Shown here: one piece after another, positions 1-64,000 of the stretch
Layout: each line of letters opens with the position of its first letter
Numbering within the stretch: the stretch's first letter is position 1
Origin: a virus
Lineage: Duplodnaviria; Caudoviricetes
IMG/VR virus record: IMGVR_UViG_3300027898_000001
Length of the DNA stretch: 64,000 nt
Direction: 5' to 3' (one strand)
Made by a program: the position numbers and the translations under genes
Notes under the pieces: model-generated
What the model saw: only the letters and a program-made list of their open reading frames with translations
Database searches by the model: none
Told to the model about the DNA's origin: nothing

Positions 1-489
1 GTTCAGGCAATTACGATACTCTCTGAGGTAGATTACGGTGTCTCAGATTATTTAGATGATGCCTCTAATACATACTCACCTATAGTTTCCTGTTGTAACA
101 TCTATGGTGGTAGTATTTACGATAGCGCTACACCTGCAAATACTACAGGTAAATGGTCGATTCCTAAAATAATCACCAACTTATCTACTGGAGCTACAGC
201 TACACGCCCTGCACTCGATTGGCGAGTTGGTAATAAAGTTGCCACAACGAATCCACTGGCTGATACTGGTAATGCTAGTTGCAACGCAGACTTGACATAC
301 TCTACATCATTGTTGCCTTTAGGTGTCGCATACAATACCCAGTTCCATGGTGATATAACATCTAAGAGCGGTATACGTTTATATGCAGGTACTGGTCCTA
401 ATGATATAACATACACCCCCAATGATATTGTTACAGTTAGTGGTGTTCCATATCGAATTCTAAACAAAATTGCAGTTCCCTATATTTAG
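1..489 (+). CDS. 5'-truncated virion structural protein, probable paralogue of the next two ORFs
   Basis: Frame 1 is open from base 1 to TAG at 487-489 (VQAITILSEV...KIAVPYI). The C-terminal GDITSKSGIRLY resembles GAVTDLSNVYL and GAISDLSNVYL in the downstream ORFs. Confidence 0.75.
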   Translation, partial: VQAITILSEVDYGVSDYLDDASNTYSPIVSCCNIYGGSIYDSATPANTTGKWSIPKIITNLSTGATATRPALDWRVGNKVATTNPLADTGNASCNADLTYSTSLLPLGVAYNTQFHGDITSKSGIRLYAGTGPNDITYTPNDIVTVSGVPYRILNKIAVPYI

Positions 490-501
490 GAGATTTTACG
501 T

Positions 502-1533
502 ATGTTTGCTAAACTTTATTTTGCAGCAGGCTGGGGTACCAACTCTGTTAAACAAGCCATATTTAACGTAGCTTGCGGTGTTACTAGTTTAACTACATTG
601 AATGCAAACTTAACCGCGTCACCTGCAAATACAGCTACAGTAGTTACAGCATTGTCGTATATCATTAATAATAAAACACCATCTGGTTGGACAAACTCCA
701 CTAGTTTGACTGCTAATGTGAGTACGACATCTATTATGTATGCACCGTGTGCTAATAGTACGAAGAATAAATATGTTGCTCTTGGTGGTACAAACTCATA
801 CGTGTCTATGAGTAGTGTTAGTGGTATGACGAATTCAACGTATACTTCTGATCCCGGCACTGAGATTATTCAAGCAGGTGCTGACGATACTTCATCTACT
901 TCCAGACACAACACAGCATATCCATTAGAAGTTTGGATATCATGCTCTAACCGTCATTTACTTGTTGCGTGTAATCGCCCTGGTTATAATCACGGTACGT
1001 CTTCTGGTACTGGCAATCAAACTAGCGGTTATGTTGCAGGCGTTCTCGAACATGTGGCTACGGATGCTTGGATGGTAGATGGTATTAATCACTTGCCAGC
1101 TATTGTGTTACGTCCCGGTCAAAACTGGCAATCAAATAACGTAAATGGTCCTACAACTATTGCACTTGATGGTTATGCTACCGGTTGGAGAGATATTACG
1201 CAAGCAACCGTTACTGATAACTACTCCAGTGTGTCTTCTACAAAAGCCGCGTACACACGTTATGGTAGCGGTACTATTCAGTCAATTACAAATAATGGCA
1301 CTTGTACAATATCTCAAGATGAGAACACTGTTGTAAGAACATTAATGCCATTTGGTGTTCGTAACCAAGCACAATTACAACGTGGTGGTGCAGTAACAGA
1401 TTTATCTAACGTGTACTTATGTCCTGCCATATTTGCTGCAAACACTGTTATTCAAGTAGGTACAGATACTACGAATTTATTCCACATATTCAAAGCATTT
1501 AACGGTGTTGATATTGCCGTACCTCGCGGTTAA
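502..1533 (+). CDS. Putative virion structural (fibre/whisker-associated) protein, 343 aa
   Basis: AGGAG RBS, Ser/Thr/Asn-rich, paralogous to 1555-2526 (MFAKLYFAAGW vs MYAKLRFTSGW; LMPFG...GGA.TDLSNVYL). Confidence 0.75.
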   Translation: MFAKLYFAAGWGTNSVKQAIFNVACGVTSLTTLNANLTASPANTATVVTALSYIINNKTPSGWTNSTSLTANVSTTSIMYAPCANSTKNKYVALGGTNSYVSMSSVSGMTNSTYTSDPGTEIIQAGADDTSSTSRHNTAYPLEVWISCSNRHLLVACNRPGYNHGTSSGTGNQTSGYVAGVLEHVATDAWMVDGINHLPAIVLRPGQNWQSNNVNGPTTIALDGYATGWRDITQATVTDNYSSVSSTKAAYTRYGSGTIQSITNNGTCTISQDENTVVRTLMPFGVRNQAQLQRGGAVTDLSNVYLCPAIFAANTVIQVGTDTTNLFHIFKAFNGVDIAVPRG

Positions 1534-1554
1534 TTACTTATTTGGAGATGATAT

Positions 1555-2526
1555 ATGTACGCGAAATTAAGATTCACGTCAGGTTGGTCAACTGGACAAG
1601 TAAACGATGCAATATTGACACTACTCAGTACAAACACTTCTTACACATTATCTACAATGGTAGCAGCATGTGCAGCAACTCAACCAAAACTAGATATGGC
1701 TAACAGTGCTCTGTCTTACGCGATAGGTGGACACGGTTGGACGCAAGAATATCTAAACAATACCACTGCAAATAGATTAGCGGTATTGAGTTCACCCTGT
1801 GCAAGTAGTAGTAAGAAAAAATATATAGTTACTTCTTACGCGAACAACTTACTACAAATCACGTTAGGTGAGAGTTGGGTTAGTGCTAATACGTTAAATA
1901 ATCCTACCACACCAACGGCAAACAGTTGGTTAAATACTGCCAATACCCCAACTAGTGGTGGATTAGACGTTTATTTGTTTGTATCTAATCGTTTTATATT
2001 TCTAGCAACTGCTGTAGCAGCTTCTACCAATCTAGCGTTATCTGCAGGTGTATTTGAATTCGTTAAAAACGACGGCTTCTACACAGAGACTAGCAGTTAT
2101 ATTCCAGCCGCACAATTTAATAGCCAATTAACGAATGCTAGTTTATTCAACGGTGCACTGAGTCCATTTGTGTTACCTAGATTTTATAGTATACGTAATT
2201 CTGCGGACAGAATTACTGGTAACGCTACTGCCCTGTGGGAAACACCCTATGTTGACGACTCTGGAATACCTAATACTAATTTGGGTTATGATTTCCTAGG
2301 TACAGCAACTAACTGGTCACCTTTATTGATGCCATTTGGATGTAGTAACCGCGCAAACTTAGGATTTATGGGTGGCGCTATTTCTGATCTATCTAATGTG
2401 TATTTAGGGCCAGGTAATTTAGGTGCATGTTTTGACGAAGTTATTGTTGGTCCAACCACGTTCGTGCAAATAGATTTAGGACTAGCTCCCGCCTCATACG
2501 GTCGCATGTTCTTTCCTAAAGGATAA
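1555..2526 (+). CDS. Putative virion structural protein, 323 aa
   Basis: GGAG RBS; shares N- and C-terminal motifs with 502-1533. Confidence 0.75.
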   Translation: MYAKLRFTSGWSTGQVNDAILTLLSTNTSYTLSTMVAACAATQPKLDMANSALSYAIGGHGWTQEYLNNTTANRLAVLSSPCASSSKKKYIVTSYANNLLQITLGESWVSANTLNNPTTPTANSWLNTANTPTSGGLDVYLFVSNRFIFLATAVAASTNLALSAGVFEFVKNDGFYTETSSYIPAAQFNSQLTNASLFNGALSPFVLPRFYSIRNSADRITGNATALWETPYVDDSGIPNTNLGYDFLGTATNWSPLLMPFGCSNRANLGFMGGAISDLSNVYLGPGNLGACFDEVIVGPTTFVQIDLGLAPASYGRMFFPKG

Positions 2527-2531
2527 CTATC

Positions 2532-2735
2532 ATGGCTAATCTAGGAGTGGTTCCTGTAATTGCTGCGAATCCAAATTCAACACATACAGTACGCTCTATT
2601 ACGTATGTTTCTTCTATTTATTTTGGAGCTTCTCAGCTATCAGCAGGCTTAGGTGCTGTTAGTAGCAGTCAGGTAACTAATCAGTCTGTTGTCGCATTAC
2701 CAACGCAAGTAACACCTGTACAATACTGGAGCTAA
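2532..2735 (+). CDS. Small hypothetical structural protein, 67 aa
   Basis: In operon with short spacers; ends VQYWS, like the next ORF (YQVWS). Confidence 0.65.
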   Translation: MANLGVVPVIAANPNSTHTVRSITYVSSIYFGASQLSAGLGAVSSSQVTNQSVVALPTQVTPVQYWS

Positions 2736-2736
2736 T

Positions 2737-3015
2737 ATGACAGCAATAGCACAGAGTAATTTCCATTTAGCTACACAATCTACACCTGTAGTGCATGCAA
2801 CATTACGTTTTCCTGCGCTAACTTCTGTTAGTTCCGGACTACCTTTATCAACTACACTTCCTTATAACATACAACAAATGCAATTTCCAGCATTACTGTA
2901 TTTCGGAACATTATCTGCTGGCGGTCAAGCTAGTTCGACAAGCTCGGTATCACAGTTACAAACAGCACAGGTGGTTACGGTAGACGTGACTAAATTGTAT
3001 CAAGTTTGGAGTTGA
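2737..3015 (+). CDS. Small hypothetical structural protein, 92 aa
   Basis: 1-nt spacer after the previous stop; the -WS C-terminus is shared with the previous ORF. Confidence 0.65.
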   Translation: MTAIAQSNFHLATQSTPVVHATLRFPALTSVSSGLPLSTTLPYNIQQMQFPALLYFGTLSAGGQASSTSSVSQLQTAQVVTVDVTKLYQVWS

Positions 3016-3027
3016 GTCCTCTGCTTT

Positions 3028-3052
3028 AGGCATATGGATTTGCCTCCTTTTA
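3028..3052 (+). terminator. Weak intrinsic terminator-like hairpin
   Basis: AGGCA-8nt-TGCCT followed by CCTTTT, between the structural block and tmk. Confidence 0.3.
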
Positions 3053-3083
3053 ACTATAATATGAATTTAAAATTGGTGATTAT

Positions 3084-3716
3084 ATGACAAGTTTGCTGGT
3101 CTCTGTAGAAGGTATAGACTGCTCTGGTAAGTCAAGTGCGATTAATATGTTAAAAGAAACGTACAGCATTGTTACTACACGAGAACCTGGGGGTACACCA
3201 ATTGGTGAAGAATTACGCACGCTTATTTTACAGAATGGTAATGTCATATCAAGCGAAACAGAAGCATTACTCTTTTATACTGCGCGTGTTGAACACTGCA
3301 AAGCATTTATTAAACCGAATTTAGATGCGGGTAATGTGGTTGTATGTGATCGCTACTATGATAGTTCCCTGGCATATCAAGGTGCTAATGGTAATACCTT
3401 TACTAAGACATTGCATGAATTTATGTTACGTGAAAATGTTATTCTACGACCTAACTATACCCTGCTGTTTGATATTTCTATTGAGACTTATTTGAAGCGC
3501 AAGACAGCTAGAGGTGTTGTCAAAGGTGAGGAAATTAATCACATAGAGGATCGTGATGTAGTTATTTATGAAAAGACACTGGCTATTTTTCGAGAACTAG
3601 CTAGAGAAGAACCTAACAGATTTATTGTTGTGGATGCTAATCAGGATATTCAGACAGTACATAACCAAGTCACTGCAATTTTTGATAAATTGGGTGTTCC
3701 GAGAAAATTAGGATAA
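3084..3716 (+). CDS. tmk: Thymidylate (dTMP) kinase
   Basis: P-loop EGIDCSGKS, TREPGGT and DRYYDSSLAYQG motifs. Confidence 0.95.
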   Translation: MTSLLVSVEGIDCSGKSSAINMLKETYSIVTTREPGGTPIGEELRTLILQNGNVISSETEALLFYTARVEHCKAFIKPNLDAGNVVVCDRYYDSSLAYQGANGNTFTKTLHEFMLRENVILRPNYTLLFDISIETYLKRKTARGVVKGEEINHIEDRDVVIYEKTLAIFRELAREEPNRFIVVDANQDIQTVHNQVTAIFDKLGVPRKLG

Positions 3717-3719
3717 TAT

Positions 3720-5399
3720 ATGTTTCTATCATTGTCATCTATTGAACGAGCTTCCGCAGATGCTTACATGAAGTTAATGTTAGCATTGGCATTATCTTAT
3801 GAGTTTGACTACGACCAGAATTTTTATCGTAAAATGACTGCGTGGCGTAAAGCTGCGGAACCTTTTATGAAGCAGTTTCGTATAAAGACTAAAGATTTGG
3901 ATATTGCTTACCGAAACATCATTGCAAACAAAGGTCCAGAGAATGATGTTACCCACGAATCTACTGTAGAAGCGTTTCGTGAAATGCAATTAGCTAAACC
4001 TAAATTTGAAAAAGAACTCGATTTAACTCGTGATGATCTTCGTTTTCTAAACGATATGCGGTTAGTAGCTTTGAAAGATTCCGAACAGGCTAAAATTCGT
4101 ATCGCAAAAGAACTCAGTCGATTCAATGATCCTGATTTCAATAGCATGTTTGCCGAAGATCACGAAAGTACAGAAGACGTACAGAAAGAATTAAAGGCAC
4201 TTGTTCAGAAGTTTGGTAAAGTTAGTGGGCTTATTATGCCAACTACTGTATTAGAATCTTGGCAAGAATATGCAAAGAATCGTGGAAAGAAATTGCCGCA
4301 GCATGAGCGTTATTTAGAACTAACTCGTACCTTACGTGAAAGTTACAAGAAGCGTCTACGTTCGCTTATACTAAGTAGCGACAAACCTTATTTACCTGTA
4401 TCTGATGTTATTCGTACACTTGATTCAGAAGGTGTACCACATAACTTACCTAGTAACTTCATTGGTAATATAGACGCTGAAGGTAAGTTTTATACTACTT
4501 CTGGGAAAAGATTGTTGCAAGCACCTAGTGGTGATGTGTTAATGAATCCGGAGTATGACCCTAAGAAAGACAACTCTTATGTGTGTTCATTTACCCCAGC
4601 GTTTGCACAAGCACCTACACGAGCGTATACTGAAAACTATCGTAGTTCTGCCAAGCAAAGCAAGTTTGACGTTGTTATGGAAGCACTACCTTTAATACCC
4701 GCCGCCGCTAAGAAATGGCGTAGCGCTATGGCTAAACCCAATACCAAGGCAGGTATTCTAGCTACGTTAGCGGAATTGATTTATGAGACTAGTGCTCGTG
4801 TAAGTAGTAAAGTAGCGATGACTGGTGGAGAACGTACATTTGGTGCCACAACATTGCAAGTGCAACATATAAAGTTTAGCGATAGTGTTATCAATATCGT
4901 GTATACAGGTAAGAGTGCAGGTAAACAACATCACGTTATTAAACTCACTACACCCGCTTTAAAACGTCTTGCAGCTAACTTAAAAATCTATTGTATAGGT
5001 AAAGCAAAGACTGATCCTGTATTTGAGTACAAAGATCGTACTGTCACAGGTACGGCGGTATCTAACTACTTGCGTACATTAGGATTACCTGACGGATTCA
5101 CTGTACATAAATTCCGTACTATTCGTGCCACTGAAATGGCCAACGATGTATTGAAAGCCTGCCCATTTAAGAAGGGTGGACAGTGGACAGATAAGCAAGT
5201 ACACCAGTGGGTTGAAGGTGAGATACTGAAAGTAGGTATCGCACTAGGTCACATGTCGGGTGAGAAGTATACAGCAAACACTGCTATACAAAACTATGTA
5301 GACCCTGGTATTCTGAAAGCATTTTATGATAAATTGGGTATTCGTCCTAATCCTAAAATACAAAAAGCTATTGACAGCATAAACAAACATGAGAAATAA
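3720..5399 (+). CDS. Type IB DNA topoisomerase-like protein (tyrosine recombinase fold) with a long N-terminal extension
   Basis: The C-terminal ~230 aa carry the catalytic pentad in order: ETSARV (R), FGATTL..QH, YTGKSAG (K), FTVHKFRT (R), ALGH (H), NYVDP (Y). Confidence 0.75.
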   Translation: MFLSLSSIERASADAYMKLMLALALSYEFDYDQNFYRKMTAWRKAAEPFMKQFRIKTKDLDIAYRNIIANKGPENDVTHESTVEAFREMQLAKPKFEKELDLTRDDLRFLNDMRLVALKDSEQAKIRIAKELSRFNDPDFNSMFAEDHESTEDVQKELKALVQKFGKVSGLIMPTTVLESWQEYAKNRGKKLPQHERYLELTRTLRESYKKRLRSLILSSDKPYLPVSDVIRTLDSEGVPHNLPSNFIGNIDAEGKFYTTSGKRLLQAPSGDVLMNPEYDPKKDNSYVCSFTPAFAQAPTRAYTENYRSSAKQSKFDVVMEALPLIPAAAKKWRSAMAKPNTKAGILATLAELIYETSARVSSKVAMTGGERTFGATTLQVQHIKFSDSVINIVYTGKSAGKQHHVIKLTTPALKRLAANLKIYCIGKAKTDPVFEYKDRTVTGTAVSNYLRTLGLPDGFTVHKFRTIRATEMANDVLKACPFKKGGQWTDKQVHQWVEGEILKVGIALGHMSGEKYTANTAIQNYVDPGILKAFYDKLGIRPNPKIQKAIDSINKHEK

Positions 5400-5814
5400 T
5401 ATGAACCAATTTAGTTGTCCTCAAAGAATAACCGTTGCCGCAGATTGTCCTGACAGTTGGCAAGAGCGTTGGAAAGATACTTGGCCATCCGAACTTGGTG
5501 TAGCTCCTGTTGCGTGTAGTTATTGTGGATGTATTCGTCCTGAGGATGCTATACGTATAATCGAAGCTGGGTTTGAAATATCACCAAGCACTAAATCGTA
5601 CAAATGGTATATAGAAGTTCCAGGCCACGCTAAACATCATAAGATGACTATAAGTGCTATACAGAACGATCAATTAGATTCTATTAAAGATCATAAATTG
5701 ATAAGTGTGGGTTTGCCTATTAAACTGTATGCTCACCATCTAACTCCCGAACAAATATCAGTGTTAAATAATCTATGGGAACGTCAATGTAAAGCACCTA
5801 CTGAGGAGCAATAA
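5389..5814 (+). CDS. Hypothetical protein with CSYCGC motif
   Basis: 141-aa ORF coupled to both neighbours. Confidence 0.7.
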   Translation: MRNNMNQFSCPQRITVAADCPDSWQERWKDTWPSELGVAPVACSYCGCIRPEDAIRIIEAGFEISPSTKSYKWYIEVPGHAKHHKMTISAIQNDQLDSIKDHKLISVGLPIKLYAHHLTPEQISVLNNLWERQCKAPTEEQ

Positions 5815-5815
5815 A

Positions 5816-6241
5816 ATGACCTTAGTATTATCTACACCTTACAAGAAACCTCAAGTTAGTATTCCACCATTTCCTTACTACGCAGCGTCTACTTACTTGA
5901 ACGCTTCTCAATACAATACGAGTGCAAAACTCATAGCACTCGCTACAGGTCAGATGACAAGTGACACTACTGGTGATACATTTACTCTGGATACTGGTAC
6001 TACAAAATATGGGTACTTTTTCAGTCCTGTATCTAATGGCGCAATACAGTTTACCGAGATAAATTCAAATCTGCTTGGAGGTTGGGATGGTGCTACGTGG
6101 GCGGATGGTGATATTGGTAGTACGAATGGTCCTGCCACTATATCGTTAGACTTCGGTGCAGGTCCTTCTGATTGGTACGTATATAGAACAGACTTTGCCG
6201 GTATAGGCATTGTTACTTGGAAACTACGATACTTGAGCTAA
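5816..6241 (+). CDS. Stand-alone GGWDGA/YRTDF repeat-domain virion protein
   Basis: YGYF..P...F....GGWDGATW.DG.IG...GP.....WYVYRTDF, the same domain that is repeated five times in 20760-27548. Confidence 0.8.
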   Translation: MTLVLSTPYKKPQVSIPPFPYYAASTYLNASQYNTSAKLIALATGQMTSDTTGDTFTLDTGTTKYGYFFSPVSNGAIQFTEINSNLLGGWDGATWADGDIGSTNGPATISLDFGAGPSDWYVYRTDFAGIGIVTWKLRYLS

Positions 6242-6246
6242 CTATT

Positions 6247-6483
6247 ATGATACCTATTAGTATGTCTGTTAATATTCCAAAGTCTCGTTTAGAAGATTCA
6301 CTAGAAGATAGTGAATTAGTAGATGCGGAACTACTTAATCCTGATGCGGAAGCACCTCCGAGAGCAACACAGACTGGTCAGTTCGGAGTCACTGATGTTC
6401 ACGTTACAAACGCGAATTGGCTCGGTAGATTAGATCGCGATATACCTCCTAGAAGACGCAGGACATTGCCTGTCACAAAATAA
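6247..6483 (+). CDS. Small protein with N-terminal ISMS motif and basic C-terminus
   Basis: ATG at 6247 (MIPISMSVN...PPRRRRTLPVTK) preferred over the upstream track start. Confidence 0.65.
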   Translation: MIPISMSVNIPKSRLEDSLEDSELVDAELLNPDAEAPPRATQTGQFGVTDVHVTNANWLGRLDRDIPPRRRRTLPVTK

Positions 6484-6492
6484 GGTCATTCT

Positions 6493-6954
6493 ATGAAAAG
6501 TAATGGAGCCGCTATAAATTTTACTCTACAGCGTCTAGCGAATTTTCCAGACGCTGAAAATGGTGAGTTGTGTATCATATACGGGAATGCGGATATTGCA
6601 TCTGGCATCTATTGTTACTACGATACGATCACTGGTTGGAAACTAATACACCCAGTTGAGGCTTCACCGAACACGATCCTCTCCTTATCTGATGTCGGCG
6701 TACAAGCAGTTGCTAATGGTTATTTGCAATGGGATGCTCAGGCAAATAAAGTAGAATTTGTTACTGCGATTCCAGCTAGTGCTATTACAGGACTAGCGAC
6801 TGTGGCTACATCAGGTGATTATGAAGATTTACAAAATAAATATACATTGCCATCTGCAACACAAAGCGAACTAGGTGGTGTTAAAGTAGGTACAGGGTTA
6901 TCCGTGGATAATGAAGGACAATTAACAGTATCTATGGATGGCGGAGCATTTTAA
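6493..6954 (+). CDS. Fibre-associated structural protein, 153 aa
   Basis: Contains GLATVATSG and LGGVKVG fibre motifs shared with 13186-14115; ends DGGAF like 7046-8695. Confidence 0.75.
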   Translation: MKSNGAAINFTLQRLANFPDAENGELCIIYGNADIASGIYCYYDTITGWKLIHPVEASPNTILSLSDVGVQAVANGYLQWDAQANKVEFVTAIPASAITGLATVATSGDYEDLQNKYTLPSATQSELGGVKVGTGLSVDNEGQLTVSMDGGAF

Positions 6955-7045
6955 GTTATTTTGCACAGTAATTTCTGTATTAGATAGCCTTATATTAGGT
7001 TTACCCTACAATCTAATCTAGTTACATATTTATAGGAATATTTTA

Positions 7046-8695
7046 ATGTCGAATACTATCTTATTAAAAAGATCATCTGTACAAAATAAAGCACCGTTAG
7101 TGTCAGATTTAAGTCTAGGTGAACTAGGCATTAATACATACGATGGCAAACTGTATCTTAGAAAAAACAATGGTGTTGATTCTATTGTCGATATTACAGG
7201 CAATGAAACAATTACTGTTTCTGGTGATGTTACAGGGTCAGGCTCAACGGCTATTACTTTAACATTGGCTAACTCTGGTGTGTCTGCCGGCTCATATTCT
7301 AAGGTAACTGTAGACACAAAGGGTCGTGTAACAGCCGGTAGTGCTATTGCATCGGCTGACGTTACAACTGCACTTGGATTTACTCCATACAACGCTACAA
7401 ACCCAAATGGCTATACGAGTAATCTTGGTACTGTAACTTCATTCGCATTCACAAATGCTAATGGCTTTACGGGTACTGTGAGCACAGCAACTACAACACC
7501 AACCTTAAGTTTGTCATTACAAAATGCGAGTGCTACACAAGCTGGCCAGTTGTCATCAACAGATTGGGCTACATTTAATAGTAAGCAAGCGGGTAACGCT
7601 AACTTAACAAGTGTTGCAGCGTTATCCACATCAACAACAGGTTTAATTAAGTTTACCAACGGTGTGGCATCATTAGACACCAATACATATATTACCGCAG
7701 CTACTGCACCAGTTACAAGTGTAGCTGGACGTACAGGTGCTATCGTACTGACCTCGGCAGACGTAGGTTTAGGTAACGTAAACAATACGTCCGATGCGAA
7801 TAAGCCTGTATCAACTGCTACACAAACTGCATTGAATTTGAAAGTAGATGCTAGTCAGTTGGGTGTTGCTAGCGGTGTTGCAACATTGGATGCTACTGGT
7901 AAGTTACTAACTGCACAAATTCCTAGTGCATTGCTTGGTGCTACTGTTTACCAAGGTGTGTGGAATGCTAGTACAAACACGCCTACACTTGTCTCAGGCA
8001 CAGGTACAAAAGGACAGTATTACAAAGTCAGTGTTGCAGGTACTACAAGTATAGACGGTAATGCTAACTGGACTGTAGGTGACATTATTATATATAATGG
8101 TACCACTTGGGATGCTATTCAAGGTGGTACGTCTGATGTTAGTTCTGTATTTGGGCGCGTAGGTGCTGTTACATTACTCGCGGCTGACGTTACAACTGCA
8201 TTGGGATTCACACCTTACAACGCTACAAACCCAAACGGATATATCACTGCTGCAGGTGCTCCTGTACAAAGCGTTGCCGGACGTACTGGTACTGTTGTAT
8301 TAACCTCAGCAGACGTAGGTTTAGGCAATGTCAATAACACATCTGACGCTAACAAACCTGTAAGCACTGCACAGCAATCAGCATTAGATGCTAAACAACC
8401 GTTATTATCCGGTACAGGATTTGTAAAAAGTACAGCAGGTGTTATTACATACGACACTACAACTTATTTAACTGGTAACCAAAGCATTACAATTTCCGGT
8501 GATGCAACTGGTAGCGGTACTACTGCTATTACGCTAACTTTAGCCTCAAGCGGTGTGACTGCGGGCACTTATAAATCTGTAACTGTTGATGCCAAAGGTA
8601 GAGTAACAGCAGGAACTAACCCTACTACTATTGCAGGGTTTGGTATCACTGATGCCGTATCAACTTCATCTACTATAGATGGTGGTGCTTTCTAA
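7046..8695 (+). CDS. Tail fibre protein, 549 aa, with T4 gp37-like N-terminal motif
   Basis: N-terminus ILLKRSS...P....L..GELGIN..DGKLY resembles the T4 gp37 start; SGDATGSG/VTVDAKGRVT and TPYNATNP repeats. Confidence 0.85.
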   Translation: MSNTILLKRSSVQNKAPLVSDLSLGELGINTYDGKLYLRKNNGVDSIVDITGNETITVSGDVTGSGSTAITLTLANSGVSAGSYSKVTVDTKGRVTAGSAIASADVTTALGFTPYNATNPNGYTSNLGTVTSFAFTNANGFTGTVSTATTTPTLSLSLQNASATQAGQLSSTDWATFNSKQAGNANLTSVAALSTSTTGLIKFTNGVASLDTNTYITAATAPVTSVAGRTGAIVLTSADVGLGNVNNTSDANKPVSTATQTALNLKVDASQLGVASGVATLDATGKLLTAQIPSALLGATVYQGVWNASTNTPTLVSGTGTKGQYYKVSVAGTTSIDGNANWTVGDIIIYNGTTWDAIQGGTSDVSSVFGRVGAVTLLAADVTTALGFTPYNATNPNGYITAAGAPVQSVAGRTGTVVLTSADVGLGNVNNTSDANKPVSTAQQSALDAKQPLLSGTGFVKSTAGVITYDTTTYLTGNQSITISGDATGSGTTAITLTLASSGVTAGTYKSVTVDAKGRVTAGTNPTTIAGFGITDAVSTSSTIDGGAF

Positions 8696-9986
8696 GGATA
8701 GTTATGTTATATACAGTGGATATTTGATTATCATCCACTGTATCCAAAAATTGCAATAATGCAATCTTATTTTATTAACTTCTATGCGGAGTATGCTGTA
8801 TGTTACAGGACGGAATTGAATTAGCTGAAGGTTCTGAGATTAAAAATGACAGTGTTGCTAAAGGCAGCGTATTTCCAGATAATTCAAATACTGGTGAATT
8901 ATTTTATATTGATAATACGTCCAACTCTAATGCTGTTGGTTTGCACGTATATGGTACATCATGGAAAAGACTGCTAGAAGAGGGAGATTCTTCAGGTAAT
9001 GCGTCACTGCCTGCAAATACTGTAGCTGGTACATATAAATCTGTAACTGTAGACGCTACAGGTATTGTGCTGTCTGGATCAAACCCAACTACACTAGCTG
9101 GTTATGGTATTACAGACGCACAAGCCGCGTTAGGTTTTACACCATACAACGCTACAAACCCAAACAACTATACAAGCAACTTGGGCTCTGTTACCACATT
9201 TGCATTTACTAGTGCTAACGGTTTTACTGGAAGTGTTAGTAATTCCAGCACTACTCCTACACTATCACTTACATTACAAAGTGCAAGTGCAACACAAGCT
9301 GGACAACTATCGTCCACTGATTGGAACACATTCAACGGTAAACAAGCAGGTAACGCTAATCTGACTAGTGTTGCAGCCTTGTCCTCAGCATCTACTGGTT
9401 TAGTTAAGTTTATTAACGGTGTTGCGTCCTTAGATACCAATAGTTACTTGACTGTAGCACCAGTTACTAGTGTTGCAGGTCGTATTGGTGATATTACTCT
9501 TGCAAAAGCTGACGTTGGATTGTCAAATGTTGATAATACCTCAGATACTAACAAGCCTGTAAGCACCGCCCAGCAAACAGCTTTGAATTCGAAAGTAGAT
9601 AACAGTCAATTAGGTGTCGCTAATGGTGTGGCAACATTAGGTAGCGATGGTAAAATTGCCTCAGGCCAATTACCCGCAGCGATTGTAGGTGCGACTATTT
9701 ATCAAGGCACTTGGAACGCTAGTACGAATACTCCTACACTTGTAGCTGGTACAGGAACCAAAGGTTATTATTACAAAGTAAGTGTTGCAGGCAACACTAG
9801 CATCGATGGCAACTCAAATTGGACTGTCGGCGATATTATCATATTCGACGGAGTTACTTGGGATGCGATACAGGGCGGAACTTCAGACGTTAGTTCTGTG
9901 TTTGGTCGTGTAGGCGCTGTTACGTTGTTATCTTCTGATGTTACCTCAGCATTGGGATTCACACCTTACAACGCTACAAACCCAAA
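7388..9986 (+). repeat. Four identical 20-nt direct repeats TACAACGCTACAAACCCAAA
   Basis: Copies at 7388-7407, 8216-8235, 9145-9164 and 9967-9986, encoding YNATNP(N), two in each fibre gene. Confidence 0.9.
8711..8743. other. Perfect 11-bp inverted repeat between two fibre genes
   Basis: ATACAGTGGAT (8711-8721) and ATCCACTGTAT (8733-8743); no U-tract follows. Confidence 0.7.
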
Positions 9987-11091
9987 TGGCTTTACTAATA
10001 ATACAGGTACTGTTACCTCATTCTCATTTACTAATGCTAATGGTTTCACAGGCAGCGTAAGTAATTCCGGAACTACTCCTACACTATCCCTTACGATGGC
10101 AACAGCGAGTGCTGTTATATCAGGTCAGTTGAGTAGCACAGACTGGACTACATTTAATAGTAAACAAGCTGGTAATGCGAACTTAACAAGTGTTGCTGCA
10201 TTATCAACGGCAGTTACCGGATTAGTTAAGTTTACTAACGGTGTGGCATCTTTTGATACTAGCTCTTATTTAACAGGTAACCAATCTATAGCAGTTTCTG
10301 GTGATGCAACTGGTAGTGGTACCACAGCTATTACATTAACCTTAGCTAACACAGGTGTTTCCGCAGGTTCATATTCTAAAGTAACTGTTGATGCCAAAGG
10401 TCGTGTTACTTCAGGTACTAATCCAACTACTCTGTCTGGTTATGGTATTACGGATGCGCAATCAGCACTATCCGGTACTGGTCTAGTTAAGAGCACTGCT
10501 GGTGTAATCACATACGATACCAACACCTACTTAACCGCTAACCAATCTATCACAGTATCTGGTGATGCAACTGGTAGTGGTACCAACGCTATAGCACTTA
10601 CTCTTGCGAATAGCGGAGTATCGGCTGGTACTTATAAATCGGTAACAGTGGACGCAAAAGGTAGAGTAACAGCAGCAACTAACCCAACAACTATTGCTGG
10701 TTATGGCATTACAGATGCAGTTAGTACAAGCACACCTATTGCTATGTCTAACCAACCTATCAGTGGCGTTAAAACTGTTACGTTTAACAGTCAACCAGTA
10801 TTAGCTACAACAACTGGCACTATCGCTGTAGACTGGACTGCTGCTAATGCTTACAAGCAGACACAACCTACTGGTGCTATCACTTACACGTTTACGAACC
10901 CTGCTGGTCCATGTCATTTACAAATGTACGTTGATTCTAGCGGTGCTAGTACAGCACAAACATTCACATGGCCAGCTGCTGTGATTTGGTTTGGTGCAGT
11001 ATGGGCAGGTGTGAACAACAAGAAAGCCATTATTAACTTCTGGTATGATGGTAGTGGTAACTACTATGCTACTGGCATGAATCAGGTGTAA
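8800..11091 (+). CDS. Tail fibre protein, 763 aa, paralogue of 7046-8695
   Basis: Shares a ~275-aa block with 7046-8695; different N- and C-termini. Confidence 0.85.
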   Translation: MLQDGIELAEGSEIKNDSVAKGSVFPDNSNTGELFYIDNTSNSNAVGLHVYGTSWKRLLEEGDSSGNASLPANTVAGTYKSVTVDATGIVLSGSNPTTLAGYGITDAQAALGFTPYNATNPNNYTSNLGSVTTFAFTSANGFTGSVSNSSTTPTLSLTLQSASATQAGQLSSTDWNTFNGKQAGNANLTSVAALSSASTGLVKFINGVASLDTNSYLTVAPVTSVAGRIGDITLAKADVGLSNVDNTSDTNKPVSTAQQTALNSKVDNSQLGVANGVATLGSDGKIASGQLPAAIVGATIYQGTWNASTNTPTLVAGTGTKGYYYKVSVAGNTSIDGNSNWTVGDIIIFDGVTWDAIQGGTSDVSSVFGRVGAVTLLSSDVTSALGFTPYNATNPNGFTNNTGTVTSFSFTNANGFTGSVSNSGTTPTLSLTMATASAVISGQLSSTDWTTFNSKQAGNANLTSVAALSTAVTGLVKFTNGVASFDTSSYLTGNQSIAVSGDATGSGTTAITLTLANTGVSAGSYSKVTVDAKGRVTSGTNPTTLSGYGITDAQSALSGTGLVKSTAGVITYDTNTYLTANQSITVSGDATGSGTNAIALTLANSGVSAGTYKSVTVDAKGRVTAATNPTTIAGYGITDAVSTSTPIAMSNQPISGVKTVTFNSQPVLATTTGTIAVDWTAANAYKQTQPTGAITYTFTNPAGPCHLQMYVDSSGASTAQTFTWPAAVIWFGAVWAGVNNKKAIINFWYDGSGNYYATGMNQV

Positions 11092-11096
11092 TTATT

Positions 11097-13127
11097 ATGG
11101 CTAATAGATTTTATATAGCAGCTAGTGCAAACCAGATTTGGGATGCCAGTAATACTGCATGCTGGTCAACTACAAGTGGAGGCGCTGGAGGCGCTTCTAT
11201 CCCTACCGCGTCGGATGCCGTAATCTTCGATGCAAACAGTGGAAGTTTTCAATGCAGTATAACAACAGGTATTTGTGCATCAATTACAACTACTAGTTAC
11301 CCTGGTACGTTAGTTTGGACCAATACATCAAGTACATTATCCTTATTAGGTTCGATGACGCTGACAAAAGTAATTGGCGGTGCTATCGGAACATTAAGTT
11401 TTGTTCCTACTACAGGTTCTTTTACTATAGCATCCGCAGGTTTTTTAAGCAATTCAAATATTGTATTTGGTACAGGCTCTAATGCTATCACATACACATT
11501 TAGTAGTGCTTTTTCTTGTCAGACTGTTACTATCAAGAATTTGTGTACCATAGTTACAAATGGTGCAACTTGTAACTTTGTAAACTTTAATACAAACACA
11601 GGTGCCGTATTCAGTCCAGCGACTTCGCCGATAACTGTAACTGGTACATTTAATCCAGCATCAGGTACATTTTCTAGTGCTACATCTAGTACGTTGAATG
11701 TTGTTACAGGCTGGAATGCAGCGTTGACTCTAGGGACAGTTAATATTACACCATTAGTATCCACTACGGTTAATATTCAGCAGAACTGTTCGTATACTAA
11801 CCTGCATTTAGTGCTGAACAATCTAAATGTTTATTTAGTTGATTTTTTCAACACAACCCAGACTGTAACAAGTGCGTTTTCTATGGCAGGTCAGGCCAAA
11901 TATCCAAGAGTACGCAATGTTACTATGTCTGTTAATGGTACAGTTTCAGGTAGTGCTGTATTACTGTCTAACTTTACCGCAGCCGGTTCAGCGAACTGGT
12001 TCACTAGCTTGCAAAGCCAGCATGTGGGTAATTTCCAAACTGGAAACGATGGTCCCGTATCCGGCTCTAGTATTACTCTCGATGCTGGTGTTTCAGTAAA
12101 TCAAATTGCTAGTGGTGATTGGTTCAGCTCATCTACGTGGTCTAATGGTTGGCCTCCACTTCCAGATGATTCTGTGACGCTGAGTCCGGGACTATCATTA
12201 ACTAACACATCTGGAAATCCTATATTTATACATGATATAACGTATAATGGTTCAGGTAATTATACTGCAACTAACTTGGGACCTATAACATTAAAAGCTG
12301 GATTAAGTACAGTTAATAACCCTGTACCCATATCTAATGGAAATTCAGGAGCATTTCCAGATTTAGTGTTGGGTTCACCTACAACAGGATCGTTTGGATT
12401 TGGTAGTGGTAATGGTTGGATCTATCTATCCTTGACTGTGGCCTGTATTTCCGGTGCTACGTATATAAACTCTAATAACTTTACAGTGCTAGGTGCACTT
12501 ACTGTTAATTCTGGAGGTATTTCACTTAGTGGTTCTACTGTATTACTAGGCAGTCTAGTAAGTACGTCTGGGTCGGTCAGAACAGCTAACCTAGGTGTAA
12601 ATACGCTGAAACTAACAGGGTCTGGTACTGTTTTGGATATGTCGTCCACAAACTTTACTTGGAACGCTCCAACAGTATTAACATTTGCACCTACAGCTTC
12701 ACCAGCGTCTGTTACGTTAAATGGTGGAAATTTAACCTACAATACACTGACTTTAGCAGGTGCGTCAATTACTACCTTTAATATAAACGGTAATAATACA
12801 TTTGCTAACTTGAACAGTACAAAAGCTGCTGCCCATAGTATTTTATTCGCATCTGGCAGCTCTAATACATTTGCAGGTTGGTCCGCCGCAGGTGCTGCTA
12901 GTTATCTAGTTACTATAGGTGCCCAATCTGGAACATTCACTCTTGTTAAATCTGGTGCTTCTGTCATATCGCTTGATTATATAAATGTGTCTAATTCTAA
13001 TGCGACACCTGCGAATAAATGGTCTGCAGGCACTAACTCGATTGATGGGGGTGGTAACACTGGTTGGATATTTACAGGTGCGGGTTCAGGTGCCTCTAAA
13101 GGTCTGTTCTTTGGAGCGTTCATTTAA
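11097..13127 (+). CDS. Putative receptor-binding/adhesin-like beta-rich fibre protein, 676 aa
   Basis: Very S/T/G/N-rich; internal repeat W...WS......P...D.V.; flanked by fibre genes. Confidence 0.65.
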   Translation: MANRFYIAASANQIWDASNTACWSTTSGGAGGASIPTASDAVIFDANSGSFQCSITTGICASITTTSYPGTLVWTNTSSTLSLLGSMTLTKVIGGAIGTLSFVPTTGSFTIASAGFLSNSNIVFGTGSNAITYTFSSAFSCQTVTIKNLCTIVTNGATCNFVNFNTNTGAVFSPATSPITVTGTFNPASGTFSSATSSTLNVVTGWNAALTLGTVNITPLVSTTVNIQQNCSYTNLHLVLNNLNVYLVDFFNTTQTVTSAFSMAGQAKYPRVRNVTMSVNGTVSGSAVLLSNFTAAGSANWFTSLQSQHVGNFQTGNDGPVSGSSITLDAGVSVNQIASGDWFSSSTWSNGWPPLPDDSVTLSPGLSLTNTSGNPIFIHDITYNGSGNYTATNLGPITLKAGLSTVNNPVPISNGNSGAFPDLVLGSPTTGSFGFGSGNGWIYLSLTVACISGATYINSNNFTVLGALTVNSGGISLSGSTVLLGSLVSTSGSVRTANLGVNTLKLTGSGTVLDMSSTNFTWNAPTVLTFAPTASPASVTLNGGNLTYNTLTLAGASITTFNINGNNTFANLNSTKAAAHSILFASGSSNTFAGWSAAGAASYLVTIGAQSGTFTLVKSGASVISLDYINVSNSNATPANKWSAGTNSIDGGGNTGWIFTGAGSGASKGLFFGAFI

Positions 13128-13140
13128 CAGTTATACCAAT

Positions 13141-13166
13141 AAGGGTACTATATAGTACCCTTTTCT
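13141..13166 (+). terminator. Intrinsic terminator
   Basis: AAGGGTACTA/TAGTACCCTT stem followed by TTCT after the 676-aa gene. Confidence 0.75.
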
Positions 13167-13185
13167 ATGCGCAGGAATATTCCTA

Positions 13186-14115
13186 ATGGCAAATACAATA
13201 TTAGTTAAACGATCCGCAGTACAAAATAAAACACCTCTCGTGACAGATTTAAGTCTTGGTGAGTTCGCTATAAATACCTATGATGGTAAAGTGTATATCA
13301 AGAAAAACAATGGTGCAGACGCTATTGTAGATATTACTGCAAATCAAACAGTTACAATTTCTGGTGATGCAACTGGATCTGGTACAACTTCTATTACGAT
13401 GACGTTGGCTACAACAGGCGTAACAGCAGGTACTTATAACAACGTGACCGTCGACGCTAAGGGTAGAGTAACTTCAGGATCAAACACTTCTTATTTAACA
13501 GCAGTACCTGTAGCAACATCTTCTGCATTGGGTGGAGTTAAAGTAGGTACAAATATTGCAATAGCTGGAGATGGTACTATATCTGTACCAACATTACCGG
13601 CTAGTGCAGTAACAGGGCTTGCGACTGTTGCAACAACAGGTAACTTTTCGGATTTAAATGGAGCAACGAAAAATCTATTCGTTGCTAGTGTATCTACCAA
13701 TGCTGTTTACACCAATTTGAATACCTGGGTAGATCAAGCGCTAGATGTGGAATATATAAAAGATTCGGCATTCACACACTCTACAACAACTACTAATAGC
13801 ATAGTTACTATAACAAAAGCGGGTCGCTATAGATTGACTGTACAGGCTAGTGCGTTTCGATCAACAGGGTCTAGTGTTAGTTGGGGATTGCGTATAGCGT
13901 CTGCCCCAACTTCTACTGGCACTTACACGCAATTGCAGTCAGCATCTGCCTACAGTATAGCGAATGCTGCGAGTATTTTGCAAAGTTGTATACTTGCCGA
14001 AGCTATTGTTTCCGTGACAGCAGGACAATCATTTAAAATACAAGGTGGACTAACGACAGTTGGTGGTGTAACTTTACCTCCAGCCTCATTCATTTTTACT
14101 ATTCAAGAGCTGTAA
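13186..14115 (+). CDS. Short tail fibre protein, 309 aa, gp37-like N-terminus and C1q/TNF-like beta C-terminus
   Basis: First 50 aa closely match 7046-8695; the C-terminal beta-rich domain has ITKAGRYRLTV. Confidence 0.8.
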   Translation: MANTILVKRSAVQNKTPLVTDLSLGEFAINTYDGKVYIKKNNGADAIVDITANQTVTISGDATGSGTTSITMTLATTGVTAGTYNNVTVDAKGRVTSGSNTSYLTAVPVATSSALGGVKVGTNIAIAGDGTISVPTLPASAVTGLATVATTGNFSDLNGATKNLFVASVSTNAVYTNLNTWVDQALDVEYIKDSAFTHSTTTTNSIVTITKAGRYRLTVQASAFRSTGSSVSWGLRIASAPTSTGTYTQLQSASAYSIANAASILQSCILAEAIVSVTAGQSFKIQGGLTTVGGVTLPPASFIFTIQEL

Positions 14116-14117
14116 GT

Positions 14118-14792
14118 ATGTTATATATAATCTGGGATTCGGAAAATTCTACTGTTGTTGGAGATTCATTTGAACTCACAGTAGATCAAAGTTTATTAGA
14201 TGTTGATGTACGTATAACACAGAATATTTATCCGTACGTTATAACTCTACCTGATGGTTATAATGCTAATATGCACGATCATAGTCCTATGATATATACA
14301 TTAGCTAATGGTATAGTTACAGCCACATTTACTTATGTTTATAAATCTTTAAGTGAAGTGCAGACATACATCACTTCCTTGTTTACAGATTATCGTGACA
14401 ACTTATTTCTGAGTGGTTTCTATTACGGTGGTGCACACTTTCAATCGGATAAAGATTCGAGAGACAATTGGACAGCAGCAGTTACTATGATTGCAACAAC
14501 TGCTACTATCAATGGAATCACGGTAGATCAATTGAGTGCTCTTCCTGGATACCAAGAATGGACAAAGTATGACAATACAACAGCATACTTTAAACGTGCG
14601 GAATTAGTTCAATGCGGACTAGCTTTAGGTGCTTGGAGTAGTTCAGTTATTAGATTGTGTAGATTAAAGAAGAACCTAGTTTTAGCTGCAACTACACCTG
14701 ACGATGCGTGGAAAGTTTGGACATCAAATGTATTAACTGATTGGCCAAACAATGATTTCGGTAAGACGTTTGAGCTAACTCAACCTAATTAA
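14118..14792 (+). CDS. Tail fibre assembly/chaperone-like protein (DUF4376-like)
   Basis: Directly follows a fibre gene; R......GF.Y.G..FQSD..SR.N pattern. Confidence 0.65.
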   Translation: MLYIIWDSENSTVVGDSFELTVDQSLLDVDVRITQNIYPYVITLPDGYNANMHDHSPMIYTLANGIVTATFTYVYKSLSEVQTYITSLFTDYRDNLFLSGFYYGGAHFQSDKDSRDNWTAAVTMIATTATINGITVDQLSALPGYQEWTKYDNTTAYFKRAELVQCGLALGAWSSSVIRLCRLKKNLVLAATTPDDAWKVWTSNVLTDWPNNDFGKTFELTQPN

Positions 14793-15203
14793 TCCCTCCA
14801 ATTTATTTAGATCCTTGTCATCATACTGCTCATCAATAATACCAGATTTAAGTAACATATTTTTAAATCTGGTATTATCTTTCTGAGCGAATCTCTTTGA
14901 CAATTCAGTTATCGAGTATTCCACATCTGGTACCCAACTTCCTTCAACTACATACCCATTTATATAAATGACTTCTACACGTTTCATTACATCTTTAAAC
15001 TGCTGACACAATGTTATCGTGACAAATAACTCTTTTGCAGATTTTAGAATACGGAATTCATAAAACACTATTTCACAAGTTGCGCTCTTTACAGGTGCGG
15101 ATAATGAAATAAGATTTTCGGTACGTACAGGCTTTAGGTTCAATTCTCGCGCTAATCTCTTTGTAAAATCAATTACTGTTTTGTTGTTCAGTATCTCAGA
15201 CAT
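14775..15203 (-). CDS. Hypothetical protein
   Basis: 142-aa ORF, last gene of the minus-strand island, overlapping convergently with 14118-14792. Confidence 0.7.
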   Translation of the reverse strand: MSEILNNKTVIDFTKRLARELNLKPVRTENLISLSAPVKSATCEIVFYEFRILKSAKELFVTITLCQQFKDVMKRVEVIYINGYVVEGSWVPDVEYSITELSKRFAQKDNTRFKNMLLKSGIIDEQYDDKDLNKLEGLIRLS

Positions 15204-16415
15204 TTACAAACTTCCTATAAACTTCTTAATATCTTTATTTAAGTTGGTGAATACAGTTTTCAATTCTTCGTTTGTTGGTTCGCTGCCTTGCAAAGCAGTG
15301 TATAGCATATTCATATTGCTAAGAATTCTTTCTAAGCTAGGCACTTCATTTATAATGTCAACTCTATCTTTAATATCAGTTACATTGCCTGCCAGCATTA
15401 TTTCATTTGCGGTCATGCACGATATTTGAATTGCTCGTGACCGCTGATACTTACTCAGAGGACTTTCTTTTATAACACAATCGCACAATTCATGGTAATC
15501 TTCCATTCGTATAGCAGAATGATTCTCACCTATAAATAGATTTCGCACATTGTACGTTAAACTACCGTAGTGACCATACGGATTAATAGCTGCGACAACA
15601 CTTGGAGCATCCACAGCTAAAATAATGTTGTTGTGATTCACATATACTTTTATTGCAGATACACGTAAACTTATTTTATGTTTTACCAACTTTACCGGAG
15701 TGCCTAATAGTTCTGAAATATTATCAGCACTATCTACAATTTGTGCAGACTTTATTTTCGCAGGTACTTCTTTTGATAATACCTTTATCTCTGCTTTCTT
15801 TGAAACATCTTCTGCTGATGCTGCTACTACAGCAACCACTGGCTGTTCTTGGCATATTTTTGTTTCTATAGTTTCAGGCACTTTAACTGGCATTTCTTTT
15901 ACAGGATCATCTTCCCGTAATTTTCTTTGAAATGTATTCCATGATTTCTTAACGGCCTCACTAGGTGATTCTTTCTTTTCTGGTTGTACAGATGCTTCAA
16001 AGAATTTCTTAGCATTCTCCACATGTACATCGCGTATAACTTCTTTAACCATACATTCTGGTGCTGTTGGACGTTGTACATTTTTCTTAGGTGTTTTTAG
16101 TGTACGTAACATATCCTCTATCTCCTGTATTCTTGTTTTGTCTGGCCGCATTGTACTTAGTTTCTCTATAAACGCATCTAAATAGTCTACGTCATACATA
16201 AACACAGTCATAGCCGCACCTGCTTGTTCCTCTAAACAATTATCCAGCTCGCGCATAATAAAGATTTCTGCTGCGCCTTGTGAGCAACTGCATACGTACC
16301 TGATTATCGCTGCGGCCGAAATATATTTAGTTCCAGAGTCCTTATCTAAGTATATAATAAAACTCTTACCTGAAGCTAATTGCAGTTTTTCTTGTTCGTA
16401 ATTAGTTATGCTCAT
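15204..16415 (-). CDS. Hypothetical protein, possibly with two Bro/KilA-like DNA-binding domains joined by a charged linker
   Basis: 403 aa; YISAAAII and AVDAPSVV segments, K/E-rich middle. Family call is weak. Confidence 0.6.
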   Translation of the reverse strand: MSITNYEQEKLQLASGKSFIIYLDKDSGTKYISAAAIIRYVCSCSQGAAEIFIMRELDNCLEEQAGAAMTVFMYDVDYLDAFIEKLSTMRPDKTRIQEIEDMLRTLKTPKKNVQRPTAPECMVKEVIRDVHVENAKKFFEASVQPEKKESPSEAVKKSWNTFQRKLREDDPVKEMPVKVPETIETKICQEQPVVAVVAASAEDVSKKAEIKVLSKEVPAKIKSAQIVDSADNISELLGTPVKLVKHKISLRVSAIKVYVNHNNIILAVDAPSVVAAINPYGHYGSLTYNVRNLFIGENHSAIRMEDYHELCDCVIKESPLSKYQRSRAIQISCMTANEIMLAGNVTDIKDRVDIINEVPSLERILSNMNMLYTALQGSEPTNEELKTVFTNLNKDIKKFIGSL

Positions 16416-16459
16416 TGTGTTATCCTAAAAAGACATCCGTGTCATTAAATTAAATCAAA

Positions 16460-17707
16460 CTAAATTGCCATAGGTGTAGGGTTTTCTAACTTGCCTTTAT
16501 TCTTGTAACCAACAAACTTATAGTCGTCCGCAGTAGAGTTTTCTAAATCTTCCAATGTTTTGATGATAGGGTTAATTAAGAAACGTCCTCTGTTTTCTTC
16601 ATGAGGACCGCGTTCGATTTGCTCTCTAGCTGCATCCAAGTGTGTAACATAAATATGCGTATCACCAGTAAGATAAAATAAACTGCCAGGTGCAGTGTTC
16701 GTCACACGTGCCATCTTGTTCAACATCATATCGTAGCTTGCGATATTGAATGGACTTCCCAATACAAAATCGGCACTTCTCTGAAACATGATTAAGTCTA
16801 AACGGTGTCTGGGTACGTTCAAACTGTCCAATACTTCGTGTGTGAAAACGTCCCTTGAGAAAGCAGCTTTTGACACATTTGAATATATCCAATCGCCAAA
16901 TACTGTTAATTCTTTCTGTCTTGAAAGTCTTTCATTTCCATACCATTCTACATCATGTGTAACTCTTGCGTGTAATGCTTGTACGCGCTCGTGTAACATC
17001 AATTCAGTACACAAGTATTGCTGCAATACATGACAAGCAGGTAAAGCTATTTGCTCCAACACTGCTGGATTCCAACCTAAAACTAAAACACGGCGGCTGT
17101 TAGGTGATTTAATGATAGTATCTACAGCGTTCTTCAATTGATCTACTTCACGATACAGTACAAACACCGTAACTTTCTTTGTATCCAATTGCTTTGAATA
17201 CGTACCATCTAGTCGGTACCCCAATTTGATGTAATGTCTAAACATCTTATGTTCTTGTTCTTGTTTTAACTGACGTTCAGTTGTTGCTGATATGGGTCCG
17301 CGATTAACATCATCTGCAATTAATTCTTCACACTCAAACAACACGGTATCTTTCCAGCGACGCCACTGAGCACCATAAATAGGACCTAGATCGTCTGTAC
17401 CTTTACGAAATGTATTACTCAACCAAGCATTTGGATTAACACCATGTTCGTTAGCATTCTCGTACCATACGTTACAACCAGCAGCGCCAAAATCGGCAGC
17501 ACTTGTTTTACCTTGAATGAAACAACGTAGTTCACCAAGAACACTTTTAAGTGGTAATGATTTACTAGATACTGCATTTAAAGTAGTGCCGTAGTTAGTG
17601 TTGTATTCTGTTAGATTAACTACTTTACCTAGTGTATCAACACCAGTTCTGTTTTCGCGCACAGGACACGTAAGTAATTCTTCGACTGTTTTTAAATATG
17701 CTTCCAC
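16460..17707 (-). CDS. thyA: Thymidylate synthase ThyA with two large insertions
   Basis: LGPIYGAQWR, WNP, ALPACH, QRSAD..LG.PFNIASY, GDTHIY; 415 aa. Confidence 0.95.
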   Translation of the reverse strand: MEAYLKTVEELLTCPVRENRTGVDTLGKVVNLTEYNTNYGTTLNAVSSKSLPLKSVLGELRCFIQGKTSAADFGAAGCNVWYENANEHGVNPNAWLSNTFRKGTDDLGPIYGAQWRRWKDTVLFECEELIADDVNRGPISATTERQLKQEQEHKMFRHYIKLGYRLDGTYSKQLDTKKVTVFVLYREVDQLKNAVDTIIKSPNSRRVLVLGWNPAVLEQIALPACHVLQQYLCTELMLHERVQALHARVTHDVEWYGNERLSRQKELTVFGDWIYSNVSKAAFSRDVFTHEVLDSLNVPRHRLDLIMFQRSADFVLGSPFNIASYDMMLNKMARVTNTAPGSLFYLTGDTHIYVTHLDAAREQIERGPHEENRGRFLINPIIKTLEDLENSTADDYKFVGYKNKGKLENPTPMAI

Positions 17708-17722
17708 GTACTTCTCCTAGAG

Positions 17723-18271
17723 TTATCTACTAAAGCCTTGAAGTTTTGTTAGTTCTGTTCCGTGTGCTGTCCAGAATCTCTTTACAAACTCCGCAAATTG
17801 ATTCTTTTCATTTTTATACGCAAGCTGTAGCCAATTTATTGCAGGTATTACGTTATCATCACGGAAATCAGCTATATACAATTTAAAAGAGTCACACTTT
17901 ATACTTTGATCTATAATCTTCTCGAAAAATTTGCTACGCGCACTTTGAGGTATTTGTGCAGTTGCTAACACAATATCAATGATTAAACTTGCACCAGGCT
18001 CATCCAAATTGTTATACGCTAGTTTGAATCCTACTTCCTTTGCAGCTTTTCTTTGCTCCATAGAAACACCATGCTTACCTGCCACATTCTGAGCAACCTC
18101 AGTCCATAGGTCGGGCAGTGTGCTACCTACAGCATCGTCATAGTCAACTCTACTGTAACTATCAATGAGATTGTGCAACGCATCTCGCAGTTGTTTCTGT
18201 GCGTACAATTGTTTAACGGATACCATTCTTTCTTGTGGAAGTTCTTTTGTTTCTTTCTGTGCTTTAGCCAT
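17723..18271 (-). CDS. Hypothetical protein
   Basis: 182-aa ORF with AAGGT RBS in the minus-strand operon. Confidence 0.75.
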   Translation of the reverse strand: MAKAQKETKELPQERMVSVKQLYAQKQLRDALHNLIDSYSRVDYDDAVGSTLPDLWTEVAQNVAGKHGVSMEQRKAAKEVGFKLAYNNLDEPGASLIIDIVLATAQIPQSARSKFFEKIIDQSIKCDSFKLYIADFRDDNVIPAINWLQLAYKNEKNQFAEFVKRFWTAHGTELTKLQGFSR

Positions 18272-18283
18272 ATAATATACCTT

Positions 18284-18535
18284 TTAAAATTCAGCGTTGT
18301 TTACGAAATCTTCATTCAAATTCAACATAGTGGCTTCCAATAACACAGATCGCACTTTGTTTTCTTTGAACCTCAATGAATGTGTTCTATCCTGATTATC
18401 TGCTTTCGCTACTTCTGTGTAGAAATTTTTACCTGCTTCCTGATAAGCCTTTTCTAGCTTACGAAACGCAATATAAAACTCTTTTTGTGTATCGTCTATT
18501 TTCTGGTTCGATTTTGATTTGGTTAGATCAAACAT
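18284..18535 (-). CDS. Hypothetical protein
   Basis: 83-aa ORF with AAGGAG RBS; first gene of the island. Confidence 0.75.
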   Translation of the reverse strand: MFDLTKSKSNQKIDDTQKEFYIAFRKLEKAYQEAGKNFYTEVAKADNQDRTHSLRFKENKVRSVLLEATMLNLNEDFVNNAEF

Positions 18536-18556
18536 AGTATTTTCTCCTTGTACTAT

Positions 18557-18570
18557 TTATTTACAGTTTT
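18557..18570 (-). promoter_or_regulatory. Putative phage promoter AAAACTGTAAATAA
   Basis: Intergenic, 21 nt before the ATG at 18535; the identical 14-mer lies 20 nt before the ATG at 61765; core TGTAAATA resembles the T4 late TATAAATA. Confidence 0.55.
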
Positions 18571-18624
18571 GCACCTATATTTTTCACGATAATTTACATG
18601 CACAAAACCTATTAGGAGAATTTC

Positions 18625-18921
18625 ATGTCATACGGTGCAGTTAGATTAGGTGCAGATTCTACGACTGGACACGGATGCTTTCCCCCAAGTAAAACAGCTA
18701 CTGGTAGTACGACTGTGTTCACCGACCAGATGCCTACAGTTCGTATGTCAGATCAATACGCTTTACATTGTTGTCCTGCTATGGGTTGTCACACACCTAC
18801 AGCTAGCCAAGGCAGTCAAACTACTTTCAGTGATGGTCTTGCAAAACATTTGATGATGCACCAATGTAGTTGTGGCGATAAAGCCGCTACTGGTTCAATG
18901 ACAACTTTCGCAGGATTCTAA
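18625..18921 (+). CDS. PAAR-like baseplate spike tip (T4 gp5.4-like)
   Basis: AVRLGAD.TTGHGCFPP...GS.TVF.....VR..D....HCC...CH...CSCGD. Confidence 0.9.
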   Translation: MSYGAVRLGADSTTGHGCFPPSKTATGSTTVFTDQMPTVRMSDQYALHCCPAMGCHTPTASQGSQTTFSDGLAKHLMMHQCSCGDKAATGSMTTFAGF

Positions 18922-18925
18922 TATC

Positions 18926-19309
18926 ATGGCTGCAACATATTCCGATATATCATTTTCTATTGACTACGTTCCAAATGAAATAGTCGCAGATGCTGATGCT
19001 ATTAATCAAAACATAACTATTATATTTGACACACCAATAAGATCAAAGTGGTTTAGACCTAGAAATGGTTCTAATGTGAATCGTTGGTTATTTGACCCTA
19101 TTGATGATGTGACTGCTCAGAATATTAAACATGATATGGAACTAGCGTTATATAATAACCAAGAGTTTCGTGTACAATTCACAAGTATTGTGGTAATTCC
19201 TGATTACGACAATACGCAATATTATGTTGAGATACAGTATATAGCACCTGAATTAGAAAAACAAAATCAAACATTTGTATTTAACTTATCCAGAGGTATA
19301 GCATCGTGA
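18926..19309 (+). CDS. Baseplate wedge protein, T4 gp25-like
   Basis: YSDISF...D.DAINQ.I..I..T...S.WFRP..GS.....LFDPID pattern; lies between PAAR and gp6. Confidence 0.85.
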   Translation: MAATYSDISFSIDYVPNEIVADADAINQNITIIFDTPIRSKWFRPRNGSNVNRWLFDPIDDVTAQNIKHDMELALYNNQEFRVQFTSIVVIPDYDNTQYYVEIQYIAPELEKQNQTFVFNLSRGIAS

Positions 19310-20754
19310 CAGTAAGTAATGTTACTCCAGATTTCCAATTACTCTATGACCAACTGTCTGCCAAACTTGCGGCTAAACCTACTTGGATAGATACTTTACC
19401 TACTAGTGTTGGTACAACGATACTAGATTTGTTTGCAGGTAGTTCAGTATCGAACCAGTATTACATTGACGTTAGTTTACGTGAAGCGTTCTTACCCGTA
19501 GCGGTTAGAGATACGAGTATATTCGCAGGCACGCGAATGTTAGGTGTAAATATCGCTAGAAAGACCTGCGCTAGCCTAACAGCCGAACTGTCGAATTATA
19601 GTACATCAACGAAGTATGTACCGCCTTACACACAATTCGACGTTAATGGTGTTCAAGCATTCGTTCGATCACAGTATGTTATACCGCCAGGTCAAACAAT
19701 TTCAAATGTTAATATGTACGTAGGTACGTATGCGGAACAGACCATTTCTTTAGCAGATATGACAGACCTGGCACTCAAAGAGTTCTTTCTCAATGAGCCG
19801 GGTTTTGTCGTTTCTGAGGCGGACTTGTTAGTATTCACACGTAATAGAAACACAGGCTCAGTTACATCTTGGACTAAAACAGATAAAGCTATTTTTGAAC
19901 ATACTGCTGACGATACTGTTTATTTTGGTAGTACAACAAGGGATGGTGATGTTAGCCTATTCTTTGGTGATGGTCAATTCGGTAAAGCATTATCTTTGGA
20001 AGAAGACCTAATTATTCAGTACGCTAAAACAACAGGTGCTGCTGGTAATGTAGGTCTACCTGGTCTTGCCATTAAACAAGTTTCAGATACTAGTGTTAAG
20101 GGTAAATCTATTTCTGCAATTGCAGGTGGTTCAGATGAGAAAAACTCACTGTACTATAAGATGTTTGCACCTAACATGGCTCGTACTAAACGCCGCAGTA
20201 TTTCTACAGCAGATATTCGCAGCACTATAATGGGTATCGCAGGTGTAGCCGATTGTGCTACATTCGGTCAACGCGATATAGCACCAAATGACTATCGTTG
20301 GATGAATACAATTCGTATATGTTTACTTCCTGAAAACGATGATGTGTTTGGCGGTACTAATCCAAATCCCAAGTCGGCTGCGTGGCAGTCTATTCTTGAT
20401 GTGCTACGTCCAATGTTGCATGACGCTTATAATATCCAGACTTGGAACCCATCTAAGTTGTTTGTTAATGTTAAAGTGCGTATTGCACTATTGCCTACAG
20501 CATTGGATGGTGAAGTACAGATTGCAGCTGCGGAAGCTATATTGAAATTGTTTAAGAAGAAACCAGGTATCTTAGGACGCAGATTGTCGCAGTCAGATAT
20601 TATGGGCGCAATAAAAGGTATTAAAGGTGTAGATTATGTTATTGTAGACAGCCCCATAGAAGAAGTTATTCCATCTGACGCCACATCCTATGTTGTGTTA
20701 AACGGTATTCCAGACATTTCTACGTTCTATTCTGAGCGTTCACTCTCGGTGTAA
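19306..20754 (+). CDS. Baseplate wedge protein, T4 gp6/baseplate J-like
   Basis: GTG start; FGDGQFGK, GAAGN, GGSDE, R.IST.D pattern typical of gp6/J. Confidence 0.85.
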   Translation: MTVSNVTPDFQLLYDQLSAKLAAKPTWIDTLPTSVGTTILDLFAGSSVSNQYYIDVSLREAFLPVAVRDTSIFAGTRMLGVNIARKTCASLTAELSNYSTSTKYVPPYTQFDVNGVQAFVRSQYVIPPGQTISNVNMYVGTYAEQTISLADMTDLALKEFFLNEPGFVVSEADLLVFTRNRNTGSVTSWTKTDKAIFEHTADDTVYFGSTTRDGDVSLFFGDGQFGKALSLEEDLIIQYAKTTGAAGNVGLPGLAIKQVSDTSVKGKSISAIAGGSDEKNSLYYKMFAPNMARTKRRSISTADIRSTIMGIAGVADCATFGQRDIAPNDYRWMNTIRICLLPENDDVFGGTNPNPKSAAWQSILDVLRPMLHDAYNIQTWNPSKLFVNVKVRIALLPTALDGEVQIAAAEAILKLFKKKPGILGRRLSQSDIMGAIKGIKGVDYVIVDSPIEEVIPSDATSYVVLNGIPDISTFYSERSLSV

Positions 20755-20759
20755 TAAAA

Positions 20760-23700
20760 ATGGCAGCAGAACAAATAGTCTTTGAGAAACTACAGCCCAG
20801 CATGTTTGAAAATCAACCTATGTGGTTAGATTTCTTCACAGCATTATCAGAAGTTATTCAAGAACAGATTCGTGAACCTATTGGTGAATTGGAAGACATT
20901 CGACACATCGTAGAAACAACTGATCCATTCATCATTGCTAACACTATTAAGCAATTGGGGTTCGACATTCCAGCAGACTTAATTCAAAGTAACATTGACC
21001 GACTGAGTCGTTCTGTGTACATGTTGAGTTTGTTCCACGAAATTAGCGGTACACACGATTTTAAACGCTCTATTGCGTATGTATTAGGTCGTGATGTTGA
21101 AGTTACCAATCTGTTCACAAATGACTACACCAATTTCTATGCAGAGCCGCAAGGTCCGCTATTACAAGATGGTGGTGATTGGTACGGCACTACACATATT
21201 GATCTTGGTATGGAATTATTACCCGATGATCGTGGTCTGATATTACCAATTGGTAAAACACTTGAAGACCGTTTGCTTGCTGCGTATTTTGAATTTGCAC
21301 CTATAAATCAAGTAGTAAACAAGTTTTATTTTATTACAAACATACAAGCTGAATTAGATATGACTGCTGCGGTGTTTGTGAATCCTGTGCATTACAGAAC
21401 TGTTGGTGATGGTGTACATAACGTATTATCTGTCCGTAGTTTAGCTCCAATCTCTGTAGAATCTGAATCTAGCATACCCCTACAGGCTCAGGCTCTGTTT
21501 TCTCAAGTCCCCTGTTATGATGTTAGTACAATTGCTTACGGTACCGCAGCTTCTGTTAAGACTGATGCAGATATAACGGCACTTACTACTGTGACCCATA
21601 CCGCTACACAAAACATCACGCTATCCATACCTGCAGGTCAGTTTGGTTATATTGCGAGCCCTGTTGAATTAGGTAATCTCACGTTCACCGACTCTAATGG
21701 TTTCTCTGGTGGATGGGATGGTGCTACTTGGGTAGATGGTACTGTTGGTGCAACTACTGGTCCAATTGTAGTTAAGCGTCTGATTGACAGTCAATTCAGA
21801 GATTGGAATTTGTACCGTACAGATTTCCCTGCACTAGGTTCTGTTACATACACTGTTACAGTGCAATACAATCGTAAGAGTTCATGTGACGTTGTTGACA
21901 AGACTGTGATATTACCGCCAGCTCCACCACCTACAGTCTGTACTCCAACTTCTGTACCTATATTTCCTATTTATGGTACAGGTTTAGCAGGATACAATTC
22001 AGGCTCTGTTTTAGACTCATTGCAATACGCATTACCTAGTACATCGAATCAACCTTTTACGTTAAACATTGATAACGGTAAATATGGGTACTTTGCATAT
22101 CCTATAGCACTTGGTATGGCATCATTCACAGATAGTAATGGTCTACAAGGTGGTTGGGATGGTGCGGGATGGCCTACAGATGGAAGTATTGGTACTACTA
22201 CAGGTCCTGTAGCTGTAACACGTACGCTACAAGGTAATACAGTATCCTACTATCTTTATCGCACAGATTTCCCCAGCTTAGGTAGCACTACGTTTAACGT
22301 GACGTTTGAACACGCAGGTACAGCACTTTCAATAACAGTTTCCAATTGCCCAACAAATTGTGTTTCTGGTTATCCTGTTATAGCTCAAGGTAATGAAGGT
22401 CTTATCACAGACGCTGGTATTACAGCAGCTATTGTGCAGACATTGACAACTACCGCGAATACTGCAATCACGACAACTCCTACGGATGCTCAGTTTGCGT
22501 ATTTTGTGTATCCAGTTGAACTTGGTCTTGCCACATTCACTGACTCTAATGGTTTTATTGGGGGTTGGGATGGAGCTACTTGGGCAGTAGGTGATATAGG
22601 TAGCACATACGGACCCAAAACTATAAGTAGAACTGTGAACACAGTAACTTCTAACTGGTATGTGTATCGCACTGACTTTGCAGGCATTGATGCTACGTTT
22701 AATGTGGCGTTTACGTCAGGTAATCTATGTGTAGGTTTAAACATCGTTGTTAATCCCGTATCTTGTGTTGTTTCTTCTGCACCTAGATACGGCACTGGAT
22801 TTGAACTAGCTACAGATACACAATTGAACACCTTAACTGCTATATCTGATATGGCACAACACTCTTTCACTATAAATGTACCCGCTGGACAATACGGTTA
22901 CTTTGCGAGTCCTGCGGCTTTGGGTAAAGTTACATTTACTGATACGAATGGTTTTGTAGGTGGCTGGGACGGAGCACGTTGGCCTGTTGATGTTATAGGT
23001 AGCGATGCCGGACCTTCACTTGTAATGCACACAGTTGGTACGAATGATGTACCATGGTATTTATATCGCACAGATTTCCCTGCTCTAGGTTCTGTTACAT
23101 ACACTGTGTCTTACGAAAACAACTTATCAATAGGTACATTAGGTTCTAATTGTCAAATAAGCATTCCACATGCGTCAGATTTTGTAAAAGGTGTTGCACC
23201 TACTTCACCACATTTTCCTGTTTATGGGCTAGGTGTTATCGGAATTCATAACGATAGTGGTATATTGTCGTTGACTTCGCAATTCGTATCAAACGCGAAT
23301 GCTACGTTCACGATAAATGTAACCTCAGGTCATTACGGTTATTTCGCTACTCCAAGTAATCTAGGTATAGCTGAATTTACAAATACGTCCACTAATCTGC
23401 AAGGTGGATGGGATGGAGCTAGTTGGCCTTCAGATGGTAGTATTGGAATTCAGAATGGTCCTATAGCGGTCTTACGTAACATTGGCGGTATTGTGCAAAC
23501 GTGGTATTTATATCGCACTGATTTTCCTGGTATTGGTAACGCTACTTATAAAGTTTCGTTTGGACATGCCGAGGAAAATACAGGTTACACAGTCATTCGT
23601 TTAATAAGTCCAACGTGGTCAACAGATCGACCAGATCTAGTTACATTTGATTTACTAGGTGTAGCACACTTCAACAAAGTTACTGTAGATACTATTGTCC

Positions 23701-26700
23701 ACGTAACAGCGTCGTATCAGGGTGTTAATGATACAGTTGCGATTACGTTAAAGGCAACAGCACCCGCACTATTACACGCTACGCTGACTGGGCCTGATAC
23801 ACTTGTTGGTGGACAAAGTGGTATATTTGGAATGGACGGTTATTACTCAGATGGTTTCTATCGCCCTGTTGTTGGTGCAATATACTCTGTGTTAAATCCA
23901 TACGCTAGATTTACCAACGAAACACTTTCTTCTGATAATCCACCAGTAGATCAAACACTTTATGTACAAGGTAGTTATACGAATGCTGATGGTAGCGTTG
24001 TACAAGCTACAGGCAATACTCTGCTTACTCATGTGAACACTAACTTATATGTTATGGATATGAGTATTGCAGGTCCTGCTACAATCATTGAAGGTACTAC
24101 CGTTCAATACGTTGCAAATGTATTGTATAGCAATGGTACTTCCAAGCCAGAACTAGTGTTGTGGGAAACTTCAACACCAAGTTTATATATAGATCAGCAA
24201 GGTAATGCTACGGCAAACAGACCGAATAACAATTATAGTGCTACAATTACAGCTACGTTCCAATTCAATGGTGCTAAAACTGTATCTACAAAACCTGTAA
24301 ATGTAACTATAGTAACTGTAACACCTAAATCACTTACAATTGCAGGTCCTGTTAGTGTTTCAGAATTATCCGCAGCGCAGTATCAAGCCAGATTAACTTG
24401 GAGCGATAATAGCACTATCTATGTTGCAGCTAGTTGGAGTACAAGCAAGTTTAGTATAGATAACACAGGTTTGTTATCAACAGGTAGTGTTAGTGCAGAT
24501 ACACCGTTGACCATAAATGCAATTGCTAATGGTCTGTCTGCACAAGCCTCTGTAACTGTACACGTAACGCAAGTTACTTTAGAGCATATAACGATCATTG
24601 GACCAGATAACGTATTAGAAGGTGTTAATGCTACTTACCGATGTTTAGCCCACTACAGCACAGGTAAAGATGTTGAAGTTACGGCTACCATGAGTGTAAC
24701 AGGTAACCCCTCGTTTGTTAGTTTAAGCGCTGGTGTGTTGAGTGTATTTGCACCTACAGCAAGTTCAATAGAATTAGTAGCTAGTTATACTGCTGGCCTG
24801 GTTACCTACACTCAGAAAAAGCTTATTGTAGTTATTCCTAAAATAGCGTTGATAAGTGGATTAACAATAGCAGGACCATCAGAGGTATTAGAATCTAAAC
24901 GAATTTCTCTTTCTGCGACTGCGTTATATACGGATGGTACTACACATATCGTGCAACCACAATGGTCTGTTATGTCACCAGATGTTACTAACGACCCAGA
25001 AGCTGCGGCAGACGTTGTATCTCCTGGTGTTTTACAAGGCAGAATCGTTGATAAAGATACCAAAGTTATTGTAGTTGCTACTTACTTTAAAGAAGTGGCG
25101 TATTATCCTATTGTAGTTAAAGATTACACACCTCCTGGTCCTGATGTGCCTATTACGTATCGCATTGATGGTCCTGATCAGATAACAACATCACAAATAG
25201 GTTCTTACACATTGTTATGTAAGTTTCAAAACTGCCCTAGTGTGTTGTCGCTGTCGAACGATTGGGCACTAGATGTAGATAACACAGTAGCTATCATTGA
25301 TAACAATGGATATTTGCGCAGTATAAATCACCAACCAGCTACAGTGGTAGTTAATGCTACGTGGAGCTATAACGGTCATGCTATTCAAGATAAGAAAACA
25401 GTATTAATTGTAGATGATGTTTTCATAAATCAAATACTATTATCAGGACCTAGCACCGTCGATAAGAATAGTACTGCACAGTTTTCTGTAGAAACATTTA
25501 CTAATAAACAAACACTTGTTCAAGGCCAAGGTGCAGTACCCGGTTCTGGTCAAGTTGTGTGGTCTGTTACTGGCAGTTCTTTAGTTACAATAGATCAGAC
25601 TGGTTTGTTAAAAACTGGTGATTTGCAATCGAATGTTACAGTTACAATAAGTGCGGTGTTCAATGATGGTCACCATTCTGCAATCACTGCAACATCTAGT
25701 GTGCTTGTACATGGTGCACCGCCCGCAATCGTATCTGCCAATTTGTTGGGTAGTTTGTCCACACTTGAAGGTGGTGTTTTGCAATTCAGTGTTGAAGTGT
25801 TTCGAGCTGGAATGACTACATTACCAGGAACAGGCTTACCAGTTAATCCGAGTACATTGGTGTTTGCTGTTACATCAGGCAGCATTGATAGTACAGGTAA
25901 GTACACAACACCTAGCAACCTGACAGCCGACGCTACAAGCACGTTGACCATAACTGGTGTTTATGAAAACTATAGTATCAGTATTTCTAAAACAATTACG
26001 GTACAACACAAAGTAGCCATAGCTGCCTTGTTTACAGGACCTTCATCTATTGCAACAGGTGGAACTGGTACGTATTCCGTTGAAGTGTTTTACACAGGCG
26101 AAACTGTAATTGCAGGTCATGGTCGCGTTAACCCCCCTGAAGCTGTGTTTAGTCTTGTCAGTGCACCAAGTGCAATTACATTAGCTAATAGAGTTGTTAC
26201 AGTACCTAGCACGTTCACCTCAGGTGCTTCTTATACTATGCAAGTTGTTGTAGGTACTGTAACTAAAACTATTGCAGTCACCACAACCGCGGTTATGGCG
26301 TTTCAAAAAATAAATGCCCGCGCACTTAGTTTACCTGCAGCTTATAACTTTGGAGTCCAGTCAGGAACAGGATTTAACTATGCTAATGGTTTTACTATAT
26401 ACGATGCAAATAATGTTTTAATTGCTGGGTGTACATCAACAAATCAACAAGCTCCCCTTGTACTTAACCCTAATTTATATTCAGGCACAGGGCTAACGAC
26501 CTATCCTTTGCATATATCTGGAGCAACTGGAGCATCAACCGCAGGAGGAGCTATTAACTATAATGGTTCAGCTGGGAATTTTATTTTATTCTTAAATAAC
26601 TCTAAATTGTACTATACATATTTTGATGGAAGTGCTTGGTTACCTACAACTTATATAGACTTATCATCTTTAGTCTCTCTTACTGCGGGTTACGCGTATA

Positions 26701-27548
26701 GTATACAAAGTTACATTCGACCTTATTACAAGAAAGTTTCTGATGGTACTGAATTTATTTTTATTCAAGTAACGTTGGAGTATGTTAAAACAGGACTGCC
26801 TGTTTTACCGTACTACGGTCTTCGAGTATATAAAATAGTTGGAAATTCACTACAATTTGTTCAAGAAATTTCTTTGCCTACTGATGGTGTTTCTGGAACA
26901 ATAAGCCGTATTTTTGTATTTGATGCGGCTTATTCAAATTTTCCTAATGACATAATGGATTTTTGTTGTAGGTTGCAGTTATCTACTGGCGCATCTTTAT
27001 ATAATAGAGTATCGTATATATATGATGGTTCGTCTTTTACTGAAAGTCTGCCTACGTATAAACCTAACACTTTAGGTTTTTATGGTTGTATGTACTACAG
27101 TATAAATTCTCAAATATATTGCATTTCACAAATGTGTAGCGTTATAACAAATAACACACAGACGCCGGGTCAAATGATATTAAGTTCTGTAGATTCTACA
27201 ACAGGTGAATTGAAAACAGTACAGACTATTGGAACAGCAACACCAGTATCAGGTAATGTTGGCACACAAACACCAGCAGTATCCTATGATAACAAGTATT
27301 GCGCAATACTTGTTAGTTCGACGGCGTCACACATTAGTAGTTATATATCACTGTACTCCATTTCACAAAGTACGGGTCAGTTAACATTTATGCGATACAT
27401 AACATACGCAGATATGGGGCTTCCTGCTATTTCAGGTTCTAGTGTGAATGAAATAAAATTTATGCCAGATAACAAAACACTCGTGTTGAAAATAGATATA
27501 GCACCTACTGCAACTTCAGGAGGCTTTTTCTATATAATCAGTGGCTAA
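20760..27548 (+). CDS. Giant baseplate/fibre protein, 2262 aa: wedge (gp7/P2 I-like) N-terminus, five GGWDGA repeats, Ig-like repeats, C-terminal beta-propeller-like tip
   Basis: The N-terminus follows the gp6 homologue. Repeats I.GP..V......Y.A...YS.G resemble Big_2/Ig-like domains. The last ~400 aa differ in composition. Confidence 0.8.
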   Translation: MAAEQIVFEKLQPSMFENQPMWLDFFTALSEVIQEQIREPIGELEDIRHIVETTDPFIIANTIKQLGFDIPADLIQSNIDRLSRSVYMLSLFHEISGTHDFKRSIAYVLGRDVEVTNLFTNDYTNFYAEPQGPLLQDGGDWYGTTHIDLGMELLPDDRGLILPIGKTLEDRLLAAYFEFAPINQVVNKFYFITNIQAELDMTAAVFVNPVHYRTVGDGVHNVLSVRSLAPISVESESSIPLQAQALFSQVPCYDVSTIAYGTAASVKTDADITALTTVTHTATQNITLSIPAGQFGYIASPVELGNLTFTDSNGFSGGWDGATWVDGTVGATTGPIVVKRLIDSQFRDWNLYRTDFPALGSVTYTVTVQYNRKSSCDVVDKTVILPPAPPPTVCTPTSVPIFPIYGTGLAGYNSGSVLDSLQYALPSTSNQPFTLNIDNGKYGYFAYPIALGMASFTDSNGLQGGWDGAGWPTDGSIGTTTGPVAVTRTLQGNTVSYYLYRTDFPSLGSTTFNVTFEHAGTALSITVSNCPTNCVSGYPVIAQGNEGLITDAGITAAIVQTLTTTANTAITTTPTDAQFAYFVYPVELGLATFTDSNGFIGGWDGATWAVGDIGSTYGPKTISRTVNTVTSNWYVYRTDFAGIDATFNVAFTSGNLCVGLNIVVNPVSCVVSSAPRYGTGFELATDTQLNTLTAISDMAQHSFTINVPAGQYGYFASPAALGKVTFTDTNGFVGGWDGARWPVDVIGSDAGPSLVMHTVGTNDVPWYLYRTDFPALGSVTYTVSYENNLSIGTLGSNCQISIPHASDFVKGVAPTSPHFPVYGLGVIGIHNDSGILSLTSQFVSNANATFTINVTSGHYGYFATPSNLGIAEFTNTSTNLQGGWDGASWPSDGSIGIQNGPIAVLRNIGGIVQTWYLYRTDFPGIGNATYKVSFGHAEENTGYTVIRLISPTWSTDRPDLVTFDLLGVAHFNKVTVDTIVHVTASYQGVNDTVAITLKATAPALLHATLTGPDTLVGGQSGIFGMDGYYSDGFYRPVVGAIYSVLNPYARFTNETLSSDNPPVDQTLYVQGSYTNADGSVVQATGNTLLTHVNTNLYVMDMSIAGPATIIEGTTVQYVANVLYSNGTSKPELVLWETSTPSLYIDQQGNATANRPNNNYSATITATFQFNGAKTVSTKPVNVTIVTVTPKSLTIAGPVSVSELSAAQYQARLTWSDNSTIYVAASWSTSKFSIDNTGLLSTGSVSADTPLTINAIANGLSAQASVTVHVTQVTLEHITIIGPDNVLEGVNATYRCLAHYSTGKDVEVTATMSVTGNPSFVSLSAGVLSVFAPTASSIELVASYTAGLVTYTQKKLIVVIPKIALISGLTIAGPSEVLESKRISLSATALYTDGTTHIVQPQWSVMSPDVTNDPEAAADVVSPGVLQGRIVDKDTKVIVVATYFKEVAYYPIVVKDYTPPGPDVPITYRIDGPDQITTSQIGSYTLLCKFQNCPSVLSLSNDWALDVDNTVAIIDNNGYLRSINHQPATVVVNATWSYNGHAIQDKKTVLIVDDVFINQILLSGPSTVDKNSTAQFSVETFTNKQTLVQGQGAVPGSGQVVWSVTGSSLVTIDQTGLLKTGDLQSNVTVTISAVFNDGHHSAITATSSVLVHGAPPAIVSANLLGSLSTLEGGVLQFSVEVFRAGMTTLPGTGLPVNPSTLVFAVTSGSIDSTGKYTTPSNLTADATSTLTITGVYENYSISISKTITVQHKVAIAALFTGPSSIATGGTGTYSVEVFYTGETVIAGHGRVNPPEAVFSLVSAPSAITLANRVVTVPSTFTSGASYTMQVVVGTVTKTIAVTTTAVMAFQKINARALSLPAAYNFGVQSGTGFNYANGFTIYDANNVLIAGCTSTNQQAPLVLNPNLYSGTGLTTYPLHISGATGASTAGGAINYNGSAGNFILFLNNSKLYYTYFDGSAWLPTTYIDLSSLVSLTAGYAYSIQSYIRPYYKKVSDGTEFIFIQVTLEYVKTGLPVLPYYGLRVYKIVGNSLQFVQEISLPTDGVSGTISRIFVFDAAYSNFPNDIMDFCCRLQLSTGASLYNRVSYIYDGSSFTESLPTYKPNTLGFYGCMYYSINSQIYCISQMCSVITNNTQTPGQMILSSVDSTTGELKTVQTIGTATPVSGNVGTQTPAVSYDNKYCAILVSSTASHISSYISLYSISQSTGQLTFMRYITYADMGLPAISGSSVNEIKFMPDNKTLVLKIDIAPTATSGGFFYIISG
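21520..23580 (+). repeat. Five tandem ~135-148-aa GGWDGA/YRTDF domains
   Basis: GGWDG cores at about 21708, 22149, 22560, 22959 and 23403. Confidence 0.85.
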
Positions 27549-27588
27549 GATACACTATAATTTAGATCAAACCTTTTAGGAGAATGTT

Positions 27589-27813
27589 ATGAAAGTTAAT
27601 TTACCTTCTGGCAGTGGTGTTGTAGTAAATCCACTAGCCCGTCCACCAGTTCAACATCAACAAGAAAGTGTTTCAAGCAATGCTATGATACTTGAAATGC
27701 CAGGTATCTGTCCTAAATGTGGAAAACAAATGGGGATTGCTTATTCTGGTGGTGAACAGACATTTTACTGCCAATCTGATCGCGTTTGCCTTCCACTGCC
27801 TATAGCTGAATAA
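27589..27813 (+). CDS. Small zinc-ribbon protein
   Basis: CPKCG...YCQSDRVC; AGGAG RBS. Confidence 0.75.
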   Translation: MKVNLPSGSGVVVNPLARPPVQHQQESVSSNAMILEMPGICPKCGKQMGIAYSGGEQTFYCQSDRVCLPLPIAE

Positions 27814-27825
27814 CAGGAATATACC

Positions 27826-30150
27826 ATGGGTGATAACATCCTACATTTGACAGACTTGGGACTCAAGGCGGCGCTCAATGCGTCTGCCTCTGGTATTTTA
27901 ATTGATGTTGAAAGTTATAAGATTGGTGATAGTGACCTGAATTCATCAGATGCAGATTTAGATATTCATGGTAACATCTTAATTCAAGGCACTATAGGTT
28001 ATGTTGAAGTCATTAGCAACAACGTAGTGCGTTTCACCTTTCGTATAAATCCATCTGCAATAGGCGCAGGTCTTATATGCAAAGAGATTGGTGTATTCTT
28101 ACCGAACAACATTATGTTCGGTCGTTGCGTATTCGACACACCATTGCAATTGATTCAAGGTGAAACGCACGAGCTGAGCGTTCTGTTATCTACAACCAAA
28201 TGTGACGTTGGTGTTATCAATGTAGCGTTTGGTAGTTACAGTAGCATTCCAAGTACACCGTCAGAAGTAACATTAGGGCCACCGGACTCTAGCGACTTTA
28301 ACGTAGTATCTGTGTTGAGTTTGATTGAGAATGCTGATGGTACTACATCTGCAGGTGTAGCGTTGAAATTTGGTGCAGGCTCGTTGCAGTGGGCATTTAG
28401 TGGATATGATCGCATATTCTCAGGCTTACCTAATTCTGGTGCATCTAATTCAGAATTCACAGCAACTGGCCTTTTAGGCTCTGTATCATTCCAGAGCGGT
28501 GAAGTAGTGCTCGTTTATGTTGTATCAGGACCTGCTCGTGGTCAGACTCGTAAATTCTACTTCAATAGTGCGACACAAACCTTTAAATTGAAGTCAGATA
28601 CCGCGTTCTTAAACTTCGATACAACATGTACTGTAGTTGTATGGCGAAAGTTGTCTGGCTCAGGAGGTAGCGTTAATACTTATCCACCTCAGATGACTAA
28701 TATTCCAAATGATTGGGTGTTGACACGCGGCGTTGCTAACTTACCTGTATGGGCACCTCCTAAAAACACAGGTAGTAATCTTAATACGCTGTACATTGCT
28801 CCAGGTAGAATGCGCGTAGCATCATTGAACGATACAGGTAATGGTACACAATCACGTTATTCTTTAGGTAACATCATTGTTAAGAACGTAAACTATTGCT
28901 CACCTGCACTCGGCGGTATTACTCAGCATAAGACAGCGTTTGATATTAGTTCAGCAGAATTAGAATTTTCTGAAAACATTCCAGAGAATACTCCGATTGA
29001 TTTTCGTCTTATTACGAAAGAGCCTGGAACTGGTACGTATGTTGACATAGTTACTAACACATTCACCGGTGATGGAAGTACGCAATCGTTTTCTCTATCA
29101 CAACCCATTGAAAGTTCTCAGTACGTGTGGGCATATATCGAAGGTATTCGTCAAAGCACGACAACTTACAACTATGATCCAAATTCTCAAAGCATTGTGT
29201 TTGTATCACCTATTCCAGATGGTCTGGAATTAGAATGTAGTTTGTTTGTGATGAAGCAAGAAGAAGGTTACTCTACAGAGGTTGTTAGTACGACCACAGT
29301 TACTGTTGGTGATACATTGTTCATCGAATTGCCTGTATCTCCGCAGACAAAGAACCACACATTTGTTTCAGTTAGCGGTACGCATATTCATCGTAAACTG
29401 TACTCGCTTGTTGATAACATGATTGTGTTGTCTTCTGCTGCGCCTGGAAACTTGCAAATAGAAGTAACAATATTCAATAACGTGTTAAGTAATGGTACAC
29501 CACAAACTAATCTTGTTGGTATTGTAAAAGATGCTGTGGTAACACACAAAAATATTAAGCTATTACGCCATGACGCTCCTGATGTTATACTGCCTATTCC
29601 GCAGATAAATTTCATGAGCGGTGCTGGCATGCGCATTGATGGTGTATATCCTAATTACAAGATTAGTAGTACGTTGGCTGAACAGTACACACCTACAACC
29701 GACTTTAAAATAAGTACGCGCAGTAGATTAGAAGATACCAGTGAGATTGTTTATACACAACGTATTACTCTTACTGATAGTATTCGCATGATGATTTGTG
29801 CGGATTTTTCTGCACGTCTTGGGCCCGGATTTGCGTCTGTAGACGGATTAGAAGTTATCCAGTATGTTATAGGCTTTAGAACTACAGGTAACAACGAACC
29901 CGAGTACGGTCGCGATATTAAAGGTACAGGTGTTGCAGGCTTTAGTTCTCTGCAAGGGGTTAGTACGCATGGCGCTACCGCAATAGCTAACGCATCTTTA
30001 ACCCAAGTGTTAGATATTGTTAAGTCAAACGTACCTGCTGGTTATGTTGATATTGTTGTTAAGATGCGTGTACAAAACGCAAACATTGCCCAGTACGGTA
30101 GTCTTTTATTATTAGATATAAATGTGCTCGCCCTTCCTGTGGTGAATTAA
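27826..30150 (+). CDS. Tail-collar/baseplate fibre-attachment protein, 774 aa
   Basis: N-terminus LTDLG..A...A..GI.I....YKIGD resembles the P2 gpH/DUF3751 collar domain; internal F.GDGST..F.L-type repeats. Confidence 0.75.
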   Translation: MGDNILHLTDLGLKAALNASASGILIDVESYKIGDSDLNSSDADLDIHGNILIQGTIGYVEVISNNVVRFTFRINPSAIGAGLICKEIGVFLPNNIMFGRCVFDTPLQLIQGETHELSVLLSTTKCDVGVINVAFGSYSSIPSTPSEVTLGPPDSSDFNVVSVLSLIENADGTTSAGVALKFGAGSLQWAFSGYDRIFSGLPNSGASNSEFTATGLLGSVSFQSGEVVLVYVVSGPARGQTRKFYFNSATQTFKLKSDTAFLNFDTTCTVVVWRKLSGSGGSVNTYPPQMTNIPNDWVLTRGVANLPVWAPPKNTGSNLNTLYIAPGRMRVASLNDTGNGTQSRYSLGNIIVKNVNYCSPALGGITQHKTAFDISSAELEFSENIPENTPIDFRLITKEPGTGTYVDIVTNTFTGDGSTQSFSLSQPIESSQYVWAYIEGIRQSTTTYNYDPNSQSIVFVSPIPDGLELECSLFVMKQEEGYSTEVVSTTTVTVGDTLFIELPVSPQTKNHTFVSVSGTHIHRKLYSLVDNMIVLSSAAPGNLQIEVTIFNNVLSNGTPQTNLVGIVKDAVVTHKNIKLLRHDAPDVILPIPQINFMSGAGMRIDGVYPNYKISSTLAEQYTPTTDFKISTRSRLEDTSEIVYTQRITLTDSIRMMICADFSARLGPGFASVDGLEVIQYVIGFRTTGNNEPEYGRDIKGTGVAGFSSLQGVSTHGATAIANASLTQVLDIVKSNVPAGYVDIVVKMRVQNANIAQYGSLLLLDINVLALPVVN

Positions 30151-30151
30151 T

Positions 30152-30670
30152 ATGCACTATTTTTTAATAGTAAACAGTACAGGGTTAGTTACTGGACATT
30201 CTGAAAGCACCATAGTAATAGATGGTGCTATTTATGTTCAAAAATGGTTGTATGATAAAGTTTGTTCAGGTATGTCCGAAGGAACCTTATACCGCCATGT
30301 GTCTGGAGATATTATTATTATAGTATCGAAAGATATTGAAGCTGTTAGAAATAAAACTATTGCTAAGATAAAAGATGAATGTACCAAACGCATTTCTACT
30401 TATACATATACGGGACTGGATATTCCTATAGTATTAAGTAGAGCCGACCTTAGTGATATGTCTTTATGTCTGAGTTTAGAAACACATTACATTACTTTTT
30501 CAAATGTTAAATTGTATTTGGACCAAGTACGTGCTATCCTGCAGTATTACATGTATTACAGGAATAAACAGATTCAAGAAATGCACCACGTTCTTGAATC
30601 TGTTTATAATGCGCTTACAGAAGATGAGATAGAAAAACATTTAGTAAACTTCATTCAAATAGGTGATTAA
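30152..30670 (+). CDS. Fibre assembly chaperone-like protein (DUF4376-like)
   Basis: Follows the collar fibre; R...IAKIKDEC.KRI pattern. Confidence 0.55.
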   Translation: MHYFLIVNSTGLVTGHSESTIVIDGAIYVQKWLYDKVCSGMSEGTLYRHVSGDIIIIVSKDIEAVRNKTIAKIKDECTKRISTYTYTGLDIPIVLSRADLSDMSLCLSLETHYITFSNVKLYLDQVRAILQYYMYYRNKQIQEMHHVLESVYNALTEDEIEKHLVNFIQIGD

Positions 30671-30671
30671 T

Positions 30672-31424
30672 ATGCTTACTGGTGTAACAAGCAGTCCGCT
30701 ACTTTCTAACTTATTGGAAGGAAAGAAGCAAACTGTTCCTGTAGGTCAAGTACCATTAACTAACACTGTATCTCAAAATGATCCTAATGTTTATCCAACT
30801 ACATTAGGATCACCTCTAACTGATTTAAGATTGTCAGATTTTGAAGCGATTGGTGCTAATATACAGAATACAACACTACAGCGGGATGATACTACTAATA
30901 AAGTTGCGTTTGCTGATACGTCAACCTCATCTGCTACTAATATAGTGCAAGCCGACTTCAACGATAAATCTGGCACACTATCTATCATTAAAGCTGATGG
31001 TAGTGTTATTACAATTCCACATTTTCTCGTGCAAACAGATTTTGGTGTAGGTCCTACTGGACCCAAAGGTGTACCTGGAAATGACGGTATGCCCGGGAAC
31101 GATGGCTTCAACGGTTTTGATGGTGATACTGGTTGTGCTGGTGCTACCGGTGCTACAGGTCCTGCTGGTGTACCGGGCGCTGCTGGTGCTGATGGTGTAC
31201 AGGGCCCTGCCGGTCAAATAGGTCAACCAGGTCTTGCTGGAATGCAAGGTATTCCCGGCGAACAGGGTAGATATGGGGATGACGGTGCTAGAGGTAGAAA
31301 AGGTCAGAGTTGTACTGCTTCGTTAGGTTCTTCTGGACCTGCAGGCGTATCTCCAGTTGCCGCTGTTGTAGTATCTGCTACTGCACCTACAGACGGTTCA
31401 TTATTGTGGGGCAAGCCTGTCTAA
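30672..31424 (+). CDS. Collagen-like virion protein 1
   Basis: 29 consecutive Gly-X-Y triplets; ATG at 30672 after AGGTGA. Confidence 0.9.
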   Translation: MLTGVTSSPLLSNLLEGKKQTVPVGQVPLTNTVSQNDPNVYPTTLGSPLTDLRLSDFEAIGANIQNTTLQRDDTTNKVAFADTSTSSATNIVQADFNDKSGTLSIIKADGSVITIPHFLVQTDFGVGPTGPKGVPGNDGMPGNDGFNGFDGDTGCAGATGATGPAGVPGAAGADGVQGPAGQIGQPGLAGMQGIPGEQGRYGDDGARGRKGQSCTASLGSSGPAGVSPVAAVVVSATAPTDGSLLWGKPV

Positions 31425-31433
31425 GAGGTAATT

Positions 31434-32135
31434 ATGTCTAATTTTGGTTTAACACGTCCATTAGTTTCTCAAATAAAAGCACCCGGAAGTCCAGATCAAT
31501 CTGAGATTGTAGTCCAGTCTGAGCGTCTTACTGTAACAACACCTAGTCAATCTAGTGTATCTGAAATCCAATCCGGTACTTACGATCCCGTATTAGGTAT
31601 TCTAACATTAACATTATCTAACGGTGATAGTGTGCGTGTGGGTGGTTTTCCTACTGCTGCAAAAATTCCTCCCGGCCCTACTGGTCCACAAGGTCTTACT
31701 GGAAAAGACGGTGCTCCAGGCCAACCCGGTGCTCCCGGTGCTCCAGGTTCTATGGGATGTATGGGACCCCCAGGACCTTCTGGCTCTTTAGGTGTACAGG
31801 GTCCAGATGGTCGTCAAGGTCTTCAAGGCCCTCCCGGCCCTAGAGGTCTTACTGGTCCACAAGGTCCACAAGGTGTTCAAGGTCCTGCAGGTGTTCTAGG
31901 TTCCCCCGGCCCTACTGGCCCTAGAGGTGATCAGGGTCCCTCTGGTGCTCCAGGAACTGCCGGTGCTCCAGGAAGCGTTAATGTAGTAGTATCTAGCACT
32001 GATCCGGGTTCTGCTGCTGGTGCTGGAGCATTGTGGGTAAACCCAAGTGTACAACCTCCAGCTACGACTACGGTCGTTGTACCACCTACAACGACTATAT
32101 CGGATCCAGCCCTTGGAACGATCAAATGGCCTTAA
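31434..32135 (+). CDS. Collagen-like virion protein 2
   Basis: 34 Gly-X-Y triplets; C-terminal [13 protein letters not shown]. Confidence 0.9.
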
Positions 32136-32159
32136 TAGTATTGATGAACTGAGGTATTT

Positions 32160-32666
32160 ATGAGTGGATTAACTAAACCCCCATTGTCAATGCTGGATGC
32201 TAGAGGTTCTACAGCCTCTGACGTTAGATTTGATGGTGAACAGGTTGTTGTTGCGTCAGACCCTAGCACAACTAGTAAGAATGTAGTATCGGGTAGTTAT
32301 GATGATGTTAGCGGTGTTGTTACATTGACATTCGCAGATGGTACGAATATACAGATTAGTGGATTTATGACACCCGGAAGTATAGGTATAGGTGCTCCCG
32401 GTCCGCAAGGTGTTAGTGGTACTAATGGTGCAGATGGTCTTTTAGGTATTGATGGTTTGCAAGGCCCTACTGGTTGTCAAGGTCCACCCGGCACCCCGGG
32501 TTCAACTGGACCTCAAGGCACTCCAGGTATTCAAGGTCCTGAAGGTAGACCAGGTCCGCAAGGTGAAAAAGGTGATAAAGGTGATACGGGTTTTGTGGCT
32601 ATTTACATAACAGCAGAAGATCCAGGAGCAGCAGCCGGCCCAGGTGCATTGTGGGTTAAACCATAA
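32160..32666 (+). CDS. Collagen-like virion protein 3
   Basis: 23 Gly-X-Y triplets; C-terminal DPGAAAGPGALWVKP. Confidence 0.9.
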   Translation: MSGLTKPPLSMLDARGSTASDVRFDGEQVVVASDPSTTSKNVVSGSYDDVSGVVTLTFADGTNIQISGFMTPGSIGIGAPGPQGVSGTNGADGLLGIDGLQGPTGCQGPPGTPGSTGPQGTPGIQGPEGRPGPQGEKGDKGDTGFVAIYITAEDPGAAAGPGALWVKP

Positions 32667-32680
32667 TAGGTGATAGTGAT

Positions 32681-35600
32681 ATGGCACGTCTTCGTATTAG
32701 AATGGTGAATAATAACGACTGGCTAGATATATGCCAGTCAGAATGGCATGTGCGTAACGCTGCCAACACAGATTGGATTCGCTTGACTCCCGCGCAAGGT
32801 CTTATGGTTCGTCACGGTACTAATAACTATTGGTTACCAGTAAACTGCTTATCTGATGATGACTGTACTACTGATGCTTATGGTGGTACAGTTGACGGTA
32901 AGGGTACTAACGGTACGGGTAGTCCTGTGCCTACAGTTAAAAGTCCTGATGTCGGTTATCCTAATGAAACAACACAAGTAAATCCATGGGATCCTACAAC
33001 TTACGTTAAACCAAAACCTGTTGTTGTACCTACAGTTACACCAACTGGACCATCAGGCGGTACTACAACTCCAACCACCCCACCTGTAATAGTAAACAAC
33101 ACTGGTAATAACTCACCAAATAATCCAGATTATACAAGCAAGACTGTAGATAAATCTTCTGCTGGTTCTGGAGATAAATCTTGTCCTGGTGGTACATATT
33201 CTGGTGGTACTTACCCTACTGGCTATGACTTGCCAGATGCCTGTGGTGCAAATGCTGCTGTTGTGAAAAAACCTGATGGTACTACAGTATTACCTAGACC
33301 GGGCACAGGTGTACCTGAAACTGTCAAACCAGCTGCACCTAGTACAGGAACGGGAGCTGGTACTAAAACTTCTCCAAATAACTGTCCGTGTACTATCAAT
33401 AGCGATGGTGCTTCTCTTATTACAGAAGCGTATGTAAATCTTGGTGGTGTTTCTGGCCAAGTAGATATTGAATACGATGCGAGTAATGGTTTTACTGGGT
33501 TCGTTATATATTATGCCGGCGTTTCAGTAGCAGATACAAATGGTCATGTACAAGGTACAGGTAGACTATCATTTCAATACGATAGTGCTGCCGGTGGAGG
33601 TGACCACAACATATTTATACGTGCGCGTACTGATATTGCTACAAACACATGGTCGTTACGTATTCCATGTCCTGGTACGAAGAATGAATTAGGTACATTG
33701 ACTAACCCTGCACCTTGTTTAGGTAACTTTCAACCTAGTACAGGTAGTGGACCAATCAATGAAGTTGTACATGATATGGGTTCTACTGCTGGTCAAGTTG
33801 TTGTTGACTATCAAATGTTTAATATTCCAGATCAGATGGATATTTTCCAAGGTAGTACAAAGATAGCAACAACAGGTACGGCTGTATCTAATACAGGTAC
33901 GTTGAAATTTCAATACACACCTATAGGTAATAACACTAAGATTATGGTTCGTATAACCTCTTCTTCGGGTGATACTACATGGGCGTATAACATATCATGT
34001 CCTGATGCTGCAGGTAGTAGCGCTAAACCAGCACCTTGTGATCCTAACAACTCAGTTAAATCTGGTGGTGCTGGAGCTACAGATATTTATTTCGATTTAG
34101 GCTCAACAGCCGGTGATTCTATATTGCGTTATAATGCCTTCGCTATTCCTGATACATTTGACGTATACCAAGGCCAGACGTTAATTGCGACTACAGGTGC
34201 AGTATCTAACGAAGGTCAGATAACATTCCCGTATAACCCAGCTTCTGGTGATGTGCGTGTGCGTGTTACAGGTTCTGGTCAAACTACGTGGGCGTTTCTA
34301 GTTGAATGTCCGGGACCAACTGCTGTACTAGTAACATGCGGTCAAACATTCGCAGATAAAACATTAGGTGATACTGTAGTTGCATTTACTGCTGCTGCAA
34401 ATGCTTTCTGTTTAGTCGAGTATGCTACTATAGGTGTTGGACCCTCTCCGGGTGACGGTACCGGGGTACCGGATAACATACATATTGATTACAATGGTAA
34501 TCGTATTGAATCTACTGGTGTCGTGTATCGTTACGCTGCTTGGGGATACGGTACGTTAGTTATTCCTAATGCTGTCGGTATTAATAGTGCTGCTGTTGGT
34601 AGAGTAGCAGGACCTTCTTGGTGGCAACAAACCACGTATTGCCCCACTGTTTGGGATGCACACATTGGCATGCAGAATTTTATGACTGGTATGCCTCATG
34701 TATTTGAAGACACCAGCTATTATGTAAGTGTTTATAATGGTAGTAAGAAGATAGGCCTATCTGCTGATCTTAAAATGAAGGAATTCTCGTGTGCAGTTTT
34801 AATGACGATGCTCAATCTAACTGACGGTCATTTAACTGTACCAGGTCATGCTGATGACTATTGTGCTCTTTATATATCTGGACCAAATTTACCTACACCA
34901 ATGTTAGTAGGGGAGTATTCCTTACCAAGTGTTACAACGAGTTCAATTACAGTACCGCCGGGTCAGTATTTCTTAACAGCATTGTTAGAGAACACTACGT
35001 CAGGTACCAACAATGCTTGGTTTTGTTGTTCTATATTAGATGGTGGAAGTCGTATAGCAACTACAACCTCTAATGATTGGTACGGTGATTATTTTGAATA
35101 CACTAAAACGTATACAAACAACACACCGTTGATACAACAAATAAATGCACCTATTTTCGACACTGTATCGCAAGCAAATACTTATATGGCTGCTAATGCT
35201 GCACCTAGTTTGTCTACTATTTTTAATACATGGCCTAGAGTTAATGGTGCTATGTATTATGTGAACGACAGTGCAGCTCAAATGGCAAGGGATGCGGCTG
35301 CTACATCTTGGTCTTATGATAGTGCGGCCAACAGTTTTTCAAATTCAATAAATTCTACTAATCCTATAAGTATTGTATCACCAACCGCTTATTCAGATTA
35401 TGTGTTTGAAGCTACTCTGTCTAGTACGGACCCGGATGATGACACTATAGGTTTGGTCATAGGTTTTGCTCAAGCCTCCGGTTCAGTGTATTCATTAGTT
35501 ATAGCACGTACTGGTGGAGGTGATCCACCTTTATCCGGATTTGGTGTACTTCTTGTTAATAACTTGTTTCAAACAGAGATATCCTCTTATCCTGCTGCTG

Positions 35601-36025
35601 AAACGCCCGTACGCGGACCTTGGAGTGGAGGCTCTACGAAAATTCGTGTTACTAGAGCTGGTGATGTATTTACGTTTCAAACTACACCGTTTGGAAGCAA
35701 TGTATATGGACAAACATGTACACTTGATTTAAACAGTAACCCAAGTTTGTTTAGATTTAAAACATCATCACCTATAGGCTTCTACGCTTATTCTCAAGCT
35801 GCTGCTACGTTCTCTAATGTGACTTCTCCTGGAACTACAGTAGCGGGTGGTGCGGTTTATAGTATGGAAACTAATACATACTGGACAGCAGTTAATGGTG
35901 TGTGGACTAATCAAGGAACTAACACTGCATTTTCAAGTAATTTAAAGCCTTACACGTATGTTGTAAATCCGACGACTCAAGTAGGATACCACATCTATAA
36001 TAAGACTCAGAGGAAAGCACCATGA
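32681..36025 (+). CDS. Large Cys-rich multidomain fibre/adhesin, 1114 aa, with a C-terminal thrombospondin-C-like lectin domain
   Basis: Repeated G.V.+.Y..F.IPD..D+.QG domains, Pro/Thr linker, STDPDDDTIGLVIGF (TSP_C has DDDYAGFVFGY). Confidence 0.75.
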   Translation: MARLRIRMVNNNDWLDICQSEWHVRNAANTDWIRLTPAQGLMVRHGTNNYWLPVNCLSDDDCTTDAYGGTVDGKGTNGTGSPVPTVKSPDVGYPNETTQVNPWDPTTYVKPKPVVVPTVTPTGPSGGTTTPTTPPVIVNNTGNNSPNNPDYTSKTVDKSSAGSGDKSCPGGTYSGGTYPTGYDLPDACGANAAVVKKPDGTTVLPRPGTGVPETVKPAAPSTGTGAGTKTSPNNCPCTINSDGASLITEAYVNLGGVSGQVDIEYDASNGFTGFVIYYAGVSVADTNGHVQGTGRLSFQYDSAAGGGDHNIFIRARTDIATNTWSLRIPCPGTKNELGTLTNPAPCLGNFQPSTGSGPINEVVHDMGSTAGQVVVDYQMFNIPDQMDIFQGSTKIATTGTAVSNTGTLKFQYTPIGNNTKIMVRITSSSGDTTWAYNISCPDAAGSSAKPAPCDPNNSVKSGGAGATDIYFDLGSTAGDSILRYNAFAIPDTFDVYQGQTLIATTGAVSNEGQITFPYNPASGDVRVRVTGSGQTTWAFLVECPGPTAVLVTCGQTFADKTLGDTVVAFTAAANAFCLVEYATIGVGPSPGDGTGVPDNIHIDYNGNRIESTGVVYRYAAWGYGTLVIPNAVGINSAAVGRVAGPSWWQQTTYCPTVWDAHIGMQNFMTGMPHVFEDTSYYVSVYNGSKKIGLSADLKMKEFSCAVLMTMLNLTDGHLTVPGHADDYCALYISGPNLPTPMLVGEYSLPSVTTSSITVPPGQYFLTALLENTTSGTNNAWFCCSILDGGSRIATTTSNDWYGDYFEYTKTYTNNTPLIQQINAPIFDTVSQANTYMAANAAPSLSTIFNTWPRVNGAMYYVNDSAAQMARDAAATSWSYDSAANSFSNSINSTNPISIVSPTAYSDYVFEATLSSTDPDDDTIGLVIGFAQASGSVYSLVIARTGGGDPPLSGFGVLLVNNLFQTEISSYPAAETPVRGPWSGGSTKIRVTRAGDVFTFQTTPFGSNVYGQTCTLDLNSNPSLFRFKTSSPIGFYAYSQAAATFSNVTSPGTTVAGGAVYSMETNTYWTAVNGVWTNQGTNTAFSSNLKPYTYVVNPTTQVGYHIYNKTQRKAP

Positions 36026-36189
36026 TAGTTTTACAAGTCCGTAAGACAGCCCAATCATCTTGGGTAAAAAACTTTAGTAACTACGGTTGGAAAGTTAGAA
36101 GTCCTGCGAACAATGCTTGGGTCCCTATGGGCCCCTTTAATACACAAGTTCGCAGTGCAGATAACACAACTTGGTTACCAACTTCGTAA
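36022..36189 (+). CDS. 55-aa protein of three VR...N..W repeats (missing from the ORF track)
   Basis: ATG overlaps the previous stop (ATGA) after AGGAAAG; [55 protein letters not shown], homologous to the N-terminus of 32681-36025. Confidence 0.75.
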
Positions 36190-36199
36190 GGTAATTGAT

Positions 36200-36973
36200 A
36201 TGCTAACAAAAACGCCCGTATCTATGATAGGTGTTGGAGCAAATGCTCAACCAAAAGATCAATTGGTGTATAATGGTTCTGCGGTAGAAGCCCAATCTCC
36301 TAGTAGTGGACAGCAGCAAGATATTTATGTTTCTAGTGCTAAGTATAATAGTGATACAGGTGTGTTAGAATTAACGCGCTCAGATTCTACTATACTTCAA
36401 GTTCCAGGATTTATGACTGTAGCTAACATAGGTGTAGGTCCTAGAGGTTCAACTGGGCCTCAAGGTAATCCAGGCCCTTCTGGACGCAATGGTAAAGATG
36501 GTGCTAATGGTATTCCAGGTTGTACTGGACCAAAAGGTGATGCTGGTCCTATTGGTCCTGCTGGGGCTTCTGGTACTTTGGGTTCTATTGGTCCTCAAGG
36601 TGCTACTGGCCCTGCCGGTCCTACGGGACCTCAAGGCCCTGCGGGTACAGATGGTGCTAGTCCTATATACACAACTAGTGCTACGGCATCTAGTGAGAAG
36701 ATGAGCACAGGCCGCGTTATGCAATGGGGTAGATACACGGATGCTACTGTGGGTCAAATAAAAACTGTTTTACTACCTAGTGCGCTTACTGCTTCTGTAG
36801 ATACTAATGCCTTGAGCTTTGTCCTGCAATGGATTGATCCAACTTCTGCGGTCGCAAATAAAGTTGGTGTGACTACAATAAGCAGCGGCTCTGTAACTCT
36901 AACCGCAGATAATGGTTTGTTAGCAGGTGCGGCTGCAACTGGTTGGGATTTCTATTGGTACTTGGTGCAATAA
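36200..36973 (+). CDS. Collagen-like virion protein 4 with a gp53-like/H-type-lectin-like C-terminus
   Basis: ATG at 36200 after AAGGT; 25 Gly-X-Y triplets; C-terminal MQWGR... Confidence 0.85.
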
Positions 36974-36974
36974 T

Positions 36975-37442
36975 ATGAACATATATTACGTTAGTTACAA
37001 TTCAATTGGTGAGATACTAGGGTTATATAACAGTAATCAACATAAAGTTCACGAGATACCTGCAAACTCTATCCAAATAAGCCAAGCACAACACAGCACT
37101 CTATGTAGACGTCCTGCAGACTTTAGTGTAAATGTAGCATTGGGTCAAATGGTGGATTCAGGTGCTAGTATCGCTTCTGTAGAAGCTGGTGCTATACCGA
37201 ATGCTAAACGCGATATTATCAATAAAGTGGCAGAAGGTTTTTCATTAAACGATACCGTGTACTGTGCGGATGATGTGGCTAGCGCACATGCCACACAATG
37301 TTTAATGTTATCTAACATTGATCCAAAGAAGTCATTTAATTTACGTGTTATAACAGCAAATGGACACGAATTAAAAACTGTAGATGCTGCTACTTTATTA
37401 CAAGTTGTTAAAGGTATTAATAAGCTCCGAGAAGGCATCTAA
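36975..37442 (+). CDS. Fibre assembly chaperone-like protein
   Basis: ATG at 36975 (MNIYYVSYNSIGEILGLY...EIPANSIQIS..QH..L), typical of a tail-fibre assembly protein start. Confidence 0.6.
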   Translation: MNIYYVSYNSIGEILGLYNSNQHKVHEIPANSIQISQAQHSTLCRRPADFSVNVALGQMVDSGASIASVEAGAIPNAKRDIINKVAEGFSLNDTVYCADDVASAHATQCLMLSNIDPKKSFNLRVITANGHELKTVDAATLLQVVKGINKLREGI

Positions 37443-37457
37443 TAAGGGCACTCAATT

Positions 37458-38300
37458 ATGTACTCAACAGTTTCAGACCTAGTTACAGGGTTGATGACGT
37501 ATGCTAATAAACGTGGCTTAACGTCTGCAAACCCTGTAACAATTACATTACAGGATAGTGTTACATCGTACCAACCAATTAGATTTATAGTAGCTACTGC
37601 TGAACCTTACACCGCAGTTATGCCACTTGATTTAATGTGGCTTGTTACTGATTCCAGTTCTCCGAACTTCAATAAAGTTCTACGCAGAGTTAATAGAACA
37701 CCTAGCAATGGTTATAACCAGACTTGGGTTGAAATGACTGTATTGAGTGCTGTTTGGATCGCGCAAACTTGGGATACTGCTATACCATCAGATCAGTATG
37801 CAAGGGACCATGTTGCGACTGCGGGTAACCCTCACAATACTACGGCGGCTGATGTAGGTGCATTAGATTTAACTGGAGGTTCGATGACAGGTGCATTGAC
37901 ACCTAGACCTACACCTGTCGGAGATTATTTATCTACAGAAGTTGTACCTAGAAGTTGGATTGACACTGCGTTGAACGCTGTACGTTCTCTAACTACTACC
38001 GTAAAGACTTTGCAAACGAATTTAAACACACAGTTTGTAAACTTACGTACAAGGGTCCAAGTTTTAGAATCTGAGATTATAGGACTACGTGTTCTTGTAT
38101 ACACACCAACTGCGGCTTCCGATACTTGGAACATAACGCACACGTTTAACAAATCTAATGTGCTTGTAGAAGTATTCGATACAAACAACATGAAAGTAAT
38201 TCCAGCATCTATCCAAATAATAGATGCTGCCAATGTGCAAATCATTTTTGCAATTCCATTTTTAGGTCGTGCAGAAATATCACCTAAGGTAATATTCTAA
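37458..38300 (+). CDS. Virion structural protein with GNPH/GG.MTG fibre motifs and a C-terminal W.I.H domain
   Basis: GNPHNTTAADVGAL, coiled coil, TWNITHTFNK. Confidence 0.75.
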   Translation: MYSTVSDLVTGLMTYANKRGLTSANPVTITLQDSVTSYQPIRFIVATAEPYTAVMPLDLMWLVTDSSSPNFNKVLRRVNRTPSNGYNQTWVEMTVLSAVWIAQTWDTAIPSDQYARDHVATAGNPHNTTAADVGALDLTGGSMTGALTPRPTPVGDYLSTEVVPRSWIDTALNAVRSLTTTVKTLQTNLNTQFVNLRTRVQVLESEIIGLRVLVYTPTAASDTWNITHTFNKSNVLVEVFDTNNMKVIPASIQIIDAANVQIIFAIPFLGRAEISPKVIF

Positions 38301-39052
38301 TGATTCGACTATTCAGCGTCATCCTAGCGTTATCATGTAACGCTGCTTCTTTTGCATCTACATTGATTGTGGAATCTGGGGACGCTGCAAGAATCTACGA
38401 CAACACATTAGCTAACTACTACCCTTCCACAGTTCATATCTTTACAGTACGGGACTTCATTTATGATGCCTATGACAACCGTAAAGATACTATCACTGCT
38501 ATCCTAACTGCTAAGAAATACGATAATTTAGTCGTACTGGGATTCGATGACGTGCCAGCTTCTAGTAATCTGACCGTTATTCCTCTTTTCTCCCGAGTTG
38601 ACAACTATTCCACACAAATTAAACGGATTGTTCAGGCATTCGAGCCTAAATCTGCTATACATGTAGTGTGTGATACATATTGTCCAACTCAGCTTGGAGA
38701 AGTCCATCGCATTAAAACCCAATTACATTTAAAGATTTTGTTGTCAGAATTAGAACATAAGGAAAACATCGTTATTATTAACTTGTTACCTTCCTTGTAT
38801 GATTCTGACACAGAGCATTTCATTTTTGGTGACACTATATCAAAAATGTTTATGCAAAATTCAAAGCATTTAGAGTTCTCTATTTTTAGACCAGATTCAA
38901 ACACTGCCGTATCTCTATGGATAGAACCTAAAAATATTGTCTCACATTCAGATAAAATGACAGTTGAAGTAAATCTACAACGTATTACTGTTTTGAATAA
39001 ACAAAACGAAATATTCGAGGCAGTTAAATCTGAGGAATTAAAAATACGATGA
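38300..39052 (+). CDS. Exported protein weakly resembling ABC substrate-binding domains
   Basis: N-terminal signal peptide (MIRLFSVILALSCNAASFA); alpha/beta pattern. Confidence 0.55.
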   Translation: MIRLFSVILALSCNAASFASTLIVESGDAARIYDNTLANYYPSTVHIFTVRDFIYDAYDNRKDTITAILTAKKYDNLVVLGFDDVPASSNLTVIPLFSRVDNYSTQIKRIVQAFEPKSAIHVVCDTYCPTQLGEVHRIKTQLHLKILLSELEHKENIVIINLLPSLYDSDTEHFIFGDTISKMFMQNSKHLEFSIFRPDSNTAVSLWIEPKNIVSHSDKMTVEVNLQRITVLNKQNEIFEAVKSEELKIR

Positions 39053-39324
39053 ATCTCTGGATAGCGAGAGTGCTTATAGTGTCTGTTATTGTGCTACTTC
39101 TTATTGTATCACTAGTACCTATATTCACGACATCCGAAAATCGCAGTAAGGAAATTGTAGCACTATCTACCTTAGCATGTGTCGTTGAGACCTGTGTGAC
39201 AACTTCTACTGAAGGGAAAGATTGTACGGAACTTAAACCAAAGCTATCTAAAGTTAAAATCACACTCGATGCGAACAAATACCAGCACATCAATGTAGAG
39301 CCTACTAACATTGAGTGCAAATAA
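39049..39324 (+). CDS. Small membrane protein
   Basis: N-terminal TM helix; four Cys in the soluble part. Confidence 0.65.
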   Translation: MNLWIARVLIVSVIVLLLIVSLVPIFTTSENRSKEIVALSTLACVVETCVTTSTEGKDCTELKPKLSKVKITLDANKYQHINVEPTNIECK

Positions 39325-39338
39325 AAAGGTTTTTGAAT

Positions 39339-39872
39339 ATGAATGGTATAGAAGTGCTCGTAAATACTCCTTTACCAACTATTGCTTCGGTTATAGTTGC
39401 TGTAGCTTGCCTAATAGGCTACTACTTATTTGTGTTGCCTCTAATTTCGGAGAATCGACAACTTAAAAAAGACAATAAAGAGCTAGAAGGTAAATTGGAT
39501 GTTGTTAGCGATACTACTTTGAATAAACTGTTAGATCAGAATCTTAGGTTCAATGAAGTATTGCAGAGATTAGAAGCAGATATAAAAAATAATCCGGACA
39601 AAGCAGTAGAAAAGATTATTCAGGCTTTAGATAAACTAGATGGTATGATGGATAAGAAGGACAGTGTCGCAATAACGGCTGTAGCTGAAATTCGCACAAT
39701 GTTATCTAATATTGTTGAACAACATCATGGTTCAAAATCGCGTGACGATATGTTACACACCATGATGCAAGAACTCATACGTGCAATGCACAATATCAGT
39801 GATAAGCAAAGTCAAATCATTGGTGCATTGTTAGGTATGTCCAGAATCCAAGATCGTAACCGGCCTTTATAA
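39339..39872 (+). CDS. Single-pass membrane coiled-coil protein
   Basis: TM IASVIVAVACLIGYYLFVL followed by long heptad helices; ATG at 39339 preferred. Confidence 0.7.
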   Translation: MNGIEVLVNTPLPTIASVIVAVACLIGYYLFVLPLISENRQLKKDNKELEGKLDVVSDTTLNKLLDQNLRFNEVLQRLEADIKNNPDKAVEKIIQALDKLDGMMDKKDSVAITAVAEIRTMLSNIVEQHHGSKSRDDMLHTMMQELIRAMHNISDKQSQIIGALLGMSRIQDRNRPL

Positions 39873-39873
39873 A

Positions 39874-40665
39874 ATGACTCATTTTGTACGTAACAACATA
39901 CGCTACCGTTCAGCGTCAGCTAAAGCCTTGGAAGGATTCTACAACTCCAAGGCTTTTATCTTGAACGAAACTATTAGTAGTAAACACGGTATAAGTGAGA
40001 CTGCGCGAGAAGTCCTTCTGCTGATGTTTAATACCCACAACAACGTGCTATACTTTGTTGAAAACCAATTCTTAGACAAAGACGTTATTCTTGCTGATGA
40101 CACTAATATCATTGGCAATGAATTGCGCAAATCTTTCAAAGGTATATGCGAAATATTTGATAAGCATATTGATATATTTGATTCCAATTTTATACGCCAT
40201 TGGATAAAGATACATCAACAACTGTTATTCGCATTTTACCATTCAATAGATTGTGCTGCGGGTAAGCCTCCTATTTTAGCATTCTCTTTCATAACAGAAT
40301 CGCTCATAGCTTACCTGAACGCTACAATGTTTGAACTATTTGAGCTTGATTGTTTGTTAGGTTCAAATATAGTAAAGCGCAAGGTAACTTCAAATCAGTC
40401 ATTTCCAGATGGTTTGATTTTATACATGGATGATCTTACACAGACGTATGAGGATCAAACAGGCGTGTGCTCCGAAGTAGAGAGACTCCTGTACTATGTT
40501 GAAACCTTGATCAGCGTAGAGTCTTTCAATATCGAAGTTCGGGATTACTCGAATCGGTATGAGGACACCGTAGGGGGAACTAAAGCGTCTAGTAACCTAC
40601 TACAAAAGTTGAAGTCCTTTCCATTTGTTAAGGATGTGGACCTAATTAAGAAAGTATCTGCGTAG
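39874..40665 (+). CDS. Hypothetical protein with a possible degenerate receiver-like C-terminus
   Basis: LILYMDD...FNIEVRDY...LLQKLK...KKVSA. Confidence 0.6.
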   Translation: MTHFVRNNIRYRSASAKALEGFYNSKAFILNETISSKHGISETAREVLLLMFNTHNNVLYFVENQFLDKDVILADDTNIIGNELRKSFKGICEIFDKHIDIFDSNFIRHWIKIHQQLLFAFYHSIDCAAGKPPILAFSFITESLIAYLNATMFELFELDCLLGSNIVKRKVTSNQSFPDGLILYMDDLTQTYEDQTGVCSEVERLLYYVETLISVESFNIEVRDYSNRYEDTVGGTKASSNLLQKLKSFPFVKDVDLIKKVSA

Positions 40666-40723
40666 TTTTGTATTCTGTAATTTAAGTATAGCGTTAATCC
40701 CGACGCATCTTTAGGAGTTTTAT

Positions 40724-42421
40724 ATGAATCTCAATGGTCACTTATCGGTCGCTGGTCAGATTAAGAATTTGAAATTTGAACAATTGGCAACCGATCCAGC
40801 TTCTCCCGCGTTATCACAAGCTTGGTACAACACTACTACTCTTGCGTTGAAATATTACGATGGTGTTTCAGTACAAATCATTGCAACTGGTTCAGGTGCA
40901 TTGTCTCAGTACATGAAACTCGATGGCTCTGCTTCTATGACAGGTCCTTTGACCTTGTCTTCTGCTGACCAAACTGGTGCACCTGATACTACTGCTGCTG
41001 CAAAAGGTTATGTTGATACTGGCTTGGCTACTAAACAAGCTACCATCACTGGTGCTGCTACTTCAATCGTTTCTGCAAACTTGGGCGCAAGCCTTGCTGT
41101 AGTTTCTGATTCAAGTGGTAAAGTTGCTGTTGCTGCTACCACCACTGCTGCTGAAATTGAATACGTACACGGCGTAACTTCTGCAATTCAAACTCAATTG
41201 AATGGCAAACAAGCTACTATCGGTTACGTACCAGTTAACAAAGCTGGTGATACCTTAGGCGGTGCTTTGAATCTTGGTGGCAACACCTTGACAGGTATTG
41301 CTGCACCTGTAAATGCTACGGATGCTTTGCGTAAAATCGACTTAGATGTTGCACTTTCTAAGATGGATTTCCAAGCAGACGTAGACGGTGTTCAAGTTGA
41401 TGCTACTTTGGATCCAGGTGCTACTCCTGCAACAGGTGCTCGTTATGTTATCAGCAACCCTGCAGCATTGCATGCCAATTTCGGTACAATCTCTGGCGTA
41501 GCAGCTAACGACATTGTACAATACAACGGTACTGCTTTCGTTGTTGCGTATGACGTAGTTGCTCAAGGCCAAGGCGCTTTGGCTTGGGATCGTTTGGGCG
41601 GTATGTTCATTCGTTATAACGGTACTAACTGGGCTGAGTTCGGTGGATTGTCTGGTGTAACTACTGGCGTAGGCTTGTCAAAATCTGGCAATACTATTTC
41701 TGTAAACCTTGGTGCAGGTATCACTTCATTACCAACTAATGAAGTTGGTGTTGACGCATTGGCAGCTGGTGGCTTGTTCACCACAGTTGATGGTTCTACT
41801 GCATCTACTGCATCTAATGCACAGTTGTCGGTTAAACTGTCGGATGCTGCGTTAGCATTGTCTACCTCTGGTTTGACTATCGCTGCAAATGGTGTTGTTG
41901 CTTCTCATTTGAACACTTCTATCGTTGGTAACGGTTTGCAAGGCGCTGGCGGTACTGCACTGTCTGTTAAAACTGCCTCTGCTTCTGGTATCATTGTAGA
42001 CGGTACTGGTGTTTCTATTGATGACACTGAATTACGTAACCGTGTTGTATACCGTGATGGTGCTCAAGCAATGACTGGTCCTTTGACCTTGTCTTCTTCT
42101 GACCAATCAGCTGGTAGCTCAACTACTGCGGTATCTAAAGGTTACGTAACTGGTTTGGTAGCGGGTTCTACTACTGCTATCACTAACTTGACCACTCGTT
42201 TGGCTGCGGGTTACTTCATGTATGATGGTACAGCTTCTGCTGTTACCTCTGCAACTGTTACCCACAACATGAACAACAAGTATGTTCAAGTTAGCATCGT
42301 TGATGAACTTGATGAAGTGATTATCCCTGAATCAATCACATTCACCAGCGCCAATGCTTTGTCTGTTACTTTTGCCGTAGCTCAGAAATTCCGCGCAATT
42401 GTTACTGGTTTAGCTAACTAA
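40724..42421 (+). CDS. Abundant fibre/whisker protein, 565 aa
   Basis: Strong codon bias (GGT/GCT/ACT/TTG), AGGAG RBS, DG...MTGPLTLS repeats, C-terminal T.THN.NNK domain, own terminator. Confidence 0.85.
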   Translation: MNLNGHLSVAGQIKNLKFEQLATDPASPALSQAWYNTTTLALKYYDGVSVQIIATGSGALSQYMKLDGSASMTGPLTLSSADQTGAPDTTAAAKGYVDTGLATKQATITGAATSIVSANLGASLAVVSDSSGKVAVAATTTAAEIEYVHGVTSAIQTQLNGKQATIGYVPVNKAGDTLGGALNLGGNTLTGIAAPVNATDALRKIDLDVALSKMDFQADVDGVQVDATLDPGATPATGARYVISNPAALHANFGTISGVAANDIVQYNGTAFVVAYDVVAQGQGALAWDRLGGMFIRYNGTNWAEFGGLSGVTTGVGLSKSGNTISVNLGAGITSLPTNEVGVDALAAGGLFTTVDGSTASTASNAQLSVKLSDAALALSTSGLTIAANGVVASHLNTSIVGNGLQGAGGTALSVKTASASGIIVDGTGVSIDDTELRNRVVYRDGAQAMTGPLTLSSSDQSAGSSTTAVSKGYVTGLVAGSTTAITNLTTRLAAGYFMYDGTASAVTSATVTHNMNNKYVQVSIVDELDEVIIPESITFTSANALSVTFAVAQKFRAIVTGLAN

Positions 42422-42429
42422 TTGGCTTA

Positions 42430-42460
42430 TTAAGGGTGGCTAGTACAGCACCCTTAATTT
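42430..42460 (+). terminator. Intrinsic terminator
   Basis: TTAAGGGTG / CACCCTTAA stem followed by TTT after the 565-aa gene. Confidence 0.65.
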
Positions 42461-42473
42461 CTGGAGTGATGCG

Positions 42474-43073
42474 ATGAAACATAATGGTACAATTGATCTC
42501 CAGGGTAACCTACTGAAAAATATAACGCTGGAAACAGTGGTAAATTTTCCAGCAACGGCTAAGCCTGGAAGTTTTATCTTTAAAGACAAACGTGTAATGA
42601 TATGTGTCGAAATAGATAATGGTGTGCCTTTTTGGGTTCCGTTAACGAATGAAGTTGACACATTCATCTATACTCAAGCTGTGGCTGCAACTACTTGGAC
42701 TATTAATCACAATCTTAACAGTAGCAATACTATTGTTCAGATTATTGATGGTTCTGGTAATCATATTGTTCCAGACACTATTGTGCAGACGTTTGATACA
42801 ACTACTGTTACCTTCATTAATGCGCAAGCAGGTAGAGCTATTCTTATGCTCGGTTCAATTGAAGGTAGTGATCGTCCAAACTTTGCGTATGAGCAGACTT
42901 TCTCTGTTGCTTCTACGACTTGGGTTGTTCCACACACTCTCGGTTATTATCCAGCAATTCGTGTGTTCATTGGTAATGCGGAAGTTCAACCACTGTCGAT
43001 TGTACATGACTCGTTGAACCAAGCGACTATTACGTTTAGCACACCACAAACTGGTATGATCCGCGCGATCTAA
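42474..43073 (+). CDS. Structural protein with two W.I.HNL domains
   Basis: TWTINHNL and TWVVPHTL repeats; N-terminus resembles that of 40724. Confidence 0.8.
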   Translation: MKHNGTIDLQGNLLKNITLETVVNFPATAKPGSFIFKDKRVMICVEIDNGVPFWVPLTNEVDTFIYTQAVAATTWTINHNLNSSNTIVQIIDGSGNHIVPDTIVQTFDTTTVTFINAQAGRAILMLGSIEGSDRPNFAYEQTFSVASTTWVVPHTLGYYPAIRVFIGNAEVQPLSIVHDSLNQATITFSTPQTGMIRAI

Positions 43074-43084
43074 TTGGAGGCCGT

Positions 43085-43303
43085 ATGCAAACTGTTAGAA
43101 GTTATACACATACACAAGCCACTGCCTCCACAACTTGGAACATTAATCACAACTTAGGTACAATGGCACCAATCATTGATACTTATATTTACGTGAATAG
43201 TGTTTTAACAAAGATTCTACCACTTAGCGTAACTGTTACAGATGCTTACAATGCTGTGATCACATTCTCTTCGGCACGTAGCGGTACAGCAGCTTGCCGA
43301 TAG
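43085..43303 (+). CDS. Stand-alone W.I.HNL domain protein
   Basis: YTHTQATASTTWNINHNLG; GGAGG RBS. Confidence 0.8.
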   Translation: MQTVRSYTHTQATASTTWNINHNLGTMAPIIDTYIYVNSVLTKILPLSVTVTDAYNAVITFSSARSGTAACR

Positions 43304-43313
43304 GAGGCGACCT

Positions 43314-43883
43314 ATGTTAGCAGATGGATTACAACTAGCTAGTGGGAGTCAGATTGTACGTACAATCCTAGATGATGCACACAGAGGTACAACTTTACCT
43401 GCTAGTGCTGCTGATGGTACAGAGTTTGAACTAACTTCAAAGTCAGGTAATAACTCTGCTGGGATATACATTTACGTTGCTGCTGAATCGGCTTGGGTCG
43501 TGAAATATCCAAACAATGATTTAGTTCCATACGATGTGAGTGGTTGTACGATTGGAGGTATTGCAAATGCTGCTGTTATTCAACGGCATTTGGCGGTAAG
43601 AAGTTTTAAACTGAAATCTGGATTTGAGAGCTGTCTAGCCCAAGCACTCAATGCTCCAAGTGTTGATACTACCTTTTCTATAACTCGAATCAGTCGTACT
43701 GGTCAGAGTGTTGCAATAGGTAGTTTGTTTTTTGCTGGTGGCGAAACAGTTGGTGTTTATACTCAAGTGGGTAGTGGGGATATCCTGTTTAGTGCAGGTG
43801 AACTACTTGTTGTGAAAGCACCAACTACAGCAGATCAATTCATTTCAGACGTTTCGTTTACTTTAGCAGGTACTCTTGTCTAA
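43314..43883 (+). CDS. Structural protein, 189 aa
   Basis: N-terminus MLADGLQLASGSQI matches MLQDGIELAEGSEI of 8800. Confidence 0.8.
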   Translation: MLADGLQLASGSQIVRTILDDAHRGTTLPASAADGTEFELTSKSGNNSAGIYIYVAAESAWVVKYPNNDLVPYDVSGCTIGGIANAAVIQRHLAVRSFKLKSGFESCLAQALNAPSVDTTFSITRISRTGQSVAIGSLFFAGGETVGVYTQVGSGDILFSAGELLVVKAPTTADQFISDVSFTLAGTLV

Positions 43884-43929
43884 TCCCATTGGGCTCCTTG
43901 TGGGCCCATTTTTATTTCGGAGACAAATC

Positions 43930-44337
43930 ATGCTCGTTGATAGCCCAGTACTCGCAGGCTCAAGCAGTCTACTTATTGGACAAGCTAAAGATAAAACATT
44001 AACCCAAGCCGGTACTCTGGCAGTAGTAACAGGCGTTACTCGTTGGACACTAACTAACGCAATTCGTATTACTTCTATTGTAAGTCGTGTGGAAACACCT
44101 TCTGTAGGTAGTGATATTCAGATAACTGTTAAGAAAAATGGCATATCTGTTACAACTTCACCTATTGTTATTACTGCGAACACTAACGTAAATACTACTT
44201 TGGCGGCTGCAATGATTACAAATAAAGTTACAGGTGTTGCTGGAGATTATTTCACAGCAGACGTTGTCCAAGTAGGCAGCACCACATCAGGTTCTGATCT
44301 GACCGTGAAGATAAACTATGTAATAACTGGAGCTTAA
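43930..44337 (+). CDS. Structural beta-sandwich protein
   Basis: ATG at 43930 after GGAG; ...AGDYFT.DV.QVGSTT.GSDL.V pattern. Confidence 0.7.
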   Translation: MLVDSPVLAGSSSLLIGQAKDKTLTQAGTLAVVTGVTRWTLTNAIRITSIVSRVETPSVGSDIQITVKKNGISVTTSPIVITANTNVNTTLAAAMITNKVTGVAGDYFTADVVQVGSTTSGSDLTVKINYVITGA

Positions 44338-44338
44338 T

Positions 44339-44761
44339 ATGAACTTTGACGGTGTAACTATTGTCGATGAAGCATATCCAGTTAATTCTACATCTACTCA
44401 AGCATTGCAAGGTTACACACCTAGTGGTATCACATTAGATCACACATTGGCTATAATAGGTGCATTGCAAGTAGGATATAAAACATCTTGGTATGTTCCT
44501 GTAGCCTGTACTATAAGTGCATTGCACTTCGGTGTGGGGATTGCTATTCCAACTAATTCATTCACTGTAACTGTGCAAAATAATGGTACTACTATTTACA
44601 CTGCTACATTTAATTCTGGTGTACAATTACTAGATGTTTTAGGTACTGCGTTAACCTCAGCAACATTAGCTGCTAATGATCTATTAGCATTCACGGTGTC
44701 TACGGTTAATAATGCGGTGCCTGGGTATCATTTCTCTGTTCAAATTGATTATAAGGTGTGA
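44339..44761 (+). CDS. Structural beta-sandwich protein, paralogue-like to the preceding ORF
   Basis: TV.V.NNGT.I...LAANDLL.F.V pattern. Confidence 0.7.
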   Translation: MNFDGVTIVDEAYPVNSTSTQALQGYTPSGITLDHTLAIIGALQVGYKTSWYVPVACTISALHFGVGIAIPTNSFTVTVQNNGTTIYTATFNSGVQLLDVLGTALTSATLAANDLLAFTVSTVNNAVPGYHFSVQIDYKV

Positions 44762-44765
44762 TATA

Positions 44766-44987
44766 ATGTTACCTACTAATCATATTGTTGGTGAAAGTGT
44801 TATAGAATTAGATCATTATGTTATTGATTGTAGTGGAGCTGATTCTGAGTTTGAGCGAGATAAACACAACTTTGTTTTCCAACACATAAAGGCTGATGTA
44901 ATTTTCATAACGCGCTGTGAAGGCAACAAAGTAAACATTGCAGTAAACAAAGAGGCGATAGTTCCTTTAGAACTCATTGTAATATAA
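44766..44987 (+). CDS. Hypothetical protein, 73 aa
   Basis: ATG at 44766 after AAGGTG; its stop overlaps the next ATG. Confidence 0.6.
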   Translation: MLPTNHIVGESVIELDHYVIDCSGADSEFERDKHNFVFQHIKADVIFITRCEGNKVNIAVNKEAIVPLELIVI

Positions 44988-45190
44988 TGGAAATATTCAT
45001 TTCATTGTCGTCAAACGAAATAGTTGTGTCAGACAGTAATGTGCAAAGTAAGATTAGTGGTATTAAGAAGAAACGTCGCAGAGCACAAATAAAAATGGCG
45101 GAGAAAGCGAATAAAGAAAATGCTCGTATTTTAAAAGAGAATAATATTCGCGGACACCATCGCATGGATAATTTTGGTATCGACAAATAA
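44987..45190 (+). CDS. Small basic protein with MEIFISLSSN start (candidate internal head/DNA-binding protein)
   Basis: KKKRRRAQIK basic stretch; SLS motif. Confidence 0.65.
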   Translation: MEIFISLSSNEIVVSDSNVQSKISGIKKKRRRAQIKMAEKANKENARILKENNIRGHHRMDNFGIDK

Positions 45191-45216
45191 AACATTAAAT
45201 CAGTAGGGGATTTATT

Positions 45217-45540
45217 ATGATGAACACCGATCAGATTATATCTACATTAAAAGCCAAGTATGCAGCTATTGTTCCTATAGTAGTGGCAATACTTAGTGCT
45301 GTTTTAGCATTCTTTAGCTATCAGTATTATATGCAAAGAAAAGCAGATAGCGCTAGAGTAGTTCAGGAAAACACCACGAATGTGGAAAATGAAAAGGTCA
45401 TTGAAGACGACCATAAAGAAGTTGTAGTTGCCCAAGCGCAAGTGGAAGTAGCAGTACAGAAAGCAGAAGATATACAACTTAAACCAACCGTACCGACTCC
45501 AGATGTTCAGGCCTCTGTAGACGAATGGAACAAAAACTAA
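45217..45540 (+). CDS. Putative inner-membrane spanin (Rz-like)
   Basis: N-terminal TM plus periplasmic coiled coil, in the lysis cluster. Confidence 0.55.
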   Translation: MMNTDQIISTLKAKYAAIVPIVVAILSAVLAFFSYQYYMQRKADSARVVQENTTNVENEKVIEDDHKEVVVAQAQVEVAVQKAEDIQLKPTVPTPDVQASVDEWNKN

Positions 45541-45563
45541 TTCTAATCGTATAGGTGAATGAT

Positions 45564-45959
45564 ATGACAGCAGTTACTACTATTGCAGGATTTGATATTG
45601 CTCAAGTTAAAGATGTTGCTATGATAGGTCTATTTAGCACAGCAGGCTTTAGCATTCGTCTTGTGAAGAAATTTATTTCAGAAGGTGTGCATCCTTGGGA
45701 TTATATCCGCTGCTATTTTGTACGCACTATGAGCAGTTGGTTTACCATTACAGGAGCTGCTGTTACCAATTACATGACAACTAATGATATGCACGCCATT
45801 ACGTATATCACTATGGCGTATATGGCAGATAGTTTGATTAATAAAGCACCTACGCAACAAGAACTAGATGCGTATCAATCTCTTGTTGCAAAAGACGATA
45901 AAGCAACCGTCTCTATTATTGCTAAGGCAAATGATGCTGTTATTGAGGAGAAAAAATGA
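45564..45959 (+). CDS. Putative holin
   Basis: Two or three hydrophobic segments and a charged C-terminal tail; upstream of the spanin and endolysin. Confidence 0.5.
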   Translation: MTAVTTIAGFDIAQVKDVAMIGLFSTAGFSIRLVKKFISEGVHPWDYIRCYFVRTMSSWFTITGAAVTNYMTTNDMHAITYITMAYMADSLINKAPTQQELDAYQSLVAKDDKATVSIIAKANDAVIEEKK

Positions 45960-46417
45960 TGATGAAGTATTTGTTTGTACTGTGTGTAGTATTGCTAACT
46001 GGTTGTGCTACAGAATTGCAAGTAAAGCCTACAAACCACTACAGTGATATTAAATCTATGGATCCTATCCATGTAACTGTAGAAACTTATCCAGAAACAA
46101 AAGCAATTGTTGTACCGTATAACGGGCATACAGTAGCAGCTTTTGAGAAAGATGATTTTGATAAGTTACGTGAATTTAAAGACAAGGCAAATAAGAATGC
46201 TCAGGTGCTTACTGCGACCATTGATGCTTCTAATGCCCTTGTAACGCAGAATAATGCTTTGTTGAATATGGCTAAGGCAGAAGAACGACGGGCTAATGAT
46301 TTAGAACAAGATTTGTCTCGAACAGAAACACAGTTGCGTAATGAAGAAAAATCTAAATTGTGGGATTCTTTGTTCTATAAGATTATAATTGTTCTTGGTC
46401 TAGCCTCACATTTCTAA
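45956..46417 (+). CDS. Lipoprotein spanin (o-spanin or unimolecular type)
   Basis: Lipobox LLTG-C with Ala at +2, long coiled coil, hydrophobic C-terminus. Confidence 0.65.
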   Translation: MMMKYLFVLCVVLLTGCATELQVKPTNHYSDIKSMDPIHVTVETYPETKAIVVPYNGHTVAAFEKDDFDKLREFKDKANKNAQVLTATIDASNALVTQNNALLNMAKAEERRANDLEQDLSRTETQLRNEEKSKLWDSLFYKIIIVLGLASHF

Positions 46418-46428
46418 GGTGAATTATT

Positions 46429-46974
46429 ATGAGCGCATTACCTGTAATTATCGGTAAAACAAACGATCAAATATCAGAACACTTCCAGTATCATGAAGTA
46501 GTAGATAGTTATGATGCTGACCGTCAAGGTATTGATAACCAAGTTTACAATCCAGAGTTTTTGTTGAATGCAAAGGCATTGGCAGAGAATGTGCTTGAGA
46601 AGATTAGAGCACATTTCTTTTCCATAACTGGACACGGTGTTAATATTAATAGTTGGTACCGTTGCGAAGCGTTGGAGCACTATGAGTGTGCAGCAGCGTT
46701 TGTTGATTGGTGCAAACAACGTGGTATCGACCCGAATGCTCCAGATGCTTGGTTCTCTTACTTTCAACGTAAGTCGCATCCAGCCGCGTGTGCAGCAGAT
46801 ATTCATATCGTAGGTGTCTCTAATCAAGACGTGTACAACTGGATTTCAGCTAATTTAGAGTTCGATCAGTTGATCTTAGAGTTTGTTAATCCCAAAGTTC
46901 CGGGTAGTGGTTGGGTCCATGTTAGCTGGAATCGCTTTGGACACAATCGCAAACAATCATTCTCAATAGGATAA
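46429..46974 (+). CDS. Endolysin, peptidase M15 family
   Basis: SEHF...E, INSWYRC, H-x6-D (SHPAACAAD), DQLILE, WVHVS. Confidence 0.9.
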   Translation: MSALPVIIGKTNDQISEHFQYHEVVDSYDADRQGIDNQVYNPEFLLNAKALAENVLEKIRAHFFSITGHGVNINSWYRCEALEHYECAAAFVDWCKQRGIDPNAPDAWFSYFQRKSHPAACAADIHIVGVSNQDVYNWISANLEFDQLILEFVNPKVPGSGWVHVSWNRFGHNRKQSFSIG

Positions 46975-46978
46975 GATA

Positions 46979-47089
46979 ATGGAAATCGAATTTTCTTTAT
47001 CAACAAATGTAGTAAGCATTAAAAAGAATAAGCCTAAGATAAAGTTACCTGAAATGTTACAATCTGATGGCTTTGATAGACTTTTTTAA
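46979..47089 (+). CDS. 36-aa SLS-motif leader ORF, probably the frameshifted N-terminus of the next ORF
   Basis: MEIEFSLSTNVVSIKKNKPKIKLPEMLQSDGFDRLF; stops inside a T6 run (CTT TTT TAA). Confidence 0.55.
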   Translation: MEIEFSLSTNVVSIKKNKPKIKLPEMLQSDGFDRLF

Positions 47090-47636
47090 GGATATTCCTG
47101 ATTCAGAGTTGGACTTACTTATTGGTAAATATGCATCACGTAAAAGATACGATAAGACAACGGCTTATATTAAGGTGATAGGTGTTCAACGCATTTTTAA
47201 TGGTAAACTAGCTTTGCGTGGCGTCGAAGATTACAAGCACGATCCACATCAGGTTGGCTCAGCGTTGAAGTTAAAAGAGTTGACGTTTTTAGAAGGTAAG
47301 CCTGTTGAGTACTGGGAACCTAATGACTCGTCAGATAAAACAAATAGAGATTTAACAGATTCTCTATTTATCGCTGTGAAGCAGTTATATCCAGATGCAG
47401 TGAAAGGAGTTAATAATGATGATAAGGAGCAGCATAGATATAACATAATTGTGCGCCGTAATCACTTCGTGAAAAATAAATTTGTTGTTGGTAGTGTTTG
47501 GCAACTGTCAGACGGCAGCATACAATCAAACTTCTTCAATGCGAATTACGATTATTCCACATTACATTCTAAAAACATTGATGATTTAATGGTGAATACA
47601 AAATTTAAAATATTCTTAGCAAGATCACTAAAGTAA
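47067..47636 (+). CDS. Hypothetical protein, 189 aa (body of a possible 218-aa fusion)
   Basis: ORF in the +1 frame relative to 46979; no clear RBS at 47067. Confidence 0.7.
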   Translation: MALIDFFKDIPDSELDLLIGKYASRKRYDKTTAYIKVIGVQRIFNGKLALRGVEDYKHDPHQVGSALKLKELTFLEGKPVEYWEPNDSSDKTNRDLTDSLFIAVKQLYPDAVKGVNNDDKEQHRYNIIVRRNHFVKNKFVVGSVWQLSDGSIQSNFFNANYDYSTLHSKNIDDLMVNTKFKIFLARSLK

Positions 47637-47646
47637 GGTTGATGTT

Positions 47647-47709
47647 ATGGAAATTGAAATATCTTTATCTAGTAATAGTATTGATTACTGGCATTGCATA
47701 CTACTTTAG
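47647..47709 (+). pseudogene. 20-aa SLS-motif remnant or peptide
   Basis: MEIEISLSSNSIDYWHCILL; AAGGT 7 nt upstream; collides with a convergent minus-strand ORF. Confidence 0.35.
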
Positions 47710-47842
47710 CGGATTTGATTACCTCATCTGTCAATACTTCACCTTCGACCATAACTGTTTTTAGGTCTTCTCGTAATTCTGCCTCTAATTCTTCACGATT
47801 TAACATAAATTGTATCAGCTTCACGTTATTGGAACACACCAT
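47669..47842 (-). CDS. Small acidic hypothetical protein (~57 aa, or 45 aa from ATG 47806)
   Basis: MLNREELEAELREDLKTVMVEGEVLTDEVIKSAKVV...; below the ORF-track cutoff. Confidence 0.45.
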   Translation of the reverse strand: MVCSNNVKLIQFMLNREELEAELREDLKTVMVEGEVLTDEVIKSAKVVCNASNQYYY

Positions 47843-47925
47843 TTAGGGGCGGTTTTAATGCTACTCCACAGGTGTGGAACCATGTTGTCCTACGGTGTTA
47901 TTTAACATTCTCTACTTGTATTACA

Positions 47926-48723
47926 TCAACTTTCATTATGCACATCCTGATAACTTACAATGAACTTCGCTTTGCGTAACCAGTGATCGGCTAAGCATCG
48001 CATACAAGTGTGAGCAGATCGCGTACAATCACCATCGTGTTCAGCTTCCATCCAAACCATAAAATTAGGAACGCTAACACTACCTATATTATCACCGTCT
48101 TCGTGTGGCTCATCAATCTCATAACTGGCGAGAGCTAATGCAAGTTTTAAGATACGATTATCTTTAGCATCACGATTATCGAGTTGAGACCGTTTAATAG
48201 GATTTTCTTCAGGTTCAAATGGTACTACTATTGGATGACCATTAAAACTTTCAGATTCAGTTATTTTAGGTGTATGTTCTTCGTCAATAATACCTACAGA
48301 AATAAATGTAGTATCACGATCTACGATAACTCTATTTGCTGTTCCTAAATGCGATAGTTTTATTGTAGATACTGTTGACTCAGATACAATAGTAGCACTT
48401 GTGATTGTCGCAATATTTTGTAAAGCACCTTTTCTTAACTCACCGAATCCTGGTGCTTTACACGCAACTACTCTTATGTAACCACGTATCTTATTCACTA
48501 CTAGCGTAGATAACGCCTTGCCTATAATATCCTCAGCAATAATAATCAGTGGACGTTTTGAATTAATAACTTCCGTTAGTATAGGAAGAAAGGGTTCTAT
48601 TTCGTTGAGTTCTCCATCAACTAATAAAACATACGCATTTTCAAACACTACGTTCAATTCAGAATCGTTGTTAATAAAGTAAGGTGATAAGTAACCTTGA
48701 TCGAAACGTGTCTCGTCTATCAT
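47926..48723 (-). CDS. GroEL apical-domain protein fused to a C-terminal His/Cys motif
   Basis: RFDQGYLSPYFIN...PL.IIAED..G.AL.TLVVN..RG......KAPGFG..RK..L..IA..T...LG.A.RV....DTT; no equatorial ATPase domain; HDGDC....HTC.RC tail. Confidence 0.9.
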   Translation of the reverse strand: MIDETRFDQGYLSPYFINNDSELNVVFENAYVLLVDGELNEIEPFLPILTEVINSKRPLIIIAEDIIGKALSTLVVNKIRGYIRVVACKAPGFGELRKGALQNIATITSATIVSESTVSTIKLSHLGTANRVIVDRDTTFISVGIIDEEHTPKITESESFNGHPIVVPFEPEENPIKRSQLDNRDAKDNRILKLALALASYEIDEPHEDGDNIGSVSVPNFMVWMEAEHDGDCTRSAHTCMRCLADHWLRKAKFIVSYQDVHNES

Positions 48724-49535
48724 TGCCGTATCTCGTATTTATCAAGAATATGTTTAACAAGAGGTTTATTACTTGGTGTGCGAGTCAGACAATCAAAATC
48801 TATATCAACATCTGTTTTGCATTTCACCAACTTGTAGGACAGTCGCAAGTTATCTAATTGCTCTGATAACCTTTTACCTGTCGCACCCTTAATGTTGTCT
48901 ATATTAGCAACAATATTTTTCAGAGTACCATACTCTTTAATGAGCTTTAGTGCAATTACATCACCAACGCCGTACACACCAGGAATATGGTCAGTCTTAT
49001 CACCTTTCATTGCAAGAAAGTATGTTACTTGTTTTGGTGTTAAGCCTTTCTCTTCCAATAATGATTTCAACGTAGTACGTTTCTGTGCCTTAGTATCAAG
49101 CAAATCTACATACTTGGAAATAAACTGTGCGCAGTCTTTATCGCCAGTTAGAATTGTAAGCTGCATTTCATTTTCAGTGTAGTGCTTTGCAATAGTACCA
49201 AGAACATCGTCGGCTTCAACACCTTTTATATTCAACACTGGAAGTCCAAACGCGCGACATAGTTTGCGGATAATAGGTTTCTGTACCTTTAGGTCGTCTG
49301 GACACGGTTTGCGATGCAGTTTGTAATCGGCATATAAATCGTAACGGAAGTTTCTACTCTCATGGTCAAATGTCACGATTATGTTTTGCTGTTCACGTAA
49401 CAAAGGTTTTATCATGTGATAGAAGAATGTGATAACGCCAGTTGGTTCACCCTTTCTAGTAGTCAATTGGGCTTTGAAACTAGCGTAGTATGCACGGTAC
49501 AAATAGTAGTTACCATCTAGTACTAGAGTGCGCAT
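48720..49535 (-). CDS. 5'-3' exonuclease / flap endonuclease (Pol I N-terminal, T4 RNase H-like)
   Basis: VLDGN..LYR.Y, FD....FR...Y..YK..R, EADD..GT, GDKD, GD..D.IPGV.G.G. Confidence 0.95.
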   Translation of the reverse strand: MRTLVLDGNYYLYRAYYASFKAQLTTRKGEPTGVITFFYHMIKPLLREQQNIIVTFDHESRNFRYDLYADYKLHRKPCPDDLKVQKPIIRKLCRAFGLPVLNIKGVEADDVLGTIAKHYTENEMQLTILTGDKDCAQFISKYVDLLDTKAQKRTTLKSLLEEKGLTPKQVTYFLAMKGDKTDHIPGVYGVGDVIALKLIKEYGTLKNIVANIDNIKGATGKRLSEQLDNLRLSYKLVKCKTDVDIDFDCLTRTPSNKPLVKHILDKYEIRQ

Positions 49536-50035
49536 TATTTGACAACCGTTAATGTTGGTTTAGCTGGGAAGTGAGAGTTCTCGAAAAACTCTTTAGATTC
49601 TTTCTTGTTATATTTGGACGCAAGTGGATTAGGAATAATGTATATGGGTTCGCTTGGAGATCCAAAGTTATACTCAAAGTAGAATGCTTTATCCTCAGAG
49701 GGTGCAGAATCACCGGTGCTAACGCCAATAATATTCTCTAATGGCAATACACAGCGGAAAGGAACACCGTTAAATGTTGTGTTGAATGCAATAACAGCGT
49801 TCTCATAATCTATATTGTAGTTCGTCATGGAACGTGTCGCAGCACGTAGCGTTACTTTTTTACGATCTTGTAGGGATTTTGGTAATGATAGTTCGACTGG
49901 AGATAATAGGAGTATTTGGGCGCGCGAGAAACTAGGCTTTCTTGACAATTGTATATGTGGGTCGTAACCCATCATAGACAACATGTTGATGTGGTTTTGT
50001 ACTACTTCGATATTGGTGCAGAACTGTTTTAACAT
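49535..50035 (-). CDS. sspB: SspB-like ClpXP adaptor, copy 1
   Basis: F...FNG.P....+PL..I+.+ core and C-terminal KPTLTVVK (E. coli XB tail RPALRVVK). Confidence 0.75.
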   Translation of the reverse strand: MLKQFCTNIEVVQNHINMLSMMGYDPHIQLSRKPSFSRAQILLLSPVELSLPKSLQDRKKVTLRAATRSMTNYNIDYENAVIAFNTTFNGVPFRCVLPLENIIGVSTGDSAPSEDKAFYFEYNFGSPSEPIYIIPNPLASKYNKKESKEFFENSHFPAKPTLTVVK

Positions 50036-50044
50036 GATTATCGC

Positions 50045-50079
50045 CTGTAAATATAGTTAAGTTCATAGTATATTTACAG
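50045..50079 (-). promoter_or_regulatory. 11-bp inverted repeat containing the CTGTAAATA motif and overlapping the sspB RBS
   Basis: CTGTAAATATA (50045-50055) / TATATTTACAG (50069-50079). Confidence 0.55.
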
Positions 50080-50104
50080 TATTTGTAGAAAATGGTTTAT
50101 CCCC

Positions 50105-50400
50105 AGAGTACAAACTACTAGCAATAGGATGATGTGTATAACCTAATGTTTTCGCTACAACAGTACAGGCAAGGATGCTGTGAGTATAGCTGAACCCTAT
50201 TGTACGCGGTCATTTGGGTGGATTTTTCACTCACCCCGTCATACAACAACTGTGATAAACCTGCGAATGATTAACGGCTCTACGCTGCTCTAATGCAACG
50301 CCTTACAATAAAGCATAAGGTTCGCTTACCGAGTACGTGTGATCCTTCTTAATGCAAACCACCTAGATCACGCAACGCATGTACTAATGCTATCGCTCAC
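50105..50400 (-). ncRNA. Unclassified structured RNA element, copy A
   Basis: ORF-free ~370-nt gap; many complementary stems; four ordered sequence blocks shared with copy B. Confidence 0.65.
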
Positions 50401-50407
50401 TTCCAAC

Positions 50408-50773
50408 TCAAGCTATTCTTGCACGTCTACGACTTTCAAATTCTTGGAATCTTGTTGTGTAGAATTCATCGTAATGTTCTTCCAATTTATGGACAGCATT
50501 TTCAATTATTTCTACAATATTTTGTACCTGAATTTTCTTAGATTGTTGTGTTATAGGTTGTTCGTCTAACCAAATCGTTAACCATTCTTTTAGTTCGCGT
50601 GCAACTTCTTTGGCATCATTTTTACACACAACAATATATTTATGTAAGTCTGAGAATACCAAACCTTTAGTGTCACTACCAACACGATGGTCTATGTAAT
50701 ATTCTGTTTTTGTTTCTTTGTGTGTTACAGAAACTGAACCACCATCACGGTGCATTGCTATATAAACTGTCAT
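50408..50773 (-). CDS. Hypothetical protein with RDGGSV motif
   Basis: 121-aa ORF, coupled to its upstream neighbour. Confidence 0.7.
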   Translation of the reverse strand: MTVYIAMHRDGGSVSVTHKETKTEYYIDHRVGSDTKGLVFSDLHKYIVVCKNDAKEVARELKEWLTIWLDEQPITQQSKKIQVQNIVEIIENAVHKLEEHYDEFYTTRFQEFESRRRARIA

Positions 50774-51108
50774 TCAATATTTCTCGGTTCGTAACAGGTA
50801 ACGTAATCTTTGCAACGATCTGCACACAGATTAAGCATTTTACGGTGATATTCGTTTTCAGTTTTCTTGGCCCATGTAATACAATTAACTGCCAATTCAT
50901 TACAATCTTGTTCTGATACAGATAATCTACCCATAACTGTATCGTAAACAGGTGCACCTATCATACCTAATGATTCACAAGCAATACCACCGCGTATCAT
51001 GTACCGCTTTTTATTGAACTCGAATAATACCGAACCACCGTCACGCACGGTACGAAATTCAGGGTATTCAATTTCTTCATTTTTAGGTAAGGTTATGTCA
51101 ATATTCAT
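50770..51108 (-). CDS. Hypothetical protein with RDGGSV motif
   Basis: 112-aa ORF, ATGA overlaps. Confidence 0.7.
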   Translation of the reverse strand: MNIDITLPKNEEIEYPEFRTVRDGGSVLFEFNKKRYMIRGGIACESLGMIGAPVYDTVMGRLSVSEQDCNELAVNCITWAKKTENEYHRKMLNLCADRCKDYVTCYEPRNIE

Positions 51109-51323
51109 TTTGCTAATCTCTTTCTAGCAGAATCGCACAATGCCATCATTTGACTGCGTACGGTAAACCATTCACCTTCCGGTACTCTTGTATCTGTTCT
51201 ACCTGCTAGAGCATACATACGGTTTATATCACGACCTAAGAATAAAGCTCTTTGCGTAGCGCAATGTATTTCACAATAACCGATAAATTCTTCATCAGTC
51301 ATTTCATTATCTTGTTGTGTCAT
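51105..51323 (-). CDS. Hypothetical protein
   Basis: 72 aa, AAGGTG RBS. Confidence 0.7.
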   Translation of the reverse strand: MTQQDNEMTDEEFIGYCEIHCATQRALFLGRDINRMYALAGRTDTRVPEGEWFTVRSQMMALCDSARKRLAK

Positions 51324-51360
51324 AATACACCTTATCTAAGTGAAATTAAAAATGATTGTT

Positions 51361-51630
51361 CCTGTCACAAATATCTTTCGATAAGTGTAGGCTACAGCAG
51401 TTGGGCGGAATCGGAGTATACCGAACTACCAGACATAACAATCTGCGGTTGATTGACGGCTCTGCGCCTTTCGGGAGTAGGATAAAGACGCTTACCTAGT
51501 TGAATGAGGTTGAAACATAAGAACCTAAGTAAGTCCGCATACCGTGCAGTTTAGCTACGCTGTTACAACAACCATATTTCCGAAGCGTAGTCACCATACC
51601 TATGTTTTAGGTGAATGTGAAACTGCAAAC
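51361..51630 (-). ncRNA. Unclassified structured RNA element, copy B
   Basis: ORF-free ~310-nt gap; TATC-GAAA-GATA tetraloop hairpin, 9-bp CTTACTTAG/CTAGGTAAG stem, TGCAGTTT/AAACTGCA stem; blocks shared with copy A. Confidence 0.65.
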
Positions 51631-51633
51631 ACT

Positions 51634-51993
51634 TTAAAGAATTACGTTTATAGCACTAGCCGTATTAGAATTTTGCGTCTGCATAACTGCGATGAACGCA
51701 TCCTTAGGTACGGAATAACAAGTCATCACCAATTTGTTATATAACTTACCTACAACAAATCTAGTGTAGTCGGTCTCACGGTGGTATTGTTGAAAATTTA
51801 GTTCGTACTCCGGATTTGATTGCAAACGTCGGAGAGTTTCATAGCCTAAGATAAGTACAAAACAATTCTTATCTGTGACCAGCTCTTCCAATTCACATTC
51901 ATCGAAATCCATTAACTTATTAGAAGCAAATGGCATGCGAAGTATGCGTTGAATGATGCGTAAATTCGCACCAGCATCTTGAAGTTCCATCAT
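51634..51993 (-). CDS. Hypothetical protein, weak capsid A-domain-like pattern
   Basis: LILGYETLRRL....VGKLYNKLV.T..SVPKD. Confidence 0.6.
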   Translation of the reverse strand: MMELQDAGANLRIIQRILRMPFASNKLMDFDECELEELVTDKNCFVLILGYETLRRLQSNPEYELNFQQYHRETDYTRFVVGKLYNKLVMTCYSVPKDAFIAVMQTQNSNTASAINVIL

Positions 51994-52055
51994 AGATCCT
52001 TAGCGTTGCAGTATTTATTATAACGTGTTAGAAAACAATGTACCCGCAACGCACT

Positions 52056-52247
52056 TCATCGCAAGATAGCGATATTCTTTTCTGGAACGTGTTGTGAAAC
52101 CTTACGAGTTATAGGGAATTCACAATCGGCTTCAATGGTATATCTCTGAACACCATTACATTTCTCTACTTCTGTTATTACGCCAGTAGATGTGCCTGAT
52201 TTTAAAATTGTGTAGGAAACTCTATCATTAACGGAAAATTTAGCCAT
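52056..52247 (-). CDS. Small SH3/KOW-like protein
   Basis: KFSVNDRV......G..TG.I.EV......Y.I pattern. Confidence 0.6.
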   Translation of the reverse strand: MAKFSVNDRVSYTILKSGTSTGVITEVEKCNGVQRYTIEADCEFPITRKVSQHVPEKNIAILR

Positions 52248-52259
52248 GATAGCACCTTA

Positions 52260-52613
52260 CTACACTGTTACAGCAACATCGTTATAACGAACATACTCAG
52301 CCAAAGTGAGAGGTAACTTGGCTTCAATTGCGGCATGATCGAATAAGGTTGCATCGTAACCTGAAGCGGACATAGCGTTCCAATCAATCGAGCTATCATC
52401 GAATGGTAAGAATGTAACAGTATTAGAACCAGTTGTGACTGTTGTACTATTGATAGTTGTTGAATTAATAAACATGCGTTCAAACTCGCGCGCTAACTCT
52501 AGTGAGGCATCCTCAGAAACACAAACTATTGCTGTTTTTGAATGTTTACTTGAGGACTTGAACGCGCTTGTCAACATATTCAATGTACGGCTGCTTCCTT
52601 TTAGTGCTGTCAT
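52260..52613 (-). CDS. Hypothetical protein
   Basis: 117 aa, coupled to sspB copy 2. Confidence 0.7.
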   Translation of the reverse strand: MTALKGSSRTLNMLTSAFKSSSKHSKTAIVCVSEDASLELAREFERMFINSTTINSTTVTTGSNTVTFLPFDDSSIDWNAMSASGYDATLFDHAAIEAKLPLTLAEYVRYNDVAVTV

Positions 52614-53020
52614 TTTACTACTCTCAATTTAGGTTTTTGTTTACTGAAAACTCGCATCATTTTAAAGTCCTTAGGATCGAATTCAAATATAATCTCATCA
52701 CCGCTTGATTTAAGCATAGGGATATATTCAACAGGTACTTTAAACTCCGCATTGTCTTCTACGCGGTTAAATGACAAAACACCGCTTTCATAACACATAC
52801 GCATGTTACGTACTGTAACATCCCACAACGGTACTGTTATGTACTCCTCATCAGCATAATCATTTGGTAATACTAATTCTGCGTTTGGAAGTGGGGATGT
52901 TGCATTAGTCCTATCTAAATATGGTTGTTTAGATACCACTAAGACTGGCACCAGATGCAAATCTATAATGCAGTCATAATAGCTACATAGTGTGTATGCA
53001 GTAATACAGGAAAAGATCAT
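52610..53020 (-). CDS. sspB: SspB-like ClpXP adaptor, copy 2
   Basis: Y.L.SYYD.IID..L.P.L+V...+.+......VRN+....E...+SF core; C-terminal KPKLRVVK. Confidence 0.7.
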   Translation of the reverse strand: MIFSCITAYTLCSYYDCIIDLHLVPVLVVSKQPYLDRTNATSPLPNAELVLPNDYADEEYITVPLWDVTVRNMRMCYESGVLSFNRVEDNAEFKVPVEYIPMLKSSGDEIIFEFDPKDFKMMRVFSKQKPKLRVVK

Positions 53021-53068
53021 TATAAATCCTTATTGTATGGCTGTCGCTGTTAGGTCATTGCATTAAAA

Positions 53069-53740
53069 TTATTGAGCACATAGAAAATTCAATGACAGAA
53101 CATACATGCCAGTAACATCCTGTGTAACATACTTATGGTTATTCTGGCGATAGAAATAGTAGCCAAATCCATATACATTTTTAAACAATGGCATAACAGT
53201 GCGACGGAATTGTTCATTGTTACGGAAACCTAATAACTTGGAACAGTGTATATCTTGTGAAAAGATATTAATAGTAATACCATCTTTAGTTCTTATAAGC
53301 TCCAACTCTGCATTGCTTTGCATATTCACATTACGAGCCGAGACTATTAAGAAATCCATAATATCCGCATAACCTAATGCCTTGAAATACTTATCTAAAC
53401 CTTTACACTGTGCTATTAAGTTTGGTACACAAGCGCGTATAGCGGCTTCCGATTTGGTGATACTGCTTGTAAATAGATCAATTATTTCTTGAATATAAGC
53501 ACTTTGACCGTATTTGTTAAAACTAACTATACGATAAAATATTCTGGAGTTATTGTGAAATACAGCAATATCAAACACATTAAGAGTAGAATGTTGTACC
53601 ATAGCGAATCTATGGGTATAACTTATAGCAGTATACACATTACCAGCTTTTAATAGCTCGATGCCGAAATACTTTAGTTTGTTTCTAACGTAATCAACAG
53701 TTAGTTCTTGTGGTGTAGGTTCTTGTCTAGTTAGCATCAT
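53069..53740 (-). CDS. Hypothetical protein, LGY-repeat family member 1
   Basis: KALGYADIMDFL ... SKLLGFRN. Confidence 0.7.
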   Translation of the reverse strand: MMLTRQEPTPQELTVDYVRNKLKYFGIELLKAGNVYTAISYTHRFAMVQHSTLNVFDIAVFHNNSRIFYRIVSFNKYGQSAYIQEIIDLFTSSITKSEAAIRACVPNLIAQCKGLDKYFKALGYADIMDFLIVSARNVNMQSNAELELIRTKDGITINIFSQDIHCSKLLGFRNNEQFRRTVMPLFKNVYGFGYYFYRQNNHKYVTQDVTGMYVLSLNFLCAQ

Positions 53741-54423
53741 TTGAAGAATCCTAATTGTAATTGATATACAGGTTTACTATATGGACGTTTCTTATTACTA
53801 GGTACAACTTTAACAGGCGAGTGTGAGAAATAGTTAATACCTAGCACTTTTAAAACTTTGTTTAGTTCCGAATCCCTGTCATAACCTAATGCCTTATAAA
53901 TCTTATCTTCACTGCAAATGGTTACGCCAAATCCATTGTTCTCACCGTCATGTTTAATCTCATTAAAGCTGACGTGTGTGAGTATCTTCTTATCATACAG
54001 GTGTGACATTGTTAAAATGAAATCAACGGCATTTTTATAACCGAAGTCTTTCATATTAGCATCGCCTAAATGTAGAAGGTCAGCGTATCTGGCTAGGTTA
54101 CGCTTGATGTTGAAATACTTTAATGTCTGGTGTTGGTAGTATGCTTTGTATCGCTTGATAGCAGTTTCCACTCTATCTGCGTAAGACGTTTCATCCAAGA
54201 AGCAGCGAATCACATCATGGTACTCATGTATTTTTGATGTGTGCGATATTACCAATTCAGTTCTAGTACCAGCATTCTGAATCAGTATAGATAAAATGTC
54301 TGGAACATACGTTAATGTAAACGTAACACTACTATCACCTACTTCTATATTATATACATGACCTACATGGTGCAATACGATACCCCGTATTGCTCGGTAA
54401 GCATCTTGAAGTTCTACGTTCAT
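53737..54423 (-). CDS. Hypothetical protein, LGY-repeat family member 2
   Basis: KDFGYKNAVDFI ... YKALGYDR. Confidence 0.7.
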   Translation of the reverse strand: MNVELQDAYRAIRGIVLHHVGHVYNIEVGDSSVTFTLTYVPDILSILIQNAGTRTELVISHTSKIHEYHDVIRCFLDETSYADRVETAIKRYKAYYQHQTLKYFNIKRNLARYADLLHLGDANMKDFGYKNAVDFILTMSHLYDKKILTHVSFNEIKHDGENNGFGVTICSEDKIYKALGYDRDSELNKVLKVLGINYFSHSPVKVVPSNKKRPYSKPVYQLQLGFFK

Positions 54424-54429
54424 AGCAGA

Positions 54430-54864
54430 TTACCGCTGTGGTTGAATTTGTTGCAGAATATTACTTTGAATACTCCATTGCATATTCTGAAACGAATTCT
54501 GGAACAGTCCTGCAATTGCCTTAGCAAGGAATTGTTCTACGTTTGCACCTACACAATTGTTAATCAGTTCTTGAATCTTCTCCGGATTGTCTTTGAACCA
54601 AAGATTGAGAGCGTCTGGAACTTTAGCACGTACAATATCCAGCAACGCTACTTCCATCAGAGCGGGTTCCATACGGTAATCAGTAGGTCTATGTGGGTTT
54701 GGAATTACTTTGCGTTCTTTGAAGAAAAGCTCCTCGATACCACGAGTCATAATTTTCTGCAATTCTTCTTCTGTGAGAAGCAGTCCTACGTTGGCGCGCA
54801 TTAAATCAATCATGCGCTCATCAAAAGATTTTACTTCTGCTAGTAGCGTATCACTGTTCGACAT
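54430..54864 (-). CDS. Hypothetical helical phage protein
   Basis: ATG at 54864 (MSNSDTLL) after AAGGAA preferred. Confidence 0.7.
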   Translation of the reverse strand: MSNSDTLLAEVKSFDERMIDLMRANVGLLLTEEELQKIMTRGIEELFFKERKVIPNPHRPTDYRMEPALMEVALLDIVRAKVPDALNLWFKDNPEKIQELINNCVGANVEQFLAKAIAGLFQNSFQNMQWSIQSNILQQIQPQR

Positions 54865-55537
54865 AGTGTATTCCTTCTTTGGTCCAGTTAGTTGCTGGAA
54901 GTTGTGAATCATTTAAGTGCTTGTAAAATTCTTCACGCACAGTATCTTGCAAAACATTCATTATTGCAGGCATTACAATTTCTTTTACAGGCAACTCAAG
55001 ATTTATTTTTGCTACAAACTCGCTAGGTATTGTATAGATCGTTGAGCTAGTGCATGATGCACGTATGTAGGGCGTTTGATTGTGTACAGCACACGTAATG
55101 ACAGATGCGGTGGTATCCGATCGGTGTAAGATAATAATGTATTGTCCTTGATGTAGATTTGGAAAGGCAGTTGGTTTACGTGTGATAAAACCTATACTTA
55201 CGGATGTAACAGGCTCTTTGACAAAATAATCTTTAAAGTCCGTCATCTTTAATCTACAAATGACTTTACCGATAGCATCACTCAATTCACTATTAGACAA
55301 GCCAAACTTACCAAGCTCCGACATTTTCTCCTGTGTCTTGATAGCAAGACACTCCAAACGAATCAACGCAGCAGCAAGTGAGGTGTAACTAGAACTCGCA
55401 TAGCGCGTATTCAGTGTACTACCACCACCAACATGTTCACCGTATTTCAATTTTCGTAATTGTGCAGATATATCGTTTAGATTATCTTGTGCGGTCTGCA
55501 CCATCATATTGGCAGTTTCTAAATCAATGGGTTTCAT
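54851..55537 (-). CDS. Hypothetical protein
   Basis: ATG at 55537 after GGAGG. Confidence 0.7.
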   Translation of the reverse strand: MKPIDLETANMMVQTAQDNLNDISAQLRKLKYGEHVGGGSTLNTRYASSSYTSLAAALIRLECLAIKTQEKMSELGKFGLSNSELSDAIGKVICRLKMTDFKDYFVKEPVTSVSIGFITRKPTAFPNLHQGQYIIILHRSDTTASVITCAVHNQTPYIRASCTSSTIYTIPSEFVAKINLELPVKEIVMPAIMNVLQDTVREEFYKHLNDSQLPATNWTKEGIHYVEQ

Positions 55538-56342
55538 TTGGACCTCCAGCAACGTGTACGCTAGCAGGTACAATACCAGAAAGTGCTAATGCTAAGAATG
55601 CGCTAGTATCTTTGCCCGCTTCATAGTGTTCGACAAATGCGTTGCGTGTGTGCTGCGACCAAGGCTCACCACCACAGCAGCTAAAGTCAGGACAACATTC
55701 ATCCCGCACATTGTTATGTAGGAATTGCCCCATCTGCCACTTCTTCATTTGCATATAACTTGTTGCTGGGCCGCTTCTAACTTGATGTAAGTTAAAATCA
55801 CGTAAGCTATCAATGCGCATAAACTTGCCGCCACATTCAACATCAATATTCCAAGGAGCATTAACTAACACAGGTACTTTACACGCTTCTTTAGTGAAAG
55901 CATCCATACAGTGCTCCACAGTATCATCAAAGAAGTAATCAACTTTACCGAATGTTTTGAGAATAAAATCTGCTTTGCTATCAAACAGTGGTAATACATG
56001 CAAAGAGCTGTAATTAACCCTGTGCTGTCTAAGCCAAATATCCGATTTTACTTTACCGTTAGGATCGAAACCTCTGTTAGTAACAAAATGAATATCGTGG
56101 TCGTCTTTATACAACTGATTGATTAACCACAATCCTGGTTTAGGTCTAGCCGTAGTAAACAAATCAGAATCGGTAATGTGCTTTAGCCATTCTTCGATAG
56201 GAATGTTTAAATATTCATGGGTAGCGCGTTTATTCCACTCGCGCCAATGTAACACGTTGGGGTCAATCTTTGCAGCCAATTCACCAAATTCTGGAAGTGC
56301 ATTGACAACAGTGTCATCAAGATCAAATACAAATACACTCAT
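55524..56342 (-). CDS. HAD-family 5'(3')-deoxyribonucleotidase-like protein fused to a Cys-rich ECCPDFSCC domain
   Basis: FDLDDTVV (motif I), FVTNR (II), SK (III), FFDD (IV), APWN. Confidence 0.85.
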   Translation of the reverse strand: MSVFVFDLDDTVVNALPEFGELAAKIDPNVLHWREWNKRATHEYLNIPIEEWLKHITDSDLFTTARPKPGLWLINQLYKDDHDIHFVTNRGFDPNGKVKSDIWLRQHRVNYSSLHVLPLFDSKADFILKTFGKVDYFFDDTVEHCMDAFTKEACKVPVLVNAPWNIDVECGGKFMRIDSLRDFNLHQVRSGPATSYMQMKKWQMGQFLHNNVRDECCPDFSCCGGEPWSQHTRNAFVEHYEAGKDTSAFLALALSGIVPASVHVAGGPNETH

Positions 56343-56770
56343 TTTAATGCCTTTGTTTGTTGATGAAAGAATAACGTGGCATCATTATAATACCACGTAT
56401 CCATCAGAGAGCGAATTTTCGATAATGGGAGCTTGTCGTACGGTGGTAATACGTGAAGTCCAAACTCTTCTGGAACGAATTGTGATGAAGTGCGTAGAAG
56501 TTCAAATATCCAAGAGGCGGGGTGCATATCACTTCTACATTCTATGTTTACAGATTCTAGCTTTGATTTCAATAAGCCATATTGATTTACGACAAAGAAG
56601 CGTCTGGCAATTTGCAGCATTAGATTGTCACACCTCGTAATGATTGCAGATTTCTCCTCACCCGTCATTCCATTCCATTGAACTATCTCGTGACAAAAAC
56701 GCTTGCAGCCTTTACATACATCATCACCAAGAGTAGTTGAGCACGTACCAACACATAGCGTTTTAATCAT
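56339..56770 (-). CDS. DUF1289-family (putative Fe-S) protein, long proteobacterial form
   Basis: CVG.CST..GD.VC.GCKR..HE+..WN....EEK.AI. Confidence 0.8.
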   Translation of the reverse strand: MIKTLCVGTCSTTLGDDVCKGCKRFCHEIVQWNGMTGEEKSAIITRCDNLMLQIARRFFVVNQYGLLKSKLESVNIECRSDMHPASWIFELLRTSSQFVPEEFGLHVLPPYDKLPLSKIRSLMDTWYYNDATLFFHQQTKALK

Positions 56771-56823
56771 AAGGAACTCCTAATGCGTTGACATACAACA
56801 AAGGTAAAATAACATGGGTAGTA

Positions 56824-57210
56824 TTACTCATATTTCCTATCGAAATGTAGCATTAAGGTATGATACGTTCTAAGACCACCGTTTAACACTACACATCTAT
56901 AAACACCTAGAGCCTTAGCAATCGACAATAAATGTTGAATTGAATTGTAGCCAAGACATTTAGATAGAAACTGGATATCATACGTTTGAAATGTAAATAC
57001 ATGCTTGTCTAATGTGAGTGAATAATGAATTGCAGTATTTGTTCTATCCATATCAGAAAGTAGTTGCATAAAATCTGATATGGAGTCGTATCCGAAGTTT
57101 TCAACATCATCGCTACAGTCGCGTTTTGGAAAGCGTTTTAAACCTTCATTAAACTCTGCAATTTCTACTTGCCAAGCACTAGGCGATTGATACTCTATGT
57201 AGTCGGTCAT
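56824..57210 (-). CDS. Hypothetical protein, LGY-repeat family member 3
   Basis: ENFGYDSISDFM ... SKCLGYNS; ATG at 57210 preferred. Confidence 0.65.
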   Translation of the reverse strand: MTDYIEYQSPSAWQVEIAEFNEGLKRFPKRDCSDDVENFGYDSISDFMQLLSDMDRTNTAIHYSLTLDKHVFTFQTYDIQFLSKCLGYNSIQHLLSIAKALGVYRCVVLNGGLRTYHTLMLHFDRKYE

Positions 57211-57215
57211 ACAAC

Positions 57216-57557
57216 TTACTCCAGTATTTCTACTTTGCGTACAACGTATTGTGGACGACACCAAGAGAATCTGCGTGTATCATAGACAACTTTAACTAAC
57301 TTACCATTATCTTTTGCTTTTACAATAGAATCCACTAATTGTGCAGGCACTTCCATATCCATATCCTGTGTTGACATCGAACCTACACCGTTGCGGACAA
57401 CACCTAAAGATAAGGATACTTCAGAGAAGTCATCACAGATAATAGGTGTTTTATTAGTTACAAACTTAACTTGGCCAGTTAAATCATTAGAACGTGAAGA
57501 ATAACCACAGCTGCTTGTCAACAAAATAACTAGAACTAAACATAAATACTTTTTCAT
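57216..57557 (-). CDS. Lipoprotein
   Basis: MKKYLCLVLVILLTSS-C lipobox. Confidence 0.75.
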   Translation of the reverse strand: MKKYLCLVLVILLTSSCGYSSRSNDLTGQVKFVTNKTPIICDDFSEVSLSLGVVRNGVGSMSTQDMDMEVPAQLVDSIVKAKDNGKLVKVVYDTRRFSWCRPQYVVRKVEILE

Positions 57558-57603
57558 AATAAACACCTATAAATAATTGAATTGAATACGGTTTATAAAA
57601 GTT

Positions 57604-58059
57604 TTATTCCCCACCTCCGCCAGAATCGCCAGAATCACCACTATCCGTACTACCACCACTTGTATCAACTTCTGTAGAAGTGCCTGAGGCGGTATCGACA
57701 TTTTCAAAATCCAACTCTAGTTGTTCTGTCATCTGACCTGTTTCAAAGTCTATCTCGGATACAGTTTCAGAGTGTTCTTGTTCTTCAACATCTGCTGGTA
57801 CTTTACCACTAGATACGGGTGTTGGTGAAATATTGTTGTACGAGGTAATACGAGAAGTGTTGGTATAGTACGCAACAGGTGCACTCGTTGCGCTATCATA
57901 TCGAGTTGACTCATAAAACATGTAGTAGTACATGTAACTACCATCATCTAAAACTTTCTTAGATTCTACAACATGCGCCTTGTGGTGATGTTGGTGATGC
58001 TGTTCACTACAACCTACAAGCAGCAAAGATAGCAACAAATATTTAATCATGCGAATCAT
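57604..58059 (-). CDS. His-rich lipoprotein with an acidic/Gly-Ser tail
   Basis: LLLVG-C lipobox followed by SEQHHQHHHKAH; ends GGSTDSGDSGDSGGGE. Confidence 0.75.
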   Translation of the reverse strand: MIRMIKYLLLSLLLVGCSEQHHQHHHKAHVVESKKVLDDGSYMYYYMFYESTRYDSATSAPVAYYTNTSRITSYNNISPTPVSSGKVPADVEEQEHSETVSEIDFETGQMTEQLELDFENVDTASGTSTEVDTSGGSTDSGDSGDSGGGGE

Positions 58060-58573
58060 GTTTAGTTTCCTTGTGTAAATCATGTTCAATGCGTTCACCC
58101 AACAAGTGCAAATATTCAATCACACTTAGTGCAATTGCACCTATTAGGAATACAATGAATATGGTTAAATGTTTTGTACTGATTGCAGGCTCAAGGGAGT
58201 CTGTAACGTAATCCCTTAACAAACCCATACCACTAACGATAATGATTGAAGTCATAATCTTTATCTTCAACATACCACTACTGATACGTTCATTAGCATG
58301 TCCGTGATCTTTGCATATAAACGAATTATACGAACCAGTAATAATCATCTTGATAAGATTAGCGATCATCACGGTATCCGCAAAATCCAATGCTACAATT
58401 TTCATCTGCTCTACAGTGCTTGGTACATTTAGAACCATGCGCCACACTTCGAGCAAGAATACATAACCAGTTTGACCCAACACTACAACTAATGCAAGAT
58501 AAAATAACGGCAGTACCCATTTAATGTTAAAAATAACGTCTTCGACTAACTTCTTTACATGTGGTTTATTCAT
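58043..58573 (-). CDS. yqhA: UPF0114/YqhA-family inner membrane protein
   Basis: W+L.P.YL.L+..L...L...D..+IANL+.M+I.G.Y..F+....LK.K+..SI+.+S...LL..+. Confidence 0.75.
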   Translation of the reverse strand: MNKPHVKKLVEDVIFNIKWVLPLFYLALVVVLGQTGYVFLLEVWRMVLNVPSTVEQMKIVALDFADTVMIANLIKMIITGSYNSFICKDHGHANERISSGMLKIKIMTSIIIVSGMGLLRDYVTDSLEPAISTKHLTIFIVFLIGAIALSVIEYLHLLGERIEHDLHKETKHDSHD

Positions 58574-58576
58574 AGT

Positions 58577-58828
58577 CTACCCTAACAGTTCTTCAGATGG
58601 GAATTCAATTCTTTCTTGTAATTGCTTAGCAGGAATGTGTGTACCTGTAATAACTTTTGTACGCGCAATTTTACCATCAACAACACCAAAAATATGTTTC
58701 TCGACTTTGTCAGGTACTTGCATACCATTACCGTACCTTGTCATAGAAGGGTAACGATACACTACTTCCAATTCACCCTTATCGTTTGGAAATACACTAA
58801 CTACTCTTGCATTGTTTGTATCAAACAT
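58577..58828 (-). CDS. Hypothetical protein
   Basis: 83-aa ORF, coupled. Confidence 0.7.
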   Translation of the reverse strand: MFDTNNARVVSVFPNDKGELEVVYRYPSMTRYGNGMQVPDKVEKHIFGVVDGKIARTKVITGTHIPAKQLQERIEFPSEELLG

Positions 58829-59555
58829 GATTTGTATATCCTAAACTGTAGCGAGATTCACAATGTTTACAATCAAACATTAAGTAAGCCGCTTTATTGT
58901 TTGCAAGATTTACCACATCAATCGGTAAAGTATCTTCCGAATTCAACTTAGTACCTGTGCCACATTTAGCACAAATTAATTCCCAAGTATATCGAATAGA
59001 AGAAGTGGGAGTTCTATACATGGAACCTATCTGTTTTCTTTGCAGATTAACAAGATTGGCTAATATTGCTTCGGCATGGTACATACTATCTACAGGCTTG
59101 GGTTCAGCTTTCATAAGATTCTTATCATCATACGTTGTACCATCGTATGATTTCATAAAATATTTATCAGTTGATTCGTTATGTGTAACGATAGCTAGTA
59201 AAAGGTCTCTCAATATTGTTCTGTATTCATAAGCTCCTGTAGTAGTTTTCATTCTGTAGTATCTAAATTCATCCTTATCAAATACTTTGTAAGGACGGTC
59301 AAGCTCTACGAATGTAGACTCACTTACATATATAGGTAGCATCGTCACCATATACATGGATTTGGTTTGACAAGCCGTGCATTTGTAATGCAAACAACCG
59401 TCAGCATCTTCACCCAAATACTTACCAACGTTGTCTGTGAAGTACCACTTATTACAAGAATGGCATTTTGTATCCCAGCCTTGTTTCTTTAACGTATCTT
59501 CATGTTGCTGCTTCCATTTATAGTCAGCATACCACAGTTTGATTTTATTTAACAT
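58821..59555 (-). CDS. Protein with two zinc-ribbon motifs
   Basis: CHSC..CTAC and CAKC..CKHC. Confidence 0.75.
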   Translation of the reverse strand: MLNKIKLWYADYKWKQQHEDTLKKQGWDTKCHSCNKWYFTDNVGKYLGEDADGCLHYKCTACQTKSMYMVTMLPIYVSESTFVELDRPYKVFDKDEFRYYRMKTTTGAYEYRTILRDLLLAIVTHNESTDKYFMKSYDGTTYDDKNLMKAEPKPVDSMYHAEAILANLVNLQRKQIGSMYRTPTSSIRYTWELICAKCGTGTKLNSEDTLPIDVVNLANNKAAYLMFDCKHCESRYSLGYTNHV

Positions 59556-59719
59556 ATATCACCTTACTTAAAATTCAATTACATAATAGGAAGTTTTACT
59601 GTCAATGGAATTATTAGATTATTGGTTTTTAATTGCTATCGGTAGGATATTTTGTAGCTGTTGGAAGTATAAGCAGGATAGTTCTAGGTTTTTCAAAGCG
59701 TGTTTTTGTTTAACACATA

Positions 59720-59753
59720 TTTTGGCTATCTTACACTAAGAATATAGCCAAAA
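59720..59753. terminator. Hairpin, probable terminator of the upstream minus-strand operon
   Basis: TTTTGGCTAT / ATAGCCAAAA stem with an inner TCTTA/TAAGA pair. Confidence 0.55.
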
Positions 59754-59765
59754 ATATTTATTCTC

Positions 59766-60086
59766 CTATACGGTAGCTGTAGGTATATTGTGTTTTGTGA
59801 ACATCTCCATCGATGTTGAGTATATATCCTCTATAGTCCTAACACCGTACATGTGAAAGTGTTTCAATCTGGTTAAACGATTATTGTTTAGCAGATAGGC
59901 TTCAACGTACCGTCTAATCTGTTCAGATGTTGTATGGAAGTTTGTAGCACCTTTTATAGTACCATTAGATGTCAGCTTAACATGCAATTCAGTTGTGTTA
60001 CCACTGTTATACGCCCACATGTGCAGTTCTTCTTTTGTAGGACAACCTAATATTTCAATTGTTTTGACAGTAGTTCGTATCAGCAT
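59766..60086 (-). CDS. Hypothetical protein
   Basis: 106-aa ORF. Confidence 0.65.
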   Translation of the reverse strand: MLIRTTVKTIEILGCPTKEELHMWAYNSGNTTELHVKLTSNGTIKGATNFHTTSEQIRRYVEAYLLNNNRLTRLKHFHMYGVRTIEDIYSTSMEMFTKHNIPTATV

Positions 60087-60571
60087 TCTTGCACACTCTC
60101 TGTCTCAACTGCTCGAAAGAATTTTGCTTCCAACAGTTCACCTTCTATTTGTAGGAACATATTACCATATATGTCGCGGAATACAAACTCAGTCTTGTAG
60201 ATTTTACCTCTATACTGTGGATAGGGGCCGGTGTATCGTAACTCTTTATTCCACAATTCAGTGTAAGCATAATTATCATGTAACTTAAGTACACTTAAGT
60301 TTGGCTTCACACCTCTTGCCAATTTACCGAACGCATGATGTAAGGTATGTGCATTAATTAAATCAGAAGACTGATAAGTTGAAAGGATTTCATCCTGTAA
60401 TTCTACTATTTGATTTGATATGTTATCGTTCTTTCTATCCATGTGCATAGTGTGGATGGATTCTATGATGCGAATAATACCATTAACACAAATAATTACA
60501 AGTGTTGCCATTGCAAGCACAAATAACAAATTTAGTTTTAATTCCAAACTCACCATATCTAAATGGGTCAT
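60080..60571 (-). CDS. Membrane-anchored hypothetical protein
   Basis: N-terminal TM. Confidence 0.7.
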   Translation of the reverse strand: MTHLDMVSLELKLNLLFVLAMATLVIICVNGIIRIIESIHTMHMDRKNDNISNQIVELQDEILSTYQSSDLINAHTLHHAFGKLARGVKPNLSVLKLHDNYAYTELWNKELRYTGPYPQYRGKIYKTEFVFRDIYGNMFLQIEGELLEAKFFRAVETESVQEC

Positions 60572-61038
60572 TATGCTATTCTCCGAAGTTTAACAGTAGG
60601 CACTAAAGCGCCAGTACGTTCTAATAGAGCAAAATATTTACCGTGTTTATCCCTAAGAATAGTTTTCACAACAACGATCTGTTTCCATTCATACTTCTTA
60701 CCATCAGGGCCTGTCCAATCATTAACAAACTCGCAAGGTCCCGATAACGTATTATATCCAGCATTAGAATCGCTTAAACGTGACAACATGTTATGTATGT
60801 TATAGTGGTTGTCGTCATGTTCATTCGATACTAATAATCTCAAAATAATATTTAACACATTGACATTTACGGTATCATTTTCCTTGGTACTAGAGTTAAT
60901 TTCACTGCGTACAACTTTAATTCTATCCAGCAAAGTATTGTGTTTTTCAAGAAGGTTATTGTAGTTCTTGTTATAGAAAATAGCTGCAATAATCACAGCT
61001 GCCAATAATAAGATTACGAAAATTCCCCACAACATCAT
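60571..61038 (-). CDS. Membrane-anchored hypothetical protein
   Basis: N-terminal TM then coiled coil. Confidence 0.7.
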   Translation of the reverse strand: MMLWGIFVILLLAAVIIAAIFYNKNYNNLLEKHNTLLDRIKVVRSEINSSTKENDTVNVNVLNIILRLLVSNEHDDNHYNIHNMLSRLSDSNAGYNTLSGPCEFVNDWTGPDGKKYEWKQIVVVKTILRDKHGKYFALLERTGALVPTVKLRRIA

Positions 61039-61331
61039 ACATTCTCCAAATATTCTAATGGTACGGCTATAGTTACGTACCGATACAGTTTATCTTGACA
61101 CGCTACTCTGTGTACAATTAAACCGAAGTACCTGTTATTCAAATCTGTTACAATGTGAGGCAGCTGCACAACCTCACCGGCATTAAGCACACTGAAATCT
61201 ATACGCACTCTAACCGGACCTAGTCGTACGGGTCCACGTTTTACTTTTAACCAGATGAGGAGATTCACCATACTAGATAGTGAAAGTAGTATGAATATGA
61301 AAGTCCATAAAAAGTTTGAGAACATACTCAT
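61035..61331 (-). CDS. Membrane-anchored hypothetical protein
   Basis: N-terminal TM. Confidence 0.65.
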   Translation of the reverse strand: MSMFSNFLWTFIFILLSLSSMVNLLIWLKVKRGPVRLGPVRVRIDFSVLNAGEVVQLPHIVTDLNNRYFGLIVHRVACQDKLYRYVTIAVPLEYLENV

Positions 61332-61765
61332 TCCTCTTTCAAACTTGTGCCATGGTACATTGGAACGGGACCATGCACATAGAATCGTGAGTGTGTTTCA
61401 TACGACCAAATTTCTTGACCGAAATATTTCCAACTACCTTTTAACTTGCATTGCTCGATAGTTTGTTCTCCAGTTTGCTTTGAAATAAGATAATAAAATT
61501 TACCTACTTCAAATTCATCCGCTTTTAATACCTGAGGCACATAAAAATGTTTACACAGATCATTTAGTGCTTTTTCTTTTTCGTCATCTAACACTAAATG
61601 TATAATACCATTTGGATATACAATAGAGTGTATACATCGGTCTTGATTAGATTCTACGCCTCGACTGTCTTTACTGCGCGTAATGAACGGACCTTTACGA
61701 GTTAGTGGATTAGAATAGTAAAATCCGTCAGGTCTACTATTTTCTAATGTTGGATCGTTTATCAT
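61328..61765 (-). CDS. Hypothetical protein
   Basis: 145 aa, GAGAG RBS, preceded by the promoter-like 14-mer. Confidence 0.7.
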   Translation of the reverse strand: MINDPTLENSRPDGFYYSNPLTRKGPFITRSKDSRGVESNQDRCIHSIVYPNGIIHLVLDDEKEKALNDLCKHFYVPQVLKADEFEVGKFYYLISKQTGEQTIEQCKLKGSWKYFGQEIWSYETHSRFYVHGPVPMYHGTSLKEE

Positions 61766-61785
61766 AGTATTTCTCTCATATACAC

Positions 61786-61799
61786 TTATTTACAGTTTT
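61786..61799 (-). promoter_or_regulatory. Putative phage promoter AAAACTGTAAATAA
   Basis: Identical to 18557-18570 at the same spacing to the ATG; overlaps the last codons of the upstream ORF. Confidence 0.45.
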
Positions 61800-62016
61800 C
61801 GCAATAAACTACTTTTGCAATTATAGGTCGATTTACATGCAAATAAAGCTCAGAAGCAGGTAATCTATTATTTGGAAGCGTAAAAGGTGGTCTACCTAAA
61901 TCACCATACCAAGTACATATAGCAGCATAAGTAGGATTACGATAAAACCATTTATTGCACTGAATGCAGCGCCACTTTTTGTGTACACGAAAGCTGGCTA
62001 ATAAATTTTCTTCCAT
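61786..62016 (-). CDS. Small zinc-finger protein
   Basis: CIQC ... CENC; overlaps the Bcs1-like gene by 65 nt. Confidence 0.5.
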   Translation of the reverse strand: MEENLLASFRVHKKWRCIQCNKWFYRNPTYAAICTWYGDLGRPPFTLPNNRLPASELYLHVNRPIIAKVVYCENCK

Positions 62017-63304
62017 CGAATTTATTCCTAGAAAATAACTTGTGTAATTCACAGCCCATTATAGGACAGAATTCTAAATTCGCGTATACGGAATAGTCTA
62101 TCTCTGGGTACATAACTGCTATATAGCGTTTTATTAGTGGTGGGGTCAGTGCAGTTATTTCTAACTTCAAATCAACTCGACCACTTCTTAATACAGCAGC
62201 ATCAACTTGTTCTAAGTGATTGGTAGTCATAAACGTAATAACACCATCTATAGGGATAATACCATCGAACGCATTTAGAACACCACTTATAGTTAGCGGT
62301 TGAAACATAGGAATTTCAGAACCTTCTTCCTTAGGTTTCTCTACGATGTACATACCATCATCATTTGTATCTTGTTTCTCTTGTCGGGATTGTACAGCAG
62401 AAGTACCTTCAAAATCCTCTATCAGTAGAAAAGAATTTTTAGGTATAGATGATATGGCTTTTGCCAGAGAAATATCACTCAATGTAGATAGATTGAGAGA
62501 GTAAATGTTTCTATTGTAATGACTCGCAAGCGCGCGAATCAATGATGTTTTACCACCTCCAGGTGAACCATAAAGTACGATTGTGGATTTAGGTGCGAAG
62601 CCTCGATCAATGTACCACTTTCTGTTGTTGGTTACAAACTCAATCTCACTCTTAATACTGTTTAAAACACTATCATCCATTATAACCGTTTCTAAACTTC
62701 GTGGAAATACTGATGATGTTAATTCCCAACTACTATTAATGTAATTAAAAACATGATTAGCTTTAGTATCGAATTTCAATGCAAACTTATCACCCAGCTT
62801 AATGATAGTTTTATTTGTAAGTCCAAATGTGTAGATTATTATTTCTTCCTTTAGTTTCTCAGCACCAGAAGATTCCAACCGTTTTAATACGAACCAATAC
62901 AGCTTACCTTTGTCGAAGAATATGTGTGTACCTAAACCTGGTCCAGTTACTGTATCTAAAAATGATTCCTCTAGACCTGCTCTGCCTTCACGTACTAGAT
63001 TCAAGTCGTTGCGCTTGCTAAAATACCCTGAGTGCATTGCAACTGATTTAGAAAACTTAAACCATTTTGTGCTGCTGAACCACATTAGAAAATCTCTGTA
63101 CTGCATTTCTTGCCAATAATGGCCAGTTGCATTTGAAATAGATACAGATACAACTAGATTACGCACAATGAGCCCATAGAATATTTTAGGCAACCATCGA
63201 AGTAAAAGTGTACTTACGGTTATTGCCCAGACTGAAATAATACCACCAATTACTGGATTTGTTTTTAACAGTTCTGAGTACCAATGTCCAATCTCAATCA
63301 ACAT
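61952..63304 (-). CDS. Membrane-anchored Bcs1-like AAA+ ATPase
   Basis: N-terminal TM, R.LETV+, Walker A GSPGGGKT, Walker B LLIEDF, T+SG+LN..DG, MTTNH...D.A+LR.GRVD. Confidence 0.9.
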   Translation of the reverse strand: MLIEIGHWYSELLKTNPVIGGIISVWAITVSTLLLRWLPKIFYGLIVRNLVVSVSISNATGHYWQEMQYRDFLMWFSSTKWFKFSKSVAMHSGYFSKRNDLNLVREGRAGLEESFLDTVTGPGLGTHIFFDKGKLYWFVLKRLESSGAEKLKEEIIIYTFGLTNKTIIKLGDKFALKFDTKANHVFNYINSSWELTSSVFPRSLETVIMDDSVLNSIKSEIEFVTNNRKWYIDRGFAPKSTIVLYGSPGGGKTSLIRALASHYNRNIYSLNLSTLSDISLAKAISSIPKNSFLLIEDFEGTSAVQSRQEKQDTNDDGMYIVEKPKEEGSEIPMFQPLTISGVLNAFDGIIPIDGVITFMTTNHLEQVDAAVLRSGRVDLKLEITALTPPLIKRYIAVMYPEIDYSVYANLEFCPIMGCELHKLFSRNKFDGRKFISQLSCTQKVALHSVQ

Positions 63305-63958
63305 TTATACTGCTCCATTTTCTAGTGATAATACAGCGACTTTTTCAGGTACTGCTTTACAAATAACTTTACGAGTGATTTTAGCTGTTTGGTTTGGTTC
63401 GTCTAATACTACATCTATAGTCGATTCGTAAACACCAACATTAGCGCCCAACAGTACGGCTAGATGTTTTTGAAACTTGTGGCTAGGGTGTTCAAATGCG
63501 TCTGTGCGTACTTCTATATTTCTACCATTTATGGTAAGATTACCTAGAATACCATTACACACATATTCATATTTTGTTATAGGATCGAACGCCCTTGTCA
63601 GGGCATCATTTGTAAGGAAGTCTGACCACACAGAAGCATTTAGAAATAATGTTGATGGTAATTCTACAGCGTCACACATTTTAATAATGGTGCTGTAGTC
63701 AAATACTTTTGTAGTGAATTTATGCGCAGCTACTTCGAAGGATTCTGACATAACACGATTTTCTAATGGGGCACCCACACGGTAAGATAGATCAATATAG
63801 GCGTCTTCTACCTCGTTAGTCGTGTATTTAACGTCCAGAATAAATGGTTCTGATCTGGAATCAATTGGCGTTTCACTTTTGGTGAATACGTGGCGCATGT
63901 GACTACTTTTTAATTCTTCTGAAACTTGAATGATGTGATTAGATTGTATATTTAACAT
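63305..63958 (-). CDS. Truncated major-capsid-protein-like paralogue (HK97-fold fragment)
   Basis: LFLNASVWSDFL.....AFDP+TK.E....G.LG.+....+.TDAF.HP.HK recalls the jumbo-phage MCP A-domain; only 217 aa. Confidence 0.55.
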   Translation of the reverse strand: MLNIQSNHIIQVSEELKSSHMRHVFTKSETPIDSRSEPFILDVKYTTNEVEDAYIDLSYRVGAPLENRVMSESFEVAAHKFTTKVFDYSTIIKMCDAVELPSTLFLNASVWSDFLTNDALTRAFDPITKYEYVCNGILGNLTINGRNIEVRTDAFEHPSHKFQKHLAVLLGANVGVYESTIDVVLDEPNQTAKITRKVICKAVPEKVAVLSLENGAV

Positions 63959-64000
63959 TATGCTTTTCCTATTTTGATTGATATAACTATTACAACTAAC

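Follow-up and report, generated by a model that had tools for sequence, protein, structure and literature searches.

The apical domain of GroEL is known in isolation as a laboratory construct. Engineered minichaperones comprise residues 191 to 376 of the E. coli protein or truncations of this segment (PDB entries 1kid, 1jon, and 1dk7). Refolding of rhodanese and cyclophilin by the isolated apical domain and by its C-terminally truncated forms needs no ATP; the truncated forms are the more active, and peptides and GroES share one binding place on the domain (PMC2695268). The chaperonins that have been described from phages, among them gp146 of Pseudomonas phage EL, those of phages AR9 and OBP, and the virioplankton GroELs, are full-length proteins (PMC7185714, PMC9598537, PMC5649160), as the first-pass annotation of the present locus had also held when it called them full-length rings. 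The GroELs of Vibrio phage K471 and Flavobacterium phage immuto, two phage proteins that matched our apical-domain query, likewise proved on inspection to be full-length, with a GroES gene beside the immuto GroEL gene. Because a survey of virioplankton chaperonins discarded sequences missing key regions, apical-only forms would have gone unreported in it. In the literature that we searched, natural minichaperones had not been described from phages.

Here we describe a phage gene that encodes a GroEL apical domain and a second, unrelated domain. The window, that is, the whole stretch of DNA that was analyzed, is 64 kb long and belongs to a phage of roughly 260 kb (longest contig on record, 260,268 bases). 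The apical-domain gene occupies positions 47926 to 48723 on the minus strand, begins with ATG, contains no internal stop codon, and encodes 265 amino acids (29.6 kDa) arranged as an apical domain, a linker, and a C-terminal three-helix domain. It forms a coupled trio with two upstream genes, and the features of the locus are as follows.

49535 to 50035, minus strand: SspB-like ClpX adaptor homologue, 166 amino acids, C terminus LTVVK; first gene of the coupled trio
48720 to 49535, minus strand: 5'-3' (flap) exonuclease, 271 amino acids (PF02739, E = 5e-47; PF01367, E = 2e-24)
48720 to 48723, minus strand: ATGA overlap between the start of the apical-domain gene and the stop of the exonuclease gene (translational coupling)
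48280 to 48723, minus strand: GroEL apical domain, residues 1 to 148, about 190 to 338 of E. coli GroEL, by homology and residue mapping
within 48280 to 48723, minus strand: loop YLSPYF and helices H and I of the apical part
48169 to 48279, minus strand: linker, residues 149 to 185, by composition (GroEL homology ends at about residue 148 and the family match of the C-terminal domain starts at about residues 186 to 190)
47929 to 48168, minus strand: C-terminal three-helix His/Cys3 domain, residues 186 to 265, by family homology and AF2 model
47926 to 47928, minus strand: stop codon of the apical-domain gene

The ATGA overlap and the uninterrupted 265-codon reading frame bear out the earlier description of the gene as intact, with its own start coupled to the exonuclease. 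The product of the first gene of the trio matched PF04386 with an E value of 0.03 and the NCBIfam model of the ClpXP specificity-enhancing factor with an E value of 5e-4, under the cut-off, and it matched a PF04386-annotated gene lying upstream of the exonuclease gene of a related uncultured phage (L015) with an E value of 7e-18. A second, more diverged SspB-like copy with the C terminus LRVVK is encoded at positions 52610 to 53020 on the minus strand. The apical-domain gene closes the minus-strand block and is followed, about 290 bases on, by convergent plus-strand genes that include an M15-type endolysin. Searches of the locus, and of the sequence that follows the gene, revealed no terminator-like site, inverted repeat, or Rfam match. 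The GC content of the gene (36.6%, against 39.2% for the 64-kb window) is phage-like. Elsewhere in the window, a minus-strand gene at positions 16460 to 17707 encodes a 414-amino-acid thymidylate synthase homologue, in which a 335-position profile match spans residues 2 to 409 and suggests a large insertion, and a plus-strand reading frame of 2,262 amino acids (positions 20760 to 27548) lies directly behind a baseplate wedge homologue.

Residues 1 to 148 of the phage protein matched apical-domain constructs in the PDB with E values of 4.4e-40 (3osx) and about 1e-37 (1jon, 1kid, and 1dk7), and full GroEL chains aligned to the same residues at positions 190 to 338. Among family profiles, the match covered positions 190 to 343 of 540 in PHROG 5725 ("chaperonin groEL"), positions 189 to 332 of 526 in NCBIfam TIGR02348 (152.7 bits, with the whole-protein cut-off of 582.1 not reached), and positions 189 to 338 in six standard NCBIfam GroEL models (128 to 160 bits, against whole-protein cut-offs of 352 to 1,041 bits); PF00118 scored 26.8 bits, below its cut-off of 34.3. 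The equatorial ATPase and intermediate domains are absent, and the region preceding Met1 is the exonuclease gene, so that the reading of the protein as a GroEL apical domain only, made in the first-pass annotation, was upheld. By these sequence matches, the phage protein is not a GroEL by membership, since it misses the whole-protein cut-offs and has neither the ATPase nor the ring domains. Because the ring-forming equatorial domain is absent, a GroEL-type heptameric ring is not expected. When the 64-kb window was queried by tblastn with cellular GroELs (full-length and partial), a pair of phage GroELs, and a pair of GroES sequences, only the apical segment was detected and no other GroEL piece or GroES, which agrees with the earlier statement that neither a GroES gene nor a ring domain lies nearby and gives no sign, within the window, of the remaining groEL parts as an adjacent pseudogene.

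The boundaries of the apical domain were compared with those of the PDB constructs. Residues 6 to 144 of the phage protein correspond to positions 4 to 145 of the 146-residue 1dk7, and residues 6 to 148 correspond to positions 4 to 149 of 1jon. The minimal active apical core (about 191 to 336) is spanned, 1dk7 is covered end to end, and the match stops there, leaving GroEL helices K and L (about 339 to 376) without a counterpart. Since these helices are missing, the boundaries fit the C-terminally truncated minichaperones (1dk7 and 1jon, 146 to 155 residues) and not the 191-376 construct. The boundaries of about 191 to 376 proposed earlier were thus right as to the domain and its start near position 190, but the homology ends near E. 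coli position 338. In the place of helices K and L stands the linker of 37 residues, which contains 8 Asp or Glu, 4 Lys or Arg, and 5 Pro residues (GRAVY, -1.25) and has no family match. An alignment made with MAFFT hinted at a remnant of helix L in residues 178 to 189; this candidate was dropped, as the stretch also looks like an N-terminal extension seen in two proteins (P0123 and P0125) of the family to which the C-terminal domain belongs. A single-sequence AF2 model of the whole protein had a pLDDT of 32.

To map individual residues, the protein was aligned with 117 cellular GroEL fragments and with the Salmonella GroEL, from which the E. coli numbering was taken. All eight classical polypeptide- and GroES-binding residues are identical in the phage protein, namely Y199, Y203, F204, L234, L237, L259, V263, and V264 (Y11, Y15, F16, L46, L49, L71, V75, and V76 in phage numbering), and N265 and R268 are likewise kept. 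GroEL has 68 columns with a conservation of 90% or more; the phage protein keeps 48 of them, and the 20 that changed include G192E, M193T, K226E, E238T, E257K, R284L, D291N, G337I, and a deleted G306. We take changed positions such as G192, M193, K226, E238, E257, and R284 to include residues of the intermediate-domain hinge and of inter-subunit salt bridges, and the pattern of changed and retained positions would match a loss of ring constraints with binding kept. The retention of the binding residues (8 of 8, versus 71% at the other conserved positions) is a marginal excess (hypergeometric p of about 0.05).

The divergence of the domain is considerable. The phage protein ends a long branch of the maximum-likelihood tree, 2.39 changes per site where the median terminal branch has 0.2, and the donor lineage of the domain was not resolved by this tree. 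The mean identity to cellular apical domains was 46%, compared with 68% for cellular domains among phyla, and the best cellular GroEL was at most 51% identical. Because exposed hydrophobic residues would otherwise not be expected to survive such divergence, binding has probably been under selection. On this view, constraints tied to the ring appear to have lapsed, and what selection appears to have preserved is the fold together with the exposed hydrophobic groove.

Like the engineered minichaperones, the phage protein consists of the apical domain with the same groove residues and nearly the same boundaries (190 to 338), and it has neither an ATPase nor a ring. In contrast to them, it is natural and phage-encoded, has an identity of only about 46% to the apical domains of cellular GroELs, has presumed hinge and salt-bridge residues replaced, and carries in addition a linker and a second domain that was modeled as a dimer. 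Refolding by minichaperones has been reported without ATP (PMC2695268), and the phage protein, a GroEL derivative, would work in the same manner if it works at all. With the full-length phage chaperonins it shares its standing as a phage-borne descendant of group I chaperonins on a long branch; unlike those proteins, which are ATP-driven rings of about 520 to 560 amino acids per chain and are in some cases encoded beside GroES, it comprises the apical core only.

The C-terminal part was used as an HMMER query (residues 145 to 265) against 1.84 billion representative proteins in an exhaustive search with E values up to 1e-3. It matched 63 other proteins, of which 62 were credible after removal of P0129, a 960-amino-acid protein matched in eight stretches that was rejected as a repeat-protein false positive. 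The family (P0121 to P0183) consists of small uncharacterized phage proteins, nearly all of 70 to 140 amino acids, which matched over residues of about 190 to 257 with E values from 8e-11 to 1e-3. Its members share the motifs YExDEP(H/Y) and H-x-G-D-C-x6-C-x-R-C (H-x3-C-x6-C-x2-C); in the family alignment, the His and two Cys residues are invariant, and the third Cys and the Y, D, P, G, D, and R residues are nearly so. Residues 186 to 262 of the phage protein form a regular member of this family, with 29 to 43% identity and every motif residue present (YEIDEPH at residues 201 to 207; Y201, D204, P206, H229, G231, D232, C233, C240, R242, and C243). The putative zinc ligands are H229 (positions 48037 to 48039), C233 (48025 to 48027), C240 (48004 to 48006), and C243 (47995 to 47997), and we infer that the domain binds zinc. 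The first-pass annotation had seen an acidic linker running into a putative metal-binding tail; the Cys/His stretch is real, but it belongs to a conserved three-helix domain and not to a loose tail.

An AF2 model built with a 61-sequence alignment gave a compact three-helix fold (pLDDT, 93.5; pTM, 0.82) with helices at residues 184 to 203, 218 to 226, and 241 to 262. Modeled in two copies with zinc, the domain reached a score of 0.51, versus 0.25 for the best control, with a contact agreement of at least 75% and a partner pLDDT of at least 70 across runs. Among proteins of solved structure, 20 of the 30 that are pairs of one chain attained this mark, as did 1 of the 23 that are single chains. 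The modeled interface is symmetric and sets the first helices against the last (residues of about 193 to 201, 207 to 215, and 250 to 263), and the model supports a homodimer of the C-terminal domain.

Searches of Pfam, PHROGs, NCBIfam, and PDB sequences gave no match to the C-terminal domain. Foldseek searches with its model gave best E values of 4 in the PDB and 1.2 in the AFDB clusters and no convincing relative in BFVD, and feature and structure look-alikes in the ESM Atlas all remained under meaningful scores. VIA-align comparison with 48,161 chains gave a best Z score of 5.0, which is inside the chance range for helical models; RbcX (Z score, 4.9), lambda GamS, and the SIFV coat protein were considered as fold relatives and rejected as being within chance for such models. 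The one notable row among the fold matches was an uncharacterized Orpheovirus protein (TM score, 0.64; E = 0.017). By tblastn, neither the C-terminal domain nor the family member P0131 matched anything in 50,697 phage records. Family members on longer contigs lie among small reading frames in phage-like DNA: one adjoins a Mu-type portal gene (L006), one is found within an integrase-bearing element (L008), and one belongs to a replication module that also encodes Pol III alpha, RNase T, and SSB (L009). No neighbor gene is shared among the stand-alone loci. Four members (P0127, P0130, P0133, and P0151) carry small Cys-rich or coiled-coil extensions, and none of the 62 credible representatives contains a chaperonin domain. 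In relation to this family, the phage protein has the same motifs and the same predicted fold; the other members stand alone or carry other small extensions.

The earlier suggestion to look for the same domain architecture elsewhere was followed in two large protein libraries, and the fusion of an apical domain to a His/Cys3 domain proved unique to this protein in both, and thus to one phage lineage. In the collection of 5.8 billion protein clusters, the sole full-length match was the protein itself, and everything else that matched was cellular GroEL in fragmentary or chimeric form. By blastn, the locus matched none of the 50,697 phage records. Scans of IMG/VR for the C-terminal part yielded no close relatives, and the same held for the exonuclease and for the SspB-like protein. 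Hits labeled "Listeria phage," with 92% query coverage, were rejected as instances of the same architecture, being Listeria chromosomal groEL at a contig end. The records concerned (OR848302.1, which is L001, and OR847602.1, filed as Listeria phages LM 4-14-1 and 4-11-1) are bacterial chromosomal DNA with an ordinary groEL, and two further misleading "phage" hits (AFYI01000007.1 and AGRM01000005.1) are Salmonella whole-genome shotgun contigs of bacterial chromosome, again with an ordinary groEL. Two metagenome GroEL fragments with internally duplicated apical segments (P0002 and P0003), which are probably assembly chimeras, outrank true GroELs in apical-domain queries.

The phage itself is an uncultured freshwater giant phage and a distant relative of the PaBG, Lu11, NCTB, and Erwinia Y3-like jumbo phages, with about 33 to 45% identity in a 774-amino-acid virion protein. 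The exonuclease has relatives at 51 to 61% identity, those of the uncultured phages compared here being 51 to 59% identical. Of the four such phages that were inspected, three have an SspB-like gene upstream of the flap exonuclease gene, directly upstream in L015 (966 to 1424) and 1 to 1.6 kb upstream in L013 (3463 to 3930) and L014 (2926 to 3393); no SspB-like gene is annotated upstream of the L012 exonuclease. Neither an apical domain nor a His/Cys3 domain was found within 5 kb of the exonuclease of these relatives. The slot downstream of the exonuclease is filled by a mostly unrelated gene in each phage (L012, 5824 to 6333; L013, 5830 to 6540; L014, 5855 to 6220; L016, 1122 to 1418), the L012 and L013 genes having only a 25-residue stretch in common. 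Because the relatives carry unrelated genes at this place, the slot is a variable accessory slot and the apical-domain gene is lineage specific, and because they keep the pair of SspB-like and exonuclease genes without this gene, it is not an obligatory partner of the pair.

We tentatively favor, at slightly less than an even chance, the explanation that the gene encodes an ATP-independent and probably two-headed client-binding protein. In such a protein, the apical groove between helices H and I would bind exposed hydrophobic segments of nonnative proteins or peptides resembling the GroES loop, and this binding would need no ATP. It speaks against this reading that a single apical domain binds clients weakly. 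The C-terminal domain, by binding zinc and dimerizing, would yield a two-headed binder with an avidity above that of the single domain, and tethering of this binder to a partner may be a further role of the domain. The protein would be made together with the SspB-like ClpX adaptor and the flap exonuclease, and its most likely role during infection would be that of a holdase or a client-capturing factor for phage or host proteins. Hsp33 is a redox-regulated, ATP-independent holdase in which a C-terminal Cys-rich zinc module also governs dimerization. It offers an analogy only, as a client binder with a Cys-rich zinc-type module, and no sequence or fold similarity to it was found; a redox switch of the kind seen in Hsp33 would be pure speculation.

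Two other explanations would deny the protein any function of its own. That a bacterial groEL read cluster was misjoined into the phage contig is extremely improbable. In the probable source run, the Logan contigs break at positions 48579 to 48608, within the apical-domain gene, and at 48866 to 48895, within the exonuclease gene. These breaks are branch points of the assembly graph and may come from words shared with other DNA in the sample, and chimeric GroEL fragments such as P0002 and P0003 do occur in metagenome assemblies. Against a misjoin, the three source-run contigs that carry the locus have 30-base overlaps with one another and agree with the window in every letter. Identical pieces were also present in a second freshwater metagenome from another study and another year, in which a 592-base contig spans the junction of the exonuclease and apical-domain genes (48652 to 49243) and two further contigs cover the zinc motif and the stop codon at the 3' end (47808 to 48084). 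This second DNA run showed no sequence variants, and no RNA run with the sequence was listed among public runs. The phage-like GC content and the low identity to any cellular GroEL likewise speak against a bacterial insert. Since contigs of two independent metagenomes run from the exonuclease straight into the apical domain, the gene is not the product of an assembly break, which the first-pass annotation had named as an outcome that would undo its reading. It is improbable, though less remotely so, that a captured groEL fragment was accidentally fused to a small phage gene and has no selected activity. A singleton architecture, a variable slot where a transcription block ends, and a very long branch would all suit such a remnant, but the frame has stayed open across its 265 codons through about 2.4 changes per site, the core and all eight binding residues are kept, and a remnant would hardly be expected to show clean domain boundaries and a start coupled to the exonuclease gene.

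The remaining alternatives grant the groove its binding activity and differ in what it would serve. Because the groove is common to clients and GroES, a holdase, a GroES decoy, and an adaptor all fit it alike. A targeting adaptor, in which the His/Cys3 domain docks on a specific partner while the apical domain grips hydrophobic or unfolded segments, overlaps with the favored reading and is unlikely but with an appreciable chance of being right. The partner might be replication or early machinery or the ClpXP pathway served by the SspB-like adaptor, which would suit the occurrence of stand-alone family members in phage early and replication modules, the coupling of the gene to the SspB-like adaptor and the flap exonuclease, and the modular nature of the family domain with its other fusions (P0127, P0130, P0133, and P0151); the family, however, has no conserved neighbor, and the related phages do without the gene while keeping the adaptor and exonuclease pair. 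Rather unlikely is a GroES decoy or modulator of the host chaperonin, whose groove would bind the GroES mobile loop so that the dimer titrates or redirects the co-chaperonin and changes the clients of GroEL. The kept residues, L234, L237, V263, and V264 among others, do contact the GroES mobile loop (PMC2695268), and residues tied to ring allostery are lost. According to textbook knowledge, however, phages usually need the host GroEL and GroES for morphogenesis, so that sequestering GroES seems self-harming; one or two mobile loops would bind weakly in comparison with the sevenfold GroEL-GroES contact, and no GroES-like gene was found in the 64-kb window. A broader proposal, to which we give a distinctly small chance, is that the two-headed copy of the GroEL surface and the SspB-like ClpX adaptor belong to a phage system for redirecting protein quality control in the host. 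The protein would then take hold of GroEL clients or GroES and either pass them to the host protease or protect them from it, and the zinc domain would be the docking and dimerizing module of an ATP-free decoy or adaptor.

If the favored explanation of a two-headed, ATP-independent client binder holds, the laboratory minichaperone would have a counterpart in nature in the phage protein, an apical-only form not reported from phages in the literature that we found. Both the apical protein and the zinc-type family are small and soluble-looking. As a by-product, the analysis uncovered an unnamed family of small phage proteins of predicted zinc type, with a confident fold and no recognizable structural relative. 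Were the fusion protein naturally selected, the client-binding surface of GroEL would be useful on its own in vivo, especially as the groove was kept through heavy divergence and a putatively dimerizing partner domain was gained. This would mean that phages need not take over a complete chaperonin and can borrow a single part of it.

Follow-up and report, generated by a model that had tools for sequence, protein, structure and literature searches.

The question raised by this locus is what fills two long stretches without open reading frames, gap A (50036-50407) and gap B (51324-51633). The window (the whole stretch of DNA analyzed, 64,000 nt in length) is part of a jumbo phage genome of ~260 kb from a freshwater metagenome assembly, and from 47.9 kb onward its minus strand carries every gene. 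The Pseudomonas phages PaBG, Lu11, and HRDY3 are distant kin of the phage (tail protein 40-45% identical). The first-pass annotation had singled out the gaps as large ORF-free regions, and they are the two largest such stretches in the window. Both gaps score as noncoding in six of six frames, and their G+C content is 0.41-0.42 compared with 0.25-0.36 in the other spacers of the window. They hold two elements, referred to here as RNA copies A and B, which flank a three-gene cassette, and the gene block around the RNA encodes two SspB-like ClpXP adaptors. Copy A does precede sspB, as had been annotated: the gene encodes a 166-aa protein with homologs in related phages that Pfam calls SspB, and it has weak matches to solved SspB structures. 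The sequencing-run listing for the phage holds DNA metagenome runs only and no RNA run. Two freshwater DNA runs contain the phage with identical sequence and therefore offer no variation to exploit.

The two window copies by themselves are insufficient to prove structure, and only a short shared motif is defensible from them. The first-pass annotation described four blocks shared in the same order and on the same strand. The 25-nt core among them stands (21 of 25 positions identical, 50261-50285 compared with 51443-51467, same strand), but two blocks do not rise above chance and one was matched to the wrong partner. A blastn comparison across the window finds the core at 23 of 28 positions (E 0.02), and within the window clear similarity between A and B is restricted to a core of 25-36 nt. 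When the core is removed, the flank with the blocks GCTACA... and GAGTATA.. resembles its counterpart no better than segments drawn at random from the window resemble each other (p ~0.2), and the flank with CGCTTACC.AG is marginal by the same comparison (p ~0.03). The chain score of the whole gaps exceeds shuffles but is only in about the top 1% when compared with real window segments. Single-sequence folding energies of the copies are ordinary (z -0.2 to -1.1), the structure conservation index of the A-versus-B alignment is low (0.16-0.28), and the copies disagree in the unpaired-probability profile of the core.

Further copies came from relatives of the phage. The neighboring 5'-3' exonuclease (48720-49535; two genes downstream) served as bait and has relatives that are 48-61% identical on Logan metagenome contigs. 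Seven of these contigs, from related phages with proteins 22-61% identical, were examined. Their shared gene order starts with a member of the 121-aa family, which is followed by 290-360 nt free of ORFs, a gene for SspB (PF04386), a few small genes, and finally the exonuclease. A second such gap is present 1.3-1.7 kb upstream in three genomes (the window, L042, and L043), where it follows a homolog of the 119-aa gene of the window or occupies the equivalent place. When copies A and B were used to build a model from sequence only, it matched the core inside exactly these gaps of the relatives, with E values down to 2e-8. The total is ten copies, two in the window and eight from related phages, and covariance model R2 (which includes helices H1 and H2) recovers all ten at E 1e-35 to 1e-56. 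Each genome has one or two copies, whose gene contexts differ, and the RNA usually lies directly ahead of the gene for an SspB-like ClpXP adaptor. L040 keeps the RNA and lacks sspB at that position, indicating that the tie to SspB is not obligatory. A candidate third copy in L040 (4344-4467, E 0.064) lies inside a coding region and was judged to be noise.

So far, in the sequence collections searched, the RNA is limited to a single clade of jumbo phages from freshwater. PaBG, HRDY3, Lu11, and NCTB contain no core at up to three mismatches, and neither model R1 nor model R2 finds a match in them; a Lu11 hit with E 0.08, a fragment of 28 nt, was judged to be noise. A relative in IMG/VR gave nothing credible with the model that includes H1 and H2, and blastn of the region against a collection of phage isolate genomes found no match. 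IMG/VR viral contigs, JGI metagenomes, and 185,000 prokaryote genomes were scanned for the exact core pattern; all matches were chance ones in G+C-rich coding DNA, and by this criterion the collections appear to lack the family. Other baits added nothing: the SspB-like protein found no relatives by word search, tblastn, or in IMG/VR, and an alignment search with the upstream 121-aa family found no contigs beyond the seven.

Read from the minus strand of the window, the element is ~270-310 nt long (Table 1). Every copy has one or more variable hairpins at its 5' end, starting 0-11 nt past the upstream stop codon, and then an A-rich linker. The linker is followed by CGGY, two nucleotides, and the 5' strand of H1 (GCGRA). 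P-a is a variable hairpin of 6-10 bp, and P-b is a hairpin that begins and ends with CG. After P-b there is a nearly invariant strand, AGAGCCGUUA(0-3 nt)AUCA, followed by the 3' strand of H1 and AG. H2 is a long-range helix of 7-8 bp that closes a 3' domain of 76-152 nt. In most copies the H3 hairpin lies 4-7 nt past the 5' strand of H2 and has a loop of the GAG..AAA.UCC type; a GAG-type strand in this loop and a CUC-type strand 3' of H3 form the H5 pseudoknot. The pyrimidine motif UCCUUGCC, a variable hairpin, the 3' strand of H2, and a U-rich tail follow in that order. CGGY (S1) is proposed to pair with GCCG of the invariant strand, and together with H1 it would form an H-type pseudoknot. 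The S1 bases are invariant save Y14, where U-G and C-G both fit, and H1 covaries.

Table 1. Positions of the two RNA copies, their parts, and the adjoining genes in the window (RNA parts are written 5' to 3' as transcribed)
Feature	Position	Strand	Remarks
SspB-like gene, 166 aa	49535..50035	minus	Downstream of copy A; 22-35% identical to the PF04386 proteins of relatives
Spacer from RNA copy A to sspB-like start	50036..50087	minus	Outside the RNA family; box and hairpin, then ribosome-binding region
RNA copy A, whole	50088..50396	minus	First 5' hairpin to H2 3' strand and U-rich tail; R2 match 50089-50341, 137.6 bits, E 4e-43
Copy A H2 3' strand GAUAAACC, then AUUUUC	50094..50101	minus	
Copy A 3' domain, H3 UUGUUGUAUG/CGUACAAUAG	50168..50249	minus	
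Copy A pyrimidine motif UCCUUGCC	50168-50175	minus	
Copy A H5 pseudoknot, GUGAG with CUCAC	50230-50234 with 50180-50184	minus	
Copy A H2 5' strand GGUUUAUC	50254..50261	minus	
Copy A near-invariant junction AGAGCCGUUAAUCA, then UUCGC (H1 3' strand)	50263..50281	minus	GCCG is the proposed S1 3' strand
Copy A P-a (CCUUAU/GUAAGG) and P-b (CGUUGC/GCAGCG)	50283..50320	minus	Variable
Copy A CGGU, AA linker, GCGAA (H1 5' strand)	50321..50331	minus	CGGU is the proposed S1 5' strand
Copy A S0, variable 5' hairpins	50339..50396	minus	Start 11 nt past the stop codon of the 121-aa gene
121-aa gene	50408..50773	minus	Upstream of copy A; conserved family, upstream of the RNA in relatives too
RNA copy B, whole	51348..51627	minus	R2 match 51348-51554, 116.4 bits, E 3e-36
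Copy B H2 3' strand AACAAUC, then AUUUUU	51354..51360	minus	
Copy B H2 5' strand GAUUGUU	51437..51443	minus	
Copy B junction AGAGCCGUCAAUCA and H1 3' strand CCGCA	51444..51463	minus	
Copy B P-a (CUUACUUAG/CUAGGUAAG) and P-b (CGUCUUU/AAAGGCG)	51465..51533	minus	
Copy B CGGU (proposed S1 5' strand), AU linker, UGCGG (H1 5' strand)	51535..51544	minus	True counterpart of copy A block CUCGGUAAGCG
Copy B S0, 5' three-way junction closed by UGCAGUUU/AAACUGCA	51545..51627	minus	Abuts CGGU; fold z -2.54, 2/200 shuffles

The relatives also correct one detail of the original comparison of the two copies. The partner of CUCGGUAAGCGAAC in copy A had been given as CUAGGUAAGCG (51489-51499), which is wrong; CUAGGUAAGCG forms the 3' side of a variable hairpin in copy B, and the relatives show that the true counterpart is CACGGUAUGCGGAC (~51533-51546), which lies ~40 nt further upstream on the RNA. 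The hairpins that had been listed are largely real, CCUUAU/GUAAGG and CGUUGC/GCAGCG corresponding to P-a and P-b of copy A and CGUCUUU/AAAGGCG to P-b of copy B.

Pairing was tested on a MAFFT alignment (A4) of the ten copies that was made from sequence only and fitted to no structure. The cells of H1, H2, and S1 are 89.4% paired, compared with 24-50% when the partners are slid. Changes on both sides occur in 11 of 17 pairs (30 cells) and none of 500 shuffles reached the observed values, the counts being drawn from copies of about seven related phages and thus reflecting partly shared ancestry. Compensatory pairs make up seven of seven in H2 and four of six in H1. The variants of H1 change in step (GCGAA/UUCGC, GCGGG/CCCGC, GCAG/CUGC, UCGG/CCGA), and H2 differs in nearly each copy yet pairs (GGUUUAUC/GAUAAACC, GUGUGCG/CGCACAC, GUACACG/CGUGUAC, ACUCAACC/GGUUGAGU). 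P-a, P-b, and H3, which were sought at homologous positions only, have summed helix scores of 74.5, 49.5, and 76 compared with shuffled means of 47, 24, and 56 (z 7.2, 7.5, and 5.5; reached by 0 of 300 shuffles). The strands of H5 covary as well (GUGAG/CUCAC, GUGAGAG/CUCUCAC, GGAGA/UCUCC, GAGGC/GCCUC).

The strand is fixed by G-U pairs, which account for 47 of the 343 helix pairs and would be mismatches on the opposite strand. The RNA is therefore made from the minus strand, which agrees with the location first assigned to it on the transcribed strand and excludes both DNA-level and plus-strand readings. The core is nearly invariant while the flanking proteins are only 22-46% identical between phages, implying strong selection on the RNA itself. 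Across at least six related uncultivated jumbo phages from freshwater, the RNA has been kept through compensating base-pair changes. Copies A and B are with high confidence (a probability of about 0.95) paralogous members of one structured RNA family of ~270-310 nt that is read from the minus strand and cotranscribed with the flanking genes. The original interpretation of a conserved core with variable peripheral helices as a structured RNA is upheld by the strong covariation that emerged once the eight additional copies from related phages were added.

The family itself is new, with no match in Rfam and no description in the literature searched. Rfam 15 (4227 models) gives zero matches at the gathering threshold in the window and six related loci, and at E values up to 10 only noise below 16 bits appears in the window and relatives, which bears out the initial impression that the RNA belongs to no known family. 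ARAGORN finds no tRNA or tmRNA in the window, and the Rfam tmRNA models are likewise without a match. A cobalamin riboswitch was considered and rejected, as RF00174, RF01482, and RF01689 do not match at E up to 10. In some copies there is a GGUGAG.GAAAAAUCC stretch that recalls the GGUGA.AAUCC of cobalamin riboswitches, but this GGUGAG..AAAUCC resemblance is local and missing from several copies.

Several large orphan RNAs, among the group that comprises ROOL, GOLLD, OLE, raiA, and HEARO, occur in phages. Like these, the present RNA is hundreds of nucleotides long with many helices, pseudoknots, and conserved junction nucleotides, and like these it is recognized through covariation while its sequence does not reveal its function. 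It differs in having no sequence or structure match to them in Rfam 15 and in being intercistronic, abutting the upstream stop codon, keeping a fixed distance to the next start, and occurring so far in one phage clade. There is also a likeness to pseudoknot riboswitches and mRNA leaders (cobalamin, SAM-II, and preQ1-II; T4 gene 32 and ribosomal-protein leaders), which act in cis ahead of a coding region and combine a pocket-like conserved core with variable peripheral helices and an anti-Shine-Dalgarno-like pyrimidine motif. Unlike them, this RNA matches no model, is larger than typical aptamers, lacks a recognizable expression platform, and in three copies is separated from the gene by a box and a hairpin.

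Two further readings were weighed. One takes it for a decayed duplicated gene or for a protein-binding or recombination motif acting at the DNA level, since the core in the window is readable as codons in two frames and the copies flank the three-gene cassette. The codon readings, E[QR]RRAVN (minus) and LR[ML]I[ND]GS (plus), were rejected because indels of 1 and 2 nt in the core break the frame in relatives and no coding signal is present. A protein-coding gene or pseudogene was likewise set aside: there are stops in all frames and negative coding scores, tblastx and PHROG comparisons of the elements detect no similarity, and no protein family matches, so the decay of a duplicated gene, raised as a caution in the first-pass annotation, does not explain the blocks. 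Compensatory changes in at least five helices and 47 G-U pairs valid on one strand only leave this reading scarcely credible, and it is refuted by the covariation. The other reading, very improbable, holds that the RNA derives from, or is left over from, a group I intron and keeps P3-P4-P5 and P4'-P6 without the catalytic P7-P3'-P8. H1 lies directly against H2, as P4 does against P6, the joining strand is A-rich, and there is a likeness in local P/Q element sequence: CGGUAAGCGGA followed by a hairpin resembles P3-J3/4-P4-P5, and AAUCAACCGCAG resembles the classical Q element. The anatomy largely refutes this origin. RF00028 and GIR1 do not match even at E up to 10, no P7-type helix was found downstream of H2, and in 7 of 10 copies the 24-31 nt past H2 leave no room for P7, P3', P8, and P9. 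The RNA has no evident P1 splice site among its variable 5' hairpins and no P7 guanosine-binding helix, P8, or P9, and the partner of CGGY precedes the 3' strand of H1, which is a different topology. In addition, the flanking ORFs are complete and independent, with their own starts and ribosome-binding sites and separate homologs, and the downstream gene encodes a full SspB domain.

The position of the RNA relative to genes bears on what it may do. The element starts 0-11 nt past the upstream stop codon, leaving no room for a promoter of its own, and because it abuts this codon it is most simply part of a polycistronic transcript. A sigma-70 promoter and terminator scan gave results at chance level. 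In 7 of the 10 copies H2 ends 24-31 nt short of the next start codon, and this interval holds a U-rich stretch and the ribosome-binding site; for the 72-aa gene downstream of copy B, the start codon lies 30 nt past the H2 3' strand and AUUUUU. The other three, all sspB-proximal (window A, L042, and L043), have a TGTAAATA box and a hairpin inserted before the gene. The hairpin bears a U tract in L042 and L043. In the window the box (50071-50078) sits within an 11-bp hairpin in the spacer between copy A and the sspB-like start, and the window shows no enrichment of this box. By inspection, the conserved UCCUU-type motif is complementary to AGGAG-type ribosome-binding sites downstream, as is expected of any pyrimidine-rich motif.

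The favored reading, at odds somewhat short of even, is a cis-acting intercistronic regulatory RNA with a pocket that would sense a ligand or protein and tune the next cistron, the ligand and the effect on expression being postulated. The RNA would fold while the polycistronic transcript is being made, and the conserved pseudoknot pocket would bind a small molecule or a protein. Binding would then determine how well the next cistron, which starts 24-31 nt past H2, is translated or how stable it is, and the Shine-Dalgarno-complementary UCCUU motif may contribute to this effect. The promoter-like box and hairpin in window A, L042, and L043 make direct control of the sspB ribosome-binding site less likely in those copies. 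At 270-310 nt with two pseudoknots, the RNA exceeds most riboswitch aptamers, which counts against the cis reading.

Other functions are conceivable for an RNA of this size. It could be a stable trans-acting noncoding RNA or ribonucleoprotein scaffold excised from the polycistronic transcript, acting for example with host or phage ClpXP/SspB quality-control proteins, a role that is rather unlikely. The large fold, with several domains, two pseudoknots, and a junction that hardly varies, would suit such a role, as would the retention of the RNA in L040 without sspB, the variety of gene contexts in which its one or two copies per genome lie, and the promoter-like box and hairpin that part it from the next gene in three copies. 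However, no promoter or terminator of its own was seen for the RNA, which begins close behind the preceding stop codon. Seven of 10 copies keep so short a distance to the next start (24-31 nt) that the RNA looks coupled to that gene, and a duplex-energy target search against window transcripts found no significant complementarity. Self-cleavage that processes the polycistronic mRNA between cistrons is doubtful. An intercistronic site would suit mRNA processing, and the size, complexity, and invariant pseudoknotted core are within the range of catalytic RNAs, but no Rfam ribozyme matches even at E up to 10, there is no recognizable catalytic motif, and the known classes of self-cleaving ribozymes are much smaller than this RNA. 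Processive antitermination, in which the RNA would modify the polymerase to read through downstream terminators in the manner of HK022 put or the Bacillus EAR element, is improbable. Like putL/putR and EAR, the RNA would be a cis-acting structured element of phage or operon transcripts, with two copies per phage genome; one or two copies do lie inside long same-strand operons, and L042 and L043 have a U-tract hairpin between the RNA and sspB. Most copies, however, have no downstream terminator, Rfam gives no match, and put (~70 nt) and EAR (~120 nt) are far shorter, with an unrelated fold that bears no resemblance to this one.

Returning to regulation in cis, a broader proposal can be put forward only tentatively: the family may constitute a new class among large pseudoknotted RNAs, with a regulatory or catalytic role (a riboswitch-like sensor or a ribozyme) and peculiar to one freshwater jumbo phage clade, which would control SspB-like adaptors and neighboring small genes in cis during infection. 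The family is new, and any new mechanism would hinge on its function. New RNA families that are large and intricate are rare and have repeatedly opened new biochemistry, including riboswitches, ribozymes, and RNA cages. Here, a compact and nearly invariant pseudoknot core persists among phages that retain only 22-46% identity in their proteins. The RNA has a fixed place in the gene block of the two SspB-like adaptors, and its occurrence in one or two copies per genome provides a simple genetic handle. It gives a testable entry to RNA-level regulation of accessory genes in uncultivated jumbo phages.

Copy B of the pseudoknotted RNA opens with a 5' domain predicted to fold as a three-way junction (see table), and its folding z-score is the only notable one across the region. 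No sequence counterpart of this junction is present in copy A. Similar multi-hairpin 5' domains, in which the closing helix adjoins the conserved CGG, occur in the second ORF-free gap of two Logan contigs of related phages (L042 and L043).

Coordinates of features in the window and in related contigs
Feature	Location	Strand	Remark
Copy B 5' domain, 83-nt three-way junction	window 51545-51627	-	folding z-score -2.5
TGTAAATA box + hairpin	window 50046-50078; L042 about 4935-4990; L043 about 4640-4680
TGTAAATA boxes	L044 858-900		within gap lacking the RNA core
SspB-like protein 1	window 49535-50035	-	paralogue of SspB-like protein 2
SspB-like protein 2	window 52610-53020	-	paralogue of SspB-like protein 1
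121-aa protein	window 50408-50773	-	weak paralogue of 112-aa protein
112-aa protein	window 50770-51108	-	weak paralogue of 121-aa protein
GroEL-apical-like protein, 265 aa	window 47926-48723	-	Pfam Cpn60 and PHROG groEL matches
Thymidylate synthase, 415 aa	window 16460-17707	-	PHROG 160 match
DUF1289 protein, 143 aa	window 56339-56770	-	N-terminal DUF1289 domain, E 1e-13

The two SspB-like proteins share 28% identity (E 3e-5), and their C-terminal tails (..LTVVK and ..LRVVK) appear ClpX-docking-like. Related contigs carry orthologues of both, several of which are SspB according to Pfam. The 121-aa and 112-aa proteins have an RDGGSV motif in common; a DHR.G..T.G.VF motif is invariant in the 121-aa family (seven phages), whose window member ends in an arginine-rich C-terminal tail (..SRRRARIA).

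Elsewhere in the window, the GroEL match of the 265-aa protein is restricted to the apical part (Pfam Cpn60 positions 236-328; PHROG groEL positions 190-343), and its C-terminal half is unrelated. The thymidylate synthase has roughly 100 extra residues, since only about 273 positions are covered in its PHROG profile; these may be an insertion, or else an intervening element that escaped recognition. The neighbours of the DUF1289 protein in its block are without any family match.

Between the RNA and sspB, three genomes carry a TGTAAATA box followed by a hairpin, with a U tract after the hairpin in L042 and L043. The box differs from the T4 late-promoter consensus by one base. Three of the six minus-strand boxes of the window lie 22-36 nt ahead of minus-strand gene starts (18535, 50035 and 61765), and the motif shows no overall enrichment within the window. 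TGTAAATA boxes are also present in a 288-nt gap of lower G+C (0.36) in the related contig L044 (858-1145), from which the RNA core is absent. The RNA is found in some, not all, of the large gaps of these phages.
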